From IMG/VR virus record IMGVR_UViG_3300032240_001531, positions 15,409 through 79,408 of that record: a stretch of DNA of 64,000 nt; one strand, written 5' to 3'. The notes under the pieces were generated by a model. It was not told the origin of the DNA. It saw only the letters and a program-made list of their open reading frames with translations, and made no database searches. The translations under genes were made by a program, and so were the position numbers. The stretch comes from a virus. Taxonomy: Duplodnaviria; Caudoviricetes. Numbering within the stretch: position 1 is the first letter of the stretch; each line of letters starts with the position of its first letter. Shown here piece after piece: positions 1-64,000 of the stretch.

Positions 1-144
1 CCATTGGATATCAATTCGGAACAACGTACACTCACGGCTCAAGAAATTGCAGCCATGCCGATGAACGAATATGCACAATATCGTCAACGTCTTCTAAGCG
101 ATAAAGCTCGAGGACGCGGACAGGGTTTGTTCGGGAACCCATAA
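1..144 (+). CDS. 3' end of probable capsid scaffolding protein (partial)
   Basis: Open frame PLDINSEQRTLTAQEIAAMPMNEYAQYRQRLL...GLFGNP* directly upstream of the major capsid gene; tail resembles scaffold C-termini. Confidence 0.6.
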   Translation, partial: PLDINSEQRTLTAQEIAAMPMNEYAQYRQRLLSDKARGRGQGLFGNP

Positions 145-181
145 AACTAATAACGTCAATTTAATTTAGGAGCCCACACAA

Positions 182-1270
182 ATGGCATCAGGTATTACGG
201 GAACCGGCAATTTAGCTGCCGCCCCAACCTCGTACTCCGGTACAAACACCCAGCTAACTCAGGCGATTCAGCAAATCTGGTCAAAGGAAATACTTTTCCA
301 GGCTATGCCGATTCTTCGCTTTGAGCAGTTCGCAGTTAAGAAGACAGAACTTGGTGTTGCACCAGGTCTTCAGATTAACTTCCTGCGTTACAACAACCTA
401 GGCTTCGCTTCGGCGCTTGTTGAAGGTGTTCGTATGCAGACCAACGCACTAACAGCACAGCAGTTCTCAATCACAGTATCAGAGCACGGCTACGCACTTG
501 CAGTTTCAGAGCTATTGCTAAACGCATCTTTCGATGACGTTATGGCTTCAGCTTCTCGTCTGCTTGGACGTAACATGGCTCTATACCTAGACAAGCTAAG
601 CCGCGACACTTTGTACGGTGCAACATCTCAAATCTGGGGTGAAGACCGCACAAACATGACCGCTATCACTAACGGAACTGGTAACTTCAACCAGTACGGT
701 TATGGTACAAACGGTTCAAGCAACGCTGGTATGACTGGTAACTATCACTTGACTCCACGTACCGTTAAGGACGCAGTCGAGAACCTATCAACTAAGAACA
801 TTCCAAGACTAGGCGAAACCTATGTTGCATTCGTTCACCCTCACCAGTCACGTCGTCTACGCGACACTGCTGAGTTCATCGAAGTAACTAAGTACGCTGC
901 TCCTGGTAACTTCATGCTAGGTGAAATCGGTCGTCTATATGACACCGTGTTCATCGAAACAACACAGGTCCGTAAGGTAACTAACGGTGCTGGTTCTGGT
1001 TGGACTGTTGACACAGCTGTTTCTAACCCAGTTCCTGCTGCCGGTGGTGGTTACGTAGCTCCTGCTGAATGGACCGGTAACGGTAACCAGGACCGCTATG
1101 ACGCTATCTTCATTGGAGATAACGCATTCGGACACGCTATCTCACTTCCAGTTGAGCTTCGTGACGGTGGTATTCTAGACTTCGGTCGTGAACACGCACT
1201 AGCATGGTACTCGATTTTCGGTCTAGGTCTAATCACTGACCAGGCTGTAATCGTAGCTTCAACAAACTAA
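182..1270 (+). CDS. Major capsid protein, N4-gp56 family
   Basis: 362 aa, AGGAG SD, strongly biased codons, motifs LRFEQFAVKKTEL, YVAFVHPHQ, GEIGRL, DFGREHALAWY; followed by a terminator. Confidence 0.9.
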   Translation: MASGITGTGNLAAAPTSYSGTNTQLTQAIQQIWSKEILFQAMPILRFEQFAVKKTELGVAPGLQINFLRYNNLGFASALVEGVRMQTNALTAQQFSITVSEHGYALAVSELLLNASFDDVMASASRLLGRNMALYLDKLSRDTLYGATSQIWGEDRTNMTAITNGTGNFNQYGYGTNGSSNAGMTGNYHLTPRTVKDAVENLSTKNIPRLGETYVAFVHPHQSRRLRDTAEFIEVTKYAAPGNFMLGEIGRLYDTVFIETTQVRKVTNGAGSGWTVDTAVSNPVPAAGGGYVAPAEWTGNGNQDRYDAIFIGDNAFGHAISLPVELRDGGILDFGREHALAWYSIFGLGLITDQAVIVASTN

Positions 1271-1278
1271 TTGTGCTA

Positions 1279-1304
1279 GGGGGGTCAGCAATGGCCCCCC
1301 TTTT
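1279..1304 (+). terminator. Intrinsic terminator after capsid gene
   Basis: GGGGGGTCA-GCAA-TGGCCCCCC then TTTT. Confidence 0.85.
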
Positions 1305-1346
1305 ACAACCCCCGCAATACCGAGACACTAATTAGGAGAATACCCC

Positions 1347-1715
1347 GTGGCAACACAAAAAAAACCGGCAGACTTTACAGGTCGCCAAAGAGATGCCCTT
1401 GTCGCACAGCAGCTAGAGGACCAGGCAAGTCGTGCAAACGAACTTGCTATGGCTACCGCAGAAGCTGCTCGTAAAGTAGAGACAGAAGTCATCGACGCTA
1501 CAGTGCCTAACAGGCCACAGCCAATCCTTTTGGATGAAGTTGTTAAGAGCGAAGATAAGGCTGCAACAGTCACTATTAGAGTATCTGATGATATTGAAGG
1601 TATGACCTTCGGTCCTGGAAACTACTACAACTTTAAAGCAGGTCAGAAGTATGAAGTTACTCCAGAACTAGCAGCTCATCTTGAGCTAAAGGGTTACGTA
1701 TCAGCAAGATACTAA
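1347..1715 (+). CDS. Hypothetical head-associated protein
   Basis: 122 aa, AGGAG SD, GTG start, position after capsid gene. Confidence 0.6.
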   Translation: MATQKKPADFTGRQRDALVAQQLEDQASRANELAMATAEAARKVETEVIDATVPNRPQPILLDEVVKSEDKAATVTIRVSDDIEGMTFGPGNYYNFKAGQKYEVTPELAAHLELKGYVSARY

Positions 1716-1731
1716 ACACTACTTCAGATGG

Positions 1732-1762
1732 GGCAGCGGGCTTAGTGCCCGCTGTTTCGTTT
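1732..1762 (+). terminator. Intrinsic terminator
   Basis: GGCAGCGGGC-TTAGT-GCCCGCTGTT then T-rich tail. Confidence 0.75.
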
Positions 1763-1826
1763 ATCCAGACTTTTTGTACGTTCTAAGTCATTATAGAAGT
1801 GACTCATTTGTTAGGTTGGGCTTAAT

Positions 1827-3098
1827 ATGGCTACTCTTGCAGACCTTATCTCTAAGGTTCGTACTGAAATTAACGACCAAGCTAAACAGTTTACTAAAAC
1901 TTTTACTGGCGATGGCGTTACCAATACTTTTAATTTGGGCGTGCACCCTGTTGATTCCACAACTCTTTTAGTCAAAGACAACAGCACTACTCTTCTTAAC
2001 CCTGCTGATTACACAGTAGAAACTGTGTATGGAGTTATTCACACTACTACTGCTCCTGCTTCTGGGCATACATTGACCGTAAGCGGAAATGTTTATAGAT
2101 ACTTCTCAGATGATGAGATTACAAACTTTGTTAACACTGCTGTTTTACAGCACACAGCGAACCGCACAGACTCCTTTGGAAGCGCTATAACCATAGCTAC
2201 CTTACCGGAGATAGAAGTTTATCCCTTGGTCGTTCTATGCACCGTAGAAGCCCTATTTGCCCTAGCTACGGACGCTTCCTACGATATTAACATTAATGCT
2301 CCTGATGGCGTATCTATTCCTCGCGGTCAACGTTTTCAGCAAATGAGTTCGCTGATTAATCAGCGTATGGAACACTATAAAAGCATTTGTGCTGCTCTTA
2401 ACATTGGCCTATGGCGAATTGAGATAGGAACCCTACGTCGCGTGAGCCGTACTACTAATAAGCTTGTTCCAGTATATATGCCGCAGGAAGTAGATGATTC
2501 AAGAGCACCTGAGCGCGTCTATATGCAGAATGACCTTAATGGTAGAACTGTTATAGCATCTACTGCTACTACTCTTGATTTGCAGGCATATCAAGGCGAT
2601 ACCTTTACTAAGACTATTACTCTTCCAAACACTGTCACTATGACTAGCTCTGCGGGAGTTACAGCTAACGTAGCGGCTAATACTAATATCACTATTCCAA
2701 CTAACTCTTCTATTACAGTTGGCATGAATGTTTCAGCAACTGGCGGAACAATTACTACATTCCCTACGGGAGTGACTGTTACTAAAGTGGTTAACTCTAC
2801 GACTATCTGGCTAAGCGCTGCCATAAATATTTCTGGAACTAAGCTTAATTACATTGACCAAACACTCGCTTCTCAGATTAGGACTTACCCAAACTCACCT
2901 ACGTTATGGGCAACCTTTACTATTGCTATCGTAGACGCGGCTGCAAGAACTGTAAGCCTGTCTTTGGCTGGTTCAGTTACTACAACTCTTCCAGTTCGTA
3001 CGTTTTGGGATATTCAAGGAACTTCAACTTCTACAAGTGCTGTTACTACGTATTTTAAAGGCCAGGTCTTTACCGACCAGCAGGCTACGATTGTATAG
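1827..3098 (+). CDS. Head-tail adaptor (neck) protein with accessory beta domains
   Basis: MATLADLISKVRTEIND...FSDDEI adaptor-like helical core interrupted by Thr-rich beta inserts; position after capsid gene. Confidence 0.65.
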   Translation: MATLADLISKVRTEINDQAKQFTKTFTGDGVTNTFNLGVHPVDSTTLLVKDNSTTLLNPADYTVETVYGVIHTTTAPASGHTLTVSGNVYRYFSDDEITNFVNTAVLQHTANRTDSFGSAITIATLPEIEVYPLVVLCTVEALFALATDASYDININAPDGVSIPRGQRFQQMSSLINQRMEHYKSICAALNIGLWRIEIGTLRRVSRTTNKLVPVYMPQEVDDSRAPERVYMQNDLNGRTVIASTATTLDLQAYQGDTFTKTITLPNTVTMTSSAGVTANVAANTNITIPTNSSITVGMNVSATGGTITTFPTGVTVTKVVNSTTIWLSAAINISGTKLNYIDQTLASQIRTYPNSPTLWATFTIAIVDAAARTVSLSLAGSVTTTLPVRTFWDIQGTSTSTSAVTTYFKGQVFTDQQATIV

Positions 3099-3173
3099 TT
3101 CAGGCTCAATTAACTTGGCTTTTGCCGTAAAATTAAACAAGGTTCACGCTTTAACCGATAATTTAGGAATAAA

Positions 3174-6056
3174 ATGACCGTAAATAACCCTCAGTTAGAC
3201 CCTACCAATAAGCTACGCGTTACGCAGCCACAGGCGCTTATTGATACCGACTTCGAGTATGGTACTCAGGTATCTAAGTGGGAGAACTTAGCTTTAACTA
3301 ATAACCGCCCATACGCATACCCAAGCGCCCCTATTACAATTACTGAAGTTAAAGTTGACCCAAGCTCTACTGATAAAACTTTAGTAACAGTTTCTAGTTC
3401 TACGACAGTAGCTGTAAACTCAATTATTATTGTGACTGATACACTTTTGCCAGCTGCTAATGGTACTTTCACAGTAACTGCTAGCTCAGCAGGTACATCA
3501 TTTTCTTACAAGATGAAGACTGCAAGCGCAACTAGCAACTACTCTATCTATGATGCTAATAAAACTGCTGTTTCAACAGCAACTTTGTACACAGGCGCTC
3601 AAATCGGTACAGACCTTACACAAGCGGCTTTTTCTACAACTGGTTCTGACGGGTCTTCAAAGATTACTGTAACTACTTCACACCCTCACGGTCTTTCTAT
3701 TGGTAATGAGATTGCAGTTACTGCTACTGGAGCAACGGCAGGACTTACAGGTTCTTTTGTAGTTTCTCAAGTAATTAACGCTACCCAATTTAATTATTTT
3801 GCCCGTGTTCAGGTAGCCTCTGTGGGTACGTTTAGCGATGGCCGTATTTATGTTCGTCCACAGGCACAGTTCTTACACCGCCCTGCTGATGGTGGAGTTA
3901 TTTTTACAAGTAATGGTCAGTCTTCTTGGCAGTCTGCTGCTCGTCAGACTCGTCGTTATTTCCGATACCAGTCGGGTAAAGGTATTCAGATTTCATCTGG
4001 TACTATTCTTAAACCTAACTTCCAGGCCGATTCTTTAAAATATGTTCAGTCAACTGGGCTAATTACAGTTACTACAAAAGATCAACACAACTTGCAGACT
4101 GTACCACCAGACGCTACTGTCACAATTTACGGCGCTAATGAAGCAGGTTTTAATGGCACTTTCCAAATTACCAGCGTTACTTCAGCTAGCACTTTTACAA
4201 TAACTCCAGCTGTTGGAACATTTACTGCTGATACTACTGCTTCAGGAAACTTCTACGTTTCTACATCAGGTTGGTGGGGAGCTAAAAACCGCCTGGGTAT
4301 ATTTGACCAGCAGAACGGTCTTTTCTTTGAATTTGACGGTCAAACTCTTTATGTTGTTCGCCGTAGCTCTACTTATCAGATTGCTGGTCGTGTAAACGTT
4401 ACCAATGGTAGCACTACTGTTAGCGCAACCACTGTAGTTAATAACGCGTTCAATGAAACGCTGTTTTCTAAGCAATTAACCCCAGGTGACTTTATTGTTA
4501 TTAAAGGCCAATCATATCGTGTTGAAGGAATTACAGACGATAAGAACATGGTTATTTCTCCGGCATACCGTGGCACAACTGCTACTGCTGTTATGGTTTC
4601 AAAAACTGTTGATGTACGCGTACCTCAGTCACAGTGGAACTTGGACAGAATGGATGGAACTGGCTCCAATGGAACTAACGGAAGTAGCCCAACTGCTCCT
4701 TCTGGCTACACACTTGACCTTACAAAAATGCAAATGTTCTACATTGATTACTCATGGTATGGTGCAGGATTTATTCGTTGGGGACTTCGCGGCACCGATG
4801 GTGACGTGACCTATGTACACAAAATGGCTAATAATAACGTAAATGCTGAAGCATATATGCGTTCTGGTAACTTGCCTGGTCGTTATGAAAGCGCCACTAT
4901 TCCGCCAGTAACTACTGCTACAACTAACATTGTTTCTACCGATACTGTGATTAACGTAGCCGATACTAGTTTATTCCCATCATCAGGTGTTCTAGCAATT
5001 AAGCAGTATACAAGCGCTACGGCTGCAAAAATTGAACACGTTTACTACTCAAGTAAAACCGCTACTTCTTTCAACATCCCGGTTTACAACGCTACTGCGG
5101 GTACTCCACTAGGTCGTGCTGGTTCAGGAGCTACTTTAACCACAACTACTTTTGGTTCTGGAGCAACTGCTAACCGTATTACAGTTCCTACCGCTAACTT
5201 GGCTAACGTTCAAATTGGTATGCGCTTAACTTCGGCAGGAACTCCTAGCGGTGGTACTGCAAACGTATTTAATGAATATACTTACATTACTGGCTTAGAT
5301 ACTGTTAATGGCTATATCTATACAAGCCAAACTCCATTGGTAACTACTTCTAATACTGTAGTAACAGCTATTCCTATGAGTGCAACTACTCCGCAGGCGT
5401 TTACTTACGCGTCTACTCAGCCTATTGCTATAGAATTGGCTTACCCTACTTTGGCTCCTACAATTAGCCACTGGGGTACTTCAGTGATTATGGATGGCCG
5501 TTTTGATGATGACAAGTCTTTGCTATTTACTTATGGTCAAATTACAAAAACAACAATTGCCGCCAACGCAACAAATGCGCTTATGTCAATTCGTGTTGCC
5601 CCTTCTGTAGATAACGGTACTGTTGGTGCTTTTGGTTCTAGAGAGCTATTAAACCGTATGCAGTTGGTTCTTCGTGCTCTAGATATTTCACTACTGACTA
5701 CCGCTAGTAACATTCTAGTAACAGCTGTTCTTAATGGTGTTCCGGGCTCTGCTGTAGCATGGAATGCAATTGGTACAGGTACGTCAAGTTTGGCGCAAAT
5801 TGCTGATTACGCAGGAACTACAGTTACAGTTACTGGTGGTGAAACTACTGGTGGATTCTTCGTATCAACTACTGGTAGCGTAGACCTATCACTAGTCCGT
5901 GACCTTGGTAACTCCATGCTTGGTGGTGGAAGCGCAAACTCAAATTCTGGTATTTATCCGGATGGTCCAGATACGTTAACTATTTTGGTTAAAAACCTTG
6001 GTGGTGCAAACGTTGACGTAGTAGGCCGTCTATCTTGGACTGAAGCTCAGGCGTAA
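3174..6056 (+). CDS. Large virion structural protein (neck/head fibre or appendage) with repeated beta-barrel modules
   Basis: 960 aa, Thr/Ser/Gly-rich; repeated HGLxxG...NGTFxVT modules around a lectin-like core (YFRYQSGKG, MFYIDYSWYGAG). Confidence 0.6.
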   Translation: MTVNNPQLDPTNKLRVTQPQALIDTDFEYGTQVSKWENLALTNNRPYAYPSAPITITEVKVDPSSTDKTLVTVSSSTTVAVNSIIIVTDTLLPAANGTFTVTASSAGTSFSYKMKTASATSNYSIYDANKTAVSTATLYTGAQIGTDLTQAAFSTTGSDGSSKITVTTSHPHGLSIGNEIAVTATGATAGLTGSFVVSQVINATQFNYFARVQVASVGTFSDGRIYVRPQAQFLHRPADGGVIFTSNGQSSWQSAARQTRRYFRYQSGKGIQISSGTILKPNFQADSLKYVQSTGLITVTTKDQHNLQTVPPDATVTIYGANEAGFNGTFQITSVTSASTFTITPAVGTFTADTTASGNFYVSTSGWWGAKNRLGIFDQQNGLFFEFDGQTLYVVRRSSTYQIAGRVNVTNGSTTVSATTVVNNAFNETLFSKQLTPGDFIVIKGQSYRVEGITDDKNMVISPAYRGTTATAVMVSKTVDVRVPQSQWNLDRMDGTGSNGTNGSSPTAPSGYTLDLTKMQMFYIDYSWYGAGFIRWGLRGTDGDVTYVHKMANNNVNAEAYMRSGNLPGRYESATIPPVTTATTNIVSTDTVINVADTSLFPSSGVLAIKQYTSATAAKIEHVYYSSKTATSFNIPVYNATAGTPLGRAGSGATLTTTTFGSGATANRITVPTANLANVQIGMRLTSAGTPSGGTANVFNEYTYITGLDTVNGYIYTSQTPLVTTSNTVVTAIPMSATTPQAFTYASTQPIAIELAYPTLAPTISHWGTSVIMDGRFDDDKSLLFTYGQITKTTIAANATNALMSIRVAPSVDNGTVGAFGSRELLNRMQLVLRALDISLLTTASNILVTAVLNGVPGSAVAWNAIGTGTSSLAQIADYAGTTVTVTGGETTGGFFVSTTGSVDLSLVRDLGNSMLGGGSANSNSGIYPDGPDTLTILVKNLGGANVDVVGRLSWTEAQA

Positions 6057-6059
6057 TAT

Positions 6060-6593
6060 ATGAGAGCCTACACACCAGGTGGTAGGTTTGATTCTGATTT
6101 TGAATCAGACCAGATTAGCGAAGGCATCACAGCTGACCTCACTAACCCAGTAGGAACATCTGCTGAGTGGTGGAAGTTTGATGCCGCCAGTTCTGTCAAA
6201 GATACCATTTATGATGTTGAACCTATTGGCACTGGTCGTGTTTGGATTGGCCCTAAGACTATTTCTGTAATTAGAGCTAGTCTTACTCAAGGTTCTTCTT
6301 TGCTAAATGAGCGCGGTTTCTACAACGTAGATACTCTACACTTAACCCTAAATGTAGATGATGTTCAGGCAGTAGCCCCAGAAATCTTTACGAATATTGG
6401 CGTTATTACTTCCTCAGTAGACCTCTTGGATAAATACCGCGTTGTCTATAAGGGCGAAGTTTTTAGACCTACTAAAGCTCAGCCAGCAGGTTTAGTTGCT
6501 AACCGATATACTTTAGTAGTCATGGACCTTTCACAACTAGCTCCAGATGAGCTTGTTAATGATTCACAGTTCTTAAGTTACGCCCAACCATAG
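6060..6593 (+). CDS. Probable head closure/neck protein
   Basis: 177 aa beta-rich ORF in the neck module. Confidence 0.5.
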   Translation: MRAYTPGGRFDSDFESDQISEGITADLTNPVGTSAEWWKFDAASSVKDTIYDVEPIGTGRVWIGPKTISVIRASLTQGSSLLNERGFYNVDTLHLTLNVDDVQAVAPEIFTNIGVITSSVDLLDKYRVVYKGEVFRPTKAQPAGLVANRYTLVVMDLSQLAPDELVNDSQFLSYAQP

Positions 6594-6602
6594 GAGATAT
6601 AA

Positions 6603-6956
6603 ATGGCTAAAAAAGCAGCCGCAGCGGCACCATCAACACCGGAGTACTCGGATGAGACCCACGACATTGTGCCTATTGTAGACCACGCTAAAGACAAAGA
6701 AAAAGGCACTACCGCTATGCGAGGAGCTCCTCACGTAGATATTGCTAACCACATGGCTGAATTGGCTAAACAAGGTTATAAGACTACTCTTCGTTATGCC
6801 GCTATTCGTAAGCCTGGATACGCAACATCAGAAAAGTCTTCAATACCTAAGACTAGTGGTACTCCAGATGCTGCAAAGCCAGCACCTAAAAAAACTGCTG
6901 CTAAACCAGCCGCTAAGCCAGCTGCAAAGAAGGCAGCACCTAAGAAAGCTAAATAA
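6603..6956 (+). CDS. Hypothetical protein with histone H1-like Lys/Ala/Pro tail
   Basis: C-terminal AAKPAPKKTAAKPAAKPAAKKAAPKKAK; AGGAG SD. Confidence 0.7.
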   Translation: MAKKAAAAAPSTPEYSDETHDIVPIVDHAKDKEKGTTAMRGAPHVDIANHMAELAKQGYKTTLRYAAIRKPGYATSEKSSIPKTSGTPDAAKPAPKKTAAKPAAKPAAKKAAPKKAK

Positions 6957-7087
6957 TGCCTTTTAAGTCTAAAAAACAAGAAAAATGGATGTTTGCCACT
7001 AAGCCGGAAATGGCTAAGCGTTGGGCTAAAGAAACTCCTAACCAAAAATCTTTACCTAAAAAAGTAAACGTAAAGAAGAAGAAATGA
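6956..7087 (+). CDS. Small basic protein (43 aa)
   Basis: MPFKSKKQEKWMFATKPEMAKRWAKETP...; TAATG overlap upstream and ATGA overlap downstream; below ORF-track cutoff. Confidence 0.7.
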   Translation: MPFKSKKQEKWMFATKPEMAKRWAKETPNQKSLPKKVNVKKKK

Positions 7088-7197
7088 CTATCGACCTACC
7101 TTATTACACCGGAATACTACTTATTGTTGGATTAACTATTGTGTCTGTTGTAGCAATTATTGCTAAGGCAGTTGTTGAAGTAAAGAAGAGGAAGTAA
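7084..7197 (+). CDS. Small single-TM protein (37 aa)
   Basis: MTIDLPYYTGILLIVGLTIVSVVAIIAKAVVEVKKRK; start/stop overlaps on both sides. Confidence 0.6.
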   Translation: MTIDLPYYTGILLIVGLTIVSVVAIIAKAVVEVKKRK

Positions 7198-7412
7198 TGG
7201 CTAAAATAACTGCTTCTGGTAAAGCGCATAAAGTCACTAAAAAGAAAGTTGACAAAGGCGCTGGTAAAAAAGGCGATATTATTGTTGAGCAAAACAGCAA
7301 GACTGGTAAGAAGCAACGTATGAACCTTACTAAACTTGCTGGCTCAAAGACTGTTAAACAAGGCGTAAAAGCCACTAAGAAGTTTCACAAAGAACACCCG
7401 GAGATTAAATAA
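7197..7412 (+). CDS. Small basic protein (71 aa)
   Basis: Lys-rich, translationally coupled (TAATG). Confidence 0.7.
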   Translation: MAKITASGKAHKVTKKKVDKGAGKKGDIIVEQNSKTGKKQRMNLTKLAGSKTVKQGVKATKKFHKEHPEIK

Positions 7413-7585
7413 TGGCTAAAGAAAAGAAAGTCTGGGAAACACCAGACCCTACTAAAAAAGACAAGAAGCTGTCTTCGTCTAAAAAGTCCGCCGCTAAAGC
7501 CCGTGCTAAGGCTGCTGGTAGACCTTACCCTAATCTTGTAGACAATATGGCAGCTGCTAAAAAGAAGAAGAAGAAAAATGGCTAG
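7412..7585 (+). CDS. Small basic protein (57 aa)
   Basis: MAKEKKVWETPDP...AKARAKAAGRPYPNLVDNM; TAATG coupling. Confidence 0.7.
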   Translation: MAKEKKVWETPDPTKKDKKLSSSKKSAAKARAKAAGRPYPNLVDNMAAAKKKKKKNG

Positions 7586-7910
7586 TGAAGCATGGCAAAA
7601 AAAGTCTGGTAAAAACGCAAAAGGTGGCCTTAATGAAAAGGGCCGTAAATCCTATGAAAGAGCTAATCCTGGTTCTAACCTAAAAGCACCTGTAAAGTCT
7701 GGAGATAACCCGCGTAGGGCCTCTTTCTTGGCTCGTATGGCTGGTAACCCAGGTCCTGAACGTAAGCCTAATGGCGAGCCTACAAGGCTTCTATTATCGT
7801 TGCAAGCTTGGGGTGCTTCTTCTAAAGCTGACGCTAGAAAAAAAGCTGCGGCTATGTCTAAGCGCCTAGAAGGCAAAAAGAATGTTTCCAAAAAAACAAA
7901 ATCTAAATAA
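7578..7910 (+). CDS. Basic phage protein, DUF6321-like
   Basis: AWQKKSGKNAKGGLNEKGRKSY...RRASFLARM motif recalled from aquatic phage proteins. Confidence 0.6.
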   Translation: MASEAWQKKSGKNAKGGLNEKGRKSYERANPGSNLKAPVKSGDNPRRASFLARMAGNPGPERKPNGEPTRLLLSLQAWGASSKADARKKAAAMSKRLEGKKNVSKKTKSK

Positions 7911-8061
7911 GGCCGCTAAGGTAATGCGTAATATTGCTTCGGCTGAGCTGCATGAAAGTATGGGCAAATTTAAAACCGGTGGGCATAAAAACCCTGCTAC
8001 TAAAAGAGCTAGAACAAGATCGGCGGCTAAGAATAAAGCTGTTGAAGATTTTAAGGAGTAA
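7882..8061 (+). CDS. Small basic protein (59 aa)
   Basis: MFPKKQNLNKAAKVMRNIAS...KRARTRSAAKNKAVEDFKE fills the gap in a coupled series. Confidence 0.55.
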   Translation: MFPKKQNLNKAAKVMRNIASAELHESMGKFKTGGHKNPATKRARTRSAAKNKAVEDFKE

Positions 8062-8069
8062 GACCAATA

Positions 8070-8126
8070 ATGCCAGAGTGTAAATGTAATAATTGTAACT
8101 GTCGAAAGGACCAGCCTAATGGCTAA
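8070..8126 (+). CDS. Tiny Cys-rich peptide (18 aa)
   Basis: AAGGAG SD then MPECKCNNCNCRKDQPNG*. Confidence 0.4.
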   Translation: MPECKCNNCNCRKDQPNG

Positions 8127-8349
8127 ATCAAAAACTTGTAGTTGTGGTAAATGCTCTGCGTGTAAGGCAAAGAAGAAGCCTGCATTGGGACAAGGTGGCC
8201 GTTTCAAAGCCATTGAAAAAAAAGCTGCTGCTTCTGGCGCAAAGAACCCTGCTGCGGTCGCCGCTGCTGCTGGTATTAAGAAGTATGGCGAAAAAAAGAT
8301 GGTGAAGCTTGAACAAAAAGGCAAGCGCGACGCTAAGAAAGGCAAATAA
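8119..8349 (+). CDS. Small basic protein with CxCxxCxxC motif
   Basis: 76 aa, Lys/Ala-rich. Confidence 0.7.
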   Translation: MAKSKTCSCGKCSACKAKKKPALGQGGRFKAIEKKAAASGAKNPAAVAAAAGIKKYGEKKMVKLEQKGKRDAKKGK

Positions 8350-8351
8350 CC

Positions 8352-8591
8352 ATGGCAATGCACGCTAAAAAGAACGCAGCAAACAAGGGCAAGAACCCTT
8401 GGACCGGCTCAAAAGCTGATGAAAAAGCTGATAAGAAAGAAATGCAGGGCATGAGCCCTAAACAGAAAGCTGCTTTTAAGAAGGGTGACAAGAAGATGGA
8501 TGCAAAGATGCCATCTAAGAAGGCCGACATGAAGATGGACGCTGCTCTAGCCAAGAAGGTTAAGAAAACCGTTCCAGGAAAGAAGAAGTAA
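8352..8591 (+). CDS. Small Lys/Ala/Met-rich protein
   Basis: 79 aa, highly biased codons (AAG). Confidence 0.7.
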   Translation: MAMHAKKNAANKGKNPWTGSKADEKADKKEMQGMSPKQKAAFKKGDKKMDAKMPSKKADMKMDAALAKKVKKTVPGKKK

Positions 8592-8951
8592 ATGGCTGCA
8601 AATCCAAAGCCAACCCGTAAGAAAGCGGCAGTTACTACTAGGTCCGCTAGAACTCCTGACGGTAAAAAAGTTACCTATCAGACTAGTAAAACACAGAAAA
8701 CACCTGTTACTGGTCGAGGCGGGGGACCTGTACTAGATAAAGCAGGAAAGGGCAAAATGAGTATTGCTAAAGTTACTGGGAACTATGGTGAGGAACTGTT
8801 TTCTCTAAAAGGGGTAAAGACAAACTCTCAGATGAAGAAGGCTGTTAAGTCGGGTCAACTTCCTACAAGTGTGGCGGGCGAAGGCAAGGCAAAAGCACCT
8901 GCGGCTAAGTACGGAAAAGAAGGCCCTTCTTTTAAGAAAAAGAAGCCGTAA
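8592..8951 (+). CDS. Basic protein
   Basis: 119 aa Lys/Gly-rich; last ORF before a terminator. Confidence 0.7.
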   Translation: MAANPKPTRKKAAVTTRSARTPDGKKVTYQTSKTQKTPVTGRGGGPVLDKAGKGKMSIAKVTGNYGEELFSLKGVKTNSQMKKAVKSGQLPTSVAGEGKAKAPAAKYGKEGPSFKKKKP

Positions 8952-8964
8952 TAATTAAAAGTTT

Positions 8965-8991
8965 AGCCCCCTAACTGGGGGCTTTTCTTTT
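8965..8991 (+). terminator. Intrinsic terminator closing the basic-protein block
   Basis: AGCCCCC-TAACT-GGGGGCT then TTTCTTTT. Confidence 0.8.
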
Positions 8992-9063
8992 ATCCTAATA
9001 GTAGCCCTATGCGGGGGCTGATTTAAATTTGCGTTGTATATTGCTACTCCATTGGAGACTAAC

Positions 9064-9210
9064 ATGTCATCTATTGACAAGGACCCTAAGTCTAAGGTAT
9101 CTAAGCCTTCAGACAAAAAGTTCTTTTTAGGCTTTTTGGATGGCTTTCCAGACGACAAAAAATTATTGATTGCGCTTATTTTAAATAAATCGATGCGGCG
9201 TAAAAAATGA
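9064..9210 (+). CDS. Hypothetical protein (48 aa)
   Basis: GGAG SD, MSSIDKDPKSKVSKPSDKKFFLG..., ATGA overlap with next gene. Confidence 0.55.
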   Translation: MSSIDKDPKSKVSKPSDKKFFLGFLDGFPDDKKLLIALILNKSMRRKK

Positions 9211-9533
9211 GCGTAGAATTTGTAGCGTATTCTAAAAAGGCTTTTACGGGAATAAACAAAGACCTTACTAAGTTATTAAAGATAGACGCTGAAAACGCAG
9301 AGTGGCCAAGAAACATATCTTCTCAACTTAAAGTTGAAATAAAAGATTTAAAAATCATTGTTTATTATCCTGAACGATATACCCAGCAAATTGATGACTT
9401 AGAGTATGGCGACGGTATTGAGAGCCCTAAGCCTATATTTAGAAGATTTGTTACTAAAAACATGAACTTCATTGCTAAGGACTTAGCTGGTTCATCCCTA
9501 GACTATTTAACTGAACAGGGGATAATTCCGTGA
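9207..9533 (+). CDS. Probable tail completion/neck protein
   Basis: 108 aa with LEYG...PKPIFR motif as in HK97 gp10-like proteins; synteny. Confidence 0.5.
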   Translation: MSVEFVAYSKKAFTGINKDLTKLLKIDAENAEWPRNISSQLKVEIKDLKIIVYYPERYTQQIDDLEYGDGIESPKPIFRRFVTKNMNFIAKDLAGSSLDYLTEQGIIP

Positions 9534-10147
9534 GTTTTATCCTAAGTGAAGATTTAGCTCTTAAAACCCTGCTTACTGGGATTGTAGTAGCGGATGACAA
9601 AAATGCTACCCGTTCAGTTGGCGTATGGTTTTCTAACCCAGATTTAGAGTCTAGAGCCCAAAGTTACCCTTATATTACTATTGAGTTATTAGACTTTGAC
9701 CCAGCCACTTACCGCCAGCACTCTGGGGTATTTCAAGATAATGACTTACAGGGCACAATTGCTCCTAGCGGTAATATTGTTTATAGCTATGAAATTCCTG
9801 TGGCTTGGGATTTAATGTACCAGATTACTACTTATTCCCGCCATCCTAGGCATGATAGGGCTATTATTGCCTATCTGTTAAATAAGGTTTTTATATCAAA
9901 ACGCGGCTATTTAGCGGTTCCTAATGACTTAGCGACCGAGACATCTTATAGGCATTTGATATTAGAAGAGTTCACAAAACGTGATACCATTGAAGATAAC
10001 CGCCGGTTATACCGAAATGTATTCACCGTGACCGTGAGTAGCGAAGGAACCGCAGCTACATACACAACAGTTACAAATACAGTATCCACTGTAAATATAA
10101 ATAAATCAACAACAGCCGACATCCCATCTGGACAACAACCCGTTTAA
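9530..10147 (+). CDS. Probable tail terminator / sheath stabiliser
   Basis: 205 aa, YPYITI motif, directly upstream of sheath. Confidence 0.55.
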   Translation: MSFILSEDLALKTLLTGIVVADDKNATRSVGVWFSNPDLESRAQSYPYITIELLDFDPATYRQHSGVFQDNDLQGTIAPSGNIVYSYEIPVAWDLMYQITTYSRHPRHDRAIIAYLLNKVFISKRGYLAVPNDLATETSYRHLILEEFTKRDTIEDNRRLYRNVFTVTVSSEGTAATYTTVTNTVSTVNINKSTTADIPSGQQPV

Positions 10148-10186
10148 TATTTGTTTACCCTCAACTAACCTCAAGGAGAAAATCTT

Positions 10187-12913
10187 ATGGCGACTTATAA
10201 CCGCCCCGGAGTATACCTAGAAGAAGTCGCTTCTTCTGTAGCGCTGTCCTCTACCCCTACTGCCACAGTAGCTACTTTTATGGGCTATTTTGCAAAAGGC
10301 CCACTTGACGCCACTCTAGTGTCTTCATGGAGCCAGTTCACATCTCTGTATGGTGATATTTTGGCTAACTCTACAGACGCAGATGCTGCAACTGCTGTTT
10401 ATCTATTTTTTGCTAATGGTGGAAGCCAGTGTTATATTCAGCGTGTAGTAGTTACTACAATTGCTGTTTCAGGTTCTGCTACTTCAAATAGCGCTACGTT
10501 AACTATTGCCGCTGCTTCTGGTCTTCCTACATCGGATGGAACTACCGCGGGCACAATTACTTCTGCAAATGCTGTTGGCGCAACTATTACTGGTAATGGT
10601 ATTTCAGCAGGAACTATTATTACCGTGGTAGCTGGTACAACTTTGACTTTAAGCAAAAATGCTACTGTTCCAGCAGGAACTACGCTTACAGTTACAAGCA
10701 CTATAGCTTCTTCTGTGAAGATTAAGGGAAATACTACAGTTGCTGTTGGTCTTCAGACTCCAGTAACCAGCGGAACTAGCGTAACTCTTACTACAGGTAC
10801 TGGTTACCCTACTGGTACCCCTACCCCTACATATTCTGCCCCAAACAGTTCTATTGGAATTAGCGCAATTACCGGTTTAACTGTTGGTACAGTAGTTACT
10901 ATTTCTGGTGTTACTCCAGCCGGTTATAACGGTACTTGGACCGCACAGACTGGTACAACTACCACATCTTTGGTAATTAACACAGGTGCAAACTTAGGTG
11001 CGATTACTGTTGCCGGTAACATTGTGGTTAACACAGCGCACAATATAAAGGTTGGACAAACTGTTGTGGTAGCAGGTGCTGTTCCTTCTACTTACAATGG
11101 TACATTCGTAGTAACAGCTGTGCCAACTACTTCTTCATTCACGGTTACAAATGTTCAGTCACCTTCTGCAATTATTACTACTGCGGGCACGGCTACTTCA
11201 CAAAGCGGTACAGATGAGCTTACACTAACCGCTAAGACCCCTGGTTTATGGACTAATGGTCTTTATTATGAAATTTCAAATTCTACCTCAAACACATCAT
11301 ATCCTGGTAAGTATTTTAACTTGGCTATTTATTCGGGTGGAACTTCTGCTGGTTACATTGTAGAACGTTTTAGCGATCTTACATTACTTGCAACAGAATC
11401 ATCATATGCACCTACTATTATTAACGCTTCGTCTAACTACGTAATTGCTACTGATTCTAACGCAGCTAACCACACCGCAGTTAACTTTGCTACTACAAAT
11501 ACTCCTGTTACAACAGCGTTAGTATCTCAAACAGCTACTTCAACGGGCGCACTTGGTGCAAGCACTTTGGTTAACTTAACTAGCACTAGCTCTAGCATTA
11601 ATGCGGGTATGAACGTTGCTGGTAATGGTATTACTTCTGGAACTACTGTTTCTAGTTATGGTGTTGCTGCGGTTATTATTGCGCAAACTGTTAGCTATTC
11701 TGCTCCAAACATTACATTGTCTACTGCTAGCAATCACAATATTGCTGTAGGTGCAACTGTAGTTGTTTCTGGCGTTACTCCAACAGGTTACAATGGCACT
11801 TGGACAGCTCAAACCGGTACGACTGGTACAACATTGGTAATTAACGTGGGGTCAAACCCAGGTGCAATTACTGCCCTTGGAACAGTTACTTCTAATACTG
11901 CGGTTTTAAGCGCATCAATGACGGTACCTGCAAACACTTCTTTAACATTTACAAATGTCGCCCTTACCGGTGGTAGCGATGGTTCTACTGTAACCAACAC
12001 TGCTGTAGCAGCTACTAGTGCTACTGCAAAGTTGGATGCCATTAACCAGCCTATTTTGCTAAATGCTTCTGGTGTTACTGAAGCAGCTAACGTAAACGCG
12101 CTTCTTACATACGCGTATAACCGCGGTGATGTTTTTGTAATCATTGACCCTACACAAGCTACTCTAGATGTGACAAGCCAACTTACTTTGGCTAACTCAT
12201 ACACAGGCGGTTCTGCGGGTGCTGCGGCTCTTGGTTATGGTGCGGTTTACTATCCCAACCTAACAATTCCAAACCCTACATCTAGCAGCCCTGGCGCAAT
12301 TACTACCGCCTATCCTGGTGGAGCAATTGCTGCTAAGTATGCTACAACTGATAGTTCACGTGGTGTCTTTAAGTCACCTGCTGGTCTAGAAGCTCGTTTG
12401 TCTGGTGTTGTATCAGTCACTACTTTGACAAATAACGAATTAGATTACTTAAACAACGGAACAACTAACCCTAGTACGTTTGCTACCGCCACTCCTGTAA
12501 ACGCTATTCGTTATATACCAGGTTCTGGAATTGTAGTTATGGGTGCTCGTACACTTAGCAGCACATACAATAACCGCTATATTTCAGTTCGTAGAAGCCT
12601 TATTTACTTACGTAAGACTCTTACAGACGCAACAGCTTTTGCTTTATTTGAGTCAAACGATGAACGCCTATGGAACCGTCTTCAGACCACTTGTGAAGCG
12701 ATTCTAATTAACTTCTGGCAATCTGGAGGTTTAAAAGGAACTACAGCATTAGACGCTTTCTACGTAAAATCCGATAGCTCCATCAACACCGTACCTAGCA
12801 TTGCTGCTGGTGAGGTTCACTTAGAAATCGGTGTAGCACTTCAGCGCCCTGCTGAATTTGTGGTAATCCGTATTAGCCAGTACGACAGTGGTTCTGTTGT
12901 AACAGTCCTGTAG
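10187..12913 (+). CDS. Contractile tail sheath protein with large inserted domains
   Basis: RPGVYLEE, FFANGG, RGVFKSPAG, GARTL, YISVRR, PAEFVVIRI sheath motifs. Confidence 0.95.
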   Translation: MATYNRPGVYLEEVASSVALSSTPTATVATFMGYFAKGPLDATLVSSWSQFTSLYGDILANSTDADAATAVYLFFANGGSQCYIQRVVVTTIAVSGSATSNSATLTIAAASGLPTSDGTTAGTITSANAVGATITGNGISAGTIITVVAGTTLTLSKNATVPAGTTLTVTSTIASSVKIKGNTTVAVGLQTPVTSGTSVTLTTGTGYPTGTPTPTYSAPNSSIGISAITGLTVGTVVTISGVTPAGYNGTWTAQTGTTTTSLVINTGANLGAITVAGNIVVNTAHNIKVGQTVVVAGAVPSTYNGTFVVTAVPTTSSFTVTNVQSPSAIITTAGTATSQSGTDELTLTAKTPGLWTNGLYYEISNSTSNTSYPGKYFNLAIYSGGTSAGYIVERFSDLTLLATESSYAPTIINASSNYVIATDSNAANHTAVNFATTNTPVTTALVSQTATSTGALGASTLVNLTSTSSSINAGMNVAGNGITSGTTVSSYGVAAVIIAQTVSYSAPNITLSTASNHNIAVGATVVVSGVTPTGYNGTWTAQTGTTGTTLVINVGSNPGAITALGTVTSNTAVLSASMTVPANTSLTFTNVALTGGSDGSTVTNTAVAATSATAKLDAINQPILLNASGVTEAANVNALLTYAYNRGDVFVIIDPTQATLDVTSQLTLANSYTGGSAGAAALGYGAVYYPNLTIPNPTSSSPGAITTAYPGGAIAAKYATTDSSRGVFKSPAGLEARLSGVVSVTTLTNNELDYLNNGTTNPSTFATATPVNAIRYIPGSGIVVMGARTLSSTYNNRYISVRRSLIYLRKTLTDATAFALFESNDERLWNRLQTTCEAILINFWQSGGLKGTTALDAFYVKSDSSINTVPSIAAGEVHLEIGVALQRPAEFVVIRISQYDSGSVVTVL

Positions 12914-12925
12914 GAGGAAAAATAA

Positions 12926-13555
12926 ATGGCACAGAGCGCAATTTCACGCTTTTCAAAACTACAAACTGACCCTTTAAGAAACTTTAGGTTCATTGTTGAT
13001 TTCCGTATAAATGGAGATACTGGTGTACCAGGTTCATCTGCTGCCGGTGTAAACAGCTTCTTGAAGTTCAAGGGTGGGTTTACATCTGTATCAGGTCTAG
13101 GTATGACTATTGATGGAATTAGCTATCGTGAAGGTGGTATGAATACATCTCTACACCAACTTCCTGGTCGCGTAACTTTCCAGCCAATCACTCTTTCACG
13201 CGGTGTAATCTTAGGCCAGAGCGAAGGTATTAACTGGTTTAAACAGTTGTTTGCTGCTAGCTCTGGTGAAGGTATTGCTGGAGTAGATGGTTCATCATTC
13301 CGCTGTGATATGGATATCTACGTACTAGACCACCCAGCTACTGGTGCTCCTGCTATTAGCGCCTCAGACATCATTAATAAGTCTTCTTACAAGATGAAGT
13401 TTATTGTGCACAACGCGTGGATTTCAGGCCTTAGCTATTCAGACCTAAGCGCTTCTGACAACTCATTGATGTATGAAACTATGACTTTGGTTCACGAAGG
13501 TCTATCAGTTCAGCTAGCTAACTTTGGTTCAAACGTATCAGCTACACTAACGTAA
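12926..13555 (+). CDS. Tail tube protein (T4 gp19-like)
   Basis: DPLRNFRF, GFTSVSGL, YREGG, PITLSRG, ETMTLVHEG. Confidence 0.9.
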   Translation: MAQSAISRFSKLQTDPLRNFRFIVDFRINGDTGVPGSSAAGVNSFLKFKGGFTSVSGLGMTIDGISYREGGMNTSLHQLPGRVTFQPITLSRGVILGQSEGINWFKQLFAASSGEGIAGVDGSSFRCDMDIYVLDHPATGAPAISASDIINKSSYKMKFIVHNAWISGLSYSDLSASDNSLMYETMTLVHEGLSVQLANFGSNVSATLT

Positions 13556-13605
13556 TTTAACATTTAAAATCTGATAAAATAGCTATATCTAATTAGGAGT
13601 ACAAC

Positions 13606-14406
13606 ATGGCAAACAATATCTCTAACGACCCAAACCTTATTTCCCAGTACGCACAGGATTTGGAAAAAGGTCCAGAGTCCGAAATTAAAACCGTTGCACC
13701 GTCAAACTCGAATGTAATTCTTCCGGGTGGGTTCTTGGCTAAGGATGGTTCTTTGATTAAATATGGTGAAGTTCGTGAGTTAAACGGCATGGATGAAGAA
13801 GCTGTATCAAAGGCTGGTTCTGCCGGTAAGGCGCTTGCTGCAATGTTGCAGCGAGGCGTAATTTCTATTGGAGCTAACGCAGTAGATAAGGCAGACCTTG
13901 ACCAATTATTGAGCGGTGACCGAGACGCTTTGTTGATCGGTATTCGTCGAGTTACTTTTGGCGATACCGTTGACTATGAGTTCCCTTGCCCACACTGTAA
14001 CACTGATTTAGAAGTAGCTGTTGATTTGGTTAAAGATGTCCCTGTCAGGGAGCTTGAAGACCCAATCAATGACAGAACTTTTACATACATGTCTAAAAAA
14101 CATGGAGCAATCGTAGTAGGTCTTCCTACTGGGGCTGCTCAAAAGAAACTTGTTGAAAACTCTGATAAGACAAATTCAGAGCTCAACACCATCTTACTCG
14201 CTTCATGTCTCAAATCAATAAACGGTGAGCCATCATTAGGTGCTAGCACTGCCCTTACATTAGGTATGGCTGACCGTGACGGTGTGATTAATGAAATTAT
14301 TAAGCGTAACCCGGGCCCACGCCTCGGGGAGGTGAAGACGACTTGCGAGGCTTGTGGTGAGGATATTCCTCTTCCACTGTCGTTAGCTGACTTGTTTCGT
14401 CTATAA
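13606..14406 (+). CDS. Tail assembly chaperone / baseplate hub assembly protein (T4 gp26-like)
   Basis: VRELNGMDEE, GDRDALLIGIRRVTFG, two CxxC pairs; lies between tube and tape measure. Confidence 0.75.
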   Translation: MANNISNDPNLISQYAQDLEKGPESEIKTVAPSNSNVILPGGFLAKDGSLIKYGEVRELNGMDEEAVSKAGSAGKALAAMLQRGVISIGANAVDKADLDQLLSGDRDALLIGIRRVTFGDTVDYEFPCPHCNTDLEVAVDLVKDVPVRELEDPINDRTFTYMSKKHGAIVVGLPTGAAQKKLVENSDKTNSELNTILLASCLKSINGEPSLGASTALTLGMADRDGVINEIIKRNPGPRLGEVKTTCEACGEDIPLPLSLADLFRL

Positions 14407-14542
14407 AGAAAAAGATTACGAACAACTACTCGACCAATATGAAGCACTATCTAGAACATTTCCCGGCTGGACGCTGTCTGACATCAGAAGTTTGTCCGTA
14501 AGAGAACGTAGAAATTGGCTGTCTAGGGCAGCCCGTAAATAA
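14387..14542 (+). CDS. Start-less +1-frame ORF, chaperone C-terminal extension (gpGT / T4 gp51-like)
   Basis: YEQLLDQYEALSRTFPGWTLSDIRSLSVRERRNWL; no ATG/GTG start; overlaps TTT CGT at the end of the upstream ORF. Confidence 0.7.
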   Translation: MTCFVYKEKDYEQLLDQYEALSRTFPGWTLSDIRSLSVRERRNWLSRAARK

Positions 14543-14551
14543 AGGTAGAAC

Positions 14552-16738
14552 ATGGCGGCGAGTGTAAAAAGCTCTTTTGGTTTAGGCGGAGGTACATCTA
14601 AAACCCGCCTAGTCGCTGACCTTAACGACGAATATAAAAAGCTTAATATTACCCTTAAAGAAACTGAAAAGTTATCTAAAAGCATTGCTGGTAATTTACA
14701 AAACTCTGGTAAAAAACGTCGTGGTGGCGGTGCTTCTTCCATGTCGGAACCTAGTGAACCGCCAGAGCCAGGAGAGCCGGGTGGACCAGGCGGTCCGGGT
14801 GGAGGGCCGCGAGGCGCTAGTGCCTCTGGTTCTAATGCAGGTAGTTGGGCTTCTGCCGTAAAAACAATGGCAGGTGCAGCAGTTACTGCCCTTGCTACGG
14901 GTGTTGATGGCGAGCAATATATAACCAACGATATAGCCCGTCGTCGTTTTGGTTTTTTTCAAGGGTCGTATAGTAGAAAAAATGACAATATTGGTACCAT
15001 AGGTGGCGGATTTGCGTTTGCTTCTATGTCCAGTCGCGGTACCCCTATTAGTGCTATGGATGCCGCTAATGCAACTATGGCCGGTAACTCTATGGGCCTT
15101 ATGTCTGGCCTTAAAAACTATAACACCATTATTAACAGCACAGCCGGTATCTCTAACGTAATGCCTGGTGTTGGCCTTGAAGGCGGTATGAATGCGCTAA
15201 GCGCCCTTAACCAAGGCTCAAGTATTAATAAGCTTCGTATGATTGGTATTAACGTACGCGACCAAAATGGTTTTATGCGTAATGTTGAGGATATTGCACG
15301 CGATCTTTGGCGTTCACTAAATGGAAGTAAATCTGGAACTGCGCGAATTACTGAAGCTGATTTGTCATACTCTTTGCAAGCAGGTAACTCAGTGGCCATG
15401 TTGCTTGACCAGTACTTTGGAACAGATGCTGTTCTTAAACAATCTATTATTTCTTACCTATTTCAATTTGCTAAAAATAATGGCGCAAAAGTTGGCGGCG
15501 GGTATCAAACTGAAGCGGGTAAAAAAGAACTTCTTACTACCGGTGCTAACCCGGGTATTACTCAAAGTATTGGTCGTAGAAATGCCGCAGGTAGTGCAAA
15601 CGTAAACGCTTATACTTCAGGTGGTGTTTTAGGTATTCAAGGCGCTAATGATTTAATTACAAGTTTTACTACAATGGCTACAGCAATGATGCCTTTAATG
15701 GAAAGTTTAGTTACAACAACCACGTTTAGCCAAACTCTAGGTGGAGCAAGTAATGGCACCGGAGGTATCCTTATTAAAGGACTTATTGATGCAGCTAAAG
15801 GTACCGTTGATGTTTCTCTGGAAGGCATTAAAGCAATTAAATATGTTGCTTTAGCCGCAGCAGTTGCTTTGGGTGTGGGAGCTATATCTAGAAACGTTAC
15901 GCAACAACGTGATGAGCAATGGTACAAGGACATTATGTCTGGTAAGAGCACTCCTGATAGCGGAACTTCTGCTTGGGCAGGTAGCGGTTGGGACGTAGGA
16001 ATTTTAGGTAGTTTGATGCTTAATCAAAACTACGACAACAGCTTGAATGGCACTAACGGAATGACCCCCAACGGAACTTCAGGTACGGGTGATAACGGAT
16101 TTCCTGGAGGAAGCCCTACTGGCGGGGGTGGCGGTGGAAGCACAATTATTCCTAAACCTAAAAAAGAAACTCATAACTCTTCCGAACGACGAAATCAAAA
16201 ACTTCATCCTAAAGGATTTAAACAGTCTAACGACAGCATTTTAGGGTGGGCTGGAAAAGTACTAAAAGGCATGGGCGCTCCGGTAACTAAATCAAATTTA
16301 GCTGCTATGGTATCTTGGATTCAAACCGAAAGTACCGGTAAAAATAATTATCAAACTTGGAATAACCCATTAAATACTACCCGCTCTGATGATAATTCTA
16401 TACCAGTAAATTATGCGGGATGGTCATTATCAAACCCAAATGGTGGTGTGCAAGAATTTGCTAATGAAGATGCCGGAATTGCGGCGACTATTGCAACTTT
16501 GCAACAGGATAATTTTAAAGATATTGCTACTGTGTTTAAAAAAGATAAAGGCATAGAAGCATTAAATGTAGCTGTAAAAGCCGACCAATGGGGTAGTCCA
16601 TCAATTACACCAGTAAAAAATATTACTATTAATGTTAATGGTGCTCAAGATACCGTAGGAATCGTAGAAGCTATTAAACAATATTTAGCTGATGAAGCAA
16701 TTAAAGATGAGGCTAGAGGCTCAGGAGGAGGACACTAA
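14552..16738 (+). CDS. Tape measure protein with C-terminal lysozyme-like domain
   Basis: 728 aa Gly/Ala-rich helical protein after the chaperone; C-terminal WIQTES...WNNPLNTT muralytic-like motif. Confidence 0.75.
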   Translation: MAASVKSSFGLGGGTSKTRLVADLNDEYKKLNITLKETEKLSKSIAGNLQNSGKKRRGGGASSMSEPSEPPEPGEPGGPGGPGGGPRGASASGSNAGSWASAVKTMAGAAVTALATGVDGEQYITNDIARRRFGFFQGSYSRKNDNIGTIGGGFAFASMSSRGTPISAMDAANATMAGNSMGLMSGLKNYNTIINSTAGISNVMPGVGLEGGMNALSALNQGSSINKLRMIGINVRDQNGFMRNVEDIARDLWRSLNGSKSGTARITEADLSYSLQAGNSVAMLLDQYFGTDAVLKQSIISYLFQFAKNNGAKVGGGYQTEAGKKELLTTGANPGITQSIGRRNAAGSANVNAYTSGGVLGIQGANDLITSFTTMATAMMPLMESLVTTTTFSQTLGGASNGTGGILIKGLIDAAKGTVDVSLEGIKAIKYVALAAAVALGVGAISRNVTQQRDEQWYKDIMSGKSTPDSGTSAWAGSGWDVGILGSLMLNQNYDNSLNGTNGMTPNGTSGTGDNGFPGGSPTGGGGGGSTIIPKPKKETHNSSERRNQKLHPKGFKQSNDSILGWAGKVLKGMGAPVTKSNLAAMVSWIQTESTGKNNYQTWNNPLNTTRSDDNSIPVNYAGWSLSNPNGGVQEFANEDAGIAATIATLQQDNFKDIATVFKKDKGIEALNVAVKADQWGSPSITPVKNITINVNGAQDTVGIVEAIKQYLADEAIKDEARGSGGGH

Positions 16739-18144
16739 TGGCGGGAAATACTAGCAGCTCAGCAAGCGCAAGGTCTATGGGCTACATTACAAGCACTAAT
16801 GCTAATAACACTATTGTAAACGTATATGTAGATAGTTCATCTTATGCTGTGGGTGATACCTCTACAACTATGTCAGCATCAGTTAATTATGAAGTTAGCC
16901 CTGGAATTACTACTTCTTTAAAGAAGAGCTATAAGTATGTTCCGACTGTGCCAAACGCGTCTGGCAAATTCTTTTTTGATTCAGTTACCCCTGGCTTATC
17001 TACTAAAGACGGAACATCTATTCAAACTATTGGTTCGCCTATTAAACTTACTAAAGGTAATGGGTCAATCACTCCTTCTATAACTTATGGAGATATTACA
17101 AAAGTAGTTCCTAGGTTTGACCAAAAAATAAACGCTACCTCTGACAATAAGTTTAATGTTAAAGTTCCCGTAGCTCCAGCAAATCCTGGGGAGTACCAGT
17201 GGAATTTGCCGCCACACAAATGGAGTATGCCTAGATTTGCTAGCTCAGACCCTAATAACATGCCTCCTGAAAACCACAAGCCTGCTTCAGATGACCGCTA
17301 TCGCAGAGGCCGTATTTGGTGGAGAGCCACAGACAATTCTTTGAGCACTATCGATGGCAACGGTAAAACTACAAAAATTGATAATGCTGACCGTAAGTAT
17401 GGCTTCCAGTTTTTGTGGAATCCTACAAGTTTTGGTACAAGCGTGTCTGTTCAAATGGATGCTACGCCAAACGTTAATGACCGTTTCCTAGGTCAAGTAG
17501 GCGCTTTCCCTGCTACTGAATCTATATCATTTACTATTGAAGTTAACCGTATAAATGACTTTGCTTGCGCAAACGCTATATTTAAACGCCCTGATAATAT
17601 TGGTAGTGCGCTAGGTAATCCTGGAACTAATAACTTTATTACAGAAGCTGATGTAGCTAAATTTGTTCCTTACTATTCAAACAACGGAAGTTTTACCGCA
17701 TCTTTGCTTAAAAATGGTCGTTTAAAAACTGTTGAAAAAAAGCTTGTTGACCTATTTCAACGCGGAACTTTAGCAGATATTGAATATTTATACACTGCTA
17801 TCAATGGTCCAGGTCCTGGAAGCACCGCAGCCGGTGGAGATTATTGGAAAAATGGTCGTGGTATAATTACTGCTGACATTGGTTTCTTAATGCCTACACT
17901 ATTAAATATTGATATAGGCCCATTATCTTATTTAGGTTACGTAACTAACATGGCTGTTACACATACTATGTTTACCCAAGATATGATTCCAATTCAAAGC
18001 ACAGTGCAAGTTGCGTTTAATCTACTGGCTACTGCTGGCCTTACTACTGCTAGTGTTAGTGCTGATATTAGCAATGCTGGTGGTTCTGGAGGCCAAGGTT
18101 ATTCTGGTGGCGGTAGCGGCGGCGGCGGCGGAGGAGGTATTTAA
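16738..18144 (+). CDS. Baseplate / tail tube initiator protein
   Basis: YGFQFLWNP...GYVTNMAVTHTMFTQDMIP tube-initiator-like motifs; synteny. Confidence 0.6.
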   Translation: MAGNTSSSASARSMGYITSTNANNTIVNVYVDSSSYAVGDTSTTMSASVNYEVSPGITTSLKKSYKYVPTVPNASGKFFFDSVTPGLSTKDGTSIQTIGSPIKLTKGNGSITPSITYGDITKVVPRFDQKINATSDNKFNVKVPVAPANPGEYQWNLPPHKWSMPRFASSDPNNMPPENHKPASDDRYRRGRIWWRATDNSLSTIDGNGKTTKIDNADRKYGFQFLWNPTSFGTSVSVQMDATPNVNDRFLGQVGAFPATESISFTIEVNRINDFACANAIFKRPDNIGSALGNPGTNNFITEADVAKFVPYYSNNGSFTASLLKNGRLKTVEKKLVDLFQRGTLADIEYLYTAINGPGPGSTAAGGDYWKNGRGIITADIGFLMPTLLNIDIGPLSYLGYVTNMAVTHTMFTQDMIPIQSTVQVAFNLLATAGLTTASVSADISNAGGSGGQGYSGGGSGGGGGGGI

Positions 18145-18145
18145 A

Positions 18146-18430
18146 ATGGCAGCACCATCTAATGATTCAAGGTACTACGATGCTACTGTAGATTACTTTG
18201 CTACAAAACCTAATGGCGAAAATGCGCCAGTCTTACTCTATGATTTTAGCGAGTTTGGTGCACTGAACTATATTGATTATGAATGGAAAAATGGGGACCG
18301 CTTAGATAATTTAGCCACTAAGTTTTTCTTGTTTCCTACTCGCTGGTGGATTATTGCTGAATTTAACCCTAAGATTTCAGACTGGTTGAACGTACCTGCC
18401 GGCACAAACATTAGGATTCCACGTGTCTAA
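18146..18430 (+). CDS. LysM-like baseplate wedge protein (gpX / gp53-like)
   Basis: GDRLDNLA...WWIIAEFNP...GTNIRIP; start moved to the ATG with GGAGG SD. Confidence 0.8.
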   Translation: MAAPSNDSRYYDATVDYFATKPNGENAPVLLYDFSEFGALNYIDYEWKNGDRLDNLATKFFLFPTRWWIIAEFNPKISDWLNVPAGTNIRIPRV

Positions 18431-19733
18431 TTACGTTACCGTTAACTTTCCAACTAGTGCTACACAACCTAAAAGAGTGTATAGAGTAAGTCTTACTCAA
18501 GAGATTTTTGCTCATGATTATGCAACTGTTGAATTTAGAGACTGGAACTTAGACCCGTTAAACATTAAACCTGGTTCTTTAATGATACTTACAATTAAAG
18601 GCAAAGACTACCACGGTTATGTGCATGATTTACAAGGTAGCCAATCTGCTACTAAAAGCTTTACAAAAGTAGGTTTTATTGGTGCATCATATGTTATGAA
18701 ACAGGCTAGCCAAAAGATTTATCAAAACATGTCTGCCGATCAAATAGTTGCGGAAATAGCAAAGAAATATAATTTTGCGTATAAAGTTACTCCGCATCCT
18801 CGTATATATTCTCAGGTAGCTCAAGCTGGTATGACTGACTGGGAGCTTATGGTGCGCCTTGCTAAACAGTCTGGTTACTTTTTAAGAGCTGAAAATACTG
18901 AAATTTACTTTCAACCACTTACTGAAGACTTTACTAATCTTATTACAGAAGCTGTAAGTTTTCAAAAAGCCGATGGTGGGTTTAAACCTACAAACCCTAT
19001 TTATTCATTTAAAACCGTTATTAGTGAAACTTTAAGACAGTTTGGGTTTAAAAAAGCGGCTACTTCAGTAGCTGGTGTAAATCCCGCTACCGGTCAAGAG
19101 TTTAAAATAACTACTCAAACTTCTTTTAATCCTAGCCGTCAATTCTCTAATCAAGAGTTTTTTGATGACCATGCTACTGATGTAGTTGCTAATGACTACC
19201 AGACCGCTAACCAATTAGCAAATGCTTCTGATGAATACAGTAGATTTCCTTATGCGGCTAAAGTACAAACCATTGGTGTGTCGTCTATGAGACCATGTTT
19301 ACCTGTGTATCTTAAGAATGTTGGGGCAGAATATTCTGGCTATTGGACAGTACTTAGTGTTACCCATGAAGTTGTAGAAGATAACTTAAATCAACAAATG
19401 TATACCTGTGAGTTAATGGTAGCGTCTGACTCTCTTGGTAGGGCATCTGACATTAGAATACCTGAAGTGCCTTCTGTCAACCCAACAAAAAGGCTTATAC
19501 CAAATCAAAGAAATACTAATGTTAAACCTAAAACTATTATAAATTTGCCTACAATTACTACTAAACGTTATCAGCAAACAGAACTTGTAACTAGAATTAA
19601 CCGAGCTGCTCAGACTGGTCCTTTCGTAGCTACTTCTCGTTGGGGTTCTACTCACCGTGATTTAAATTATAAAATAGTAGACGAACGTATGCCACAAGCT
19701 GTATGGGCAAAATTGAGGTCTAATGCAATCTGA
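18423..19733 (+). CDS. Baseplate hub protein (late control gpD / gp27-like)
   Basis: QAGMTDWELMVRLAKQSG motif; synteny. Confidence 0.75.
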   Translation: MSNYVTVNFPTSATQPKRVYRVSLTQEIFAHDYATVEFRDWNLDPLNIKPGSLMILTIKGKDYHGYVHDLQGSQSATKSFTKVGFIGASYVMKQASQKIYQNMSADQIVAEIAKKYNFAYKVTPHPRIYSQVAQAGMTDWELMVRLAKQSGYFLRAENTEIYFQPLTEDFTNLITEAVSFQKADGGFKPTNPIYSFKTVISETLRQFGFKKAATSVAGVNPATGQEFKITTQTSFNPSRQFSNQEFFDDHATDVVANDYQTANQLANASDEYSRFPYAAKVQTIGVSSMRPCLPVYLKNVGAEYSGYWTVLSVTHEVVEDNLNQQMYTCELMVASDSLGRASDIRIPEVPSVNPTKRLIPNQRNTNVKPKTIINLPTITTKRYQQTELVTRINRAAQTGPFVATSRWGSTHRDLNYKIVDERMPQAVWAKLRSNAI

Positions 19734-20415
19734 TATTAAATACCATGGGATTTACCGCGGCGTAGTAGTAGCTACTAATGACCCTGAAAACCTAGGCAGA
19801 ATTACTTTAAGGGTTCCACAAGTTTTTGGTACTGAAGTAACTAACTGGGTTTACCCTATTGTTGGGGGGCCTAAAAATAATAAAATACCTTATGGTTCTT
19901 TTTATGACACTACTACTCAAACTTTAACAGGAGCTAATACGCCCAAAGCAATTACTCTTAATACAACAGATAAAAGTAACGGAGTTACTATTGGGGCACC
20001 AACCTCTAAAATTATATTTAAATACGCTGGAACATATAATGTTCAATTTTCTGCGCAAGTAGCAAATAATGGAACTGGTATTGCAAATCTTTGGTTACGT
20101 AAAAATGGCACAGATGTGCCTTGGACTAATGGTGAAGTAACAACCTCAAATACAAACCATCACGTCCTTCCTGCTTGGAATTATGTATTAACTTTGGCTG
20201 CTAACGATTATCTTGAATTTGTTTGGATGAGCAATGATGCGGCTAATACCCTAGAGGCACAGGCGGCAACTACCTCCCCTGCATCTCCGGGGGTACCTTC
20301 AATGATTGTTACCGCCACGCTTGTCGGTAATTTTTTACCTTCCTCCGGAGACCCTTGCTGGGTTATGTTCGAAGGCGGAGACCCCAATTTTCCACTATGG
20401 TTAGGAACATTCTAA
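19723..20415 (+). CDS. Baseplate spike protein (gp5/gpV OB-fold) with inserted C1q-like domain
   Basis: YRGVVVATNDPENLGRITLRVP and GDPCWVMFEGGDPNFPLWLG halves of the OB fold flank a ~145 aa insert. Confidence 0.8.
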   Translation: MQSDIKYHGIYRGVVVATNDPENLGRITLRVPQVFGTEVTNWVYPIVGGPKNNKIPYGSFYDTTTQTLTGANTPKAITLNTTDKSNGVTIGAPTSKIIFKYAGTYNVQFSAQVANNGTGIANLWLRKNGTDVPWTNGEVTTSNTNHHVLPAWNYVLTLAANDYLEFVWMSNDAANTLEAQAATTSPASPGVPSMIVTATLVGNFLPSSGDPCWVMFEGGDPNFPLWLGTF

Positions 20416-20834
20416 TGGCAATTAATGTAATCAATTATCCATTTTCTTTAAGCAAAAACATTGCTGGTACTTATATTAATACAGTCGCAGCTACTACTGA
20501 CCCTAAGAAAATATGGCAGCAACGAGTGTTGTTAGTGTTAGGAACTAGGCCAGGAGAACGCTTAATGCGCCCTGATTTTGGCAGTAATTTGCATACTGTT
20601 GTATTTGAACCAGAAGCTACTGCTGGTCAAATAGCTAAAGATAGTATTACCCGAGCATTTAACGATTGGTTGCCAAGCCTTGAATTACGCCAAATTAGCC
20701 CGTCATTTAACCCAACTACAGGAACTTTAACCGTAAGTATTACCTATGGACTGCCCAACGGAGAGGCAGATAGTGTTACAATTAATACTGGAATATTCAA
20801 CCGTTCTGGTGACTTGCTTCAGGAGATTAACTAA
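20415..20834 (+). CDS. Baseplate wedge / sheath initiator (gp25 / gpW family)
   Basis: TRPGERLMRPDFGS signature. Confidence 0.9.
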   Translation: MAINVINYPFSLSKNIAGTYINTVAATTDPKKIWQQRVLLVLGTRPGERLMRPDFGSNLHTVVFEPEATAGQIAKDSITRAFNDWLPSLELRQISPSFNPTTGTLTVSITYGLPNGEADSVTINTGIFNRSGDLLQEIN

Positions 20835-23074
20835 TGGCTACTAACGTTAGCGTTACTAAAAACTATATTCCGCAAATTGACTACGTCTCACGTGACTATA
20901 CAGCAATTTTAACGGACTTAACTGCTATCGCTAAGCAATTCAACCCTACCTGGGCTGTTAGCGACCCTAGTGATATTGGTGTAGCACTCCTTGAAACATT
21001 TGCATACCTTGGCGACATTCTTAGCTTTTACACTGACCGCATGGCTTCTGAAGGGTTTTTAGGTACCGCTAGCCAACGCGCCAGCGTTTTGCAAATTGCA
21101 AACATGCTTGGATATACTCCTACCCCAAGTAGCGCAGCTACTGTATCTTTATCTATTAAAAACAATAACACTAGCGGAACTTTAACAATTCCGGCGGGTA
21201 CTCAAGTTGCTTCTACAACCAATGTTAATGGGCAAAGCACTCAAGTAGTATTTGAGCTTGACTCTGATGTGTCTGTAGCGTTTGGTGCTACAGTCAATAC
21301 AACTGCTACTCAAGGCATTACAACTACTGACGAATCACTTGGAACCTCTAATGGAACACCAAGTCAAGTATTTAAGATTTCTCAAGCTGGCGTCGTAATT
21401 AATAGCACTGGAAGTAATATTACTGTCAAAGTTGGCGGTGTTCCGTATACATACAGTTCTGCTCTTGTAGACAATAACCCTTATGATTCGTCTTTTACAA
21501 CAAACATGGACTCAGATGGCTATACCTACATCGTGTTTGGTGACGGAGTTGGTGGACGTATTCCACCCGCAACTTACACAATTACGGTTACCTACCGTAC
21601 CGGAGTTGGTTCAGCCGGAAATATTGCTTTAGGTTCTTTAGCTGAAAAAACTCTTACTGGTAGCTACAACGTAACTGTTGCTCAGCTTAACGCTGGTACT
21701 GGTGGCGCAGACCTTGAGTCTACTGACTCTATTAGAGTTAACGCACCTAGAGCATTAAGAACTTTACGTCGTGCAGTGTCTTTAAAAGATTATGGTTATC
21801 TGGCTCTTCAAGTAACTGGAGTATCTAAAGCTAACGCAGATGCTTCTGTCTGGTCTAGCGTAAATCTATATATAGCACCTTTTAGCAGTAGTGCTGTAAA
21901 TACCTATGGCCCATTTACTAATGTTACTGCTGTAGCTGAAACGGCAAGCGATAGTACTGCCGGTACGGGTTATCTAACTTACACTATTGCAACTACAGGC
22001 CTTGTTACTAATCAAAGCTACGTAACAGTTACGGGATGTACCTGGGCTACTTATGACATAGTCACCCCTACCATGGTTACATATGCAGACACTACAAAAT
22101 TTACTGTGGCTAAGCCTTCTGGAATTACCACACTTCCTAATAAATCAGGAGTTACTGCCGGCCCTAATGCTATAGTTACTGCTACTGGCGGTAACACTGA
22201 CGCTTTTACTACTCTTAAAACAGATGTAGTTAACTACTTTACAGATAAAGTTGCACCTAACGTTAGCTTATCTGTATTACCCCCTACATATGTTCCTGTT
22301 AACCTTAATATGACTTTGCACGTGCTGCCACAATACAGCCAAGCATCAGTAGTAACCCAAGTTCAAAATGCCCTATCTAATTTAGTTTCTTACAATAACT
22401 CATTTTTTGCTGATAGGGTTCCTCCGCACTTTGTTCTAAATGCTATTACAAATATTGACGGTGTTGACTATGCCACTATTGAACACTTACGTAAAAACTC
22501 TAATGAACAACGCTATTGGGTTTATTACTACACTCGTACTGCTGGTACTGCCACATTATTTTTTCCAAATAACCACAACATTATTGCAGGACAAATAATC
22601 ACAATATCTGGCGTATCTACTTTTGACGGCACATACGCCGTAAACTCCGTCACTACTAACTCAGTAACAATTACAGTACCTGCGGGTACAGCAACACCTT
22701 CGGGAGTTACATCATCAGCTGTGACGGTTCCTGGAACTAATACAATTCCTATTACAACCCCTGCTTCTAAAGGAATTGTAGCTGGTATGTATGTTACTGG
22801 AACTAACGTACCTACTGGCACATACAACCCAGCAATAGTTACATCGGTTGGTGCAAGCTCAATTACTATTGATCAAACTATTGGTTCTGTTACAGCAAGC
22901 GGTACAGCTCTTTCATTTAGCTGGCCTCCTAGCACATACTTAAACTTAGCTTCTGTAACAGCAATAGATTCAACTACTTCAAATGGAGTTGTTACATCTG
23001 GAATTGTTTGTGCCGCTAATGAAATTCCTATTAAAGGTACATTCACTATTGCTGCTACTGGCGGACTTCAATAA
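20834..23074 (+). CDS. Baseplate wedge protein (gpJ / gp6-like)
   Basis: DYVSRDY, GGADLES, RAVSLKDY motifs. Confidence 0.9.
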   Translation: MATNVSVTKNYIPQIDYVSRDYTAILTDLTAIAKQFNPTWAVSDPSDIGVALLETFAYLGDILSFYTDRMASEGFLGTASQRASVLQIANMLGYTPTPSSAATVSLSIKNNNTSGTLTIPAGTQVASTTNVNGQSTQVVFELDSDVSVAFGATVNTTATQGITTTDESLGTSNGTPSQVFKISQAGVVINSTGSNITVKVGGVPYTYSSALVDNNPYDSSFTTNMDSDGYTYIVFGDGVGGRIPPATYTITVTYRTGVGSAGNIALGSLAEKTLTGSYNVTVAQLNAGTGGADLESTDSIRVNAPRALRTLRRAVSLKDYGYLALQVTGVSKANADASVWSSVNLYIAPFSSSAVNTYGPFTNVTAVAETASDSTAGTGYLTYTIATTGLVTNQSYVTVTGCTWATYDIVTPTMVTYADTTKFTVAKPSGITTLPNKSGVTAGPNAIVTATGGNTDAFTTLKTDVVNYFTDKVAPNVSLSVLPPTYVPVNLNMTLHVLPQYSQASVVTQVQNALSNLVSYNNSFFADRVPPHFVLNAITNIDGVDYATIEHLRKNSNEQRYWVYYYTRTAGTATLFFPNNHNIIAGQIITISGVSTFDGTYAVNSVTTNSVTITVPAGTATPSGVTSSAVTVPGTNTIPITTPASKGIVAGMYVTGTNVPTGTYNPAIVTSVGASSITIDQTIGSVTASGTALSFSWPPSTYLNLASVTAIDSTTSNGVVTSGIVCAANEIPIKGTFTIAATGGLQ

Positions 23075-23088
23075 AGGAGAATAAATAA

Positions 23089-23793
23089 ATGGCAACTTAT
23101 CCAAGTGCATTAACAACCTATACTAATAAAGTAGATGGTGTCGACATAGTATTAGCTAATGATATGAACAGCGTTCAAGGAGAAATCCAAGCAATTGAAG
23201 GCGAACTTGGCACCAACCCAAGAACTTCTACCATAGGTAATACCGCTGGTAGTTTTGTTTCTAATTTAAATTCAACAGTAGCTGCAAGATTATCTAATAT
23301 AGAAGCTGGACTTACTGGGGGTACTTCAGATGGCTCACGTATTGGATATACACAACTTGCTACTGGTTCTTTAGCTAGCACCTCAACCTCAGTTTCAGTC
23401 ACTACTACGGGATATAATAAAGTAGTTGTAATTATTTATGTCGCTACCATAGGTTCTGGAACTCAAATTCTTATGAACGCTAATAGCTCTACTTTACAAA
23501 AATTTGGTAGGTTTAACTTTGCTGCTTCTCCACCTGTTGTAGGAGATAACGCTGCTACTACTGGTCTTCCAATAAGTAATGGTGCGGCTCCTGCTAGCGG
23601 TGACGTAATACAAGCAGAAATTTATAACGCATCTGCATCTGGTACTAAACCAGTTAACTGGACAAACGCACTTGGTTGGGGAGCTGGTTCATATATTTCT
23701 GGTGGAACAATTACTGGAGCAATTACAAACATTACTTTTTCTCATACCACTGCCCCTACTACATCGACATATTATATCTACGGCGTTAAGTAA
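23089..23793 (+). CDS. Probable short tail fibre
   Basis: YPSAL...VLANDMNSVQGEIQAIEGELG fibre-anchor-like N-terminus, beta-rich C-terminus. Confidence 0.6.
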   Translation: MATYPSALTTYTNKVDGVDIVLANDMNSVQGEIQAIEGELGTNPRTSTIGNTAGSFVSNLNSTVAARLSNIEAGLTGGTSDGSRIGYTQLATGSLASTSTSVSVTTTGYNKVVVIIYVATIGSGTQILMNANSSTLQKFGRFNFAASPPVVGDNAATTGLPISNGAAPASGDVIQAEIYNASASGTKPVNWTNALGWGAGSYISGGTITGAITNITFSHTTAPTTSTYYIYGVK

Positions 23794-23804
23794 TAGGTAA
23801 ATAA

Positions 23805-26800
23805 ATGACAGTTTATGGTTCTAGGGTATATAGGTCTTTTAGGTATGGAGTTGGTTCTACCACTGATATAAGCGTATACCCTTTTACAGCACAGTCTTTA
23901 GACTATGGGACTATTAAACTATCTTGGGTATACCCAACTCCAACTTCTAATTTTACAACATTTTTACTAGTAAGGAATCCTTCCGGTTTTCCAATTACCC
24001 CGGATGGTGGGGATTTAATTTATAAAAGTTCTAAAACTGCGTTGGCAACTGCGGGCGGTCTTTTAGCAACTAAAACATCAGTAAGTTCTTCGGGAACTAC
24101 TTTTACTGTGTCTAATACAACAGGATTATCTAAAGGGCAATCTATATTTGTTACTGCGGGTACGGGGACATTAAGTTCGGCTGGTTACACTGTAATTACC
24201 TCAATAGATACTACTGCTTCTACATTTACAGTTAATTTAGCCCCTACAGTTCCATTATCCGGAGCAACCATTACAGTTTATGGTTGCTATCTTGATAGTG
24301 CTGTTCCTATTACAGATACAGGTTCTTTTTACGATCCTATTACCGGCTCTGCAACTACTACTTATACATCTATCACTACGGGCACAGTAGATGCTAGCAT
24401 TTACGTAACTCTTACTGCGGCTAATGCAAATATTAAAGTTGGTCAACTAGTTACTTATACTGCGTCTGGATATTTAACTGGAGCTAACGCTGGCAGTGGA
24501 ATTATCGGAAACACTACAGTTGCTGCAATTAATGGAACTACTTTAACTTTAAGCAAACCCGCTTATATTCCAAGCGGAACTACTTTAACATTTTCTCCAA
24601 CATTCTTAACTCCAGGTAAGTCCTATTACTATTCCGCTTTTGTTTACACAAATAGTTATTGGCAACGTGTTGGAACTGCCATGGGTACATCTATTAAGGA
24701 CTATAATACCGCTAATGTAATGTATAACTCCTTGCCTCAAGTTTACTTATCTTCCTCAACTAGCTCTAATAAAAATAATGACTTATATAACTTATTAAGA
24801 GTTATTGGTGTTCAGTATGACCTCATTAAAACAAAAGTAGAAAACGCTAAAAATAGATACGATGTAAATAATTTAGACGGCAAGTTATTGCCAGCTCTTA
24901 TGGACCAAATGGGCTTTTCATATGAGAGCGGATTAGGCATACAACAAAGCAGAAGAATGCTTAATAACGCTGATTATATCTACCTTAATAAAGGAACTGG
25001 CCAAGGCGTAAAACAATTTGTTACTTCATTTACCGGTTACCCGGCGACTATTAACCCCTTTAAGAACTTATTTTTGACACTTGATTGTGCTTCTTTTGAA
25101 GCATCTGATGGGTACTGGAGTACTAGCGGAAACGCTATAACGGCCGTAAATACTACCCCGACTTTAGAGGGAGGAAGCCCAGCAGCTTACGCCGAATCTA
25201 ATTCTCCTACTGGTTATGCAAATAGTCGTCTTGGTTATTTAAAAGCTACTATAACTGCAACAGGTGGTCAATCGGCATGGGAACTATCATATGGAACATC
25301 TCCCGATAGTGTTAATGTACCAATTACCTCATCATTTACAACTACAACTACAACTACCGGAGCTATCACTTCCTCTACCAATATCACTCTTGCTTCTGCC
25401 GCAGGTGTGGTTGTAGGTCAAAAAGTTTCTGTATCTGCTGGTACTGGTGTGCTTGGTACCGGCGCAATTGTGACATCTGTCATAGGTTCGGTAATTCAAG
25501 TTAGCGTTGGTTCTACTACTAACTTTGCTAGCGGAGATACTTTACGTTTTGATACAACTGCATCTAATAACGTTACTGATGGTTGGGGCATTACTACCCT
25601 CACTACTTCTAAAGAACACGGTTTTTCTGTTGGACAATCTATAGTTCTTCAAGGAATGTCCCCAAATTATATAAACGGTATTTTTAAAATTATTGCTGTC
25701 CCTAACTCAAAATCTTTTACTTTTTACAATGCAGCGGCTGCAAGTGCCGGTCCAAGTGCTGGCGTAATTACAATTGTTCCGGTAGGGGATGTTGGAATAG
25801 TTAATTTGTATGATCCTGTACTCTATGGAATACCTATTTCCTCTAGCACAAGTCATAAATTTTCTTTTTATGTATACGCCCCGTCTGCACGTTTTATTGA
25901 TTCCGGTATTAAATGGTACGACAAAAATGGGACGTTTATATCTACTGGAACTAGCAGTTCTTCAGTTACTACCACAAATACATGGACTCAATTAAGCCAT
26001 ACTTCATCATCTCCTAGTTATGCTGCCTACGGTGTTCCGTTTATAAAATTACTTAATACTACAGGCGCTGGTGTTCCAACAGCTATGACTGTCGGAGAAA
26101 AATATTATTTTGATGCTTTGCAGTTTGAGGCAACTCCTTTTTCTACAAAATACTATGACCCTAGACGTGTAGACATTTACCTAAGCGCTCCTAGAATAAA
26201 TCAAATTATTAACCCGGGATTTGAAACAGATAAAACAAATTGGGCCGCCACTGGTACATCCGCGTTTAATACAACTACATCCGCAGGTAATATATATCCT
26301 ACTAGTGTTGACGGTTTAGGAGTAGCCGTAAGCACTAGAGCAATATTTATGGTAGCAAACGCTCTTACTAGTACTCTTGCACCTACTAGCCCTATTACGG
26401 TAACAGGAAACACTAAGTACGCGTTTAGTGTTTATGTAAAAGGGTCTAATATTAATGATACAGTTACAGCTACTATTGTTTGGAAAGACTCTGGCGGTAC
26501 TACTTTACAAACTGATACTTCAGCTACATTAGCTTTACCTACTTCTAATTTTACTCGTTTGTCATTAGCACCTACTTCTGGCTCTACACAAATGATTTCT
26601 CCAGCAACTGCTACGACAGCAACGCTTACATTAACTTTTGGCGGATTTAGCCCATATGGGCATACTTATTATGTAGATTCCGTACTATTTGAGGCGAGCG
26701 CCACAGTAAATGCTTATTTTGATGGTGGTACTGGTTACAATAACACGGATGATTTAATTTGGGAGCAAAATGCTGCTGGAACTAAGGGCACTTCGGAAAC

Positions 26801-26921
26801 AGGTAGAAGCCTTTATTACCCTAACAGATTATTAACCCAAAATCGTTTAAACGCTGTACTAGCTGACTATCTACCTCTAGGCTCTACTTACGCGGTATTT
26901 ATTGGTACTACCGCTACTTGA
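23805..26921 (+). CDS. Baseplate wedge/tail protein (gpI / gp7-like) with carbohydrate-binding-like domains
   Basis: YNSLPQVY, IYLNKGT core; NPGFE...YVDSVLFE CBM-like modules. Confidence 0.7.
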   Translation: MTVYGSRVYRSFRYGVGSTTDISVYPFTAQSLDYGTIKLSWVYPTPTSNFTTFLLVRNPSGFPITPDGGDLIYKSSKTALATAGGLLATKTSVSSSGTTFTVSNTTGLSKGQSIFVTAGTGTLSSAGYTVITSIDTTASTFTVNLAPTVPLSGATITVYGCYLDSAVPITDTGSFYDPITGSATTTYTSITTGTVDASIYVTLTAANANIKVGQLVTYTASGYLTGANAGSGIIGNTTVAAINGTTLTLSKPAYIPSGTTLTFSPTFLTPGKSYYYSAFVYTNSYWQRVGTAMGTSIKDYNTANVMYNSLPQVYLSSSTSSNKNNDLYNLLRVIGVQYDLIKTKVENAKNRYDVNNLDGKLLPALMDQMGFSYESGLGIQQSRRMLNNADYIYLNKGTGQGVKQFVTSFTGYPATINPFKNLFLTLDCASFEASDGYWSTSGNAITAVNTTPTLEGGSPAAYAESNSPTGYANSRLGYLKATITATGGQSAWELSYGTSPDSVNVPITSSFTTTTTTTGAITSSTNITLASAAGVVVGQKVSVSAGTGVLGTGAIVTSVIGSVIQVSVGSTTNFASGDTLRFDTTASNNVTDGWGITTLTTSKEHGFSVGQSIVLQGMSPNYINGIFKIIAVPNSKSFTFYNAAAASAGPSAGVITIVPVGDVGIVNLYDPVLYGIPISSSTSHKFSFYVYAPSARFIDSGIKWYDKNGTFISTGTSSSSVTTTNTWTQLSHTSSSPSYAAYGVPFIKLLNTTGAGVPTAMTVGEKYYFDALQFEATPFSTKYYDPRRVDIYLSAPRINQIINPGFETDKTNWAATGTSAFNTTTSAGNIYPTSVDGLGVAVSTRAIFMVANALTSTLAPTSPITVTGNTKYAFSVYVKGSNINDTVTATIVWKDSGGTTLQTDTSATLALPTSNFTRLSLAPTSGSTQMISPATATTATLTLTFGGFSPYGHTYYVDSVLFEASATVNAYFDGGTGYNNTDDLIWEQNAAGTKGTSETGRSLYYPNRLLTQNRLNAVLADYLPLGSTYAVFIGTTAT

Positions 26922-26945
26922 CGTTTTTTAATTCTTCTGTATACT
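26918..26945 (+). promoter_or_regulatory. Sigma-A type promoter of the replication operon
   Basis: TTGACG-N16-TATACT upstream of an AGGAGG SD. Confidence 0.6.
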
Positions 26946-26971
26946 AATACTTCCGTTCATAGGAGGTAATT

Positions 26972-27580
26972 ATGAGACGAGTAACCATCGCGGTTATGGG
27001 TAATGGTAAAACAACCCGGGCTAACGTAGAGGCCCTTATTAGTGATGTTGTAGATTCAGTTGATGAAGCAACTATCGCTATTGTATATAATGAAAAAAAG
27101 TCTGATGGAGTCGAATGGACTTATCAATACGCAATCGATAAAGAACTACCAATTCTTGATTATTCTAGGAATAATTATGAAGAACTTCTGGTTGATAATA
27201 CTAAGGAAGAGCTTAGATTCTTCGCCTTATGGGATGACGACGACTCAGAATGTCAAGCCGCTGCTGCAATAGCTCAGCAACACAATATCCCTGTTTATGA
27301 CCTTACAAACGGTCTTATGCTAATACCTTTAAGCCAAGGAACTATCGCAAGTCCCCCACGCGTTGTAATGCCGGTGGTAGAGACTCAAATAACTGAGGAG
27401 CCTGCCCCCGCAGAAAAAGTAGTTAAAGCTATTACAGAAGCTTTGCCTGATGATGAAGAAGATGAAGCATATGACAGCGAGTACGACCTAGAAGAGAATT
27501 TGGTTGTGCTAATGTCAGAGATGGGTAAGATTTTTGCCCGATCATTTGCTAAAGAATTTAAGCGCATCATCAAGGAATAG
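26972..27580 (+). CDS. Hypothetical protein, SLOG-like N-terminal domain and acidic tail
   Basis: IAVMG...FALWD...AQQHNIPVY pattern. Confidence 0.45.
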   Translation: MRRVTIAVMGNGKTTRANVEALISDVVDSVDEATIAIVYNEKKSDGVEWTYQYAIDKELPILDYSRNNYEELLVDNTKEELRFFALWDDDDSECQAAAAIAQQHNIPVYDLTNGLMLIPLSQGTIASPPRVVMPVVETQITEEPAPAEKVVKAITEALPDDEEDEAYDSEYDLEENLVVLMSEMGKIFARSFAKEFKRIIKE

Positions 27581-27581
27581 C

Positions 27582-28454
27582 ATGTCTATCAATATTAGTC
27601 GGCAGGCACAGGACTGCCTAGCTTTCCTATACCTGAATCCAACTCTTATAATAAATCACCGTACCCTAATGGAACACAAAGGCTTGAGCAGACGCAAGAG
27701 CCTATCTGTTTTACAGGAATTACGAGACGCAAACTGCATCAAAATGACTAGAATAGTTGGTGCAGGTACTAAAACTAAAGTGGTAATGTCTGACGTGACC
27801 AAATCGGTCATATCAGGTTATCGCCATATAGCAGTACAGCTAGTAAGCCATATTTCTAATAGCAATACAGCTAGTACTACTAATATAGCTACAAATAAAT
27901 TCCTCGACGAGGTCGAGGGGAAGGAAGAAGAAGTGGGTTATGAGTACTTTAAAAAGATGTCGTCTCCAGATGACGATACTCTGGCGGACCGCGCAAAGCA
28001 TCTGGCACAGAAGAAAGCCGAGTACGTGGAGATTCGCGAGGCTAAGGCGCAAAAACGCAAAGACCAGCACCGCTCTAAGATTTCTCCAGCAGACTGGACA
28101 TGCAAAGACGTTGCCTATGAGTTTGGCGACCGAATGGCCGACATATGGTCAATCAAGCCATTCAGTGTCACTCAGTCCAGGTTTGTACAGGCACTCTCGG
28201 TATTCCGGAAACAACATGATACGAACGGTGAAGTGGAGCTCAAGATTATCGAGTTATTCTTCAGCACCCTCAAGTCCGAAAAGTACACTGACGGAAATCA
28301 CCTTTGGAGAGCTTTCCTCTACAAAGCCCCCAGTTTGCTAATGCAGGCTCGTGAGAGTATCATCACGGTAGAGCAGATGGAAACTAACATTATTCGTGAC
28401 CAAGAGCTAACTAACCGTAAGCTTGCTCTGCTAGACGAGGACGAAAATGTATAA
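27582..28454 (+). CDS. Replication initiator-like protein
   Basis: N-terminal winged-HTH-like segment, repeat-bearing linker, directly upstream of a DnaC-like ATPase. Confidence 0.55.
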   Translation: MSINISRQAQDCLAFLYLNPTLIINHRTLMEHKGLSRRKSLSVLQELRDANCIKMTRIVGAGTKTKVVMSDVTKSVISGYRHIAVQLVSHISNSNTASTTNIATNKFLDEVEGKEEEVGYEYFKKMSSPDDDTLADRAKHLAQKKAEYVEIREAKAQKRKDQHRSKISPADWTCKDVAYEFGDRMADIWSIKPFSVTQSRFVQALSVFRKQHDTNGEVELKIIELFFSTLKSEKYTDGNHLWRAFLYKAPSLLMQARESIITVEQMETNIIRDQELTNRKLALLDEDENV

Positions 28455-29133
28455 GCCAAACGATTTGCCGGCCCGTAGACGGACCTGGGTTAAGATTGCG
28501 AGTATACCCCCAGCCAAGCTTGGTTGGACCCTTGAGGACTGTTCTGACGTCTCTGCGGATGTAATGACGGCCGTCTCTAAGTGGTTTTCAGCAGTAACAG
28601 CCGACAAAGTAATTAGAGCCGAAGGTAAGCAAACTTGTGGCCTTGGTTTAATGCTTTATGGACTTCCAGGTCGCGGTAAGACCACAATGGCTAATACCTT
28701 GATTCAGGAAGTGCTTCGTAAAGCAGCTCCAGAAATTTTAGGTATGGAACCAGGAAAAACTGTTTCTCGCCCTTGCTATTTCATAACATACAACGGGCTA
28801 CTAGACCTTAAGGGCGCAATCATGGAAGACCATGAGAGCGATGATGAGTTGCTTTACAACGGCATACTTGGCGAGGCATATGATGATGCTTACAACGTCC
28901 GTGTTCTAGTCCTAGATGATGTCGGTAAAGAGCACGCTAGTGCTTCAGGTTGGCAGAAGAATATGCTTCACCACGTTCTTAGAACAAGATTTAATAACGG
29001 CCTTCCTACTATTGTCACTACTAATATCAAGATGGATGACTGGGAAGCTCACTATGGGTCTGCAACTCAGTCGTTTGTTCACGAAGCTTTTATTTATGTG
29101 AACATGGATTCATCTGCCGATTTAAGGAAGTAG
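28447..29133 (+). CDS. DnaC/IstB-like helicase loader ATPase
   Basis: Walker A GLPGRGKT, Walker B LVLDDVG, R...LPTIVTTN. Confidence 0.85.
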   Translation: MYKPNDLPARRRTWVKIASIPPAKLGWTLEDCSDVSADVMTAVSKWFSAVTADKVIRAEGKQTCGLGLMLYGLPGRGKTTMANTLIQEVLRKAAPEILGMEPGKTVSRPCYFITYNGLLDLKGAIMEDHESDDELLYNGILGEAYDDAYNVRVLVLDDVGKEHASASGWQKNMLHHVLRTRFNNGLPTIVTTNIKMDDWEAHYGSATQSFVHEAFIYVNMDSSADLRK

Positions 29134-29134
29134 C

Positions 29135-29437
29135 ATGGTTGAAAATAAAAGACTGCTACAAATATTTCTTAGCCATAGGTCAGACAGTCCAGGTCCAGGT
29201 ATTTTTGAAGTGAACACTACTCCAGATAAATATTTGTCATGTAATTGTCCAGGATTTGCTGCCAAAGATAGTTGCAAACACACAGCGTTAGTAGAGCGCA
29301 GAATCGAAGAGGGTGGAGGAATGTATCCATTTGATTTTTCTGACAGAGTTAACACAGAACAAATACGAGTTGCAATGAAGACCGAACAAACATTTCGCGA
29401 CTTTATAATTAAGCACGCTAAAGTGGAGATTTACTAA
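29135..29437 (+). CDS. SWIM zinc finger protein
   Basis: CNCPGF...CKH. Confidence 0.75.
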   Translation: MVENKRLLQIFLSHRSDSPGPGIFEVNTTPDKYLSCNCPGFAAKDSCKHTALVERRIEEGGGMYPFDFSDRVNTEQIRVAMKTEQTFRDFIIKHAKVEIY

Positions 29438-29844
29438 TGCAAGGAAATGACATTAGCAATTCTTTACCGCAACGTGTTATAGTGACTGCTGATGTGATTG
29501 TAGATATTTACGAGGACAATAGAAAAGTTCTTGGATTTGTGCCAGTTAAAAAAAGACGTAAGGAGTATAACAGGATGGTTCTTAGCCACTTGTATATGAC
29601 CACTCTTAGACGCGGCATTACAATGGAGCTTATTAGCTTTACGCATTCAGAAGATGAAGTGATAGAGTTAATGCTTCATTTAGACAAGATCGGAACGAAC
29701 CCATTTCGGTACGGCTCGTCTTACAAATCGGTTGATAAGTTAGTTGCAGAACTTCCTTATAGGCCAGAGGTTATTGGTGTAATAGATATACCATCGCGAC
29801 TACTTCGGTACGGTCGATGGGGGATGGATTTTCCTTCATTATGA
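29437..29844 (+). CDS. Hypothetical protein (possibly degenerate HAD fold)
   Basis: 135 aa, coupled within the replication operon. Confidence 0.5.
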   Translation: MQGNDISNSLPQRVIVTADVIVDIYEDNRKVLGFVPVKKRRKEYNRMVLSHLYMTTLRRGITMELISFTHSEDEVIELMLHLDKIGTNPFRYGSSYKSVDKLVAELPYRPEVIGVIDIPSRLLRYGRWGMDFPSL

Positions 29845-31067
29845 GTACAGAAACAAAATTAATTGGTGCGGCTATCCGTGTCCGCGATCTATCCCCGCTG
29901 TTTGAACGGGGTGTATCAGATTCGTGGTTTTCTAACGAAGAAGATAAACGTGTATGGTCTTACTTGCGCACGCATTTTGCTAAGTACGGTGAATGCCCTA
30001 GCGAAGAGGTAATTGCCTCTAACTTTCCTACTTATCGCGTAGCGGAACTAACTGATTCAATTGACTTTCTGCTAGATGACTTAGTAGATAAGCGCCGTAA
30101 ACTTTCTATTAGCAATACGCTACGTCTTGCCGTAGAAGCAATTCAAACTGAGAAAGACCACGAAGCCGCATTACTTTTGATGCAGGGCGGTCTTGTAAAG
30201 CTTGAAGAAGAAGGCTTAAATAAAACCTCCGATATCAACTTGATTACAACTACCGAGTCGCGTTGGGAAGATTATTTATTCCGTAAAAACAACCCGGGCT
30301 TGCTAGGAGTTGCTACTGGTTTTCCTACTATCGATGCGGTAACCAATGGGCTACAGAACGGTCAGTTAATTGTTATCGTAGCTACTCCTAAAACTGGTAA
30401 GTCAACGCTTGCTTTGCAAATTGCTAATAACATTCATAAACAAGATATGTCACCTATGTTCCAGTCATTTGAGATGACTAACCGTGAACAACAGAACCGC
30501 TATGACTCTATGCGTGCACTAGTTTCACACAATCGTCTCATCTCAGGTACCCTGACTAAAGATGAAGAAAAGCGATTCCAAGATTCGCTAATCTCTATGG
30601 CCGATGACCCTACTAACTTTTGGCTTGTAGACGCCGCTCATGGAATTACCGTGTCTGCTATTCAAAGTAAGATTCAGACTCTTAATCCAGATGTCGTATT
30701 TATTGATGGTGTGTATTTGATGCTAGATGAGCAGACCGGTGAGTCAAATACTCCACAAGCTTTGACTGGTATTACTCGTTCGCTTAAGCGTCTAGCCCAA
30801 CGTACAAACAAGCCTATTGTGATTACTACTCAGGCTCTTAACTGGAAAACTAAAAAGGGTAAAGTATCTACCGATTCAATTGGTTATTCATCATCATTCT
30901 TACAGGATGCTGACGTAGTGTTTGGCCTTGAACGTGAAGACGAGAACGTAGATGATACTAGAACGCTAAAGGTTATGGCTGCTCGTAACAGCGGTAACGT
31001 AGAAGCTTCTTTGATGTGGGACTGGGCCAGCGGTTTATTCCGTGAGATGACAAGCGACGACGTATGA
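29841..31067 (+). CDS. dnaB: Replicative DNA helicase, DnaB family
   Basis: TGFPTID, ATPKTGKS, FEM, VFIDG, QDADVV. Confidence 0.9.
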   Translation: MSTETKLIGAAIRVRDLSPLFERGVSDSWFSNEEDKRVWSYLRTHFAKYGECPSEEVIASNFPTYRVAELTDSIDFLLDDLVDKRRKLSISNTLRLAVEAIQTEKDHEAALLLMQGGLVKLEEEGLNKTSDINLITTTESRWEDYLFRKNNPGLLGVATGFPTIDAVTNGLQNGQLIVIVATPKTGKSTLALQIANNIHKQDMSPMFQSFEMTNREQQNRYDSMRALVSHNRLISGTLTKDEEKRFQDSLISMADDPTNFWLVDAAHGITVSAIQSKIQTLNPDVVFIDGVYLMLDEQTGESNTPQALTGITRSLKRLAQRTNKPIVITTQALNWKTKKGKVSTDSIGYSSSFLQDADVVFGLEREDENVDDTRTLKVMAARNSGNVEASLMWDWASGLFREMTSDDV

Positions 31068-32011
31068 GACTAGAACAGATGGAAACGGTATTACGCCGTT
31101 TAGATATTGAACCAGTAAACGCACGCGGGGCAGAGATTCTTGCTTTATGTCCAGGACACAAAGAGATTACTGGTAAAGAAGACCGAAGTCCATCATGGTG
31201 GATTAACTCCGATACCGGCGCACATATTTGCTTCTCTTGTGGGTTTAAGGGCAACTTGTGGTCACTTATTGCAACTGCACAAGGATTAAAAGACGCTAAC
31301 GGATTTTTAGACTATGCGGATGCTAAAGATTGGCTATATCTTTCGTTTGATAATATACAACTTGGTACTCACGAAGAAGAAGAAATAGAACCAGTTTTTA
31401 AAGAGGTTACAAATATAACTGAGTCTAGACTTGCCTTGTTTACATACCCGCCACAGCACGCATTAACTGCTCGGGGCTTCACGCTACAGGCGGCTGAAAA
31501 ACATCAATTGCTTTGGGATACTGCACACTCTAACTGGATTTCAGTCATACGCGACCCGCATTTAAATAAATTGTTAGGTTGGCAGGAAAAAGGGTTTAGT
31601 CGCCGTTATTTCCGAAACTACCCTGTAGGAGTAGAAAAGTCCACTACTTTATTTGGCCTTAACCGATATGCTGGTGGTCGTATGATTGTCGTAGAATCTC
31701 CGTTAGATGTAGTGCGTTTAGAATCAATTGGCGTAACTGGAGCAGTATCTACGTATGGTTCAATGATTTCCAATACCCAAATAGAACTTATTAAAGAGGC
31801 AGATGAAATCCTATTTGCCTTAGATAACGATGAGTCTGGAATTAATGCGTCAAAGAAGATGTTAGAACAAAATTTTGAAGCATGGTATTTTAACTATGGC
31901 CATACAGATATGAAAGACGTAGGTGCCATGAGCAGATTAGAAATCCTCACAGGTTTAGATAACGCTAAACACTCTGTAAATGGATTAGGAGCTTTATCAT
32001 GGGATTCGTAG
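31064..32011 (+). CDS. dnaG: DNA primase (CHC2 zinc finger + TOPRIM)
   Basis: CPGH...CFSCG, VESPLD, LDNDESG, KDV. Confidence 0.85.
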   Translation: MRLEQMETVLRRLDIEPVNARGAEILALCPGHKEITGKEDRSPSWWINSDTGAHICFSCGFKGNLWSLIATAQGLKDANGFLDYADAKDWLYLSFDNIQLGTHEEEEIEPVFKEVTNITESRLALFTYPPQHALTARGFTLQAAEKHQLLWDTAHSNWISVIRDPHLNKLLGWQEKGFSRRYFRNYPVGVEKSTTLFGLNRYAGGRMIVVESPLDVVRLESIGVTGAVSTYGSMISNTQIELIKEADEILFALDNDESGINASKKMLEQNFEAWYFNYGHTDMKDVGAMSRLEILTGLDNAKHSVNGLGALSWDS

Positions 32012-33582
32012 GAACGCTGCTTCCATATCAGCCAGAGGCCGTTGATAAAATGACCGAACGTGGCAAAATGCTTGTTGCGTATGACCTTGGCCTTGGTAAA
32101 ACAGTTTTAACTATTGCCGCTATTGAAGAACTAATGGATGAGGGTAAGATAACCGAGCCCGGTTTAATCATTTGTTTGTCCAGCCTTAAATACCAGTGGC
32201 AGTCGTCAATTACAAAGTTTACTAATGGCTCAAACGCTATAGTTATTGACGGTAATCCTGAGCAACGTAAAAAACAATATGACCGTGCGATGCGCTGGAA
32301 AACTTCTAAAATCGATTACATCATTATGAATTATGAGCAAGTAGTTAATGACTGGGCTTCTGTAAGCAAATTACCTAGAGGGTTTATTGTTTTAGATGAA
32401 GCTACCGCTATTAAATCATTTAAATCAAAACGCGCTAAAGCCGTTAAAAAGTTAGCTACTTGTGAATATCGATTTGCCCTTACCGGTACTCCAGTAGAAA
32501 ATGGTAAACCAGAAGAACTATTTAGTATTATGCAGTTTGTAGACGATAGCGTTCTTGGCCGGTTTGATAAGTTTGATATGACATTTATTGTACGTAACGC
32601 TTGGGGCGGAGTAGAACGTTACCGTAACTTGTCTACTTTGCATGAACGTATGAAAACAGCATCTGTTCGTAAAGCTCAAAAAGACCCAGACGTCGCCCCG
32701 TTTTTGCCGGCTACAATACATAAAGACCCAATTTATGTGATGATGGATCGAAAAACAGCTAAGCTATATAAGCGTATTTCAGATGACTTAATACTGGACT
32801 TAGATAACGCTCAAACACTTTTTGGCAGTTCATTTAATGTACTATCTCATTATGGATTTGAAAAATCTTGGGGAGGTGCTGCTGACGAAGTGCGTGGAGA
32901 TTTAATGTCTAAAATAACTTGCCTTAAAATGCTTACTTGCTCACCAGAGCTATTAAAAATTAGTGCCGCTAAATATAAAGCAGGAAACGGAGAAGGTTCA
33001 TCATACGCTTCTTTGCTAAATGATGAAGAACTATTAGAAGGTCTATCAAGCCCAAAACTTGAGGCATTTATAAGTTATGCTAAAGACTTCCTAGAGCAAG
33101 ACGAATGTAATAAACTAGTAGTATTCTGTTCTTACGTAGACATGGTAGATATTATTGCTGACCGTCTTGGTCGTGACATTAGTGTTACGTATACAGGGCA
33201 ACTTGATGCTAAGACAAAGGAAAAACATAAAAATGCTCTCAATAACGACCCTTCTATTCGTGTGTTCGTTAGTTCTGACGCCGGCGGTTATGGCGTGGAC
33301 CTTCCGGCGGCGAACATGCTCATTAACTATGATTTACCTTGGTCTTCTGGTTTGGCTACTCAGCGTAACGGCCGCATTCGTAGGGCTTCTTCTGAGTGGA
33401 AAACCATTGTAATCCAAGACGTGTTAGTTACTAATTCTATCGAAGTACGTCAACATTCAGCCCTTCAACAAAAGAACGCAATTGCCGCAGCCGTTATTGA
33501 CGGCGAAGGTATTAATGATAATGGTGGAGTGGACTTGACAATTGGCACACTTCGTGGTTTCCTAGTAGATATGTCGGTGTAG
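31999..33582 (+). CDS. SNF2-family helicase
   Basis: DLGLGKT, LDEA, LTGTP, NYDLPW, QRNGRIRR. Confidence 0.9.
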   Translation: MGFVGTLLPYQPEAVDKMTERGKMLVAYDLGLGKTVLTIAAIEELMDEGKITEPGLIICLSSLKYQWQSSITKFTNGSNAIVIDGNPEQRKKQYDRAMRWKTSKIDYIIMNYEQVVNDWASVSKLPRGFIVLDEATAIKSFKSKRAKAVKKLATCEYRFALTGTPVENGKPEELFSIMQFVDDSVLGRFDKFDMTFIVRNAWGGVERYRNLSTLHERMKTASVRKAQKDPDVAPFLPATIHKDPIYVMMDRKTAKLYKRISDDLILDLDNAQTLFGSSFNVLSHYGFEKSWGGAADEVRGDLMSKITCLKMLTCSPELLKISAAKYKAGNGEGSSYASLLNDEELLEGLSSPKLEAFISYAKDFLEQDECNKLVVFCSYVDMVDIIADRLGRDISVTYTGQLDAKTKEKHKNALNNDPSIRVFVSSDAGGYGVDLPAANMLINYDLPWSSGLATQRNGRIRRASSEWKTIVIQDVLVTNSIEVRQHSALQQKNAIAAAVIDGEGINDNGGVDLTIGTLRGFLVDMSV

Positions 33583-33583
33583 T

Positions 33584-33757
33584 ATGCCTAACTATCATTA
33601 TAAATGCCTTGATTGTGAAGCTACTTGCACGATTACACAAAACATAAATGAAGAAACAAAGACACCTAAATGCCTTGCTTGCAATAAACCAATGACCAGG
33701 ATTTTTGGAAATCTTGCAGTTCAGTTTAGAGGCGGCGGCTGGGGAAGAGGAAACTAA
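33584..33757 (+). CDS. FmdB-family zinc ribbon protein (57 aa)
   Basis: MPNYHYKCLDC...CLAC...VQFRGGGW; below ORF-track cutoff. Confidence 0.75.
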   Translation: MPNYHYKCLDCEATCTITQNINEETKTPKCLACNKPMTRIFGNLAVQFRGGGWGRGN

Positions 33758-34011
33758 TGGCACTTGGACAAATGATGACCTTTGATGAATGGCTACAGTA
33801 CGGCCTTACACAAGGTTGGTGTGGACCATCAATTTGTGAGACACATGACGGTATGCCTATGACAATTGAAGAAGAAAACGCCTATGAGGCTGGGGAAGAC
33901 CCCTGCATCCATATACTTAGACTTTACGACAGTCAGTTAGATAAAGCTGAAGTAGAAAAAAATCATTCACCAAGCACTTGGAGAGCAACTAACTCCGGGT
34001 ATGAACTATAA
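33757..34011 (+). CDS. Hypothetical protein
   Basis: 84 aa, TAATG coupling, CETHDG and DPCIH motifs. Confidence 0.6.
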   Translation: MALGQMMTFDEWLQYGLTQGWCGPSICETHDGMPMTIEEENAYEAGEDPCIHILRLYDSQLDKAEVEKNHSPSTWRATNSGYEL

Positions 34012-34020
34012 GGAGATAAA

Positions 34021-34149
34021 ATGGCAAAAGGAAAGCCAGCACCAGCACCAGTTAAGAAAGCCGGAGACGGCCGCAATAACGGTAAAGCACCAAAAAAGCG
34101 CCCAAAGATTTTTGACGCAATTAAGCGCAAATTAGTTCGCAAGAAGTAA
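34021..34149 (+). CDS. Small basic protein (42 aa)
   Basis: AAGGAG SD, MAKGKPAPAPVKKAGDGRNNGK... Confidence 0.6.
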   Translation: MAKGKPAPAPVKKAGDGRNNGKAPKKRPKIFDAIKRKLVRKK

Positions 34150-34150
34150 T

Positions 34151-34183
34151 AAAAAACCCCCTGCTAAACAACAGGGGGTTTTT
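34151..34183. terminator. Bidirectional terminator between convergent operons
   Basis: AAAAAACCCCCTG-loop-CAGGGGGTTTTT. Confidence 0.85.
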
Positions 34184-34192
34184 ACTTAAGAT

Positions 34193-34561
34193 TTAAGCCA
34201 ATGGCTCTTCTTCTTCAGGGGCATCTACATGGTCTGTTAGTTCTGTTAGATCACCAAAGTCAGCAAGTTCTGGAGTTTCAGCAGCTGATTCTTCTAGTGC
34301 TTGTTTAACTTCAGGGTCATTTGCTGATTGTTTTGCAACAGCAGCACGGAAACCTTTTTCAATGTCTTCGTTTGAAATGTTTGCATCCCAAGCTAGTTGA
34401 ACACCAAAGTAAATGATGATTGATGAGAATACGGTAGCAACACCATTCAAAGCACCAAGTACTGGACCAATGCCTGATGCAGCACCAGTAGCCATACCTG
34501 GAATTGCAGCAAACATGACCACACCAATAGTGCGCTTAATTAAATTACCAAGTGCTTTCAT
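34193..34561 (-). CDS. Holin-like membrane protein
   Basis: Two hydrophobic segments and acidic tail; coupled downstream of the M23 peptidase. Confidence 0.5.
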   Translation of the reverse strand: MKALGNLIKRTIGVVMFAAIPGMATGAASGIGPVLGALNGVATVFSSIIIYFGVQLAWDANISNEDIEKGFRAAVAKQSANDPEVKQALEESAAETPELADFGDLTELTDHVDAPEEEEPLA

Positions 34562-35085
34562 TATTTAACCTCTTGCTTACAAGTTGGGCAAACCTTTGGG
34601 TCTGCGTGGACTGGGGCAGCTACTGGCTTAGCGGCTGGTTTAGCAGCTTTTTGCTTTGCAATCTGACCTTTAATGTATTCGTGAGCATTGTAAACTTTGC
34701 CACCAAACACGCCTTCGGCAGAGCCGCTTAGTGTAAAGTGCAAGTGACAGCCAAAACTGGCTGAACCTGTGTTACCTGCTTTACCAACTACGTCGCCTGA
34801 CTTCACGACTGTTCCAACCTTAAGTGGTGATGGTTCATTCATGTGGCAGTAACCAAAGTAGTGGCCATTATCTGTTTGTAGTACAACAACGTTACCAAGA
34901 ACGGTGCTTTTTGCTAAAGGTCTATTAAGTACGATTGTTCCATCATTTACAGCAAGCAAAGGCTCGCCAACAGGGAAACCGTTATAATCGGTTCCACGAT
35001 GACCTGGGGCTTTGTGCCACTGGTCTACTGCGCCAAATAGTGATCCGAGTTTGACCTTCTTTACCGGGAAAATCCAGTTACCCAT
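34561..35085 (-). CDS. M23 peptidase (probable endolysin)
   Basis: HRGTD, YCHM, GNTG...HLHF. Confidence 0.9.
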   Translation of the reverse strand: MGNWIFPVKKVKLGSLFGAVDQWHKAPGHRGTDYNGFPVGEPLLAVNDGTIVLNRPLAKSTVLGNVVVLQTDNGHYFGYCHMNEPSPLKVGTVVKSGDVVGKAGNTGSASFGCHLHFTLSGSAEGVFGGKVYNAHEYIKGQIAKQKAAKPAAKPVAAPVHADPKVCPTCKQEVK

Positions 35086-35134
35086 AGTGGGGTTCCTTTC
35101 GAAGGGTTGGAGGGGACAGTTCTATTGTCCCTTA

Positions 35135-35296
35135 TTAGTCTTTATTTCGCAGGGGGAACGTAGCTACCCATATAACTAATGAGCCGATAATACACCAGCC
35201 AACTACTGCCTTAGCAGAGCCTTCTAGTACAATCCAGGCAACAAACATGCCTAAAAGAGTCCATATTTGGCCTATAAGGTCATTTAAAAATTTCAT
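35135..35296 (-). CDS. Small two-TM membrane protein (53 aa)
   Basis: MKFLNDLIGQIWTLLGMFVAWIVLEGSAKAVVGWCIIGSLVIWVATFPLRNKD; ATGA overlap with the upstream frame. Confidence 0.7.
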   Translation of the reverse strand: MKFLNDLIGQIWTLLGMFVAWIVLEGSAKAVVGWCIIGSLVIWVATFPLRNKD

Positions 35297-35568
35297 TTGT
35301 CTTTCCTTCGGCTAGAACCTGCTGAATTTGATGCTGCACTTGCCGCACTTTGAGCAGCCATAGATGCAGCTTGTGTTGCAACCTGTGTAACAATAATTGC
35401 GGAAATAACTACCTTTTGTGCTTTTGCTCGCACAGCAGGAGGTAGGTCTGCACCAATGTTACCCAAAGCATTAAACGCATCCGCTAATCCTTGAAATGCT
35501 GCCCCCAACAATGGAATATCTGCAACTGGATTATTGTTGTTAAATTCCTTTGGGGGTATTATTTTAAA
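35293..35568 (-). CDS. -1-frame extension of the PA14 protein carrying a hydrophobic anchor
   Basis: Frame opens exactly at the T TTA AAA heptamer; ends VVISAIIVTQVA...SSRRKDK; no SD-led start. Confidence 0.7.
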   Translation of the reverse strand, partial: FKIIPPKEFNNNNPVADIPLLGAAFQGLADAFNALGNIGADLPPAVRAKAQKVVISAIIVTQVATQAASMAAQSAASAASNSAGSSRRKDK

Positions 35569-37022
35569 TTAATTACAAACGCTTGCCTAGGAAGGTACGC
35601 ACCATCGGCAAAATACTTTGGGTTGTTCTTTTTTGACCGTCTCTTATCAGCAGCAGTAGGCTTTGGGATGTTTGCTAAATCTACTTTTGCCTGAGCAACT
35701 TTGATTTCTAAGTCATCTACTTGTTGTGCCGCAGATTCAATAGCAGCAAATGTGCTGCTGTATTGGGCTTTTAAGTCACGCAAGTTAGCATCAGCTTCTA
35801 CTTTGGTATCGCTACTGTTTTGCCAAACAACTTCGGCATTACTCATAACATCTTCTAAAGGCCTAAGTATCTCTCGTTTACTCGCTAAAGCACTACCAGC
35901 ATATCCATAGGTAATTTGCTTACCGTCATAGTCATCACAAGCATTTCCATAAACTACACTTGCCTGTTCTTCAGCGGCTACTGCCTGAACATAAAGAACA
36001 GTCTTAGTGTTTAAAATAGCCAACAGTGCTGGGTCTTTAACCATGGTGACTACTGCATCTTGTGTAAAGAACGATGAAGGGGCAACTGTATAAGAGCTAC
36101 CGCCTAATGGCTTGTAGTAAAGACTAGAACAAGCACCGCCAGTCCACTCGTAGAACCACGCGTCAATAGCGTAAGACTTACCACCAGTGAAAGAAAATAG
36201 TCCAGTTGAGTTTGCTCCACAGCCCTTTAATGACCAGTCATTGATTACCTGAGTTCCGTTGATAGACATGTAGAAACCGTCATCGGCAGGAGCCTGGAAG
36301 TAAACCTTAGTGGTTGTTGGGTATGTGATGTAACCCTTGTAGTGAAGCATGATGTAGTCAGAGCCACAACCTAGAATGTCACCGCCACCCCAGTTAAGGT
36401 CAATGTTGCTTACAGTAGTTGTCTTACACTTGGTGTAAACAGTATCTGACTTCTGTGGAGGGTTTCCATAACGACCGATACCTGTGTAGACATCTACCTT
36501 CAAACCTGCACTACTGCCCTGACCACCAGCGTTGATTAACTTGGTGTCATAGTCATTTTTAGCCTGATTCATAACAGCTTGAGCGTTGTCGGCATTCTGC
36601 TGGGCTATTGCGTAAGAATCATAAGTATAATCTACTACATCAGCAGCAGCGTTTACTGCGGCTACTGCCTGAGCAACTGCTGCTTCAGCAGCACGAACAT
36701 CAGCAAAAACAACATCATAATTAGCTTTTTTGCCATTGTAATCAGCAACAGCAGCGTCTAAAGCATCTTTTGCCTCAGTAGCGGCAGTTTGAGCAGAGTT
36801 AATAAGGTCAGCCTGAGAGTTAGATGAGTTAGTCCAGCTATCAAGGTTAGCCTGTGCGTTGTTTAATTGATTCTGAAGGTCTTGTACCTTTGCTTGCGCC
36901 TCGGCAACTTTTTGGTTATAGTCAGTTGTGCTATCAGCCATAGCAGGGCTAGACAACCCAAACATAAGAAATAGTGAAGTTGCGGCTACAAATAAAGTAG
37001 AGAACTTACGCATTTTTTTCAT
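35559..37022 (-). CDS. Secreted coiled-coil protein with central PA14 domain
   Basis: Signal peptide ending SPAMA, Ala/Gln coiled coils on both sides of NIDLNWGGG...ADDG...INDW...FYEWTGGA. Confidence 0.8.
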   Translation of the reverse strand: MKKMRKFSTLFVAATSLFLMFGLSSPAMADSTTDYNQKVAEAQAKVQDLQNQLNNAQANLDSWTNSSNSQADLINSAQTAATEAKDALDAAVADYNGKKANYDVVFADVRAAEAAVAQAVAAVNAAADVVDYTYDSYAIAQQNADNAQAVMNQAKNDYDTKLINAGGQGSSAGLKVDVYTGIGRYGNPPQKSDTVYTKCKTTTVSNIDLNWGGGDILGCGSDYIMLHYKGYITYPTTTKVYFQAPADDGFYMSINGTQVINDWSLKGCGANSTGLFSFTGGKSYAIDAWFYEWTGGACSSLYYKPLGGSSYTVAPSSFFTQDAVVTMVKDPALLAILNTKTVLYVQAVAAEEQASVVYGNACDDYDGKQITYGYAGSALASKREILRPLEDVMSNAEVVWQNSSDTKVEADANLRDLKAQYSSTFAAIESAAQQVDDLEIKVAQAKVDLANIPKPTAADKRRSKKNNPKYFADGAYLPRQAFVINLK

Positions 37023-37302
37023 TGGTTTTTTCCTTTTCATTTTCGACATTTTTTAAAGATACGGTTTGCTGGAAGGCAGCATTAATTTCATTTAGAGTAA
37101 GTTTTCCATCTTCTAAGAAAGCCAAAGCAAGCAGTTCAACTACTTTAGCTACGGCCATTACACCGCCCATTACAGCGCTAAACCAGATAGGAATTTGGAT
37201 ACCGCTCATAGAGCCGGCGACTGTACCCGCACCGATTACGCCCAGTGCTGAGGCGACAAATGTTGCAAGTACACGCAACATTACATTGCCAAAAAGTTTC
37301 AT
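37006..37302 (-). CDS. Membrane protein, apparent paralog of 34193..34561
   Basis: Hydrophobic helices then DGKLTLNEINAAF. Confidence 0.6.
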   Translation of the reverse strand: MKLFGNVMLRVLATFVASALGVIGAGTVAGSMSGIQIPIWFSAVMGGVMAVAKVVELLALAFLEDGKLTLNEINAAFQQTVSLKNVENEKEKTNEKNA

Positions 37303-37382
37303 AATAATTTTCTAAACTAAGGATTTATAGGGGAGTTTAGGTATAGAAACGCGTGTTTTAAGCAGGTAACTGCGCGATTAAT

Positions 37383-37411
37383 TTGACAAATAGGGTCAAT
37401 TCCATTATCTA
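37383..37411 (+). promoter_or_regulatory. Sigma-A type promoter with inverted repeat over the -35
   Basis: TTGACA-N17-TATCCT; TTGAC-N7-GTCAA. Confidence 0.55.
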
Positions 37412-37548
37412 CTAGCCAGGTGTGTTTTTTTGGCTAAACGTTGTTTGGCTTCGTATTTCTATGCTATGGTCTTACCTATAACTGAATATAGTGTCACTTC
37501 GACAATAAACGACCCCAGTACTAAAGCAATGAAAGGTAAGGTCGCCAA

Positions 37549-38076
37549 ATGAAAAAGTACGTAATTATAGCCAGCATACTTGTAACACTTGCTGGTTGTT
37601 CCGCCTCTACAGCAACAGCTGTAGCTCAAATTACACAAGAAACAAAGCAACATCAAGTTAAACCATTAACCTTAATTGAGACAGCTAAAGCACACCGCAA
37701 TACTGCTCAAATGAGGCATGTAGTTAAGTATCTGAAAACTCGCGTAGGAAAAACATCTTATGTGTTTTCAGGTGCCAGTCCCCGTGGATGGGACTGTTCA
37801 GGTCTAGTACGCTGGACCTATGAACGATTCGGTATAGTATTACCGCACTCGGCAAATGCCCAAGGGCATATTGGAACCCGCGTCTCAAAACCAAAACTTG
37901 GAGACATAGTTGTGTTTGCTTATAACGGCAGCACTAATTTCTATCACGCCGCCATTTACATTGGAAATGGAAAAATAATTAATGCACATCGTGGAGCTAA
38001 CGCTACGATAATTCAACCGCTTACAGATTACAAAAGCGGGCAAATCCGATTTGTCCGTATAGTAAAAACACTGTAA
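37549..38076 (+). CDS. NlpC/P60 (C40) peptidoglycan hydrolase, predicted lipoprotein
   Basis: LAGC lipobox, DCSG catalytic Cys, HAAIYIGNG. Confidence 0.9.
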   Translation: MKKYVIIASILVTLAGCSASTATAVAQITQETKQHQVKPLTLIETAKAHRNTAQMRHVVKYLKTRVGKTSYVFSGASPRGWDCSGLVRWTYERFGIVLPHSANAQGHIGTRVSKPKLGDIVVFAYNGSTNFYHAAIYIGNGKIINAHRGANATIIQPLTDYKSGQIRFVRIVKTL

Positions 38077-38083
38077 ACTAATT

Positions 38084-38122
38084 GTGGGCCGGATGTGCCT
38101 CTCACTCTCCGGCCCACTTTTT
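38084..38122 (+). terminator. Intrinsic terminator
   Basis: GTGGGCCGGA...TCCGGCCCAC then TTTTT. Confidence 0.8.
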
Positions 38123-38156
38123 ACAAGTTCGATTTGTAGTGTGGTACACTTTACAC

Positions 38157-38552
38157 ATGGCATACATCGGAGATAAAAAACGCGTCTATCAAAACACTTG
38201 GCTTAATTTACGCAGGCTTGCTTGGATTGAATCACAAGGCGGCAAATGCGTTAAATGCGGTTCTGAAGAGCGTTTAGAGATAGACCATATTAATAGACAT
38301 GAAAAGTCTATGAAAATATCAGCTTTGTGGTCCAGGTCAGCCAGTGTTCGTGAAGTTGAATTAAGCAAATGTCAAGTACTTTGCCATACTTGCCACAAAG
38401 AAAAGACTATTGCCGAATCTACTACGGCTAAATGCGGTCAAATAGCTATGTATAATAAAGGCTGTAGATGTGACGAGTGTAGAGAAGCCAACCGATTGCG
38501 TGTAAGTAAAGGTAGGGAATTAAAAAAACAACGTCTTAATACGCCCCTATAG
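38157..38552 (+). CDS. HNH endonuclease (leaderless start)
   Basis: CVKCG...LEIDHI...CQVLCHTCHKEKT plus GCRCDEC; TACACT lies 6 nt before the ATG. Confidence 0.85.
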   Translation: MAYIGDKKRVYQNTWLNLRRLAWIESQGGKCVKCGSEERLEIDHINRHEKSMKISALWSRSASVREVELSKCQVLCHTCHKEKTIAESTTAKCGQIAMYNKGCRCDECREANRLRVSKGRELKKQRLNTPL

Positions 38553-38614
38553 CTCAACGGCAGAGCGCCGCTCTTGTAAAGCGGAGGTTGTGATATCGTA
38601 ATTCACTGGGGGCT
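38543..38614 (+). tRNA. tRNA-Thr(UGU) with non-canonical T arm
   Basis: Acceptor GCCCCTA/TGGGGGC, D stem GCTC/GAGC, anticodon arm CCGCT-CTTGTAA-AGCGG; no encoded CCA. Confidence 0.8.
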
Positions 38615-38621
38615 CTTTATA

Positions 38622-38650
38622 TAGACAACGTGTATAGTTTCTGCTAAAAT
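38622..38650 (+). promoter_or_regulatory. Promoter of the Hsp20 gene
   Basis: TAGACA-N17-TAAAAT with TGn extension. Confidence 0.65.
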
Positions 38651-38740
38651 CTATATAGGTACGCCAATTGGGTACCGTAAATAATACTGTGCTACGGGCA
38701 GTCAAAGTACCAAGGCACAGTTGTCGTCTAAGGAGACAAC

Positions 38741-39292
38741 ATGAAGATACGTGATCAATTCCCAGACCCGTGGGATAAGCACAAAAATCCATATGACCCA
38801 TATGGTAAAGCAACTCCAAATCCGCATGACCCTGCGGATATTTATACTAAATGGCAGAAACCGCCTGCCCCAAAGGTTATTACCATCAATGACCTATTTC
38901 CAAGCCTAGACCGTTGGTCTATTGGTTGGTCCCCGCTGTTAGAGCAGCTTAAAGAGTTGTCAACTGCCAAGGCGAGTTATCCTCCCTATGACATTATTGA
39001 CCACAAAAACGACACCACAGTCATCAATGTAGCTGTTGCTGGTTTCGATAAGAAAGAACTATCAATCACAGTAGAAGAACAGGCGTTGAAAATTGAAGGT
39101 AAAAAGAAAGACAAAGAACAAGAAGGCGAACTCGTTCACAACGGTATCGCTGGACGCGATTTTAAGCTCACTTTTGCCCTTGCTGAATTTTACGAAGTAG
39201 AGTCAGCCAAGGTAGAAAACGGGCTTTTATCAGTCAAGTTGTTTAAGAATATCCCTGACGAAAAGAAGCCAAAAGTCATAGATATCAAATAA
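38741..39292 (+). CDS. Small heat shock protein (Hsp20)
   Basis: YPPYDI, AVAGF, HNGIAGRDF, ENGLL, PKVIDI. Confidence 0.9.
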   Translation: MKIRDQFPDPWDKHKNPYDPYGKATPNPHDPADIYTKWQKPPAPKVITINDLFPSLDRWSIGWSPLLEQLKELSTAKASYPPYDIIDHKNDTTVINVAVAGFDKKELSITVEEQALKIEGKKKDKEQEGELVHNGIAGRDFKLTFALAEFYEVESAKVENGLLSVKLFKNIPDEKKPKVIDIK

Positions 39293-39305
39293 ACTGTAGT
39301 GGTTA

Positions 39306-39376
39306 TGGTTCTAAGTGTTACGGTAGCACGGCGGTCTCCAACACCGCAGGCGTAGGTTCGACTCCTACAGAACCAG
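39306..39376 (+). tRNA. tRNA-Trp(CCA)
   Basis: Acceptor TGGTTCT/AGAACCA, anticodon arm GCGGT-CTCCAAC-ACCGC, T arm GTAGG-TTCGACT-CCTAC, G discriminator; no encoded CCA. Confidence 0.9.
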
Positions 39377-39398
39377 CTTTTTATGGTAAACTATAGGT

Positions 39399-39563
39399 AT
39401 GCCAAACGCACCTAAAACCCCGACACGCACTATCCGCGTACCTGACGCCCTATGGCTAGCCGTACAAAAAGAAGCCGCTAAGCAGGGTATAACCGTTACT
39501 AGCATTCTTCTAGAAGCTATGGAAAAATTTATTGCTGAAGGACTTGACAAAGTCGCTGAGTAA
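39399..39563 (+). CDS. Ribbon-helix-helix DNA-binding protein (54 aa, leaderless)
   Basis: TPTRTIRVPDALW...A...G.TVTSIL; TGnTAAACT 6 nt before the ATG. Confidence 0.75.
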   Translation: MPNAPKTPTRTIRVPDALWLAVQKEAAKQGITVTSILLEAMEKFIAEGLDKVAE

Positions 39564-39625
39564 GGTTTAGATTTATACAGCTAAGACATAGCATCCCCCA
39601 CGGGGGTTAGACTACAGAGGTATAA

Positions 39626-40063
39626 ATGCCCATTAATAACGAGTCAGTTCCAGACTCAAACTTGGAACCATTACGCAAAGAAGTACAGCAGTATGTATTT
39701 CTAAAGGAAGAAGTTACTGCTATTGAGGCCCGCGTCGGCACTCTCAGAAAGCGTATCCTAGCTGCTGTTGAAGAACTCGGCGAAGAGAACGAAAAAGGAA
39801 GTCTTGTACTTCCTATTGACGATAATGTCAGCAACACTGCTAATGTAGTAAAACAACGTCGTGTGTCTAAAGTATTTGACGAAGACAAGGCTGATACTTT
39901 ACTAAAGGAAAAAGGTTTGTTTGATTCATTAACTAAAACAGTTGTAGTACTTGACCAAGATGCTGTCATGGCTGCATACTATGATGGTAAGCTAACCGAC
40001 GAAGACATCGAATCTATGTTTCCTGAGAAGGTTACATGGGCACTAATATTGGAGAAGAACTAA
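39626..40063 (+). CDS. Hypothetical protein, Gam/gp157-like
   Basis: N-terminal coiled coil and beta-rich C-terminus; TTGACA-N18-TAGATT upstream. Confidence 0.45.
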   Translation: MPINNESVPDSNLEPLRKEVQQYVFLKEEVTAIEARVGTLRKRILAAVEELGEENEKGSLVLPIDDNVSNTANVVKQRRVSKVFDEDKADTLLKEKGLFDSLTKTVVVLDQDAVMAAYYDGKLTDEDIESMFPEKVTWALILEKN

Positions 40064-40299
40064 TGGGACGCATGTCAGATTTAGACGCAGAACTACACGA
40101 ATTACCTGACGAAATTAAAGACTTTATGCACGGGTTTAACAGAGGCCGCGCCGAAGGACTTGCTATAGGTCAAGAAGAAGGTGCTTTTGCAGAACGTGAA
40201 CGCATCGTTAAGCTGCTAGAAAATCAACACAACTTTGACCAAATCTTTTTAGATGCTGTGAGTCACGTTATTACTCTTATCAATGGAGAAGACAATTAG
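40063..40299 (+). CDS. Hypothetical protein
   Basis: TAATG coupling; ERERIVKLL motif. Confidence 0.55.
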   Translation: MGRMSDLDAELHELPDEIKDFMHGFNRGRAEGLAIGQEEGAFAERERIVKLLENQHNFDQIFLDAVSHVITLINGEDN

Positions 40300-40738
40300 C
40301 CAAATAAATTCTGGTCTATACTCTAGCGCAACTGATGACTGGGGTACGCCTCAAGCATTGTTTGACGAGTTAAACGATGAATTTAATTTTACCCTGGATG
40401 CTTGTGCTAGCGCACACAACTTTAAAGTAGATGTTTATTTTACTAAAGAGGATAATGCGCTAGTGCAGGACTGGGTGGGTACCGTATGGATGAACCCGCC
40501 TTACGGTAGAACTATCGGTAAATGGATGGCTAAGGCATACGCTGCTTCACAAACTGGGGCAACTGTAGTATGCTTAGTGCCTGCCCGTACAGATACTATC
40601 TGGTGGCATGACTATGCAATTAAAGGCGAAGTAAGATTTATAAAAGGCAGGCTAAAGTTTGAACAACCAGGGTTTGCCAAAAATAGCTCAGCACCTTTTC
40701 CAAGTGCTATAGTAATTTTTAAAGGAGTTAACTCATGA
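40283..40738 (+). CDS. Phage DNA N6-adenine methyltransferase (Dam-type)
   Basis: WGTPQ, FTLDACA, NPPY, VPARTDT, GRLKF. Confidence 0.9.
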   Translation: MEKTISQINSGLYSSATDDWGTPQALFDELNDEFNFTLDACASAHNFKVDVYFTKEDNALVQDWVGTVWMNPPYGRTIGKWMAKAYAASQTGATVVCLVPARTDTIWWHDYAIKGEVRFIKGRLKFEQPGFAKNSSAPFPSAIVIFKGVNS

Positions 40739-40908
40739 ATCAACGCATAACTAAAAAAGAAATTATTGCAATTGCGGGAATAATTTTGGCTATGTTTGGT
40801 TCTTTATTATACGGCTATTTTTTAATTAGAGAAAACAAGCCTAAATCGTGTTGGGATTTATATACAACTGAGAATGAAGCTATTTTGCACTGTGAGGTTC
40901 ACGACTAA
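40735..40908 (+). CDS. Small membrane protein (57 aa)
   Basis: AAGGAG SD, one TM helix, coupled on both sides. Confidence 0.55.
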   Translation: MNQRITKKEIIAIAGIILAMFGSLLYGYFLIRENKPKSCWDLYTTENEAILHCEVHD

Positions 40909-41378
40909 TGAGTGAAAAAGATTTTATTGACGATATGTTTGGCGAACTTGATGTTTATTATCCCGGCAGTAAACGTAAGCGTAAAGAGGTTCCAGAAATG
41001 CCTGCATTAGATACAGACTGGGAAAAAGATTTTGTGTTAAAAACTTTACCAAATGGTAGAGAAATTGAAGTTTATATGTTAGGCTCATTAGCCAAAGCAT
41101 TAAATAAAACCATCCCTACGCTTAGGCAATGGATGGATAGAGGAAAGCTTCCTCAGTCACCTTATCGCTTACCGGCTAAACCCGATAAGAATGGTAAGAT
41201 GCATGAGGGAAGGCGTCTTTATAGTAAGGCAATGGTAAAAATTACAGTTGAATTGTTCGCAAAAGCTGGACTTTTGGGCACAGATCGTATAGACTGGAAT
41301 ATACACCGGAATCTTACTAGTAGGATAGCCGAGGCGTGGGAATCAATCCGCGCAGAAGAAAACAAAATAATCAACTAA
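40908..41378 (+). CDS. MerR-like HTH DNA-binding protein
   Basis: LAKALNKTIPTLRQW...GRRLYS. Confidence 0.7.
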   Translation: MSEKDFIDDMFGELDVYYPGSKRKRKEVPEMPALDTDWEKDFVLKTLPNGREIEVYMLGSLAKALNKTIPTLRQWMDRGKLPQSPYRLPAKPDKNGKMHEGRRLYSKAMVKITVELFAKAGLLGTDRIDWNIHRNLTSRIAEAWESIRAEENKIIN

Positions 41379-41385
41379 GGAAAAC

Positions 41386-42045
41386 ATGCCCCTAAACAAT
41401 AATGCCCCAGATGCCGCTAGCTACCTTGCCGACGACATCGATGCCCGCCCATCACAGGCCACAGCAACATCTACATCAGTTCAGTCTGGTTGGGATGCTG
41501 CCGAAAGCCTTGCAGTCTCAAGCGAATTTCCAACGGAAGTTAAGTTTGAGGAAAACCAGCACCAGGTCTTCAAGTTTCTTGACGAGAACGGCCCGTTTGC
41601 TATTTACAAGCAGCACTTCCTAAAGCAGAAGACAAGCGGTAAGCGCTCGTATGTCTGTATTGGTGCTAATTGCCCACTTTGCGTCAAGCTCCAGGACCGC
41701 CCGGAGAACAAGCGCGCTTTTACAGTTGTGTCATTAAACTCACCAATTGGAATGCAGCGTCAGATGCTAATTTCAGGTGCACGCCTATATCAGGCTTTGC
41801 ACGCAGCTCACTATTCACCACAGGGTCCTCTTACAAAGGGATACTGGGCGATTGTGCGTATCGGTAAGGGTCCATCGACTTCTTACACCGTATCTCCAAT
41901 CAAGGAACGCGACCTAGAGGAAGACTGGAAACTAGATGCAGATGCTGCGTCTAAAGTTGTCAGTGCTTCAGAGGTTTACACCCGCGGGCTAATCAAAGAG
42001 CACTCATTTGAAGAGCTCGATGAAATCGCGGATTCGCTAATCTAG
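41386..42045 (+). CDS. Single-stranded DNA-binding protein (gp32-like)
   Basis: H...CIGANCPLC zinc site, acidic C-terminus, adjacent to the polymerase. Confidence 0.65.
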   Translation: MPLNNNAPDAASYLADDIDARPSQATATSTSVQSGWDAAESLAVSSEFPTEVKFEENQHQVFKFLDENGPFAIYKQHFLKQKTSGKRSYVCIGANCPLCVKLQDRPENKRAFTVVSLNSPIGMQRQMLISGARLYQALHAAHYSPQGPLTKGYWAIVRIGKGPSTSYTVSPIKERDLEEDWKLDADAASKVVSASEVYTRGLIKEHSFEELDEIADSLI

Positions 42046-42105
42046 ATTCAATAGCAATAGGCGGGGACTTGACATCCCCGCCTATTACGCTATTGTGGAG
42101 ATATT

Positions 42106-44088
42106 ATGAATATTATTACTACTGCCGAACAACTTGCCGAGATGGTAGATTACTACCTAACTCAAGATGCCTTTGCCTTTGACGTTGAAACCGTAGGCCC
42201 ACGCCGAGGCATGACTCCTGTAAATGAAGTCTTATGGATTACATTTGCAACTAACGGACGCTGTGACGTCATCCCTATGGGCCACCCACACGGCGACTTT
42301 ATTGAAGAAGTTTTTCCGCTCACCGGTCAGGGCGAAGTTCGCAAAGAAAAGGGGCTAACCCTTAGACCTAGCGACTACAGCCGTGACTCGAAGAAAGCCA
42401 CTAAAGTTTTTGGTCCCGCACCAGAACAGCTGTATCCAGCTGAGGTGTTTAAGGCATTAGAGCCATTGATGTTTAGCCAAGATGTCCTTACTATTGGCCA
42501 TAACTTAGTTTTTGACCTTACATCAGTTGCAAAGTATTACGGTGGCCGCGTTCCTGCCGGCCCTTACTTCGACACTATGATTGCTTCATTTATTTCAGAC
42601 AACCGCAATAAAAATAAGTGTGGTCTTGCTGACTGCCTTAAGCGCGAGTTTGGGTATGAGATGGAAAAAGGTGTTGGTAAAGAAGTTGAAGTTTATGACT
42701 TTAATACTGTAGCTAAATACGCTTATCTAGACTCTAAGTACACTTTTTTATTGTGGAAGTCGCTTGTACCTAAATTAGACGCCGCAGACCTTAACCGAGT
42801 ATTTGCATTAGAAATGGATGTATTGCGTGTTTTATGCGACATGAAATTAACTGGTGCAGTTATTGATACGGTATCCCTAGAACAATTAAAGATTGATTTA
42901 GAAGCTAAAGTAGATGAGGCACGAGCCAATATTTATAAAGCTGCCGGTCGCGAGTTTAATATTAATTCTAATCAAGAAAAACAAGTATTACTGTATGGCG
43001 CTAAAGAAGACGGCGGACGAGGGCTAAAGCCTAAAGTTCTTACGACTAAAGGTAGTCAAAAAGACAAAGAAGGCGCAGACCTATCACAGTCAGATTATTC
43101 AGTATCAGCCGAGGCACTAGAACCTTACCGTGATAAAGACCCACTAGTTACAGCTATGTTGGAATACGCTGACTATAATAAGCTTCTTTCAACTTACGTA
43201 ATTCCATATTTAGGCGGAGATATTGAACGCACAACTTCTGGAAAAACTCGTACAGAGACCAAGGAAAGCCTTTTAATTAACGGGCGATTACACGGTGACT
43301 TTGTACAGCACGGAGCTGAGACAGGCCGTTTTTCAAGCCGTAACCCTAACTTGCAAAACGTACCGGCACCGCATACTGCGCATGGTAAAGCTATTCGTAA
43401 TTTGTTTACAGCACCTCCGGGCCAAGTATTAGTTGTGGCTGACTACTCACAGATTGAGCCACGCGTTATTGCGTCATTCTCAGAAGATCCGATTATGATG
43501 GATAACTATTTAGAGGGTAGAGACATTTACACCACTATTGGTGACACTATGGGCGTAGACCGTAAAGCGGGTAAAGTACTTGTGTTAGCTATGGCATATG
43601 GTGTTGGTCCAGATAAAATTGCCGCGTCTATTGGTTGTTCTAAAACTGAAGCTAAAGACTTATTAGATAGGTTTGCTAAAGAGTTCCCTGCTATTTCTGC
43701 TTATCGTTCCAAAGTTATTTCAGCCACTCGTGCAGGTAAACCAGTTGCACATATCAAAACTATTACGGGACGCCGTCGCTATCTTCCTGAAATTATGTCA
43801 AGAGATAATGGACTTCGTGCAGGAGCTGAGCGTCAAGCGTTTAACACAAAGATTCAAGGTAGTGCCGCAGATATTATTAAAATTGCCATGGTACGTGCTT
43901 GGACAATGATTCCAAAAGAGGCTAAGATAATACTTACTGTTCACGATGAATTGGTAGTTACTACACCAGCAGAACTGGCAGAAGAAACAGCAGAAAAGCT
44001 GCGTGAAGCTATGGAGGATATTCAAGTGTTAAAAGTACCATTAATTGCTGATATTAAAATTGTCGATAAGTGGGGAGAAGCAAAATGA
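42106..44088 (+). CDS. polA: DNA polymerase, family A, with 3'-5' exonuclease
   Basis: FDVET, GHNLVFD, TGRFSSRNPNLQN, DYSQIE, IQGSAAD, VHDE. Confidence 0.95.
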   Translation: MNIITTAEQLAEMVDYYLTQDAFAFDVETVGPRRGMTPVNEVLWITFATNGRCDVIPMGHPHGDFIEEVFPLTGQGEVRKEKGLTLRPSDYSRDSKKATKVFGPAPEQLYPAEVFKALEPLMFSQDVLTIGHNLVFDLTSVAKYYGGRVPAGPYFDTMIASFISDNRNKNKCGLADCLKREFGYEMEKGVGKEVEVYDFNTVAKYAYLDSKYTFLLWKSLVPKLDAADLNRVFALEMDVLRVLCDMKLTGAVIDTVSLEQLKIDLEAKVDEARANIYKAAGREFNINSNQEKQVLLYGAKEDGGRGLKPKVLTTKGSQKDKEGADLSQSDYSVSAEALEPYRDKDPLVTAMLEYADYNKLLSTYVIPYLGGDIERTTSGKTRTETKESLLINGRLHGDFVQHGAETGRFSSRNPNLQNVPAPHTAHGKAIRNLFTAPPGQVLVVADYSQIEPRVIASFSEDPIMMDNYLEGRDIYTTIGDTMGVDRKAGKVLVLAMAYGVGPDKIAASIGCSKTEAKDLLDRFAKEFPAISAYRSKVISATRAGKPVAHIKTITGRRRYLPEIMSRDNGLRAGAERQAFNTKIQGSAADIIKIAMVRAWTMIPKEAKIILTVHDELVVTTPAELAEETAEKLREAMEDIQVLKVPLIADIKIVDKWGEAK

Positions 44089-44540
44089 CCGATTGGCCAA
44101 TACCTGAACCAGAAGGTGTGGGAGAAATACATCAAGTACCGGTCACAACTTTGTTTAGATGGTACTTATACGATACCGTTGGTTCTGATGCTAATAAAAA
44201 TATTGGAATTTTTAATCTGTCACCCGTTAGTGAAGAAGGACATGAAAAAGAACAAGATGATTCTGATAACCGACTTTTTAATATCGACGCGTTGTTACCT
44301 TTCCTAACTATCTATGCAAACATGAATGCTGAGTTTTCTTTTGAAGCTCACCGCAAAGAGATGTTAAAAATCCCAGGAGTTGACGAAAGTATGTTAGAAT
44401 CAAGTTCCACAACTTTAAAAGAGTTCTATAGCAATTTAACTTTTAATGGATTGTTAGCAACTATTTCAGCTGCGGTAGAGCTTAATTTAATTAAACTTCA
44501 CGGTACCTATACCGGATTAAAGGAGACAGATAATGAGTAA
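44085..44540 (+). CDS. Hypothetical protein
   Basis: ATGA overlap with the polymerase stop. Confidence 0.6.
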   Translation: MTDWPIPEPEGVGEIHQVPVTTLFRWYLYDTVGSDANKNIGIFNLSPVSEEGHEKEQDDSDNRLFNIDALLPFLTIYANMNAEFSFEAHRKEMLKIPGVDESMLESSSTTLKEFYSNLTFNGLLATISAAVELNLIKLHGTYTGLKETDNE

Positions 44541-44952
44541 TTGGTGGGCAGATAAATTAGGCACCCCAAGACAACCACAGCAACCACGATTACCTGAACA
44601 ACAAGTTCCTGTAGTCCAGCCTGGTATAACACCGCAGTATCCTGGGTATACTCCTAATCAAGGTTATCCTCCGGTTACCCAACAGCCTACTTACAACCCA
44701 GATTTAGCTGGGCATGTTCTTCCAGCAAGTGCATTGACCCCAAGTCGTTGTCCAAACTGTTCTAGTGGTAATTATGGAAAAATGACCCCAGAGACAGCGC
44801 CTCGTTGCTATGATTGCGGTTATCCAATACAGCAATCTGGTTCAGGTATGCCGGGAGTCAGAGTACCATCTAATGGTAATACACAAGCTGCTAAGCAAAT
44901 CAGTACAGCAAATAATTTTAACCCAGGCACAATTGTAGATAGGATCGGTTAA
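44533..44952 (+). CDS. Pro/Gln-rich zinc ribbon protein
   Basis: CPNC...CYDCG. Confidence 0.6.
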   Translation: MSNWWADKLGTPRQPQQPRLPEQQVPVVQPGITPQYPGYTPNQGYPPVTQQPTYNPDLAGHVLPASALTPSRCPNCSSGNYGKMTPETAPRCYDCGYPIQQSGSGMPGVRVPSNGNTQAAKQISTANNFNPGTIVDRIG

Positions 44953-45971
44953 TGTCTAAAGTAGTAGATGCTGTAGTAGCAAAATTAAATAAAAAACTTG
45001 GTGAAAATACTATTGTCAAGGCGTCTGAGATTGTACCTATGACTAGGTTTACATCGGGATCATTGTCATTGGATATGATTTTGGGCGGTGGTTGGCCAAC
45101 TAACCAATGGCATGAGATTATTGGTGAAGCAAGTAATGGTAAGACCGCACTAGCCCTTAAAACCATTGCAGCTAATCAGAAAATTAACCCTGATTTTACT
45201 ACTATTTGGATTGCTGCTGAGCAGTGGGTTCCAGAATATGCAGAGATGTGCGGAGTAGATTCCTCACGAGTGTTTGTGTTTAGTAGCAACGTTATGGAAA
45301 TTGCTTTAACAGCTGTCTTAGAATTTGTAGAAACTAAAGAAGTTGATTGTGTAGTTATTGACTCACTTCCGGCCCTTGTACCTTCAGCAGAAGACGAAAA
45401 GGAAATGGAAGAATTTACAGTTGGCCGTGGCGCAATGCTTATGGGTAAGTTCTTTCGTAAGATGGAACGAGCTGGCAAACGCAGTATGTTAGGCGAAGAG
45501 CGACCATTCATTGGTTTAATTATTAACCAGTTTCGTATGAAAATTGGCGTAATGTATGGAGACCCACGCACTACTCCAGGTGGCGAAGGTAAGAATTACT
45601 TTTTCTTTACCCGCGTTGATGTAAAGCGCGATGAATGGATTGAGATTGGCACAGGTCAGGAAAAGCGTAAGGTAGGCCAAACTATCAAATTCCAGACCAG
45701 AAAGAACAAGTCGTCACCTCCGGGACAGACTGCGTTTGTAGATTTTTACTTTGATGACGGCTCTGGCATTGACAAGGGTGAATATGATTTTGCCAAAGAA
45801 ATCGTATCGCTAGCCATCATTAATAAAATTGTTGTGAGAGCCGGAGCATATTACCGCTATTCTGACCGTCAATGGCAGGGTGCAGATGCGTTGCTTAGTT
45901 CAATTAGAGAAGAAGTAGACTTGCAGGAACAATTAACTAAAGACGTGATGGGTACTTTAAAGCTTGGCTAA
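44952..45971 (+). CDS. recA: RecA-like recombinase
   Basis: SGSLSLD, GEASNGKT, VIDS, INQFRMKIGVMYGDP.TTPGG. Confidence 0.95.
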   Translation: MSKVVDAVVAKLNKKLGENTIVKASEIVPMTRFTSGSLSLDMILGGGWPTNQWHEIIGEASNGKTALALKTIAANQKINPDFTTIWIAAEQWVPEYAEMCGVDSSRVFVFSSNVMEIALTAVLEFVETKEVDCVVIDSLPALVPSAEDEKEMEEFTVGRGAMLMGKFFRKMERAGKRSMLGEERPFIGLIINQFRMKIGVMYGDPRTTPGGEGKNYFFFTRVDVKRDEWIEIGTGQEKRKVGQTIKFQTRKNKSSPPGQTAFVDFYFDDGSGIDKGEYDFAKEIVSLAIINKIVVRAGAYYRYSDRQWQGADALLSSIREEVDLQEQLTKDVMGTLKLG

Positions 45972-46308
45972 ATCTGAGGGTCAGAAACAATCCCTAAAAC
46001 ATGAAAAACGCCTTGCCAAAGCCATCGGAGGTCAACGTAATGTTGCCTCCGGTGCTTTTTGGTTTCGCAAAGGCGATGTACGGTCACAAGACCTTCTAAT
46101 TGAACATAAGTGGACTGGTAAAAAGTCGTTTACCCTGAAGTCTGATGTATTAGAAAAGATAACCACAGAGGCCCTCCTAGACAGCCGTACGCCTGTTTTG
46201 GGCATAAGCCTAAATGATGTCAACTATGTGGTTATGGACGAAAATGACTTTTTGACAATGAGAGAATTTCTGCTACAATGTATAGAGGAGCACACGGAAG
46301 AGAAGTAG
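45964..46308 (+). CDS. PD-(D/E)xK nuclease / Holliday junction resolvase-like
   Basis: SGA...KGDV...IEHK. Confidence 0.7.
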   Translation: MAKSEGQKQSLKHEKRLAKAIGGQRNVASGAFWFRKGDVRSQDLLIEHKWTGKKSFTLKSDVLEKITTEALLDSRTPVLGISLNDVNYVVMDENDFLTMREFLLQCIEEHTEEK

Positions 46309-46327
46309 CTCAACTATTGGAGTTTAT

Positions 46328-46702
46328 TTGTCTACCCCGTTTACTAGCTTTCTTTCAGAACCAGACCCTTGGCAATATGAGTCCAAGTGCGGCACCAGAA
46401 GATATGATGATGAAACCAAAGATTATGTATCTGTTTATAATCCAGACCTTTGGTTTCCGCCAAGAGATAAAGAATTATACAAACCAATAGCAGACAAAGC
46501 TAAATCAATTTGTTTTGGCCGTGATGGCAAAGGTGAATGCCCTGTTCGTTTACAATGTTTAATGTTTGCGGATAAGAATGATGAAGTGCACGGTATCTGG
46601 GGCGGCATGAGCCATCGTGAACGAAACGCTTTAAAACGTAAAGCTAAAAAGCAAGGAACTACTTTAGAAGAACTTGCTAAAAAAGCTAGTAGACAACCAT
46701 AG
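46328..46702 (+). CDS. whiB: WhiB-family transcription factor
   Basis: Four Cys, CPVRLQC, HGIWGG..HRER. Confidence 0.9.
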   Translation: MSTPFTSFLSEPDPWQYESKCGTRRYDDETKDYVSVYNPDLWFPPRDKELYKPIADKAKSICFGRDGKGECPVRLQCLMFADKNDEVHGIWGGMSHRERNALKRKAKKQGTTLEELAKKASRQP

Positions 46703-46739
46703 AAAAGTGTGCTATGTTCTTAAGTGGAGGACATAAAAC

Positions 46740-47615
46740 ATGCCAGAGAAAAAACTAAAAAAGATACCAGCAGGTGCATTGAAAAGCTTTGTAGATGCCG
46801 GTAAATCAACCACAAGAGTGATTAGCAAAGTAGAACGCTTTGTACTATCACAACCTATAGATAATTCTAGATCGTTTAATGGTTTACACCCATCCGCTAT
46901 GGTTAGCCCATATTGGTGCCACCGAGCGTCTTACTTTCATTTAAAAGGTAATCATCCTACACCCGAAGCTCGCCAATTTAAACGCGAACTAATTTTTGCA
47001 CAAGGTCACGGTATTCATGCTACTTGGCAAAATTGGTTTCGTGACATGGGTAAGTTGTACGGTGTATGGGAGTGTAAGAGCTGCTTTATTAAAATTTGGG
47101 AAACTAGCCCAGAAGGTTGTGACTCCTGTAGTACGCAAGGAACAATGCGTTATAAAGAAGTTCCCGTAGAATATGACAAGTTGATGATTACTGGCCATTC
47201 AGACGGTTGGCTAAAAGGATTTGGCGATGACCTAATGCTTGAAATTAAGTCAGTAGGTGCCGGTACATTTATGTGGTACGACCGGTCAAACTGGTTTGCA
47301 TCAAATCAAGATTTTGCTGAAGCATGGAAAAATCTTAAGTCACCATTTGAGGCGCACATAGCCCAGGTTCAGTTATATATGAAAGTGTTAGAGTTATCTG
47401 GTCGGACAGATGTACCACAAGAAGCTGTGTTATTGTACGAAGCAAAGCCTACACAGGAAATTAAAGAGTTTATTGTTCGCAAAGATGATTGGGCGATTCA
47501 GCCAATTATTGATGGCGCACAAATTGTGGTAGACTCGTTATCTAAAAACAGCGCCCCAGACTGTAATGTTGGCGGAGCGTTAAAGTGCAAACAATGCGGA
47601 GGGTTCAATGAGTAA
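46740..47615 (+). CDS. Cas4-like exonuclease
   Basis: HPS...C, GHSDG, LEIKS, QVQLYM, C-terminal Cys cluster. Confidence 0.8.
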   Translation: MPEKKLKKIPAGALKSFVDAGKSTTRVISKVERFVLSQPIDNSRSFNGLHPSAMVSPYWCHRASYFHLKGNHPTPEARQFKRELIFAQGHGIHATWQNWFRDMGKLYGVWECKSCFIKIWETSPEGCDSCSTQGTMRYKEVPVEYDKLMITGHSDGWLKGFGDDLMLEIKSVGAGTFMWYDRSNWFASNQDFAEAWKNLKSPFEAHIAQVQLYMKVLELSGRTDVPQEAVLLYEAKPTQEIKEFIVRKDDWAIQPIIDGAQIVVDSLSKNSAPDCNVGGALKCKQCGGFNE

Positions 47616-48111
47616 GACAACATTAATCACAAATGACACCAGCAAGTACATCTTAGATATGCTTGATGAACAAGGATTGACTGTAGACCGTGAAACGTCT
47701 ATGCCACGCCCAGAGCTTCCAGCTGATATCACAGAGTTAGATGATGAAGACCTAATGCGTTTATACACACATTTATCGGCTTACAGTGAATTTCTAAGTA
47801 CTCAATTAGCCTGTGCCATTATTGATGAAAAAGATGCAGAACGTAACAAAGATTATGCTGAGTCAGAGGCAATGTTACGTCATCAGACAAACAACGCTAA
47901 GACCACAGTAACTATTATTAAAGCCTTAGTTGATGGCGACCCTACACTCGGTGAAGTGCGCCAGGAGGCCTTGGTCAAGTACTCGTATCGCAAAATGCTA
48001 GAGACCATGGTTAATAACTACGAACGTAGCACCGCGGTCTGTAGCCGTGAACTGACCCGTAGAACATCAAGCGATAACTTTAAGACCAGAAGTCGTAAGT
48101 TTACCGCATAA
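47608..48111 (+). CDS. Helical recombination mediator-like protein (UvsY-like)
   Basis: Coiled-coil ending SRELTRR; recombination context. Confidence 0.4.
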   Translation: MSKTTLITNDTSKYILDMLDEQGLTVDRETSMPRPELPADITELDDEDLMRLYTHLSAYSEFLSTQLACAIIDEKDAERNKDYAESEAMLRHQTNNAKTTVTIIKALVDGDPTLGEVRQEALVKYSYRKMLETMVNNYERSTAVCSRELTRRTSSDNFKTRSRKFTA

Positions 48112-48701
48112 TGGCAAAAGATAAGGTATTTGGGCCAGGACTAGGGCGAGATGTAAATAGTATTGCAATTGGTATAGACCAATCTTATTCCGGGTTTGGG
48201 ATAACCGTACTTGACGCAAAAGACGTAGCGGATTATAAAACTAATGTGTTTAAAGCAGAAGGACTACACATTGACCGTTTGGTTTGGATTCAAGAAAAAC
48301 TTACAGAAATATTGGACTACTATACTTTCTATAATAAGCCTTCGTCAATTATTGTAGCCATGGAAGGCTATGCCTTTGGCACCACAATGGCCCATATGCT
48401 GGGCGAATTAGGTGCCATAGTAAAACTGGTTTGCTACAATGAACTGGATGAATTTGAGGGTAAGTATCCATACATTATTCCGCCAACTACTTTAAAGAAA
48501 TACATTACAGGTAAAGGCACAGGCGTACAAAAAAATCAGGTACTTTTAGCGGTATATAAAAAGTGGGGCGTAGAGTTTAATGACGATAACGCTGCGGATT
48601 CGTATGCCCTAGCTATGCTAGCTGCTGGTAAAGGCAACTTAGCCTATGAGTTAGAAATACTTGAAAAGATTAAAGGACCTACTTTTAGGGAAAAACCTTA
48701 A
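48111..48701 (+). CDS. RuvC-like Holliday junction resolvase
   Basis: IGIDQS, MEGY, PTTLKKYITG, DNAADS. Confidence 0.8.
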   Translation: MAKDKVFGPGLGRDVNSIAIGIDQSYSGFGITVLDAKDVADYKTNVFKAEGLHIDRLVWIQEKLTEILDYYTFYNKPSSIIVAMEGYAFGTTMAHMLGELGAIVKLVCYNELDEFEGKYPYIIPPTTLKKYITGKGTGVQKNQVLLAVYKKWGVEFNDDNAADSYALAMLAAGKGNLAYELEILEKIKGPTFREKP

Positions 48702-48946
48702 TGTGGAACGCGTTTAATCGGGAAGTAAAAAGACATTCGTTTGCTATTAGAATATTTGCGTATATCTTGGCCTCATACTGGTTAATAATAAAGCGACAAA
48801 ATAAAGAGTTAAAAACTAGTAAGTTTGATGAACGAGCTAGAGTAGCACAGCTTATAGAAGACGGTGCTCCACACAAATCAGCATCTTGCGGAAATAGCTG
48901 TGATGCACATATAATTGTACAATTCATACGAGAACTAAAGGATTAA
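48701..48946 (+). CDS. Hypothetical protein
   Basis: TAATG coupling. Confidence 0.5.
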   Translation: MWNAFNREVKRHSFAIRIFAYILASYWLIIKRQNKELKTSKFDERARVAQLIEDGAPHKSASCGNSCDAHIIVQFIRELKD

Positions 48947-48949
48947 TAA

Positions 48950-49087
48950 ATGGTAGAAATAATTGCAGCAGTAGTATTATTCGTATCCATTACTGTAGTT
49001 GTTACTTTAGTATTGGCTGGAATAATGACACTAATTGGCGTTGTAAAAGGTATAGACTTAGAGCACCTACACGACGATGAAGAGTAA
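48950..49087 (+). CDS. Small single-TM protein (45 aa)
   Basis: Long hydrophobic stretch and acidic tail. Confidence 0.5.
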   Translation: MVEIIAAVVLFVSITVVVTLVLAGIMTLIGVVKGIDLEHLHDDEE

Positions 49088-49226
49088 CAATTTATCAGGC
49101 ACCAACTATACTGGTTGGTGTATAACCGGGCACCACACTAATTGCCCAAAAGTAGTAAAGTTATCGATGGGCACAGTTTCAGAGAAAATCTGTAGTTGTC
49201 CCTGTCACGAAAAACAAGGAGAATAA
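49077..49226 (+). CDS. Small Cys/His metal-binding protein (49 aa)
   Basis: WCITGHHTNC...CSCPCH. Confidence 0.55.
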   Translation: MKSNNLSGTNYTGWCITGHHTNCPKVVKLSMGTVSEKICSCPCHEKQGE

Positions 49227-49227
49227 T

Positions 49228-49665
49228 ATGGCGTATCAACCAGGTGACCCAGGCAATTTTAATGGCCTATCAGAAGCAGCAAGAGAATTTATCCGTAAAT
49301 CTGGTCCTACAACAGAAGAACTAAAAGCACAGTTAATTCAAGATAATTTTGAAGCAGCCCTAGCTACTAAGTTTTTAGAGGCAGAGCAGTTGCTGGTTAA
49401 AAAACACAAAGATTATGGACCAAAGAACATCAGCGAGAGCCCTGGCGGCCCTTTGAACGGCCTTAGAGTACGTATGCACGATAAGTTAGCCAGAATCAAT
49501 CACCTGTACGATAGCGGGGCTAAGCCTGAAAACGAGAGCCTGCGCGATAGCTTTATCGATATGGCCAATTACTCGATTATTGCCCTTATGGTACTTGATG
49601 GAAACTGGGATAACCGTGAAATCGGGGTAATGCCAGACATCAGAGAAAATTTGGATTGGGCCTAA
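49228..49665 (+). CDS. Nucleotide-modification-associated domain protein (DUF1599 / Nmad1-like)
   Basis: KKHKDYG...RMHDKLARI...ESLRDSFIDMANY. Confidence 0.75.
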   Translation: MAYQPGDPGNFNGLSEAAREFIRKSGPTTEELKAQLIQDNFEAALATKFLEAEQLLVKKHKDYGPKNISESPGGPLNGLRVRMHDKLARINHLYDSGAKPENESLRDSFIDMANYSIIALMVLDGNWDNREIGVMPDIRENLDWA

Positions 49666-49728
49666 ATTAAGCCTATTTTACCTTTATAGTAGAAGTACGG
49701 GAGTACTAACACAATTTAAGGTAATTAA

Positions 49729-50010
49729 ATGTCTGAATCACAAGATGAAAATGTATTACGCGTAAGCGCGTCTAGTAACCCCCAAGCAGTGGCGTCAGCT
49801 ATTGCACACGCTATTTACGAAAAAGGAACCTGTAAGATTCGCGCTGTAGGCGCGGGACCAGTTAACCAAGCTGTAAAAGCTATTGCAATTGCCAGCGGAT
49901 ATACCGCACCACGCGGAATAAGCCTAGTATGTATTCCAGGATTTCAGTCCGTAGAGATTAATGGCGAAAGTATCAGCGCAATCGTATTTAAAGTAAATTC
50001 AGTTAATTAA
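49729..50010 (+). CDS. spoVS: SpoVS-family (Alba-fold) protein
   Basis: LRVSASSNPQAVASAIA, AVGAGPVNQAVKAIAIA. Confidence 0.85.
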   Translation: MSESQDENVLRVSASSNPQAVASAIAHAIYEKGTCKIRAVGAGPVNQAVKAIAIASGYTAPRGISLVCIPGFQSVEINGESISAIVFKVNSVN

Positions 50011-50075
50011 GCATATTTAGCCAATTACCTGTATCGTTAAAGTATCAACCATCTTAGGCCAAAGAGGTAAAAATC

Positions 50076-50393
50076 ATGGATAAACAACCAAAAAGCAAAT
50101 TCCCTACAATGGGAACTAGCGCAGCTTCAACTGCTAATAATCCTTCAGGAAAACCTGAAAGAGGTACGCTTGTAAAGAAGAAGAACACAGCATCAGGCGA
50201 CCCTTACAAGCAGGCAAAGCCTAGCCGCACAAAAATTAAAGCAACAAGCACTAAGCAATACGGTATTACTACAAAGATGCCTTCATATGTAGACCCTCAG
50301 ATTGGTCCTACACAGGGTAACGGTCGTATTCTGCCAGCGTCTACTAACCGCACATCAGCACAGTTTACAGACGGAATGTCTGACCATAACTAA
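50076..50393 (+). CDS. Basic low-complexity protein
   Basis: GAGG SD, biased codons, followed by a terminator. Confidence 0.6.
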   Translation: MDKQPKSKFPTMGTSAASTANNPSGKPERGTLVKKKNTASGDPYKQAKPSRTKIKATSTKQYGITTKMPSYVDPQIGPTQGNGRILPASTNRTSAQFTDGMSDHN

Positions 50394-50410
50394 CCCCGAC
50401 AAGGTATAGG

Positions 50411-50438
50411 AAAAGCCCCCAGCAATGGGGGCTTTTTT
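50411..50438 (+). terminator. Intrinsic terminator
   Basis: AAAAGCCCCCA-GCAA-TGGGGGCTTTTTT. Confidence 0.85.
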
Positions 50439-50444
50439 ATTGCC

Positions 50445-50473
50445 TTGACAAACCAAAAATTATCGGCGATAAT
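50445..50473 (+). promoter_or_regulatory. Sigma-A type promoter
   Basis: TTGACA-N17-GATAAT. Confidence 0.55.
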
Positions 50474-50528
50474 CAACGTACGTCACGCTGATGTGTGATA
50501 ATAATATATAGAAGACCGGGAGAGGTTT

Positions 50529-50771
50529 ATGTTAATAGATGAACTAAAGGTACTAGCCGCTAAATCAGATGGAATAGGCTGTGTAGTAAATGTCTGGGTT
50601 CAAGACCAAGACAAAGAATTTCAAGAAATATTTTCTGTGCTTAAAGGCAAAACCAATTTAAATATGTCAGAAGCTTTAAAGCTAATTAAAAAGTACCATC
50701 CCGATGCTCCGTTTAAGCAGACATCATTTAATTATCATATGAAAGGAACATGCACTTGTCCGATAGTTTAG
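50529..50771 (+). CDS. Hypothetical zinc-binding protein
   Basis: GC...H..G.C.C pattern. Confidence 0.55.
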   Translation: MLIDELKVLAAKSDGIGCVVNVWVQDQDKEFQEIFSVLKGKTNLNMSEALKLIKKYHPDAPFKQTSFNYHMKGTCTCPIV

Positions 50772-51766
50772 CTAAAGAATTAGCCGCCCTTCTAAGAGAA
50801 GACCCGCTAAAACCGTTTCCATTGATGCAAGCCCAAAAGATGACAATTAAGCCATCTACAATTATTAAACCTAAAAAAGGCAAGAACGAATGGAAGTTAG
50901 CTGCCCTATTGCCAGACACACAGATTGGTTACCGTGTCTATGAGGATGGAACAGTAATTGAGTTTCACTCTGAAAAAGCAATTGATATTGCAATGCAGAT
51001 TTTAAACTATGCGCATCAGCAGTTTGGCGTGGATACTGTGGTAAACCTAGGAGATACCCTAGACCTGCCAGCCCAGAGCCGTCACCATCAGGAGATTGCG
51101 TTCCAGAACTCAACTAACCTAGCTATCCAGCGTGGTTATGAGTACTTAGCCGCACAACGTGCAACCGTGCCGGATGCGGAAATTGTATTCCTAGAAGGTA
51201 ACCACGACTGCCGTATATATAAGTATTTGGCAGAGAACGCCCCAGCCGTATCAAATATGCGTCAAGCAGGGACTACCCCAAGTGATTGGCCAGTAAACAG
51301 CCTTCCACATTTGTTGCGTATGGATGAATTAAACATTAAGTATGCCAGCGGATACCCAGCGGGCGAATATTGGTTGAACGAGAACCTACGCTGTATTCAT
51401 GGCGACCGGGTTAATTCGGCCGGTAGCACAGCCATGAAGTATATTAATTCAAATCACCATGTTTCCGTAATTTATGGGCACATTCACCGAATTGAAATGA
51501 TGTACCACACTAACCACACCAGTAATGGGCCAGCTCGTAATGCTGCGTTTAGCCCTGGATGTTTATGCCGTGTAGATGGTTCGGTACCTAGCGTCAAGGG
51601 TGGAATTACCCCTAATGAGAAACCCGTTAAATACTGGGAGAACTGGCAACAGGGCGTTGGATTTGCATGGTATAAAGACACAGGCGAATTTACCTTGTTA
51701 TCTGTTCCAATCCTAGATGACTGGGCAGTATTTATGGGACAAGAGTTTAGAACTAATTTAACTTAA
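50750..51766 (+). CDS. Calcineurin-like metallophosphoesterase
   Basis: PDTQ, LGDTLD, EGNHD, IHG, GHIHR. Confidence 0.85.
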   Translation: MHLSDSLAKELAALLREDPLKPFPLMQAQKMTIKPSTIIKPKKGKNEWKLAALLPDTQIGYRVYEDGTVIEFHSEKAIDIAMQILNYAHQQFGVDTVVNLGDTLDLPAQSRHHQEIAFQNSTNLAIQRGYEYLAAQRATVPDAEIVFLEGNHDCRIYKYLAENAPAVSNMRQAGTTPSDWPVNSLPHLLRMDELNIKYASGYPAGEYWLNENLRCIHGDRVNSAGSTAMKYINSNHHVSVIYGHIHRIEMMYHTNHTSNGPARNAAFSPGCLCRVDGSVPSVKGGITPNEKPVKYWENWQQGVGFAWYKDTGEFTLLSVPILDDWAVFMGQEFRTNLT

Positions 51767-51786
51767 TTAGTGTATAAACTATAGGT

Positions 51787-52308
51787 ATGCCTAGTCAAAA
51801 CGTTCAAAGCCTCGGTGCCAATGGTATGTATGGCACCTACACCAACTATGGTGGCGGTGGCGTGGCTGTTGCCCGCTCTGACCTTGACTTCCTGCGCTTA
51901 GGTGTTGGCCGAGAACCATCTGCGGAATATCCAGACGGTTATCTTGGAACAATTCGAACTCGTCGCGATGATCGTGGTCGCCCTAATAGCGTATCTGAGC
52001 AGGTCCTTGATGGCCTAAAAGTACGCCAAACGCAACGTGGTTATCAGCGCGGCGTTCATCGCGGCGAGCGAATTGACCCGAGTGATTACTATTTGCCTTC
52101 AGGATTTGCTGCAAACCGTGGTATTGCAAGGCAGATGGCTGCCGCTAAGAGAGGTAAGCCTGCTTCTAGATTTGCTCCAGCATTTGCTTTGGCACCAGCG
52201 CCTCACTTAGTAAACGACGGTAAGGCAAACACACGCTCTAGTAGCCCACTAGAAATGAATAAAGTCCGCAACACACAGCTACGCGGCTTAAGCCCGCAAT
52301 GGAGATAA
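51787..52308 (+). CDS. Arg/Gly-rich hypothetical protein (leaderless)
   Basis: TAAACT 6 nt before the ATG; EYPDGYLGT motif. Confidence 0.65.
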   Translation: MPSQNVQSLGANGMYGTYTNYGGGGVAVARSDLDFLRLGVGREPSAEYPDGYLGTIRTRRDDRGRPNSVSEQVLDGLKVRQTQRGYQRGVHRGERIDPSDYYLPSGFAANRGIARQMAAAKRGKPASRFAPAFALAPAPHLVNDGKANTRSSSPLEMNKVRNTQLRGLSPQWR

Positions 52309-52309
52309 A

Positions 52310-52573
52310 ATGGCATTTTTAGCACCTTTAGCCGAAGGATTAGTAGCAGGAGAAGCCGCTGGTGGAGCAGCTGCCGCAGCTGAAAGCGGCGCAGCCGCTG
52401 AAGGCGGAGGCGGTTTACTTAGTAAGTTAGGTAAGGGCGGGTTCATGCCTACTGGCGGTGGACACGGCTATGCAGAACGCAGTAACAGTGGCGAATCTAG
52501 GATGGGCTCATTTAGTGTAGGTCAGCAGGATGCTGCTATGGCTACTGCGGTTCAACACGAATTAAAGGGCTAA
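52310..52573 (+). CDS. Gly/Ala-rich hypothetical protein
   Basis: 87 aa in a coupled series. Confidence 0.55.
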   Translation: MAFLAPLAEGLVAGEAAGGAAAAAESGAAAEGGGGLLSKLGKGGFMPTGGGHGYAERSNSGESRMGSFSVGQQDAAMATAVQHELKG

Positions 52574-52716
52574 TGAATACCCCACAAGTCGGTACTATGA
52601 ATGACCGTAAAGATGATAGTCAAATGGAAGCTGCGGATGGCGCAGCTGTTGCTACTCCGCCGAAGGAAGGCCGCACTGAGGCGTTTACAACGGGCATGGG
52701 CAAAGGGGAGTATTAA
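52573..52716 (+). CDS. Hypothetical protein (47 aa)
   Basis: TAATG overlaps on both sides. Confidence 0.5.
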   Translation: MNTPQVGTMNDRKDDSQMEAADGAAVATPPKEGRTEAFTTGMGKGEY

Positions 52717-52985
52717 TGGCTAAAAAAGTAAATATTAAATGCGCACATTGCGGTGAAGCCCAAGAGTTAGTTCAAGATACAGTTGCTATTCCAGGCGTAC
52801 CTGGAACTTACGTGTCTGCGGGCGAAGAGCAGCACTTAAATAGTGCTGGTCACGGGGCAGAAGTAATGAAGAAAGAAGCAGTTGATAAAGGATTGCGAGA
52901 AGCTGGTATGACCCCGTCTGAGGTTAAAGAGTCAGCAACTGGCAGACTAGAAGAATTTGGCCACGGTAAGGAACACAATGCCTAA
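52716..52985 (+). CDS. Hypothetical protein with CxxC
   Basis: GGGGAG SD, coupled. Confidence 0.55.
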   Translation: MAKKVNIKCAHCGEAQELVQDTVAIPGVPGTYVSAGEEQHLNSAGHGAEVMKKEAVDKGLREAGMTPSEVKESATGRLEEFGHGKEHNA

Positions 52986-53334
52986 TACCGCAAATGGTAA
53001 ATACGGATTTAGAGCGTGGGATAAGCCTGTAGGCGTACCACCAGAGGCTGCAATGCCTCCACAGGAGTACATCGGTCCTTTTGCTAGTAACAACGAGCGT
53101 ATGCTTACACAGGCCCTCAGAGTAGGTAACCTGACCGCTCAAGAGATTCAGCAGTACGTTCGCCCACCAATGCCACAAATCCAGCTATTTCCACAGCGTT
53201 TTGGCTATGAAGTAGCGGAATACGGCATTAAAGACATTGTAGAAATGACTGGTAGACCACAGACTCGTGTAGATTACTCACAGCAACCTACAACTACAGA
53301 ATCAACCAGCCGAAACGCGTTAGGTAATACTTAA
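52978..53334 (+). CDS. Pro/Gln-rich hypothetical protein
   Basis: AAGGA SD before MPNTANG. Confidence 0.55.
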   Translation: MPNTANGKYGFRAWDKPVGVPPEAAMPPQEYIGPFASNNERMLTQALRVGNLTAQEIQQYVRPPMPQIQLFPQRFGYEVAEYGIKDIVEMTGRPQTRVDYSQQPTTTESTSRNALGNT

Positions 53335-53335
53335 T

Positions 53336-53545
53336 ATGGATTTAAGAATGATAGACCCTTCAGGAGATGGCACAGCATTTCCTGCACCATACCCAGCGGA
53401 TATTAACCGTACACAGTATAATGGTGATAAAGGCTGCACTAGTTGTGGGCTTATTTTAAACCCAGTTCAATCCCTTAACTCGGACATCTGCCCGTCTTGC
53501 TCAAGACGTCAAGCGGTAAAGCGTGTTAAAAACAAGATGGTCTAA
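53336..53545 (+). CDS. Small zinc-finger protein
   Basis: CTSCG...CPSC. Confidence 0.55.
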   Translation: MDLRMIDPSGDGTAFPAPYPADINRTQYNGDKGCTSCGLILNPVQSLNSDICPSCSRRQAVKRVKNKMV

Positions 53546-53555
53546 GGAGGCAATC

Positions 53556-53891
53556 ATGGCAGCAAAGAAAAACTTAAATAACCCGATGGGTAAAAAATCT
53601 AACGCAGATGGTATTAAAAAAACCACTTCTACTAAAGAACCCGCTAAACTTGGTGGTCGTTCCTATAGAGTGGACCAACATGATGAATCATTGCGCAATA
53701 AGACCACTGTTGGCCCTAACACAAAGCGTTTTGAAGTAGGCACCGTAGCGCCTGCAAATAAGTCCGTTCGTTCCGTAAAAACAGACATTAGAAAAAATGG
53801 TGCACCTAACTCGCCAACTAGCATAGGAAATAAAAAAGGTACAAAATTAGCACAAAATAAATTTAAAAGAAATCTTAAGAAAGGCAAGTAA
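53556..53891 (+). CDS. Lys-rich basic protein
   Basis: AGGAGG SD. Confidence 0.6.
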   Translation: MAAKKNLNNPMGKKSNADGIKKTTSTKEPAKLGGRSYRVDQHDESLRNKTTVGPNTKRFEVGTVAPANKSVRSVKTDIRKNGAPNSPTSIGNKKGTKLAQNKFKRNLKKGK

Positions 53892-53893
53892 TC

Positions 53894-54100
53894 ATGGCAG
53901 TAAATAAGTCACGTTCAGAGAACGAAAGCCTACAAGAAGGCGCAACTGACGGTAAGTACCGTAAGCGTCGCCCAAACACAACCGTAGCCCCAGGACAGGG
54001 TGACCAGACTGTTGCACAGAACCGTGCTGGTCTACACCCATACATGAACTATGGTTTCATTAACAGCGAAGACCCAAACAAAGTAAATCCAGGAAAGTAG
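53894..54100 (+). CDS. Hypothetical protein
   Basis: 68 aa, biased codons. Confidence 0.6.
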   Translation: MAVNKSRSENESLQEGATDGKYRKRRPNTTVAPGQGDQTVAQNRAGLHPYMNYGFINSEDPNKVNPGK

Positions 54101-54104
54101 AAAA

Positions 54105-54359
54105 ATGGCATTATTTAGAGACCGCCGTGGCGGAGGTAAAGACGTACAACTTGGCCGTAAAGAATCTTTTGGGGCGCATAACGCTAAAAAAGGTGAGAAA
54201 GCTAACCCAAGTCATGACCCAAAAACTATGATTACTGGTGGACCTATTCCAGGAGTTGCGGCACCGGGCTCATCTCCAGCGTACAGAGCTTCTCAAGCTA
54301 CTTATGATAGAGTAAAGAATGCTAAAGTTCCTGGTGCAACCAATCCAGGCGGAATGTAA
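54105..54359 (+). CDS. Basic Gly/Pro-rich protein
   Basis: 84 aa. Confidence 0.55.
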   Translation: MALFRDRRGGGKDVQLGRKESFGAHNAKKGEKANPSHDPKTMITGGPIPGVAAPGSSPAYRASQATYDRVKNAKVPGATNPGGM

Positions 54360-54415
54360 GTAACACAAAATCAAATCATATGATAGGCTAATCACCTATC
54401 TAACAGGAGCACTAT

Positions 54416-54913
54416 ATGTCGAATAAAGAAGAGCAAGAGCCGTATTTCCGTTTACTGGTGTGTAAGAACTGTCGTACCATTGACGAGTTGCCTTCTGCTG
54501 AGGAAGACCCAGGCGACACCCTTTTAAACATTACGGTAGAGCGCCACGGTGAGTTGCATTATGGCCGTCTATGGAACGTGCCTAAAGCTGTTTGGGCTAC
54601 TCCAGCCCTTAAAGAAGATGTCATTAAGCAGTTGTCTGGTGGCGAAGGCGAAGGTTTAGGGCTGCCTTTTTATAACACCCGTATGCAGTTTGCGGAAGAC
54701 GCCATGACCTGCTACAGTATCCATAACCGCCCAAAGGGACAATGCCCTGATTATAAGTCAGACAAAAAGAAACTTTCGGCAGGTACTGAGCAGATGCGTA
54801 AAGCTGAAAACTTAGACAAGTATGCAGGTCCAACCATTTATCTGTGCGATTTTTGCCCAGTTAAATCGTTTAATATGGTTAAATTCCACGATGAAAAAGG
54901 TATATCAAAATGA
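54416..54913 (+). CDS. Cys/His-rich hypothetical protein
   Basis: CKNC, C..H.RP...C, CDFCP; AGGAG SD and TGnTAGGCT upstream. Confidence 0.65.
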   Translation: MSNKEEQEPYFRLLVCKNCRTIDELPSAEEDPGDTLLNITVERHGELHYGRLWNVPKAVWATPALKEDVIKQLSGGEGEGLGLPFYNTRMQFAEDAMTCYSIHNRPKGQCPDYKSDKKKLSAGTEQMRKAENLDKYAGPTIYLCDFCPVKSFNMVKFHDEKGISK

Positions 54914-55167
54914 CAGACGAAACACAAAACGAGTTAACCCCAGAAGTTACAGAGTTTGAGACAGGATTTTTGGTCGTTAAAGCCAAGTCAGGTGCTTGGC
55001 ATGTACTGACAGACCTATCAGCGCCTCTATCTATACAGCGTGAAACCACCCTTAACGAGGTCCGTGTAGGCTCCTCAGAGGTAGCGTATTCATTAGGGCA
55101 ACAACAGTTAGCGGCTTTGATTATAACCGCGCTAGCCCCCCAAAGCGAGAGTACAATAGAAGAGTAA
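54910..55167 (+). CDS. Hypothetical protein
   Basis: ATGA coupling. Confidence 0.55.
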   Translation: MTDETQNELTPEVTEFETGFLVVKAKSGAWHVLTDLSAPLSIQRETTLNEVRVGSSEVAYSLGQQQLAALIITALAPQSESTIEE

Positions 55168-55186
55168 TATACCTTTAGGAGAACCC

Positions 55187-55396
55187 ATGTTTACTGAAAT
55201 GTCCTGCAAATGCGGAGCTACACTTCAACTTGACGGGTTCAATGAAAGTTTTACTCAGTTTACTACCATACGCTTTTTAGAAGCCCACATTGGTTGTGGT
55301 TTCGTAACCCCAGTTAAAGAAGAAATGCCAGACCGCACTATTCGCAAAGAGTTTGACATTAGACAAATTGTTCCGCAAGATGATGACGAGGATTAA
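55187..55396 (+). CDS. Small zinc-binding protein
   Basis: CKCG...H..C; AGGAG SD. Confidence 0.55.
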   Translation: MFTEMSCKCGATLQLDGFNESFTQFTTIRFLEAHIGCGFVTPVKEEMPDRTIRKEFDIRQIVPQDDDED

Positions 55397-56290
55397 ATGC
55401 TAGAACCATCAGAAACATCTTATTTCAGCGAACCCGCTGCTATTTTAGACCCACGGCTATTTAAGAGTAATAAAATACAGCCAATGGTTCGTTCTGCTGT
55501 CTTGCAATTGCTATTTAATTATTTAGATAAGTATTACACGAGTAGTAGTGCGTGGGCTCACGTTTGGTTAGCTGGCTCTGGGGTGTCTTACCAATGGGCT
55601 GCGCATCGCGACCCAGGTGACTTGGACTGTTTAATCGGTATAGATTACCGCAGTTTTCGCAGTTCAAACACTCAATTCACTGGGCTAAGCGATAAAGAAA
55701 TTGCCCAAATGCTTAACGAAGGTTTTAGAGAAGAACTGCATCCAATTACAAATGAGTTCTTAGGAGCATTTGAATTAACATTTTATGTAAATGTTCGTAG
55801 CAATATTGTAGATATCAAACCTTATGCCGCATATTCGCTTACTGACGACATTTGGACAGTTAATCCGTCACCTTTGCGAATTGATGTAAGCCCTACTTGG
55901 AGTAGCGCTATTGAAAGCGATAGGGTACAAGCCATAGATATATTAACTAAATACCAAAATGCTAAAGATAGATATGAACAAGCAGGAAATGAAGCGCTAC
56001 GTGCAAATGCGAGATCCGAAATGCGTATCGCTATGGTACAGGGTTCAGGTTTGTATGAAAGTGTGCATCAAGGCCGTTCGTCAGCCTTTAGTCCTACTGG
56101 TGAAGGTTATGCCGATTTTGCTAACTACCGTTGGCAAGCAGGTAAGCAGTCAGGTGTTATTCAAGCATTACGCTCATTGAAAGACGAAATGGACGCCCAA
56201 GATGAGGCGTTAAACAAAAAGACATATGGGGTAGATTTACCAGACGCAAACACGTTAATCAGACGCGCAGCAACTAGACGCTTTATTTAG
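55397..56290 (+). CDS. Pol-beta superfamily nucleotidyltransferase
   Basis: hLAGS...GDLD signature plus downstream FELTFYV strand. Confidence 0.7.
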   Translation: MLEPSETSYFSEPAAILDPRLFKSNKIQPMVRSAVLQLLFNYLDKYYTSSSAWAHVWLAGSGVSYQWAAHRDPGDLDCLIGIDYRSFRSSNTQFTGLSDKEIAQMLNEGFREELHPITNEFLGAFELTFYVNVRSNIVDIKPYAAYSLTDDIWTVNPSPLRIDVSPTWSSAIESDRVQAIDILTKYQNAKDRYEQAGNEALRANARSEMRIAMVQGSGLYESVHQGRSSAFSPTGEGYADFANYRWQAGKQSGVIQALRSLKDEMDAQDEALNKKTYGVDLPDANTLIRRAATRRFI

Positions 56291-56303
56291 GAAGAATTAA
56301 TTC

Positions 56304-56759
56304 GTGGCAATTGTATTATTTATGGATGGCGTAATGCGGTCTGGCAGTAAAATACCTATCTATGAGGGTGTTGCGCTGTATAAATCCCTTAATGTAAATG
56401 GCACGGTCATGCTTGCTTGCGATGACCAAGAAGAAGCTCAGCGTTGGTGCAGAGAACATAAACTTGACGACATAGATGGGTTTATTTCTAATAAAACAGT
56501 TGGCGAATATGAAGACAAAGATTTCTTAAAGATTCAACATCAACAGGCATCGGGACCATTGTTTATGGTCATATTGGCTGATGTAGAATTAGGGCTAAAA
56601 TGCGTACAAAATGGTATTAAAACACTACTCTGGTTACATCCAGTTTATCAAAGTGCTAAGTTTAGACCAGATGGTCGCGTAGGTCGTAAGACTTGGGATG
56701 ACTTAGTTGGCGAACTAGATAGGCAGATAGATATGAAGGCAGAGGATGACCGCATATGA
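56304..56759 (+). CDS. HAD-fold protein, apparently degenerate
   Basis: N-terminal IVLFMDGVMR where DxDG is expected. Confidence 0.5.
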   Translation: MAIVLFMDGVMRSGSKIPIYEGVALYKSLNVNGTVMLACDDQEEAQRWCREHKLDDIDGFISNKTVGEYEDKDFLKIQHQQASGPLFMVILADVELGLKCVQNGIKTLLWLHPVYQSAKFRPDGRVGRKTWDDLVGELDRQIDMKAEDDRI

Positions 56760-58201
56760 AGATAATTTATTTAGGTGCAGAAGTACCTAGCAACCGCACT
56801 ATCTTAGACCACTCAAACGCCCAAAAGGTTGGCGTTAGCTATTGGGGCCTTGTAAAGCGTGGTTTACCAAAGACTAAGAAATATTTATTAGAGAATTACT
56901 TTAAAGATGAAGTAGAAGTATATGTGTATCCAGGCATACCGGCTACAGCCAGCTTAACGGATAAAGAATTAGAGGACTTTTGTGCCGACTATGAGGAGTT
57001 TATTTCAGATAACCTGAATAGAATTACCCTTTTTAGTGAAATAAGCCACTCAAATCTGTCTCAAGAGTTTATTACCCAGCAGCGGGCGTCTGTGTGGAAT
57101 GAGGTAGACGATACTAAGTTTGGTGTCGTTTATACCGAAGGTAGTTTAGAGAGCCTTGCTACTAGGTATTTAAATGTTTTCATCGCTGGAGATGTGGCGG
57201 AAGCACTTGAGCCGATGTGCCGCAAGTTTTCTTCCCAGCATGGTACTAAGTTCCATATCTTAGGGTCTATTAAGCCTGATAAGTTCCGTAACTCGCCGTT
57301 TGAGACCACCAGCACGCTTGCTTGGCTATCTCCTATGATGAGGGGAGAAACTATTGTATGGTTTGGTAATCAACTACACCGTTACCCTAAGCGTATGAAA
57401 GACCAGGCTCGTTCTCGCTATAAAGTGGCTTATGAAGCCGCTAACTTAGACTTCGATAAGATACTTGCAGATGACGCTGTTGAGGTCTCTAAACTCGCCG
57501 TATGGTCGTATCAACAGTTAGAAATGTGGGCTAGTAGCACTTCACATATATCAGATATAAGTGACGCAAAGTTACCCCCCGAAACTAGTCAAACTACCCC
57601 CTCTAATACTGATATATCAGTATCTGAATCAGTCAAACTTTTACAGCGAAATCCACTCGAAATGCGTACTTTACCTGTGCTTGGCGTTGAGGTTTCACGA
57701 GTAATTGAGACGGATGAAACTGGTCGTGATGTAATTAAAGATGTACCTGTGCTTCGTTCAAATAGCACTAGCCTACGTCAGTGTAATTTTTGTTTTGTCA
57801 AAGATAATTGTCCTGCTTTTAAGGTAGATAACCCTTGTGCGTTTAATTTACCAGTTGAGGTAAAAACTAAAGAACAACTTAAAGGTTTAATTAACTCACT
57901 CCTTGAAATACAAGGGCAACGAGTGGCATTTGCTAAGTTTGCAGAGGATTTAAACGGCGGATATCCTGACCCAAATACAGGCCTAGAGATGGATAGATTC
58001 TTTAAAATGCTCAAGACTATTAAAGAATTAGATGAGTCAAAAGAGACCATGAGAATCTCTGTTGAGCGTGGAAATTCGGCTGGAGTTTTGTCCAGTTTAT
58101 TCGGAGATAGGGCTCAAAAATTGACTGAACTACCTAATAACGGATACAATGAAGACCAGACAAACGAGATAATTAAGAAGATAAACACGACTGACATATA
58201 G
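56756..58201 (+). CDS. TGT/DpdA-like barrel fused to a Cys4 + helical domain
   Basis: KFHILG...PF....LAW TGT-like C-terminal strands; CNFC....C.......C cluster. Confidence 0.45.
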   Translation: MKIIYLGAEVPSNRTILDHSNAQKVGVSYWGLVKRGLPKTKKYLLENYFKDEVEVYVYPGIPATASLTDKELEDFCADYEEFISDNLNRITLFSEISHSNLSQEFITQQRASVWNEVDDTKFGVVYTEGSLESLATRYLNVFIAGDVAEALEPMCRKFSSQHGTKFHILGSIKPDKFRNSPFETTSTLAWLSPMMRGETIVWFGNQLHRYPKRMKDQARSRYKVAYEAANLDFDKILADDAVEVSKLAVWSYQQLEMWASSTSHISDISDAKLPPETSQTTPSNTDISVSESVKLLQRNPLEMRTLPVLGVEVSRVIETDETGRDVIKDVPVLRSNSTSLRQCNFCFVKDNCPAFKVDNPCAFNLPVEVKTKEQLKGLINSLLEIQGQRVAFAKFAEDLNGGYPDPNTGLEMDRFFKMLKTIKELDESKETMRISVERGNSAGVLSSLFGDRAQKLTELPNNGYNEDQTNEIIKKINTTDI

Positions 58202-58349
58202 CTGATATATGTATTAAAAAACGCCTGAAATGGCATAGTCCTAAATTGATTCAAAATAACACACCCACCTTCCGATTCCGGATCATCTTCTAACAGAGAT
58301 GGCCTATACTAGAACACTACCCCAAACAAATAAAAGAATAGGAAATGCT

Positions 58350-60383
58350 ATGTCATTATCATTTAAATTAACAAACGACTTCGTAGAAGGCTACAAGAAC
58401 AAAGTAGTACCTTGGGGGTTTAAAGATGTTGCTGGTAACTCTGTTGGAGAGATTACTTTTCTTCGTACTTACTCTCGCCTAAAGGCTGACGGTACTAAAG
58501 AAACTTGGTCTGATGTCTGTGAGCGTGTCATCAACGGTATGTACTCACTTCAGAAAGACCACGCTAAGACTAACCGTTTGCCTTGGAACGACGCTAAGGC
58601 ACAGGCTTCCGCTAAGGAAGCGTTTGACCGTCTGTTTAATCTTAAGTGGACCCCGCCTGGCCGAGGTCTTTGGGTAATGGGTACGCCTTTGGTAAATGAG
58701 CAAAAGAATAGTGCTGCTTTGCAGAATTGCGCATTTGTTTCTACTAATGAAATGTCTAAAAACAACCCTGCTAAGCCGTTTGCTTTCTTGATGGAAGCCT
58801 CGATGCTGGGTGTGGGTGTGGGCTTTGATGACAAAGGTGCTGATAAAGGCTTTGACATCTATGAGCCAAAAGGCGAACAAGTGTTCGATATCCCTGACAC
58901 GCGAGAGGGTTGGGTAGATAGTACTGTTGCTTTAATAAATGCTTATTTAAAGCCAGAACAACCTACTTGGGTATTTAATTACGATAATATCAGACCATTT
59001 GGCGCACCTATCGCTACCTTCGGCGGAACCGCTGCGGGACACGAACCGCTTCTAAAATTGCACACGCACATTAGAAAACTCTTTGACGGTAGGGCTGGAA
59101 ATAAGTTAACCCGAATTGATATTGCGGATATCGGTAATTTGATTGGTGTTTGCGTAGTTTCAGGTAACGTTCGCCGTTCCGCTGAGCTCTTACTTGGGCG
59201 TATAGATGACGATAATTTCTTAAATCTCAAAAATGCTGAGCGTTTCCCAGAACGTAACTCTTATGACCCAGAAAATCCAGGCTGGGCTTGGATGTCTAAT
59301 AACTCTGTGGAAACTGCTGTGGGTACAGACCTCTCACCTATTGTGGAGGGTATTGCTCTCAACGGTGAGCCTGGAGTTATCTGGATGGATGTAACTCGTA
59401 AATACGGTAGATTAGCCGACCAACCTAACAATAAAGATTGGCGTGCTGCGGGTTATAACCCATGTGCCGAACAATCTCTTGAATCGTTTGAGTGCTGTAC
59501 TCTGGTAGAAACTTATCTAAATAGACATGAATCTCTTGAGGACTACAAGCGTACTCTCAAGTTTGCTTATCTCTACGCTAAGACTGTTACTCTTTTGCCT
59601 ACCCACTGGGAAGAAACCAACGCTATTATGCAGAGGAACCGTCGCATTGGAACTTCTATGTCTGGTGTGGCTAACTTCGCTGACATCAACGGGCTTCCAG
59701 TTCTTCGTGAGTGGATGGATGAAGGCTACAAGACTATCGTTAATTACGATAAAAGCTATTCTGAGTGGCTTGGAATACGAGAAAGCATTAAAACAACTAC
59801 AATAAAGCCTTCTGGTACTGTATCTATTCTCTCTGGTGAAAGTCCAGGCGTACATTGGACCCCAGGTGGCGAATACTTCTTGCGTGCCATCCGCTTTGGT
59901 AATGATGACCCTATGCTCTCTCTCTTTAAAATGGCTAATTACCGAGTAGAACCTGCTAGTGAAAACCCTACTAAGACTTCTGTGGTGTTCTTCCCTATTA
60001 AATCTCTTGCTAAGCGTTCTGAAAAAGATGTATCTATCTACGAAAAGGTTGCTCTCGCTGCGACTGCTCAACGCTGGTGGTCAGATAACTCTGTGTCTGT
60101 GACTATCTCTTTTGACGCTGAAAAAGAAATTAAAGATGTAGGTACAGTTCTCCACATGTACGACGGTCAGTTAAAAACGATCTCTTTCTTGCCAATGGGT
60201 AACCATGTTTATCCTCAAATGCCTTACTCTCAAATCTCTCAAGCGGAATACGACCAGTATGCTATGGAACTATTCCCTATTGACTTTGCTGGCGTGTATC
60301 AGGGCTTAGGTATTGAGGCTATCGGTGAGGCTTATTGTACTACTGACGCTTGTGAAATAAAACTAATTAAAGACAACCAGTAA
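58350..60383 (+). CDS. nrdJ: Class II (B12-dependent) ribonucleotide reductase
   Basis: PPGRGLW, NCAF, GNVRRSA, NPCAEQ, TIKPSGTVS, C-terminal CTTDAC; start placed at MSLSF. Confidence 0.95.
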   Translation: MSLSFKLTNDFVEGYKNKVVPWGFKDVAGNSVGEITFLRTYSRLKADGTKETWSDVCERVINGMYSLQKDHAKTNRLPWNDAKAQASAKEAFDRLFNLKWTPPGRGLWVMGTPLVNEQKNSAALQNCAFVSTNEMSKNNPAKPFAFLMEASMLGVGVGFDDKGADKGFDIYEPKGEQVFDIPDTREGWVDSTVALINAYLKPEQPTWVFNYDNIRPFGAPIATFGGTAAGHEPLLKLHTHIRKLFDGRAGNKLTRIDIADIGNLIGVCVVSGNVRRSAELLLGRIDDDNFLNLKNAERFPERNSYDPENPGWAWMSNNSVETAVGTDLSPIVEGIALNGEPGVIWMDVTRKYGRLADQPNNKDWRAAGYNPCAEQSLESFECCTLVETYLNRHESLEDYKRTLKFAYLYAKTVTLLPTHWEETNAIMQRNRRIGTSMSGVANFADINGLPVLREWMDEGYKTIVNYDKSYSEWLGIRESIKTTTIKPSGTVSILSGESPGVHWTPGGEYFLRAIRFGNDDPMLSLFKMANYRVEPASENPTKTSVVFFPIKSLAKRSEKDVSIYEKVALAATAQRWWSDNSVSVTISFDAEKEIKDVGTVLHMYDGQLKTISFLPMGNHVYPQMPYSQISQAEYDQYAMELFPIDFAGVYQGLGIEAIGEAYCTTDACEIKLIKDNQ

Positions 60384-60397
60384 ATCTCTCTCTCATT

Positions 60398-60432
60398 AAA
60401 GCCCATAGCCAAATACGGTTATGGGCTTTTTT
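60398..60432 (+). terminator. Terminator after nrdJ
   Basis: AAAGCCCATAGCC-loop-GGTTATGGGCTTTTTT. Confidence 0.85.
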
Positions 60433-60442
60433 GCTATTTAAA

Positions 60443-60466
60443 TCTCTCTCTCTCTCTCTCTCTCTC
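60443..60466. repeat. (TC)12 dinucleotide tract
   Basis: Read directly; a second (TC)5 at 60385-60394. Confidence 0.95.
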
Positions 60467-60542
60467 ATCTCTCCTGTATCTCTCCCGCCTTGAGCTGAGC
60501 TGGCTGGATTGGAGTTCTCATCTGGTTTTTAAGCAGGGCAAT

Positions 60543-60569
60543 AAAAAAGCCCCCATTTCTGAGGGCTTT
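60543..60569 (-). terminator. Terminator of the minus-strand operon
   Basis: AAAAAAGCCC...GGGCTTT. Confidence 0.65.
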
Positions 60570-60585
60570 ATTATTTAATTGCTAT

Positions 60586-61059
60586 TTAATTCATGGCTAC
60601 TGCCACTAGGAAACCAAAGGTTATAAAGACTACTGGTGATAATCTCATGTCTTTTGCGGTAGAGAGCATTACTACAAAGAACCCTATTACAAGTGATAAA
60701 ACTGCTGTTACTGGTAAGAATACAAGGGCTACTCCCCATGAAAACCATGCCAAAATCATAGACAAGGTTGCTAATAGTTTTACATCACCCATACCTAATA
60801 GGTCATACTTAATGTTTATGAAGAAACCAAACAGGATAGTTCCTATAAAGAATAGGATAGAGATACCAAACTTTAGCCACTCGCCCTGCCAGATTGCTAA
60901 AGTCAGCCAACACAACAAGGTCAGAACCATTAAAGGCACAACTATCTTATTAGAAACTTTATTACGAGTGTAGTCCGAGTGAAAAATCGGTATCATAGCA
61001 CCACCGACATACGCTAGTGGTATCAGGCTTATTAGTAATTGTAATTCGGGTATTGTCAT
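60586..61059 (-). CDS. Prepilin peptidase (A24 family)
   Basis: Polytopic membrane protein with HSDY....V.N and LGMGDVKL catalytic Asp motifs. Confidence 0.8.
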   Translation of the reverse strand: MTIPELQLLISLIPLAYVGGAMIPIFHSDYTRNKVSNKIVVPLMVLTLLCWLTLAIWQGEWLKFGISILFFIGTILFGFFINIKYDLLGMGDVKLLATLSMILAWFSWGVALVFLPVTAVLSLVIGFFVVMLSTAKDMRLSPVVFITFGFLVAVAMN

Positions 61060-61286
61060 TATTTATCCTCTGGGGTTTCATTACCTTCATGGTAATCTCT
61101 GTGTTCGGATTTGCTTTGTGGGTCAAAGAACCCACCCTCGCCCTTACAATCAGGGCAAGCCTCTTTATCATCAAGCGTGCCAGCACCGTTACAGTTCTCG
61201 CACTCGGTAAAACAGACAGGGCAACTCTCGTCACAGCCACTCTCGTCTGTATAAGGGCTTTCTAGCCAGCCGTCATAGTCAAACAT
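61059..61286 (-). CDS. Acidic DnaJ-type zinc finger protein
   Basis: CENCNGAG...CPDCKGEG. Confidence 0.7.
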   Translation of the reverse strand: MFDYDGWLESPYTDESGCDESCPVCFTECENCNGAGTLDDKEACPDCKGEGGFFDPQSKSEHRDYHEGNETPEDK

Positions 61287-61459
61287 TATTCCTCACTCTC
61301 AATGAACTCGTTATCGGCACTTAATAGGGTTACTTCGTCTATCTCTACGCCAGTTGTGTAATAAGTCTTTAGGGCTTTGTCTAAGACATCACCCCAGAAC
61401 TCGTCACCTGTAACTGTGATTTTATAGACCTGACGAACCTCTATGGTTACACTAGCCAT
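61286..61459 (-). CDS. Hypothetical acidic protein (57 aa)
   Basis: MASVTIEVRQVYKITV...; coupled. Confidence 0.5.
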   Translation of the reverse strand: MASVTIEVRQVYKITVTGDEFWGDVLDKALKTYYTTGVEIDEVTLLSADNEFIESEE

Positions 61460-61565
61460 TAGTTTCCCCTAGTCTGTAAAGGTTCGCTAGGGCTAGTAAC
61501 TCCCAGTTTTTAAACTTAGCAAACTTATCTAGTTCTTTAATCTGTTTTGCTGATAGTTTAGGCAT
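61452..61565 (-). CDS. Hypothetical protein (37 aa)
   Basis: MPKLSAKQIKELDK...; fills a gap in the coupled series. Confidence 0.4.
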   Translation of the reverse strand: MPKLSAKQIKELDKFAKFKNWELLALANLYRLGETNG

Positions 61566-61803
61566 TATTCCACTCCTCGCCAATGGCTTTCATTAGGGTA
61601 TTAGGGCTGACCTTTAGCGTGCTACATAGAGCCGACATCATGCCACTAGGTATCTGCCTCTCAAGGTGAAAGTATCTGGATAGGCTAGACTTCTGAAAGC
61701 CTGTTGCTATCGCAAACTGGTTAAGTGATTTGTAGCCGAGTTTCTTGTAGCGTGCTACGAACCAAGCCCAAGTTGTTTCTACTTGCTTATTAGTTTTTTC
61801 CAT
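61558..61803 (-). CDS. XRE-family HTH protein
   Basis: SLNQFAIATGFQKSSLSRY...RQIP...LC.TL.VSP. Confidence 0.8.
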   Translation of the reverse strand: MEKTNKQVETTWAWFVARYKKLGYKSLNQFAIATGFQKSSLSRYFHLERQIPSGMMSALCSTLKVSPNTLMKAIGEEWNNA

Positions 61804-61990
61804 TTGTTTCTCCTGTTTTCTTATTTGCGATTACTACTCTTACTCTGACCTCATAGAACCGTTCTACAAGTTCTCTTGCTGTTTCCCAATAGCCCAAGTC
61901 AATAGCAGTAGCATTGTGGCTATCCACCAGTTCATCAGCCAATCTCTCGGCTAACTCCTCTAGGGTTAGGTGTTTTACATACTTACTCAT
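61790..61990 (-). CDS. Hypothetical protein
   Basis: 66 aa, GAGG SD. Confidence 0.55.
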   Translation of the reverse strand: MSKYVKHLTLEELAERLADELVDSHNATAIDLGYWETARELVERFYEVRVRVVIANKKTGETNGKN

Positions 61991-62174
61991 TTGTATCCTC
62001 TAATTTGTTTTTTAGTATTTGCTTTATTACATCTATCCTGTCCATGTCACTTGTTTCCTCTGCGACAATTTCCCACTCTAAATCTGTGAGAGCATTAGGG
62101 TCAAATAGGATTATTGTGCCAGCCCCATAAGAACCGTCACTAGCGACCCACGCTGTTTTATTCATTGTAATCAT
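61983..62174 (-). CDS. Hypothetical protein
   Basis: 63 aa, W.ASDGSYG motif. Confidence 0.55.
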   Translation of the reverse strand: MITMNKTAWVASDGSYGAGTIILFDPNALTDLEWEIVAEETSDMDRIDVIKQILKNKLEDTNE

Positions 62175-62545
62175 GTGTTACTTATCCAATCTAGTCCAGC
62201 CAATTCGCCAAACTCCTCTACGAACTCTGTCTTTGTGTAATCCATGCCACCATACTCAACCTCACCGTTATCGGCGTTCAGATAGATAGGTGGGTTCTCG
62301 TCACTATTGCTAAGGGTATCAACAGAACCGATACCGAAATTATCCACACCCACATAGCCACCCTGAACTATTGCGAACTGATAGAACAGTTGTGCTGTTA
62401 GATACCAAGCGTCACCGAGCCTAGTAGTCTTGCTAAGAACTATGGCTGTGGCTGTGGCGTTATCCTCATACCCATAGTGACCGTAAATCTGTATCGGCTT
62501 TGGTAAGCCCTTGCTGATAATGTAGATAGAACTTCTATCGCCCAT
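62171..62545 (-). CDS. Hypothetical phage protein
   Basis: MGDRS.I...YGHYG N-terminus typical of small early phage proteins. Confidence 0.6.
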   Translation of the reverse strand: MGDRSSIYIISKGLPKPIQIYGHYGYEDNATATAIVLSKTTRLGDAWYLTAQLFYQFAIVQGGYVGVDNFGIGSVDTLSNSDENPPIYLNADNGEVEYGGMDYTKTEFVEEFGELAGLDWISNT

Positions 62546-62684
62546 TTGTATTACCTTTCTTAATTAGTTTATTGCGTTTAGGTTTTGGCTGTGCTGAATA
62601 ATGTAACCAGATTGTTAAGGCTATTGTTTCTAGCCCGAACAATCCAAACGGTAACACAACTCCATAGAGGATAGGTTCTATCAT
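62535..62684 (-). CDS. Small single-TM protein (49 aa)
   Basis: Hydrophobic N-terminus, basic tail, AGGGG SD. Confidence 0.45.
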   Translation of the reverse strand: MIEPILYGVVLPFGLFGLETIALTIWLHYSAQPKPKRNKLIKKGNTNGR

Positions 62685-62689
62685 AGTGC

Positions 62690-64000
62690 CTAACCCCTGA
62701 CTTTTCTACGGTTCATCTGTGCTTTAACCACATCTTTAGCGACCTTAACTAGTTCGCTAGGTTGCTGGATAGTTCTGAACGAGTTAGCCCCATGTGTGTA
62801 TTGGATAACTTGCTTAGGGTCAGCCATAATAGTCTTGGCGTATTCATGGCTACCAAGCCAGACTACGCTTACATAACAGCCTTGTTTAATTAGTTGCTCA
62901 ATCTTGCTATCAGCAACAGCAGGTTTATACCACTCACCGTCAGTAAGAATAAATACTAATTTAGTTTTAGCATTTGTATTTTCCATTATTCTTGCTGTTT
63001 CAGTTAGGGATTGGCTAGGGTCAGTTCCCCCACCAGCCTCTACGATACGAACATCTTTGGCACTAGCAAGGGTATCTCTGTCAAACAATTCCCTACCGTA
63101 ATCGCTGAATACTGACACCGACACCTTACCGTTGATTCGTTCTATGGCACGCTTGATTACCCAAGCAGACCGACAAGCAGAACCGATTTCGTGATACATA
63201 GAGCCAGACCTGTCAATCAGGATACTAGCCTCAATGTCGTAATCATCATTACCCTCTTGCCAACGGTCAAACAGCGTATCTATCCTATTAATGTCTGCGT
63301 TCATGGCACGCTTGACATTTAACTTGCCACTAGGCTTTTCTCTGTTCCAAGCAGGGTCACTTTCTATTCTTAGCAGTTCTAGTTCCTGTGCGAACAAGCG
63401 ACTAGCAGTAACCTCTGACATCTCTGGCGTGTAATTGCCAGCCCTAGTTTTCTCTAGGATAGATTTGCTACTACGGTCTTTCTGAATAGCCTTAAGCGTG
63501 TCGCTAACCTTTTTCTGTAAAGACTTATCAGCCTTAGCACGCTGAACGACCTCTTGTAATTCCCTAATTACTTCCTCGTCTTTGGTATTAAAACCAGCAG
63601 TTTCGGAATTAATCTCACCAGTTTCCTTAAACTTACCTTTGCCAGCAGTAAGCCCTTTGCCGAGTTCATCACCGAGAGGGTCTTTACCTGTGCCAGCGTT
63701 GCCAGCGAGAGCCTCTTGTTCTTTTTCGGTGGTAGGTCTGCCATTACGCATAGGTTCTCTATGGATACAGCCATTAGGGTTCTGACCTACTGGCTTTGGA
63801 TTGCCATTGTCGTCTTTAGGTAGTAGGGCTATGAACTCTGTAATCAGTTCTTTAGCCCTGTCATACTGACGAGGGAATACGAGTGTGCGATACTCGGTCA
63901 AAATGTCGTAGAGAGCCTGTGCCTTATCTACTCCATGCTCGGCTATGAACATCTGGGCAGACATCTTGCGTAACTCAAGCGAGAAATACTTACGACCAGC
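62690..64000 (-). CDS. von Willebrand factor A domain protein (5'-partial, CobT/MoxR-partner-like)
   Basis: DRSGSM, GGGT, ILTDG MIDAS motifs, SGKLN motif; frame open to the window edge. Confidence 0.8.
   Translation of the reverse strand, partial: AGRKYFSLELRKMSAQMFIAEHGVDKAQALYDILTEYRTLVFPRQYDRAKELITEFIALLPKDDNGNPKPVGQNPNGCIHREPMRNGRPTTEKEQEALAGNAGTGKDPLGDELGKGLTAGKGKFKETGEINSETAGFNTKDEEVIRELQEVVQRAKADKSLQKKVSDTLKAIQKDRSSKSILEKTRAGNYTPEMSEVTASRLFAQELELLRIESDPAWNREKPSGKLNVKRAMNADINRIDTLFDRWQEGNDDYDIEASILIDRSGSMYHEIGSACRSAWVIKRAIERINGKVSVSVFSDYGRELFDRDTLASAKDVRIVEAGGGTDPSQSLTETARIMENTNAKTKLVFILTDGEWYKPAVADSKIEQLIKQGCYVSVVWLGSHEYAKTIMADPKQVIQYTHGANSFRTIQQPSELVKVAKDVVKAQMNRRKVRG

Follow-up and report, generated by a model that had tools for sequence, protein, structure and literature searches.

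Phage lambda G/GT tail chaperone synthesis is representative of a family in which a −1 slip near the end of an ORF yields both a short and an extended product, and which is conserved across divergent phages. To our knowledge, nearly all phage frameshifts known are in tail chaperone and capsid genes. In bacteria, a −1 frameshift in E. coli copA, yielding CopA(Z), determines whether a single gene gives a soluble or a membrane protein. The polarity there is opposite to that considered here: in copA the shift truncates the product to a soluble chaperone, whereas here it adds a predicted anchor. Closer in outcome are eukaryotic RNA viruses, for which a passage of PMC5009743 describes one gene giving a soluble form and a form with an alternative-frame transmembrane region, as Ebola sGP/GP and arterivirus nsp2TF. 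The means differ, however, being transcriptional slippage in Ebola and protein-stimulated −2/−1 frameshifting in the arterivirus. A literature search found no bacteriophage example of a soluble versus membrane-bound choice made by recoding.

The locus described here is in an uncultured freshwater myovirus, of which a stretch of 64,000 nucleotides (the window; positions 15,409 to 79,408 of IMG/VR record IMGVR_UViG_3300032240_001531) was analysed. Programmed −1 ribosomal frameshifting at the end of a gene for a PA14 protein (Table 1) would there yield an unshifted exported stalk and a shifted product with a membrane anchor, a reading from sequence to which a probability of about 0.86 is given. 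As in lambda G/GT, the slip is on X_XXY_YYZ near the end of a phage ORF, the products are a short and a C-terminally extended one, and the arrangement is conserved across divergent phages. Unlike G/GT, the gene is not between those for tail tube and tape measure, but in a minus-strand lysis-type cassette at 35.3–37.0 kb, some 20 kb from the sheath gene (sheath and tail genes are at about 10–27 kb on the plus strand). The products are predicted to be exported envelope proteins and not cytoplasmic chaperones, and a strong stem-loop stimulator is present. A G/GT-type tail assembly chaperone was ruled out by gene position, among M23 and membrane protein genes, and nothing obvious was found when a tail-chaperone frameshift was sought in the same phage at 12.9–14.7 kb.

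Table 1. Features of the frameshift locus and its cassette (window coordinates)
Feature	Coordinates	Strand	Remarks
98-aa membrane protein, holin-like by inspection	37006..37302	−	First cassette gene; 3′ end overlaps first ATG of PA14 ORF
0-frame ORF, PA14 protein	35559..37049	−	496 aa from first ATG; includes TAA stop 35559–35561
Predicted Sec signal peptide, residues 10–38	36936..37022	−	Basic n-region, hydrophobic core, A-M-A then D-S; inspection
Long helix 1, residues 41–169	36543..36929	−	First arm of predicted antiparallel stalk; AlphaFold2, pLDDT ~90–98
PA14 beta domain, residues 171–338	36036..36539	−	Stalk tip; Pfam PF07691 and Foldseek
Long helix 2, residues 340–459	35673..36032	−	Second stalk arm; AlphaFold2
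Disordered basic Pro-containing tail of 0-frame product, residues 460–496	35562..35672	−	pLDDT <50; IPKP and KK motifs conserved
Slippery heptamer U_UUA_AAA (X_XXY_YYZ)	35562..35568	−	In 0-frame phase
Spacer UAAUA, 5 nt	35557..35561	−	Includes 0-frame stop UAA 35559–35561
55-nt three-tier stem-loop	35502..35556	−	Outer CCCCCAA/UUGGGGG, middle GGAAU/AUUCC, inner CAAC/GUUG
−1-frame extension, 89 codons	35296..35562	−	Linker, motif helix, hydrophobic segment, Ser/Ala-rich stretch, basic end
Predicted transmembrane segment VVISAIIVTQVATQAASMA, extension residues 53–71 counted from heptamer	35356..35412	−	KD19 hydropathy
Basic C-terminal end RRKDK, predicted cytoplasmic	35296..35310	−	Codons also form AAGGA Shine-Dalgarno-like site before next ATG (inspection)
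−1-frame stop TGA	35293..35295	−	Overlaps ATG of next gene at 35296 (ATGA)
TM53, 53-aa two-TM protein	35135..35296	−	Directly downstream of anchor module; resembles pinholins in size and topology only
M23 peptidase, 174 aa, candidate endolysin	34561..35085	−	Pfam PF01551, E=2.7e-18; PHROG endolysin and metallo-endopeptidase families
122-aa membrane protein, acidic tail	34193..34561	−	Last cassette gene; synteny in related loci

Slip site and stem-loop

The 0-frame ORF ends AAT TTA AAA TAA, and at this locus a TAA in the −1 frame directly precedes the heptamer. Comparison was with 39 distinct relatives from other metagenomes, down to 47% protein identity; as these share descent, the locus counts that follow are of non-independent events. 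An in-phase X_XXA_AAA is present in all 39, as U_UUA_AAA, C_CCA_AAA or, once, A_AAA_AAA, and 36 of the 37 complete ORF ends finish in it, the 37th (L043) being an in-frame fusion. The 0-frame stop directly follows the heptamer in 35 of the 39 and is one codon later in four, while the −1 frame upstream of the heptamer is open for just 0–16 codons. A tree of 36 sequences has 21 with C_CCA_AAA, 14 with U_UUA_AAA, which form two well-supported clades, and one with A_AAA_AAA. Each heptamer switch involves three bases changed together, and there are no intermediates among the sequences in the tree. The third base of the codon preceding the slip site is always the X base, T with TTA and C with CCA. 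The run of As is four long in 38 of the 39, L034 having seven. In E. coli, the heptamers reported to slip most efficiently do not include U_UUA_AAA or C_CCA_AAA, though the tRNA set of the host may differ.

Synonymous variation is suppressed at both heptamer and stem. The heptamer Lys is AAA in 37 of 37 cases, and at heptamer and stem Pro is CCA in 23 of 23 and CCC in 31 of 31, and Lys is AAG in 27 of 27; farther on, free of this constraint, Lys is AAA 16 times and AAG 16 times and Pro uses four codons. Metatranscriptome contigs (X20) cover parts of the gene of a relative, ending 9 nt past the heptamer.

In the stem-loop, CCCCCAA (35556–35550) pairs with UUGGGGG (35508–35502) and GGAAU (35548–35544) with AUUCC (35517–35513), to which RNAfold added the inner 4-bp helix. 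The fold has a minimum free energy of −17.7 kcal/mol; relative to dinucleotide shuffles, of which 3 of 200 are as stable, z is −2.85. Heptamer, 5-nt spacer and stem-loop together agree with the canonical −1 frameshift signal, for which a spacer of about 5–9 nt is usual. A stem-loop starting 2–6 nt past the heptamer was found in all 39 folds, with a median span of 55 nt, 19 bp and −21 kcal/mol. Against 300 synonymous recodings, the native free energy has a z of −3.09 in the window and a mean z of −3.4 over the 39, with 36 below −1.64. In the same test, the mean is +0.49 for a control region that lies 75 nt farther downstream. For the homologous region of 55 distinct in-frame relatives the mean is +0.76 and none is below −1.64. 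That the stem-loop signal is present in frameshift loci and absent from in-frame relatives supports the frameshift reading. The signal is weak in L034, L039 and L040 (z −0.8 to −1.4). A cruder recoding test gave about −0.7 for L072 and L073, −1.22 for L081 and −0.02 for L126, the last two low scores probably being due to imprecise register.

An earlier note on this DNA had proposed −1 ribosomal frameshifting, and its coordinates for heptamer, stops, spacer, stem and extension are all correct on the minus strand. The proposal is borne out by heptamer conservation, the X_XXA_AAA form being kept through concerted triple changes, by synonymous suppression, by stem stability relative to recodings and by the in-frame relatives. 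Spacer and stem-loop recur throughout, but formal covariation, which the note had also looked to, is weak. In a fixed-register alignment, in which the pairing of a divergent clade is offset by one base, the nearly invariant outer helix has no double-sided changes, and only three pairs are changed on both sides, a count that 287 of 500 shuffles also reach. In the inner helix, pairing is kept although the clades differ there in sequence. Stem bases also code for conserved Pro-Pro-Lys and Leu-Gly, and with covariation weak the structural case comes mainly from the synonymous-recoding tests. No Rfam family was found for the stem-loop, the two sub-threshold matches being due to chance.

The two predicted products

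The start of the PA14 ORF is likely M10, at 37022, giving a product of 487 aa; the residue aligned with it is the first in most homologs. The predicted signal peptide keeps its pattern across 22 aligned homologs (KD19 hydropathy 1.68), and neither inspection nor the homolog alignment revealed a lipobox Cys in it. In an AlphaFold2 model built on a 22-sequence alignment (mean pLDDT 80), the second long helix returns the C-terminus beside the N-terminus. The domain at the tip matches PF07691 with E=3.7e-6 and 27.2 bits, the curated Pfam cutoff being 24, and its top Foldseek matches (E ~1e-8 to 1e-7) are Flo5/Flo1/Epa adhesin domains, the PA14 domain of the Marinomonas RTX adhesin and RsgI-type anti-sigma PA14, with a probability of 1.00 against the Flo5, Epa, MpIBP and RsgI domains. 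It thus shares its fold with the carbohydrate-binding PA14 domains of yeast adhesins, the Marinomonas adhesin and clostridial RsgI sensors, though it differs from them in being phage-encoded and in being inserted into a hairpin of two helices, at its tip. All 22 homologs share an invariant Ala-Asp-Asp-Gly-Phe motif, at what would be the calcium and sugar site of PA14 lectins, and the head may bind glycan. The 487-aa ORF with signal peptide, coiled coil and PA14 domain described in the earlier note is in accord with this, PA14 being recovered by Pfam and the fold and two long helices by AlphaFold and Foldseek. Among isolated phages, a DNA search with 35100–37100 gave no match, and a protein search with the PA14 ORF gave as its sole match the PA14 domain of Pelagibacter phage HTVC008M (41% identity, with 23% of the query covered).

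At the junction, ...NLK-IIPPK..., 89 residues are added after the Lys. This Lys is a trypsin cut site, and the junction peptide would survive only with a missed cleavage or another protease. The extension, which has the hydrophobic segment, basic tail and stop within the ATGA of the next gene that had been noted before, shows protein-level conservation starting at the heptamer, with synonymous variation in its codons, and its helix has a conserved motif, N-I-G-A-D-L-P-P-x-V-R. KD19 hydropathy of VVISAIIVTQVATQAASMA, which contains Gln and Thr, is 1.64 (1.64–2.18 across 16 aligned members), marginal for a transmembrane helix. Modelled alone by AlphaFold, the extension has a two-helix secondary structure with VVISAIIVTQVATQAASMA helical, at low confidence (pLDDT 54).

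A profile of the extension matched 649 protein cluster representatives at E<=1e-3. Among the best 150 of these, the match is the C-terminal end, with the exception of a 2552-aa repeat protein. With few exceptions the matching sequence is joined in frame to an exported PA14, fn3 or lectin protein, and in-frame examples include L043, L063–L066, P0002–P0004 and P0008. At loci with the downstream gene TM53 that were examined, it is fused in 66 of 80, and all 11 with a short frame have an in-phase heptamer. By such comparison the extension is a true C-terminal module, a predicted anchor, encoded in frame by most relatives. The form with the putative anchor is the widespread one, as judged by a comparison of fused and frameshift forms without a rooted tree.

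Nothing above noise was found for the extension in NCBIfam, Pfam or PHROGs: at E<=0.1 NCBIfam had no match for it or for four in-frame relatives, and Pfam none of relevance. ESM Atlas had no usable match, and in the genomes of about 185,000 bacterial and archaeal species the module had 103 pattern matches, none of them confirmed. Names of 10 relatives in a cluster look-up are ‘hypothetical protein’ only, plus one ‘TonB’ label that probably reflects the Pro-rich linker. C-terminal sorting signals (LPXTG, PEP-CTERM and their relatives) likewise combine a motif, a hydrophobic helix and a basic end, and are on very diverse exported proteins. In contrast to LPXTG, PEP-CTERM and GlyGly-CTERM, however, the module matches no curated sorting-domain model in NCBIfam or Pfam, it has a longer, helical motif, no sortase-like gene was seen, and its constant partner is a 53-aa membrane protein.

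Cassette context and alternative readings

That partner, TM53, is present in at least 595 IMG/VR loci, and the anchor module is upstream of it in 79 of 80 loci examined. On inspection, it has two stretches of hydrophobic residues and ends in a charged tail, and it shows an invariant pattern, Q-x-W-T-L-x-G...A-W..L-E-G-S-A. No family for it was found in Pfam, PHROGs or NCBIfam, isolated phages gave no match and ESM Atlas only unnamed clusters. The 98-aa membrane protein matches PHROG phrog_26427 (E=4.5e-21, label ‘nuclease’), is without a Pfam family and has syntenic homologs in related loci, while for the 122-aa membrane protein Pfam, PHROGs and NCBIfam have no family. In distant loci, too, the module and TM53 have M23 or NlpC/P60 genes beside them. 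By its gene neighbourhood the cassette resembles one for lysis. Similarity of the tail sheath to that of Streptomyces phages is a weak hint that the host may be an actinobacterium, lacking an outer membrane.

With the u-spanin of phage T1 (gp11) and Rz-type i-spanins, the PA14 protein shares a place in the lysis cassette, an N-terminal export signal and an ectodomain of periplasm length; with Rz it also shares coiled coils, and with gp11 a C-terminal transmembrane anchor, here predicted (KD19 1.64) and in the trans-frame product only. Residues 17–100 have a weak PHROG match to an Rz-like spanin (E=3.7e-4). It differs from spanins in the PA14 lectin fold of its ectodomain, and a canonical spanin was ruled out because its signal peptide has no lipobox. 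Unlike Rz/Rz1, it has no partner outer-membrane lipoprotein gene in the cassette: a lipobox scan of 33500–38600 found only the NlpC/P60 gene, with no small o-spanin-like lipoprotein ORF embedded or adjacent.

Several other readings of the split can be set against frameshifting. Most relatives are in frame, and a single deletion would give the same layout, as if a 1-nt indel, in the genome or in its assembly, had split the gene and left a truncated product only. This is scarcely tenable when 39 distinct sequences, as far apart as 47% protein identity, share the split, its codon position and a slippery heptamer, when the extension is still under protein-level constraint and when a dedicated RNA structure is present in the split lineage only. 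The indel error at the heptamer that the earlier note had kept in view is absent from contigs that bridge the heptamer in three further DNA runs (two from other studies). Slippage of RNA polymerase on the A run, with one A extra or missing, is highly improbable, even though the site has such a run, of seven As in L034, and though by this mechanism the Ebola glycoprotein is made in a soluble and a membrane form, as a passage of PMC5009743 has it. The conserved XXX triplet and the stem-loop at 5–6 nt are features of ribosomal slippage, and, as a weak point, a single RNA contig from a relative, reaching only 9 nt past the heptamer, has an A run of unchanged length. Bacterial polymerases need much longer runs for appreciable slippage than the four As present in 38 of 39 sequences. 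More can be said for two separate genes, with the extension translated alone as a membrane protein of about 70 aa, from an internal TTG or GTG or through termination-reinitiation, in which a non-canonical codon close behind the UAA would be the start. Gene callers list stand-alone proteins of 69–94 aa, eight of them among the best 150 of the 649 representatives, and most loci have a TTG or GTG at codon 19–23 of the −1 frame. It is nevertheless very unlikely. The first ATG, GTG or TTG of that frame is at codon 19 or later in 36 of the 39 sequences, and residues ahead of it are conserved as protein with synonymous variation; in five it is not reached until codon 27–50, and conserved residues would be lost. 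Shine-Dalgarno-like sites precede these internal start codons in few of the 39. Reinitiation leaves unexplained the identity of the third base before the slip site with X and the invariant AAA, and a free-standing version would lack the normal context of the module, which forms the C-terminal end of a large exported protein at 66 of the 80 loci. Reassignment of the stop codon was ruled out since the 0 frame past the UAA is short and unconserved (inspection).

A different question is whether the frameshifting, if real, is mainly regulatory, with its frequency setting synthesis of TM53, a possible holin, and the anchored isoform being secondary. The −1-frame stop and the TM53 start overlap in the window, the gap from the stop of the anchor gene to the TM53 start is 0–8 nt in 75 of 79 loci, and TM53 is more conserved than the PA14 protein; were only shifted ribosomes to reach the TM53 ATG, frameshift frequency would set TM53 synthesis. 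However, the AAGGA formed by the basic-tail codons is about 8 nt before that ATG (inspection), so TM53 may initiate independently, and in L072 and L073 some 456 nt separate the frameshift gene from TM53. Conservation of the extension as protein, in frame in most relatives, points to a function of its own. A chiefly regulatory purpose is given little credence.

Proposed mechanism and significance

With programmed −1 frameshifting as the preferred reading, ribosomes decoding UUA-AAA would pause on the stem-loop that starts 5 nt downstream, and a fraction of them would slip one base back onto UUU-AAA. Those that do not shift would stop at the adjacent UAA, giving an exported product of about 450 residues after signal-peptide cleavage, predicted to be an antiparallel two-helix stalk, with about 125 residues per arm and the PA14 lectin-type domain at its tip. 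Those that shift would add the motif helix, the moderately hydrophobic transmembrane helix and the basic end, and the extension would act as a stop-transfer anchor, holding the stalk base in the cytoplasmic membrane while the PA14 head points outward. Comparison among relatives establishes the recoding signal, the coding character of the −1 frame and the extension as a C-terminal module. The extension would insert in the membrane with the predicted topology, the unshifted product would be released, the ratio of the two isoforms may be a fixed one and their action may be on the cell surface. The frameshift lineage would then have added an untethered form of the stalk.

What the products do can be suggested only tentatively: the anchored lectin stalk and TM53 might act in lysis control, in envelope disruption or in masking of wall receptors. 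A more far-reaching proposal, which is doubtful at present, is that anchor module and TM53 are an unrecognised, widespread two-gene component of lysis cassettes, in which a stalk or linker with a lectin tip, exported by Sec and tethered in the membrane next to the pinholin-like TM53, would couple the state of wall or glycan to lysis. Frameshifting would then set the free versus tethered fraction and, because the TM53 start overlaps the −1-frame stop, its frequency might also meter TM53 synthesis, as a translational lysis timer.

A slip that decides on a membrane anchor for an exported envelope protein, as predicted here, is a functional class new for phage frameshifts. For annotation, the extension is now called as a stray hypothetical protein of 70–90 aa. 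The analysis also exposes a conserved pair, a C-terminal anchor module, carried on many lectin-like ectodomains, and a 53-aa membrane protein, in the lysis cassettes of uncultured freshwater phages; the pair has no name in the databases searched, where no cultured phage was found to carry it. The locus would be a well-supported case of recoding in an exported envelope protein, for which in-frame sister phages are natural controls, and these would make it a clean system in which to ask why a fixed isoform ratio would be selected.

Slip site and stem-loop

The minus-strand gene for the exported PA14 protein ends in a slippery heptamer, and the earlier note's description of its ORF end, heptamer, stops, spacer, stem and extension is correct in all details on a minus-strand reading. 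A −1-frame TAA lies immediately 5′ of the heptamer and the 0-frame TAA immediately 3′, and past the Lys the −1 frame runs for 89 codons to a TGA within the ATGA of the next gene. The stem-loop has a second helix, GGAAU/AUUCC, and RNAfold adds an inner one of 4 bp, giving −17.7 kcal/mol and a z of −2.85 relative to dinucleotide shuffles. The annotated start of the gene is probably 27 nt too early, as most homologs begin at the residue aligned with M10. From the first ATG the ORF overlaps the end of the gene for the 98-aa membrane protein.

Features of the cassette and its surroundings (window positions)
Feature	Position	Strand	Remarks
Tube-like gene to downstream ORF	13597-14542	+	
57-aa ORF	33584-33757	+	two CxxC pairs, zinc-ribbon-like; flanks cassette region
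Cassette	37302-34193	−	order: 98-aa membrane protein; PA14 gene + extension; TM53; M23 peptidase; 122-aa membrane protein
PA14 ORF	37049..35559	−	496 aa from first ATG; 3′ end AAT TTA AAA TAA
M10 start	37022	−	487 aa
Overlap with 98-aa gene	37006-37049	−	44 nt
Heptamer TTTAAAA	35568-35562	−	X_XXY_YYZ phase
Spacer UAAUA		−	between heptamer and stem
Outer stem CCCCCAA / UUGGGGG	35556-35550 / 35508-35502	−	
Arg-Arg-Lys codons with AAGGA	35310-35296	−	AAGGA about 8 nt 5′ of TM53 ATG
−1-frame stop TGA	35295-35293	−	
TM53	35135-35296	−	53-aa two-TM protein
NlpC/P60 hydrolase	37549-38076	+	lipoprotein signal L-A-G-C; divergent, adjoins cassette
156-aa ORF	38082-38552	+	rich in Cys/His pairs, HNH endonuclease-like by inspection; flanks cassette region

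Relatives of the PA14 protein (47–95% identity) turned up at 46 loci in a search of viral contigs, and relatives of the extension at 23. ORF ends were examined in 43 rows, six of which run off the contig end. An in-phase X_XXA_AAA closes 36 of the 37 complete ones, which is the conservation that the earlier note proposed to look for among homologs; the remaining one (L043) is an in-frame fusion. In the 39 distinct sequences taken into later tests the 0-frame stop comes at once after the heptamer (35) or after one further codon (4). Upstream of the heptamer the −1 frame is open for 0–16 codons only (47 sites, overlapping loci included), and the extension is 75–110 codons long across sites.

A maximum-likelihood tree was made of 36 full-length 0-frame proteins, the partial rows L042, L048 and L060 being excluded. 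The heptamer is C_CCA_AAA in 21 of them, U_UUA_AAA in 14 and A_AAA_AAA in one, with the U_UUA_AAA rows falling into two clades, of 11 and 3 rows, both well supported. A switch from CCC to UUU takes three base changes, at the third position of one codon and at the first and second positions of the codon after it, and replaces Pro with Leu; no intermediate heptamer form is present among the 36 tree rows. Selection for identical X bases explains such a concerted switch without intermediates, and selection on either protein does not. Codon use was compared in 38 sequences at the slip site, in the stem and downstream. The slip-site Lys codon is AAA in 37/37 and the Pro preceding it CCA in 23/23, while in the 5′ stem arm the first Pro codon is CCC in 31/31, the second CCA (27) or CCC (5), and the Lys after them AAG in 27/27. 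Codon use is unconstrained at a point 40 codons downstream, where Lys is AAA 16 times and AAG 16 times and Pro has all four codons.

A single large stem-loop, 2–6 nt past the heptamer, is found in the folds of all 39 sequences, with a median span of 55 nt, 19 bp and −21 kcal/mol. The sequence of the inner helix varies by clade and its pairing is always kept; in the most divergent clade CCCCCAA/UUGGGGG gives way to CCCAGC/GCUGGG or CCCAAC/GUUGGG, and the register is displaced by one base. The stem is present across homologs, but covariation counted in a fixed register is weak: double-sided change occurs in three pairs, a number that 287 of 500 shuffles reach. This weakness is due to the register shift in the divergent clade and to the near-invariant outer helix. 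Redrawing synonymous codons while holding the −1-frame peptide constant is a stronger test. For the stem-loop region of the 39 frameshift loci it gave a mean z of −3.4, with 36 below −1.64 (the exceptions are L034, L039 and L040), and for a control region 75 nt downstream, in 38 of those loci, +0.49. A cruder version gave a mean z of −1.8 for 11 further frameshift loci (7 below −1.64) and +0.76 for the homologous region of 55 in-frame relatives, none of which was below −1.64; the sequences are kin and the counts are of non-independent events, yet the contrast between gene layouts is clear. Low z values in split loci and not in fused ones show that the structure tracks the frameshift layout rather than the encoded peptide.

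The −1 frame and its anchor module

The residues past the slip site are conserved (I-I-P-P-K-E-F ... N-P ... I-P-x-L-G) with synonymous variation in their codons: Ile ATT 15 and ATA 21, Glu GAG 11 and GAA 20, Asn AAT 21 and AAC 14. In 36/39 the −1 frame has no ATG, GTG or TTG before codon 19, and in five the earliest one is at codons 27–50; Shine-Dalgarno-like sites before −1-frame starts are present in few of the 39 sequences. Two frameshift loci, L072 and L073, have I-I-A-P-K-V-F past the slip site, a weaker stem-loop z of about −0.7 and about 456 nt between extension and TM53, and could be a variant that is decaying or was rearranged.

A one-nucleotide assembly error would also have split the frame, but contigs of three other DNA runs, two of them from other studies, bridge the heptamer without a local indel. 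In one relative an insertion and a deletion that compensate each other lie 12–16 nt upstream of the heptamer. At the RNA level, slippage of the polymerase on the A run is the alternative to slippage of the ribosome; the run is only four long in 38/39 sequences, and this length argues against transcriptional slippage. An RNA-library contig of a relative ends 9 nt past the heptamer and is hence little informative.

Most relatives carry the extension in frame as a C-terminal module. L043 is a 912-aa coiled-coil/PA14 protein of this kind, in L066 the module is preceded by a signal peptide, PA14 and a Pro-rich linker, and further carriers are L063, L064, L065, P0002-P0004 and P0008, the last with 514 aa and a stalk-PA14-stalk order like the window protein. 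A profile built from 16 modules and run on 1.84 billion representatives matched 649 proteins at E≤1e-3, 312 of them at E≤1e-10. On table inspection the match is C-terminal in the best 150 of the 649, except in a 2552-aa repeat protein, and eight of these 150 are shorter than 100 aa and resemble stand-alone calls from frameshift loci. In the repeat protein (P0005) the N-terminal half of the module, profile positions 6–43, occurs in 21 separate stretches, so the helical part of the module can be a tandem repeat away from the C-terminus. The sequence N-terminal to the module has long Pro-rich linkers and domains of the PA14, fn3 or SUEL-lectin type; the module itself falls under no Pfam or NCBIfam model. 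Its marginally hydrophobic segment (1.64–2.18 in a 19-residue Kyte-Doolittle window) is followed by a basic end, a pattern that fits a predicted stop-transfer anchor on an exported protein.

AlphaFold2 (22-sequence alignment, mean pLDDT 80) models the PA14 ORF as a disordered signal region (residues 1–38), a helix (41–169), a beta domain (171–338), a second helix (340–459) and a disordered basic tail (460–496). From this order an antiparallel two-helix stalk is predicted, whose tip carries the beta domain and at whose base the two termini lie. The tip domain has a PA14 lectin-type fold, matched by Foldseek to Flo5, Epa, Marinomonas adhesin PA14 and RsgI sensor domains.

TM53 and the cassette

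A homolog of TM53, the two-TM protein encoded directly downstream, follows the anchor-bearing gene in all related loci and has the invariant core Q-x-W-T-L-x-G...A-W..L-E-G-S-A. Reverse search from TM53 found it in at least 595 IMG/VR contigs; neither the 50,697 records of isolated phages nor the family libraries gave a match. Upstream layout was classified in 80 kept TM53 loci. The module is in frame with an ORF of at least 100 further codons in 66, is a short frame opening at in-phase CCCAAAA, TTTAAAA or AAAAAAA in 11, is cut off by the locus end in two, and was not detected within the 3.5 kb upstream in one (L135). Where it is present (79/80), the stop-to-start distance is 0–8 nt in 75. With 66 fused and 11 split loci, the frameshift layout is a minority form of a widespread anchor/TM53 two-gene unit, near which M23 peptidase or NlpC/P60 genes recur in distant loci. 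Conservation is higher in TM53 than in the large protein upstream, and the module may have its functional core in TM53. The AAGGA site lies within the anchor's conserved Arg-Arg-Lys codons, and the basic tail and the TM53 ribosome-binding site may constrain each other. Frameshifting could feed ribosomes to TM53, because its ATG overlaps the −1-frame stop; since AAGGA precedes that ATG, initiation independent of the frameshift is possible too.

The cassette is a short minus-strand group in an otherwise plus-strand genome, it includes the M23 peptidase (Pfam E=2.7e-18) and looks like a lysis cassette. The NlpC/P60 gene, syntenic in many related loci, encodes a second wall hydrolase. The source record, of 79.4 kb, about 42% G+C and an estimated 87% complete, has PHROG matches to major head protein, tail sheath, baseplate wedge, DnaB-like helicase, DNA polymerase and ribonucleotide reductase, which identify the phage, on gene content, as a myovirus. 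Its sheath protein is nearest to that of BRock-type Streptomyces myophages, with about 36% identity across roughly half of the protein, which hints weakly at an actinobacterial host. Cassette-region DNA has no match in isolated phages, and the sole match of the PA14 ORF there is a PA14 domain of Pelagibacter phage HTVC008M.

Reading of the signal and known systems

The window signal has the sequence-level features of canonical −1 frameshifting, and comparison among relatives shows a cassette of that kind whose −1 frame encodes a genuine C-terminal module. With a conserved heptamer, 39/39 stem-loops and a coding −1 frame, the observation stands confirmed, and its reading as a −1 frameshift, as first proposed, is supported at a probability of about 0.86.

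A tail-chaperone frameshift was rejected since the gene position is wrong; a quick look at open frames from the tube-like gene to the downstream 728-aa ORF gave no obvious shift of the tail-chaperone type. A canonical spanin was likewise rejected, as a lipobox is missing from the signal peptide, the cassette encodes no lipoprotein partner and the Rz-like match is weak. The predicted trans-frame product has its topology in common with u-spanins. The closest functional parallels for a frameshift-added anchor are from eukaryotic viruses, Ebola sGP/GP (which arises by transcriptional slippage) and arterivirus nsp2TF (review PMC5009743). A phage frameshift adding a membrane anchor, or one lying within a lysis cassette, did not come up in full-text literature searches. 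Another parallel, with the polarity reversed, is copA of E. coli.

Ribosomes that do not shift would yield an exported PA14 stalk without a tether, and those that shift the same stalk with a type-I anchor fixing its base in the membrane. The two products, of about 50 and 60 kDa, would be a periplasmic or released form and an integral membrane protein whose C-terminus lies inside. At 0.15 nm per helical residue the PA14 head would project by the stalk length, roughly 19 nm. Most speculatively, the anchored form would act with TM53 in the lysis cassette, and the frameshift lineage would have acquired the free form, or a set ratio of both. The mechanism is of a known kind; what is new is the gene family, its consequence, namely an exported lectin stalk that would have an optional membrane tether, and the conserved pairing of anchor and TM53.
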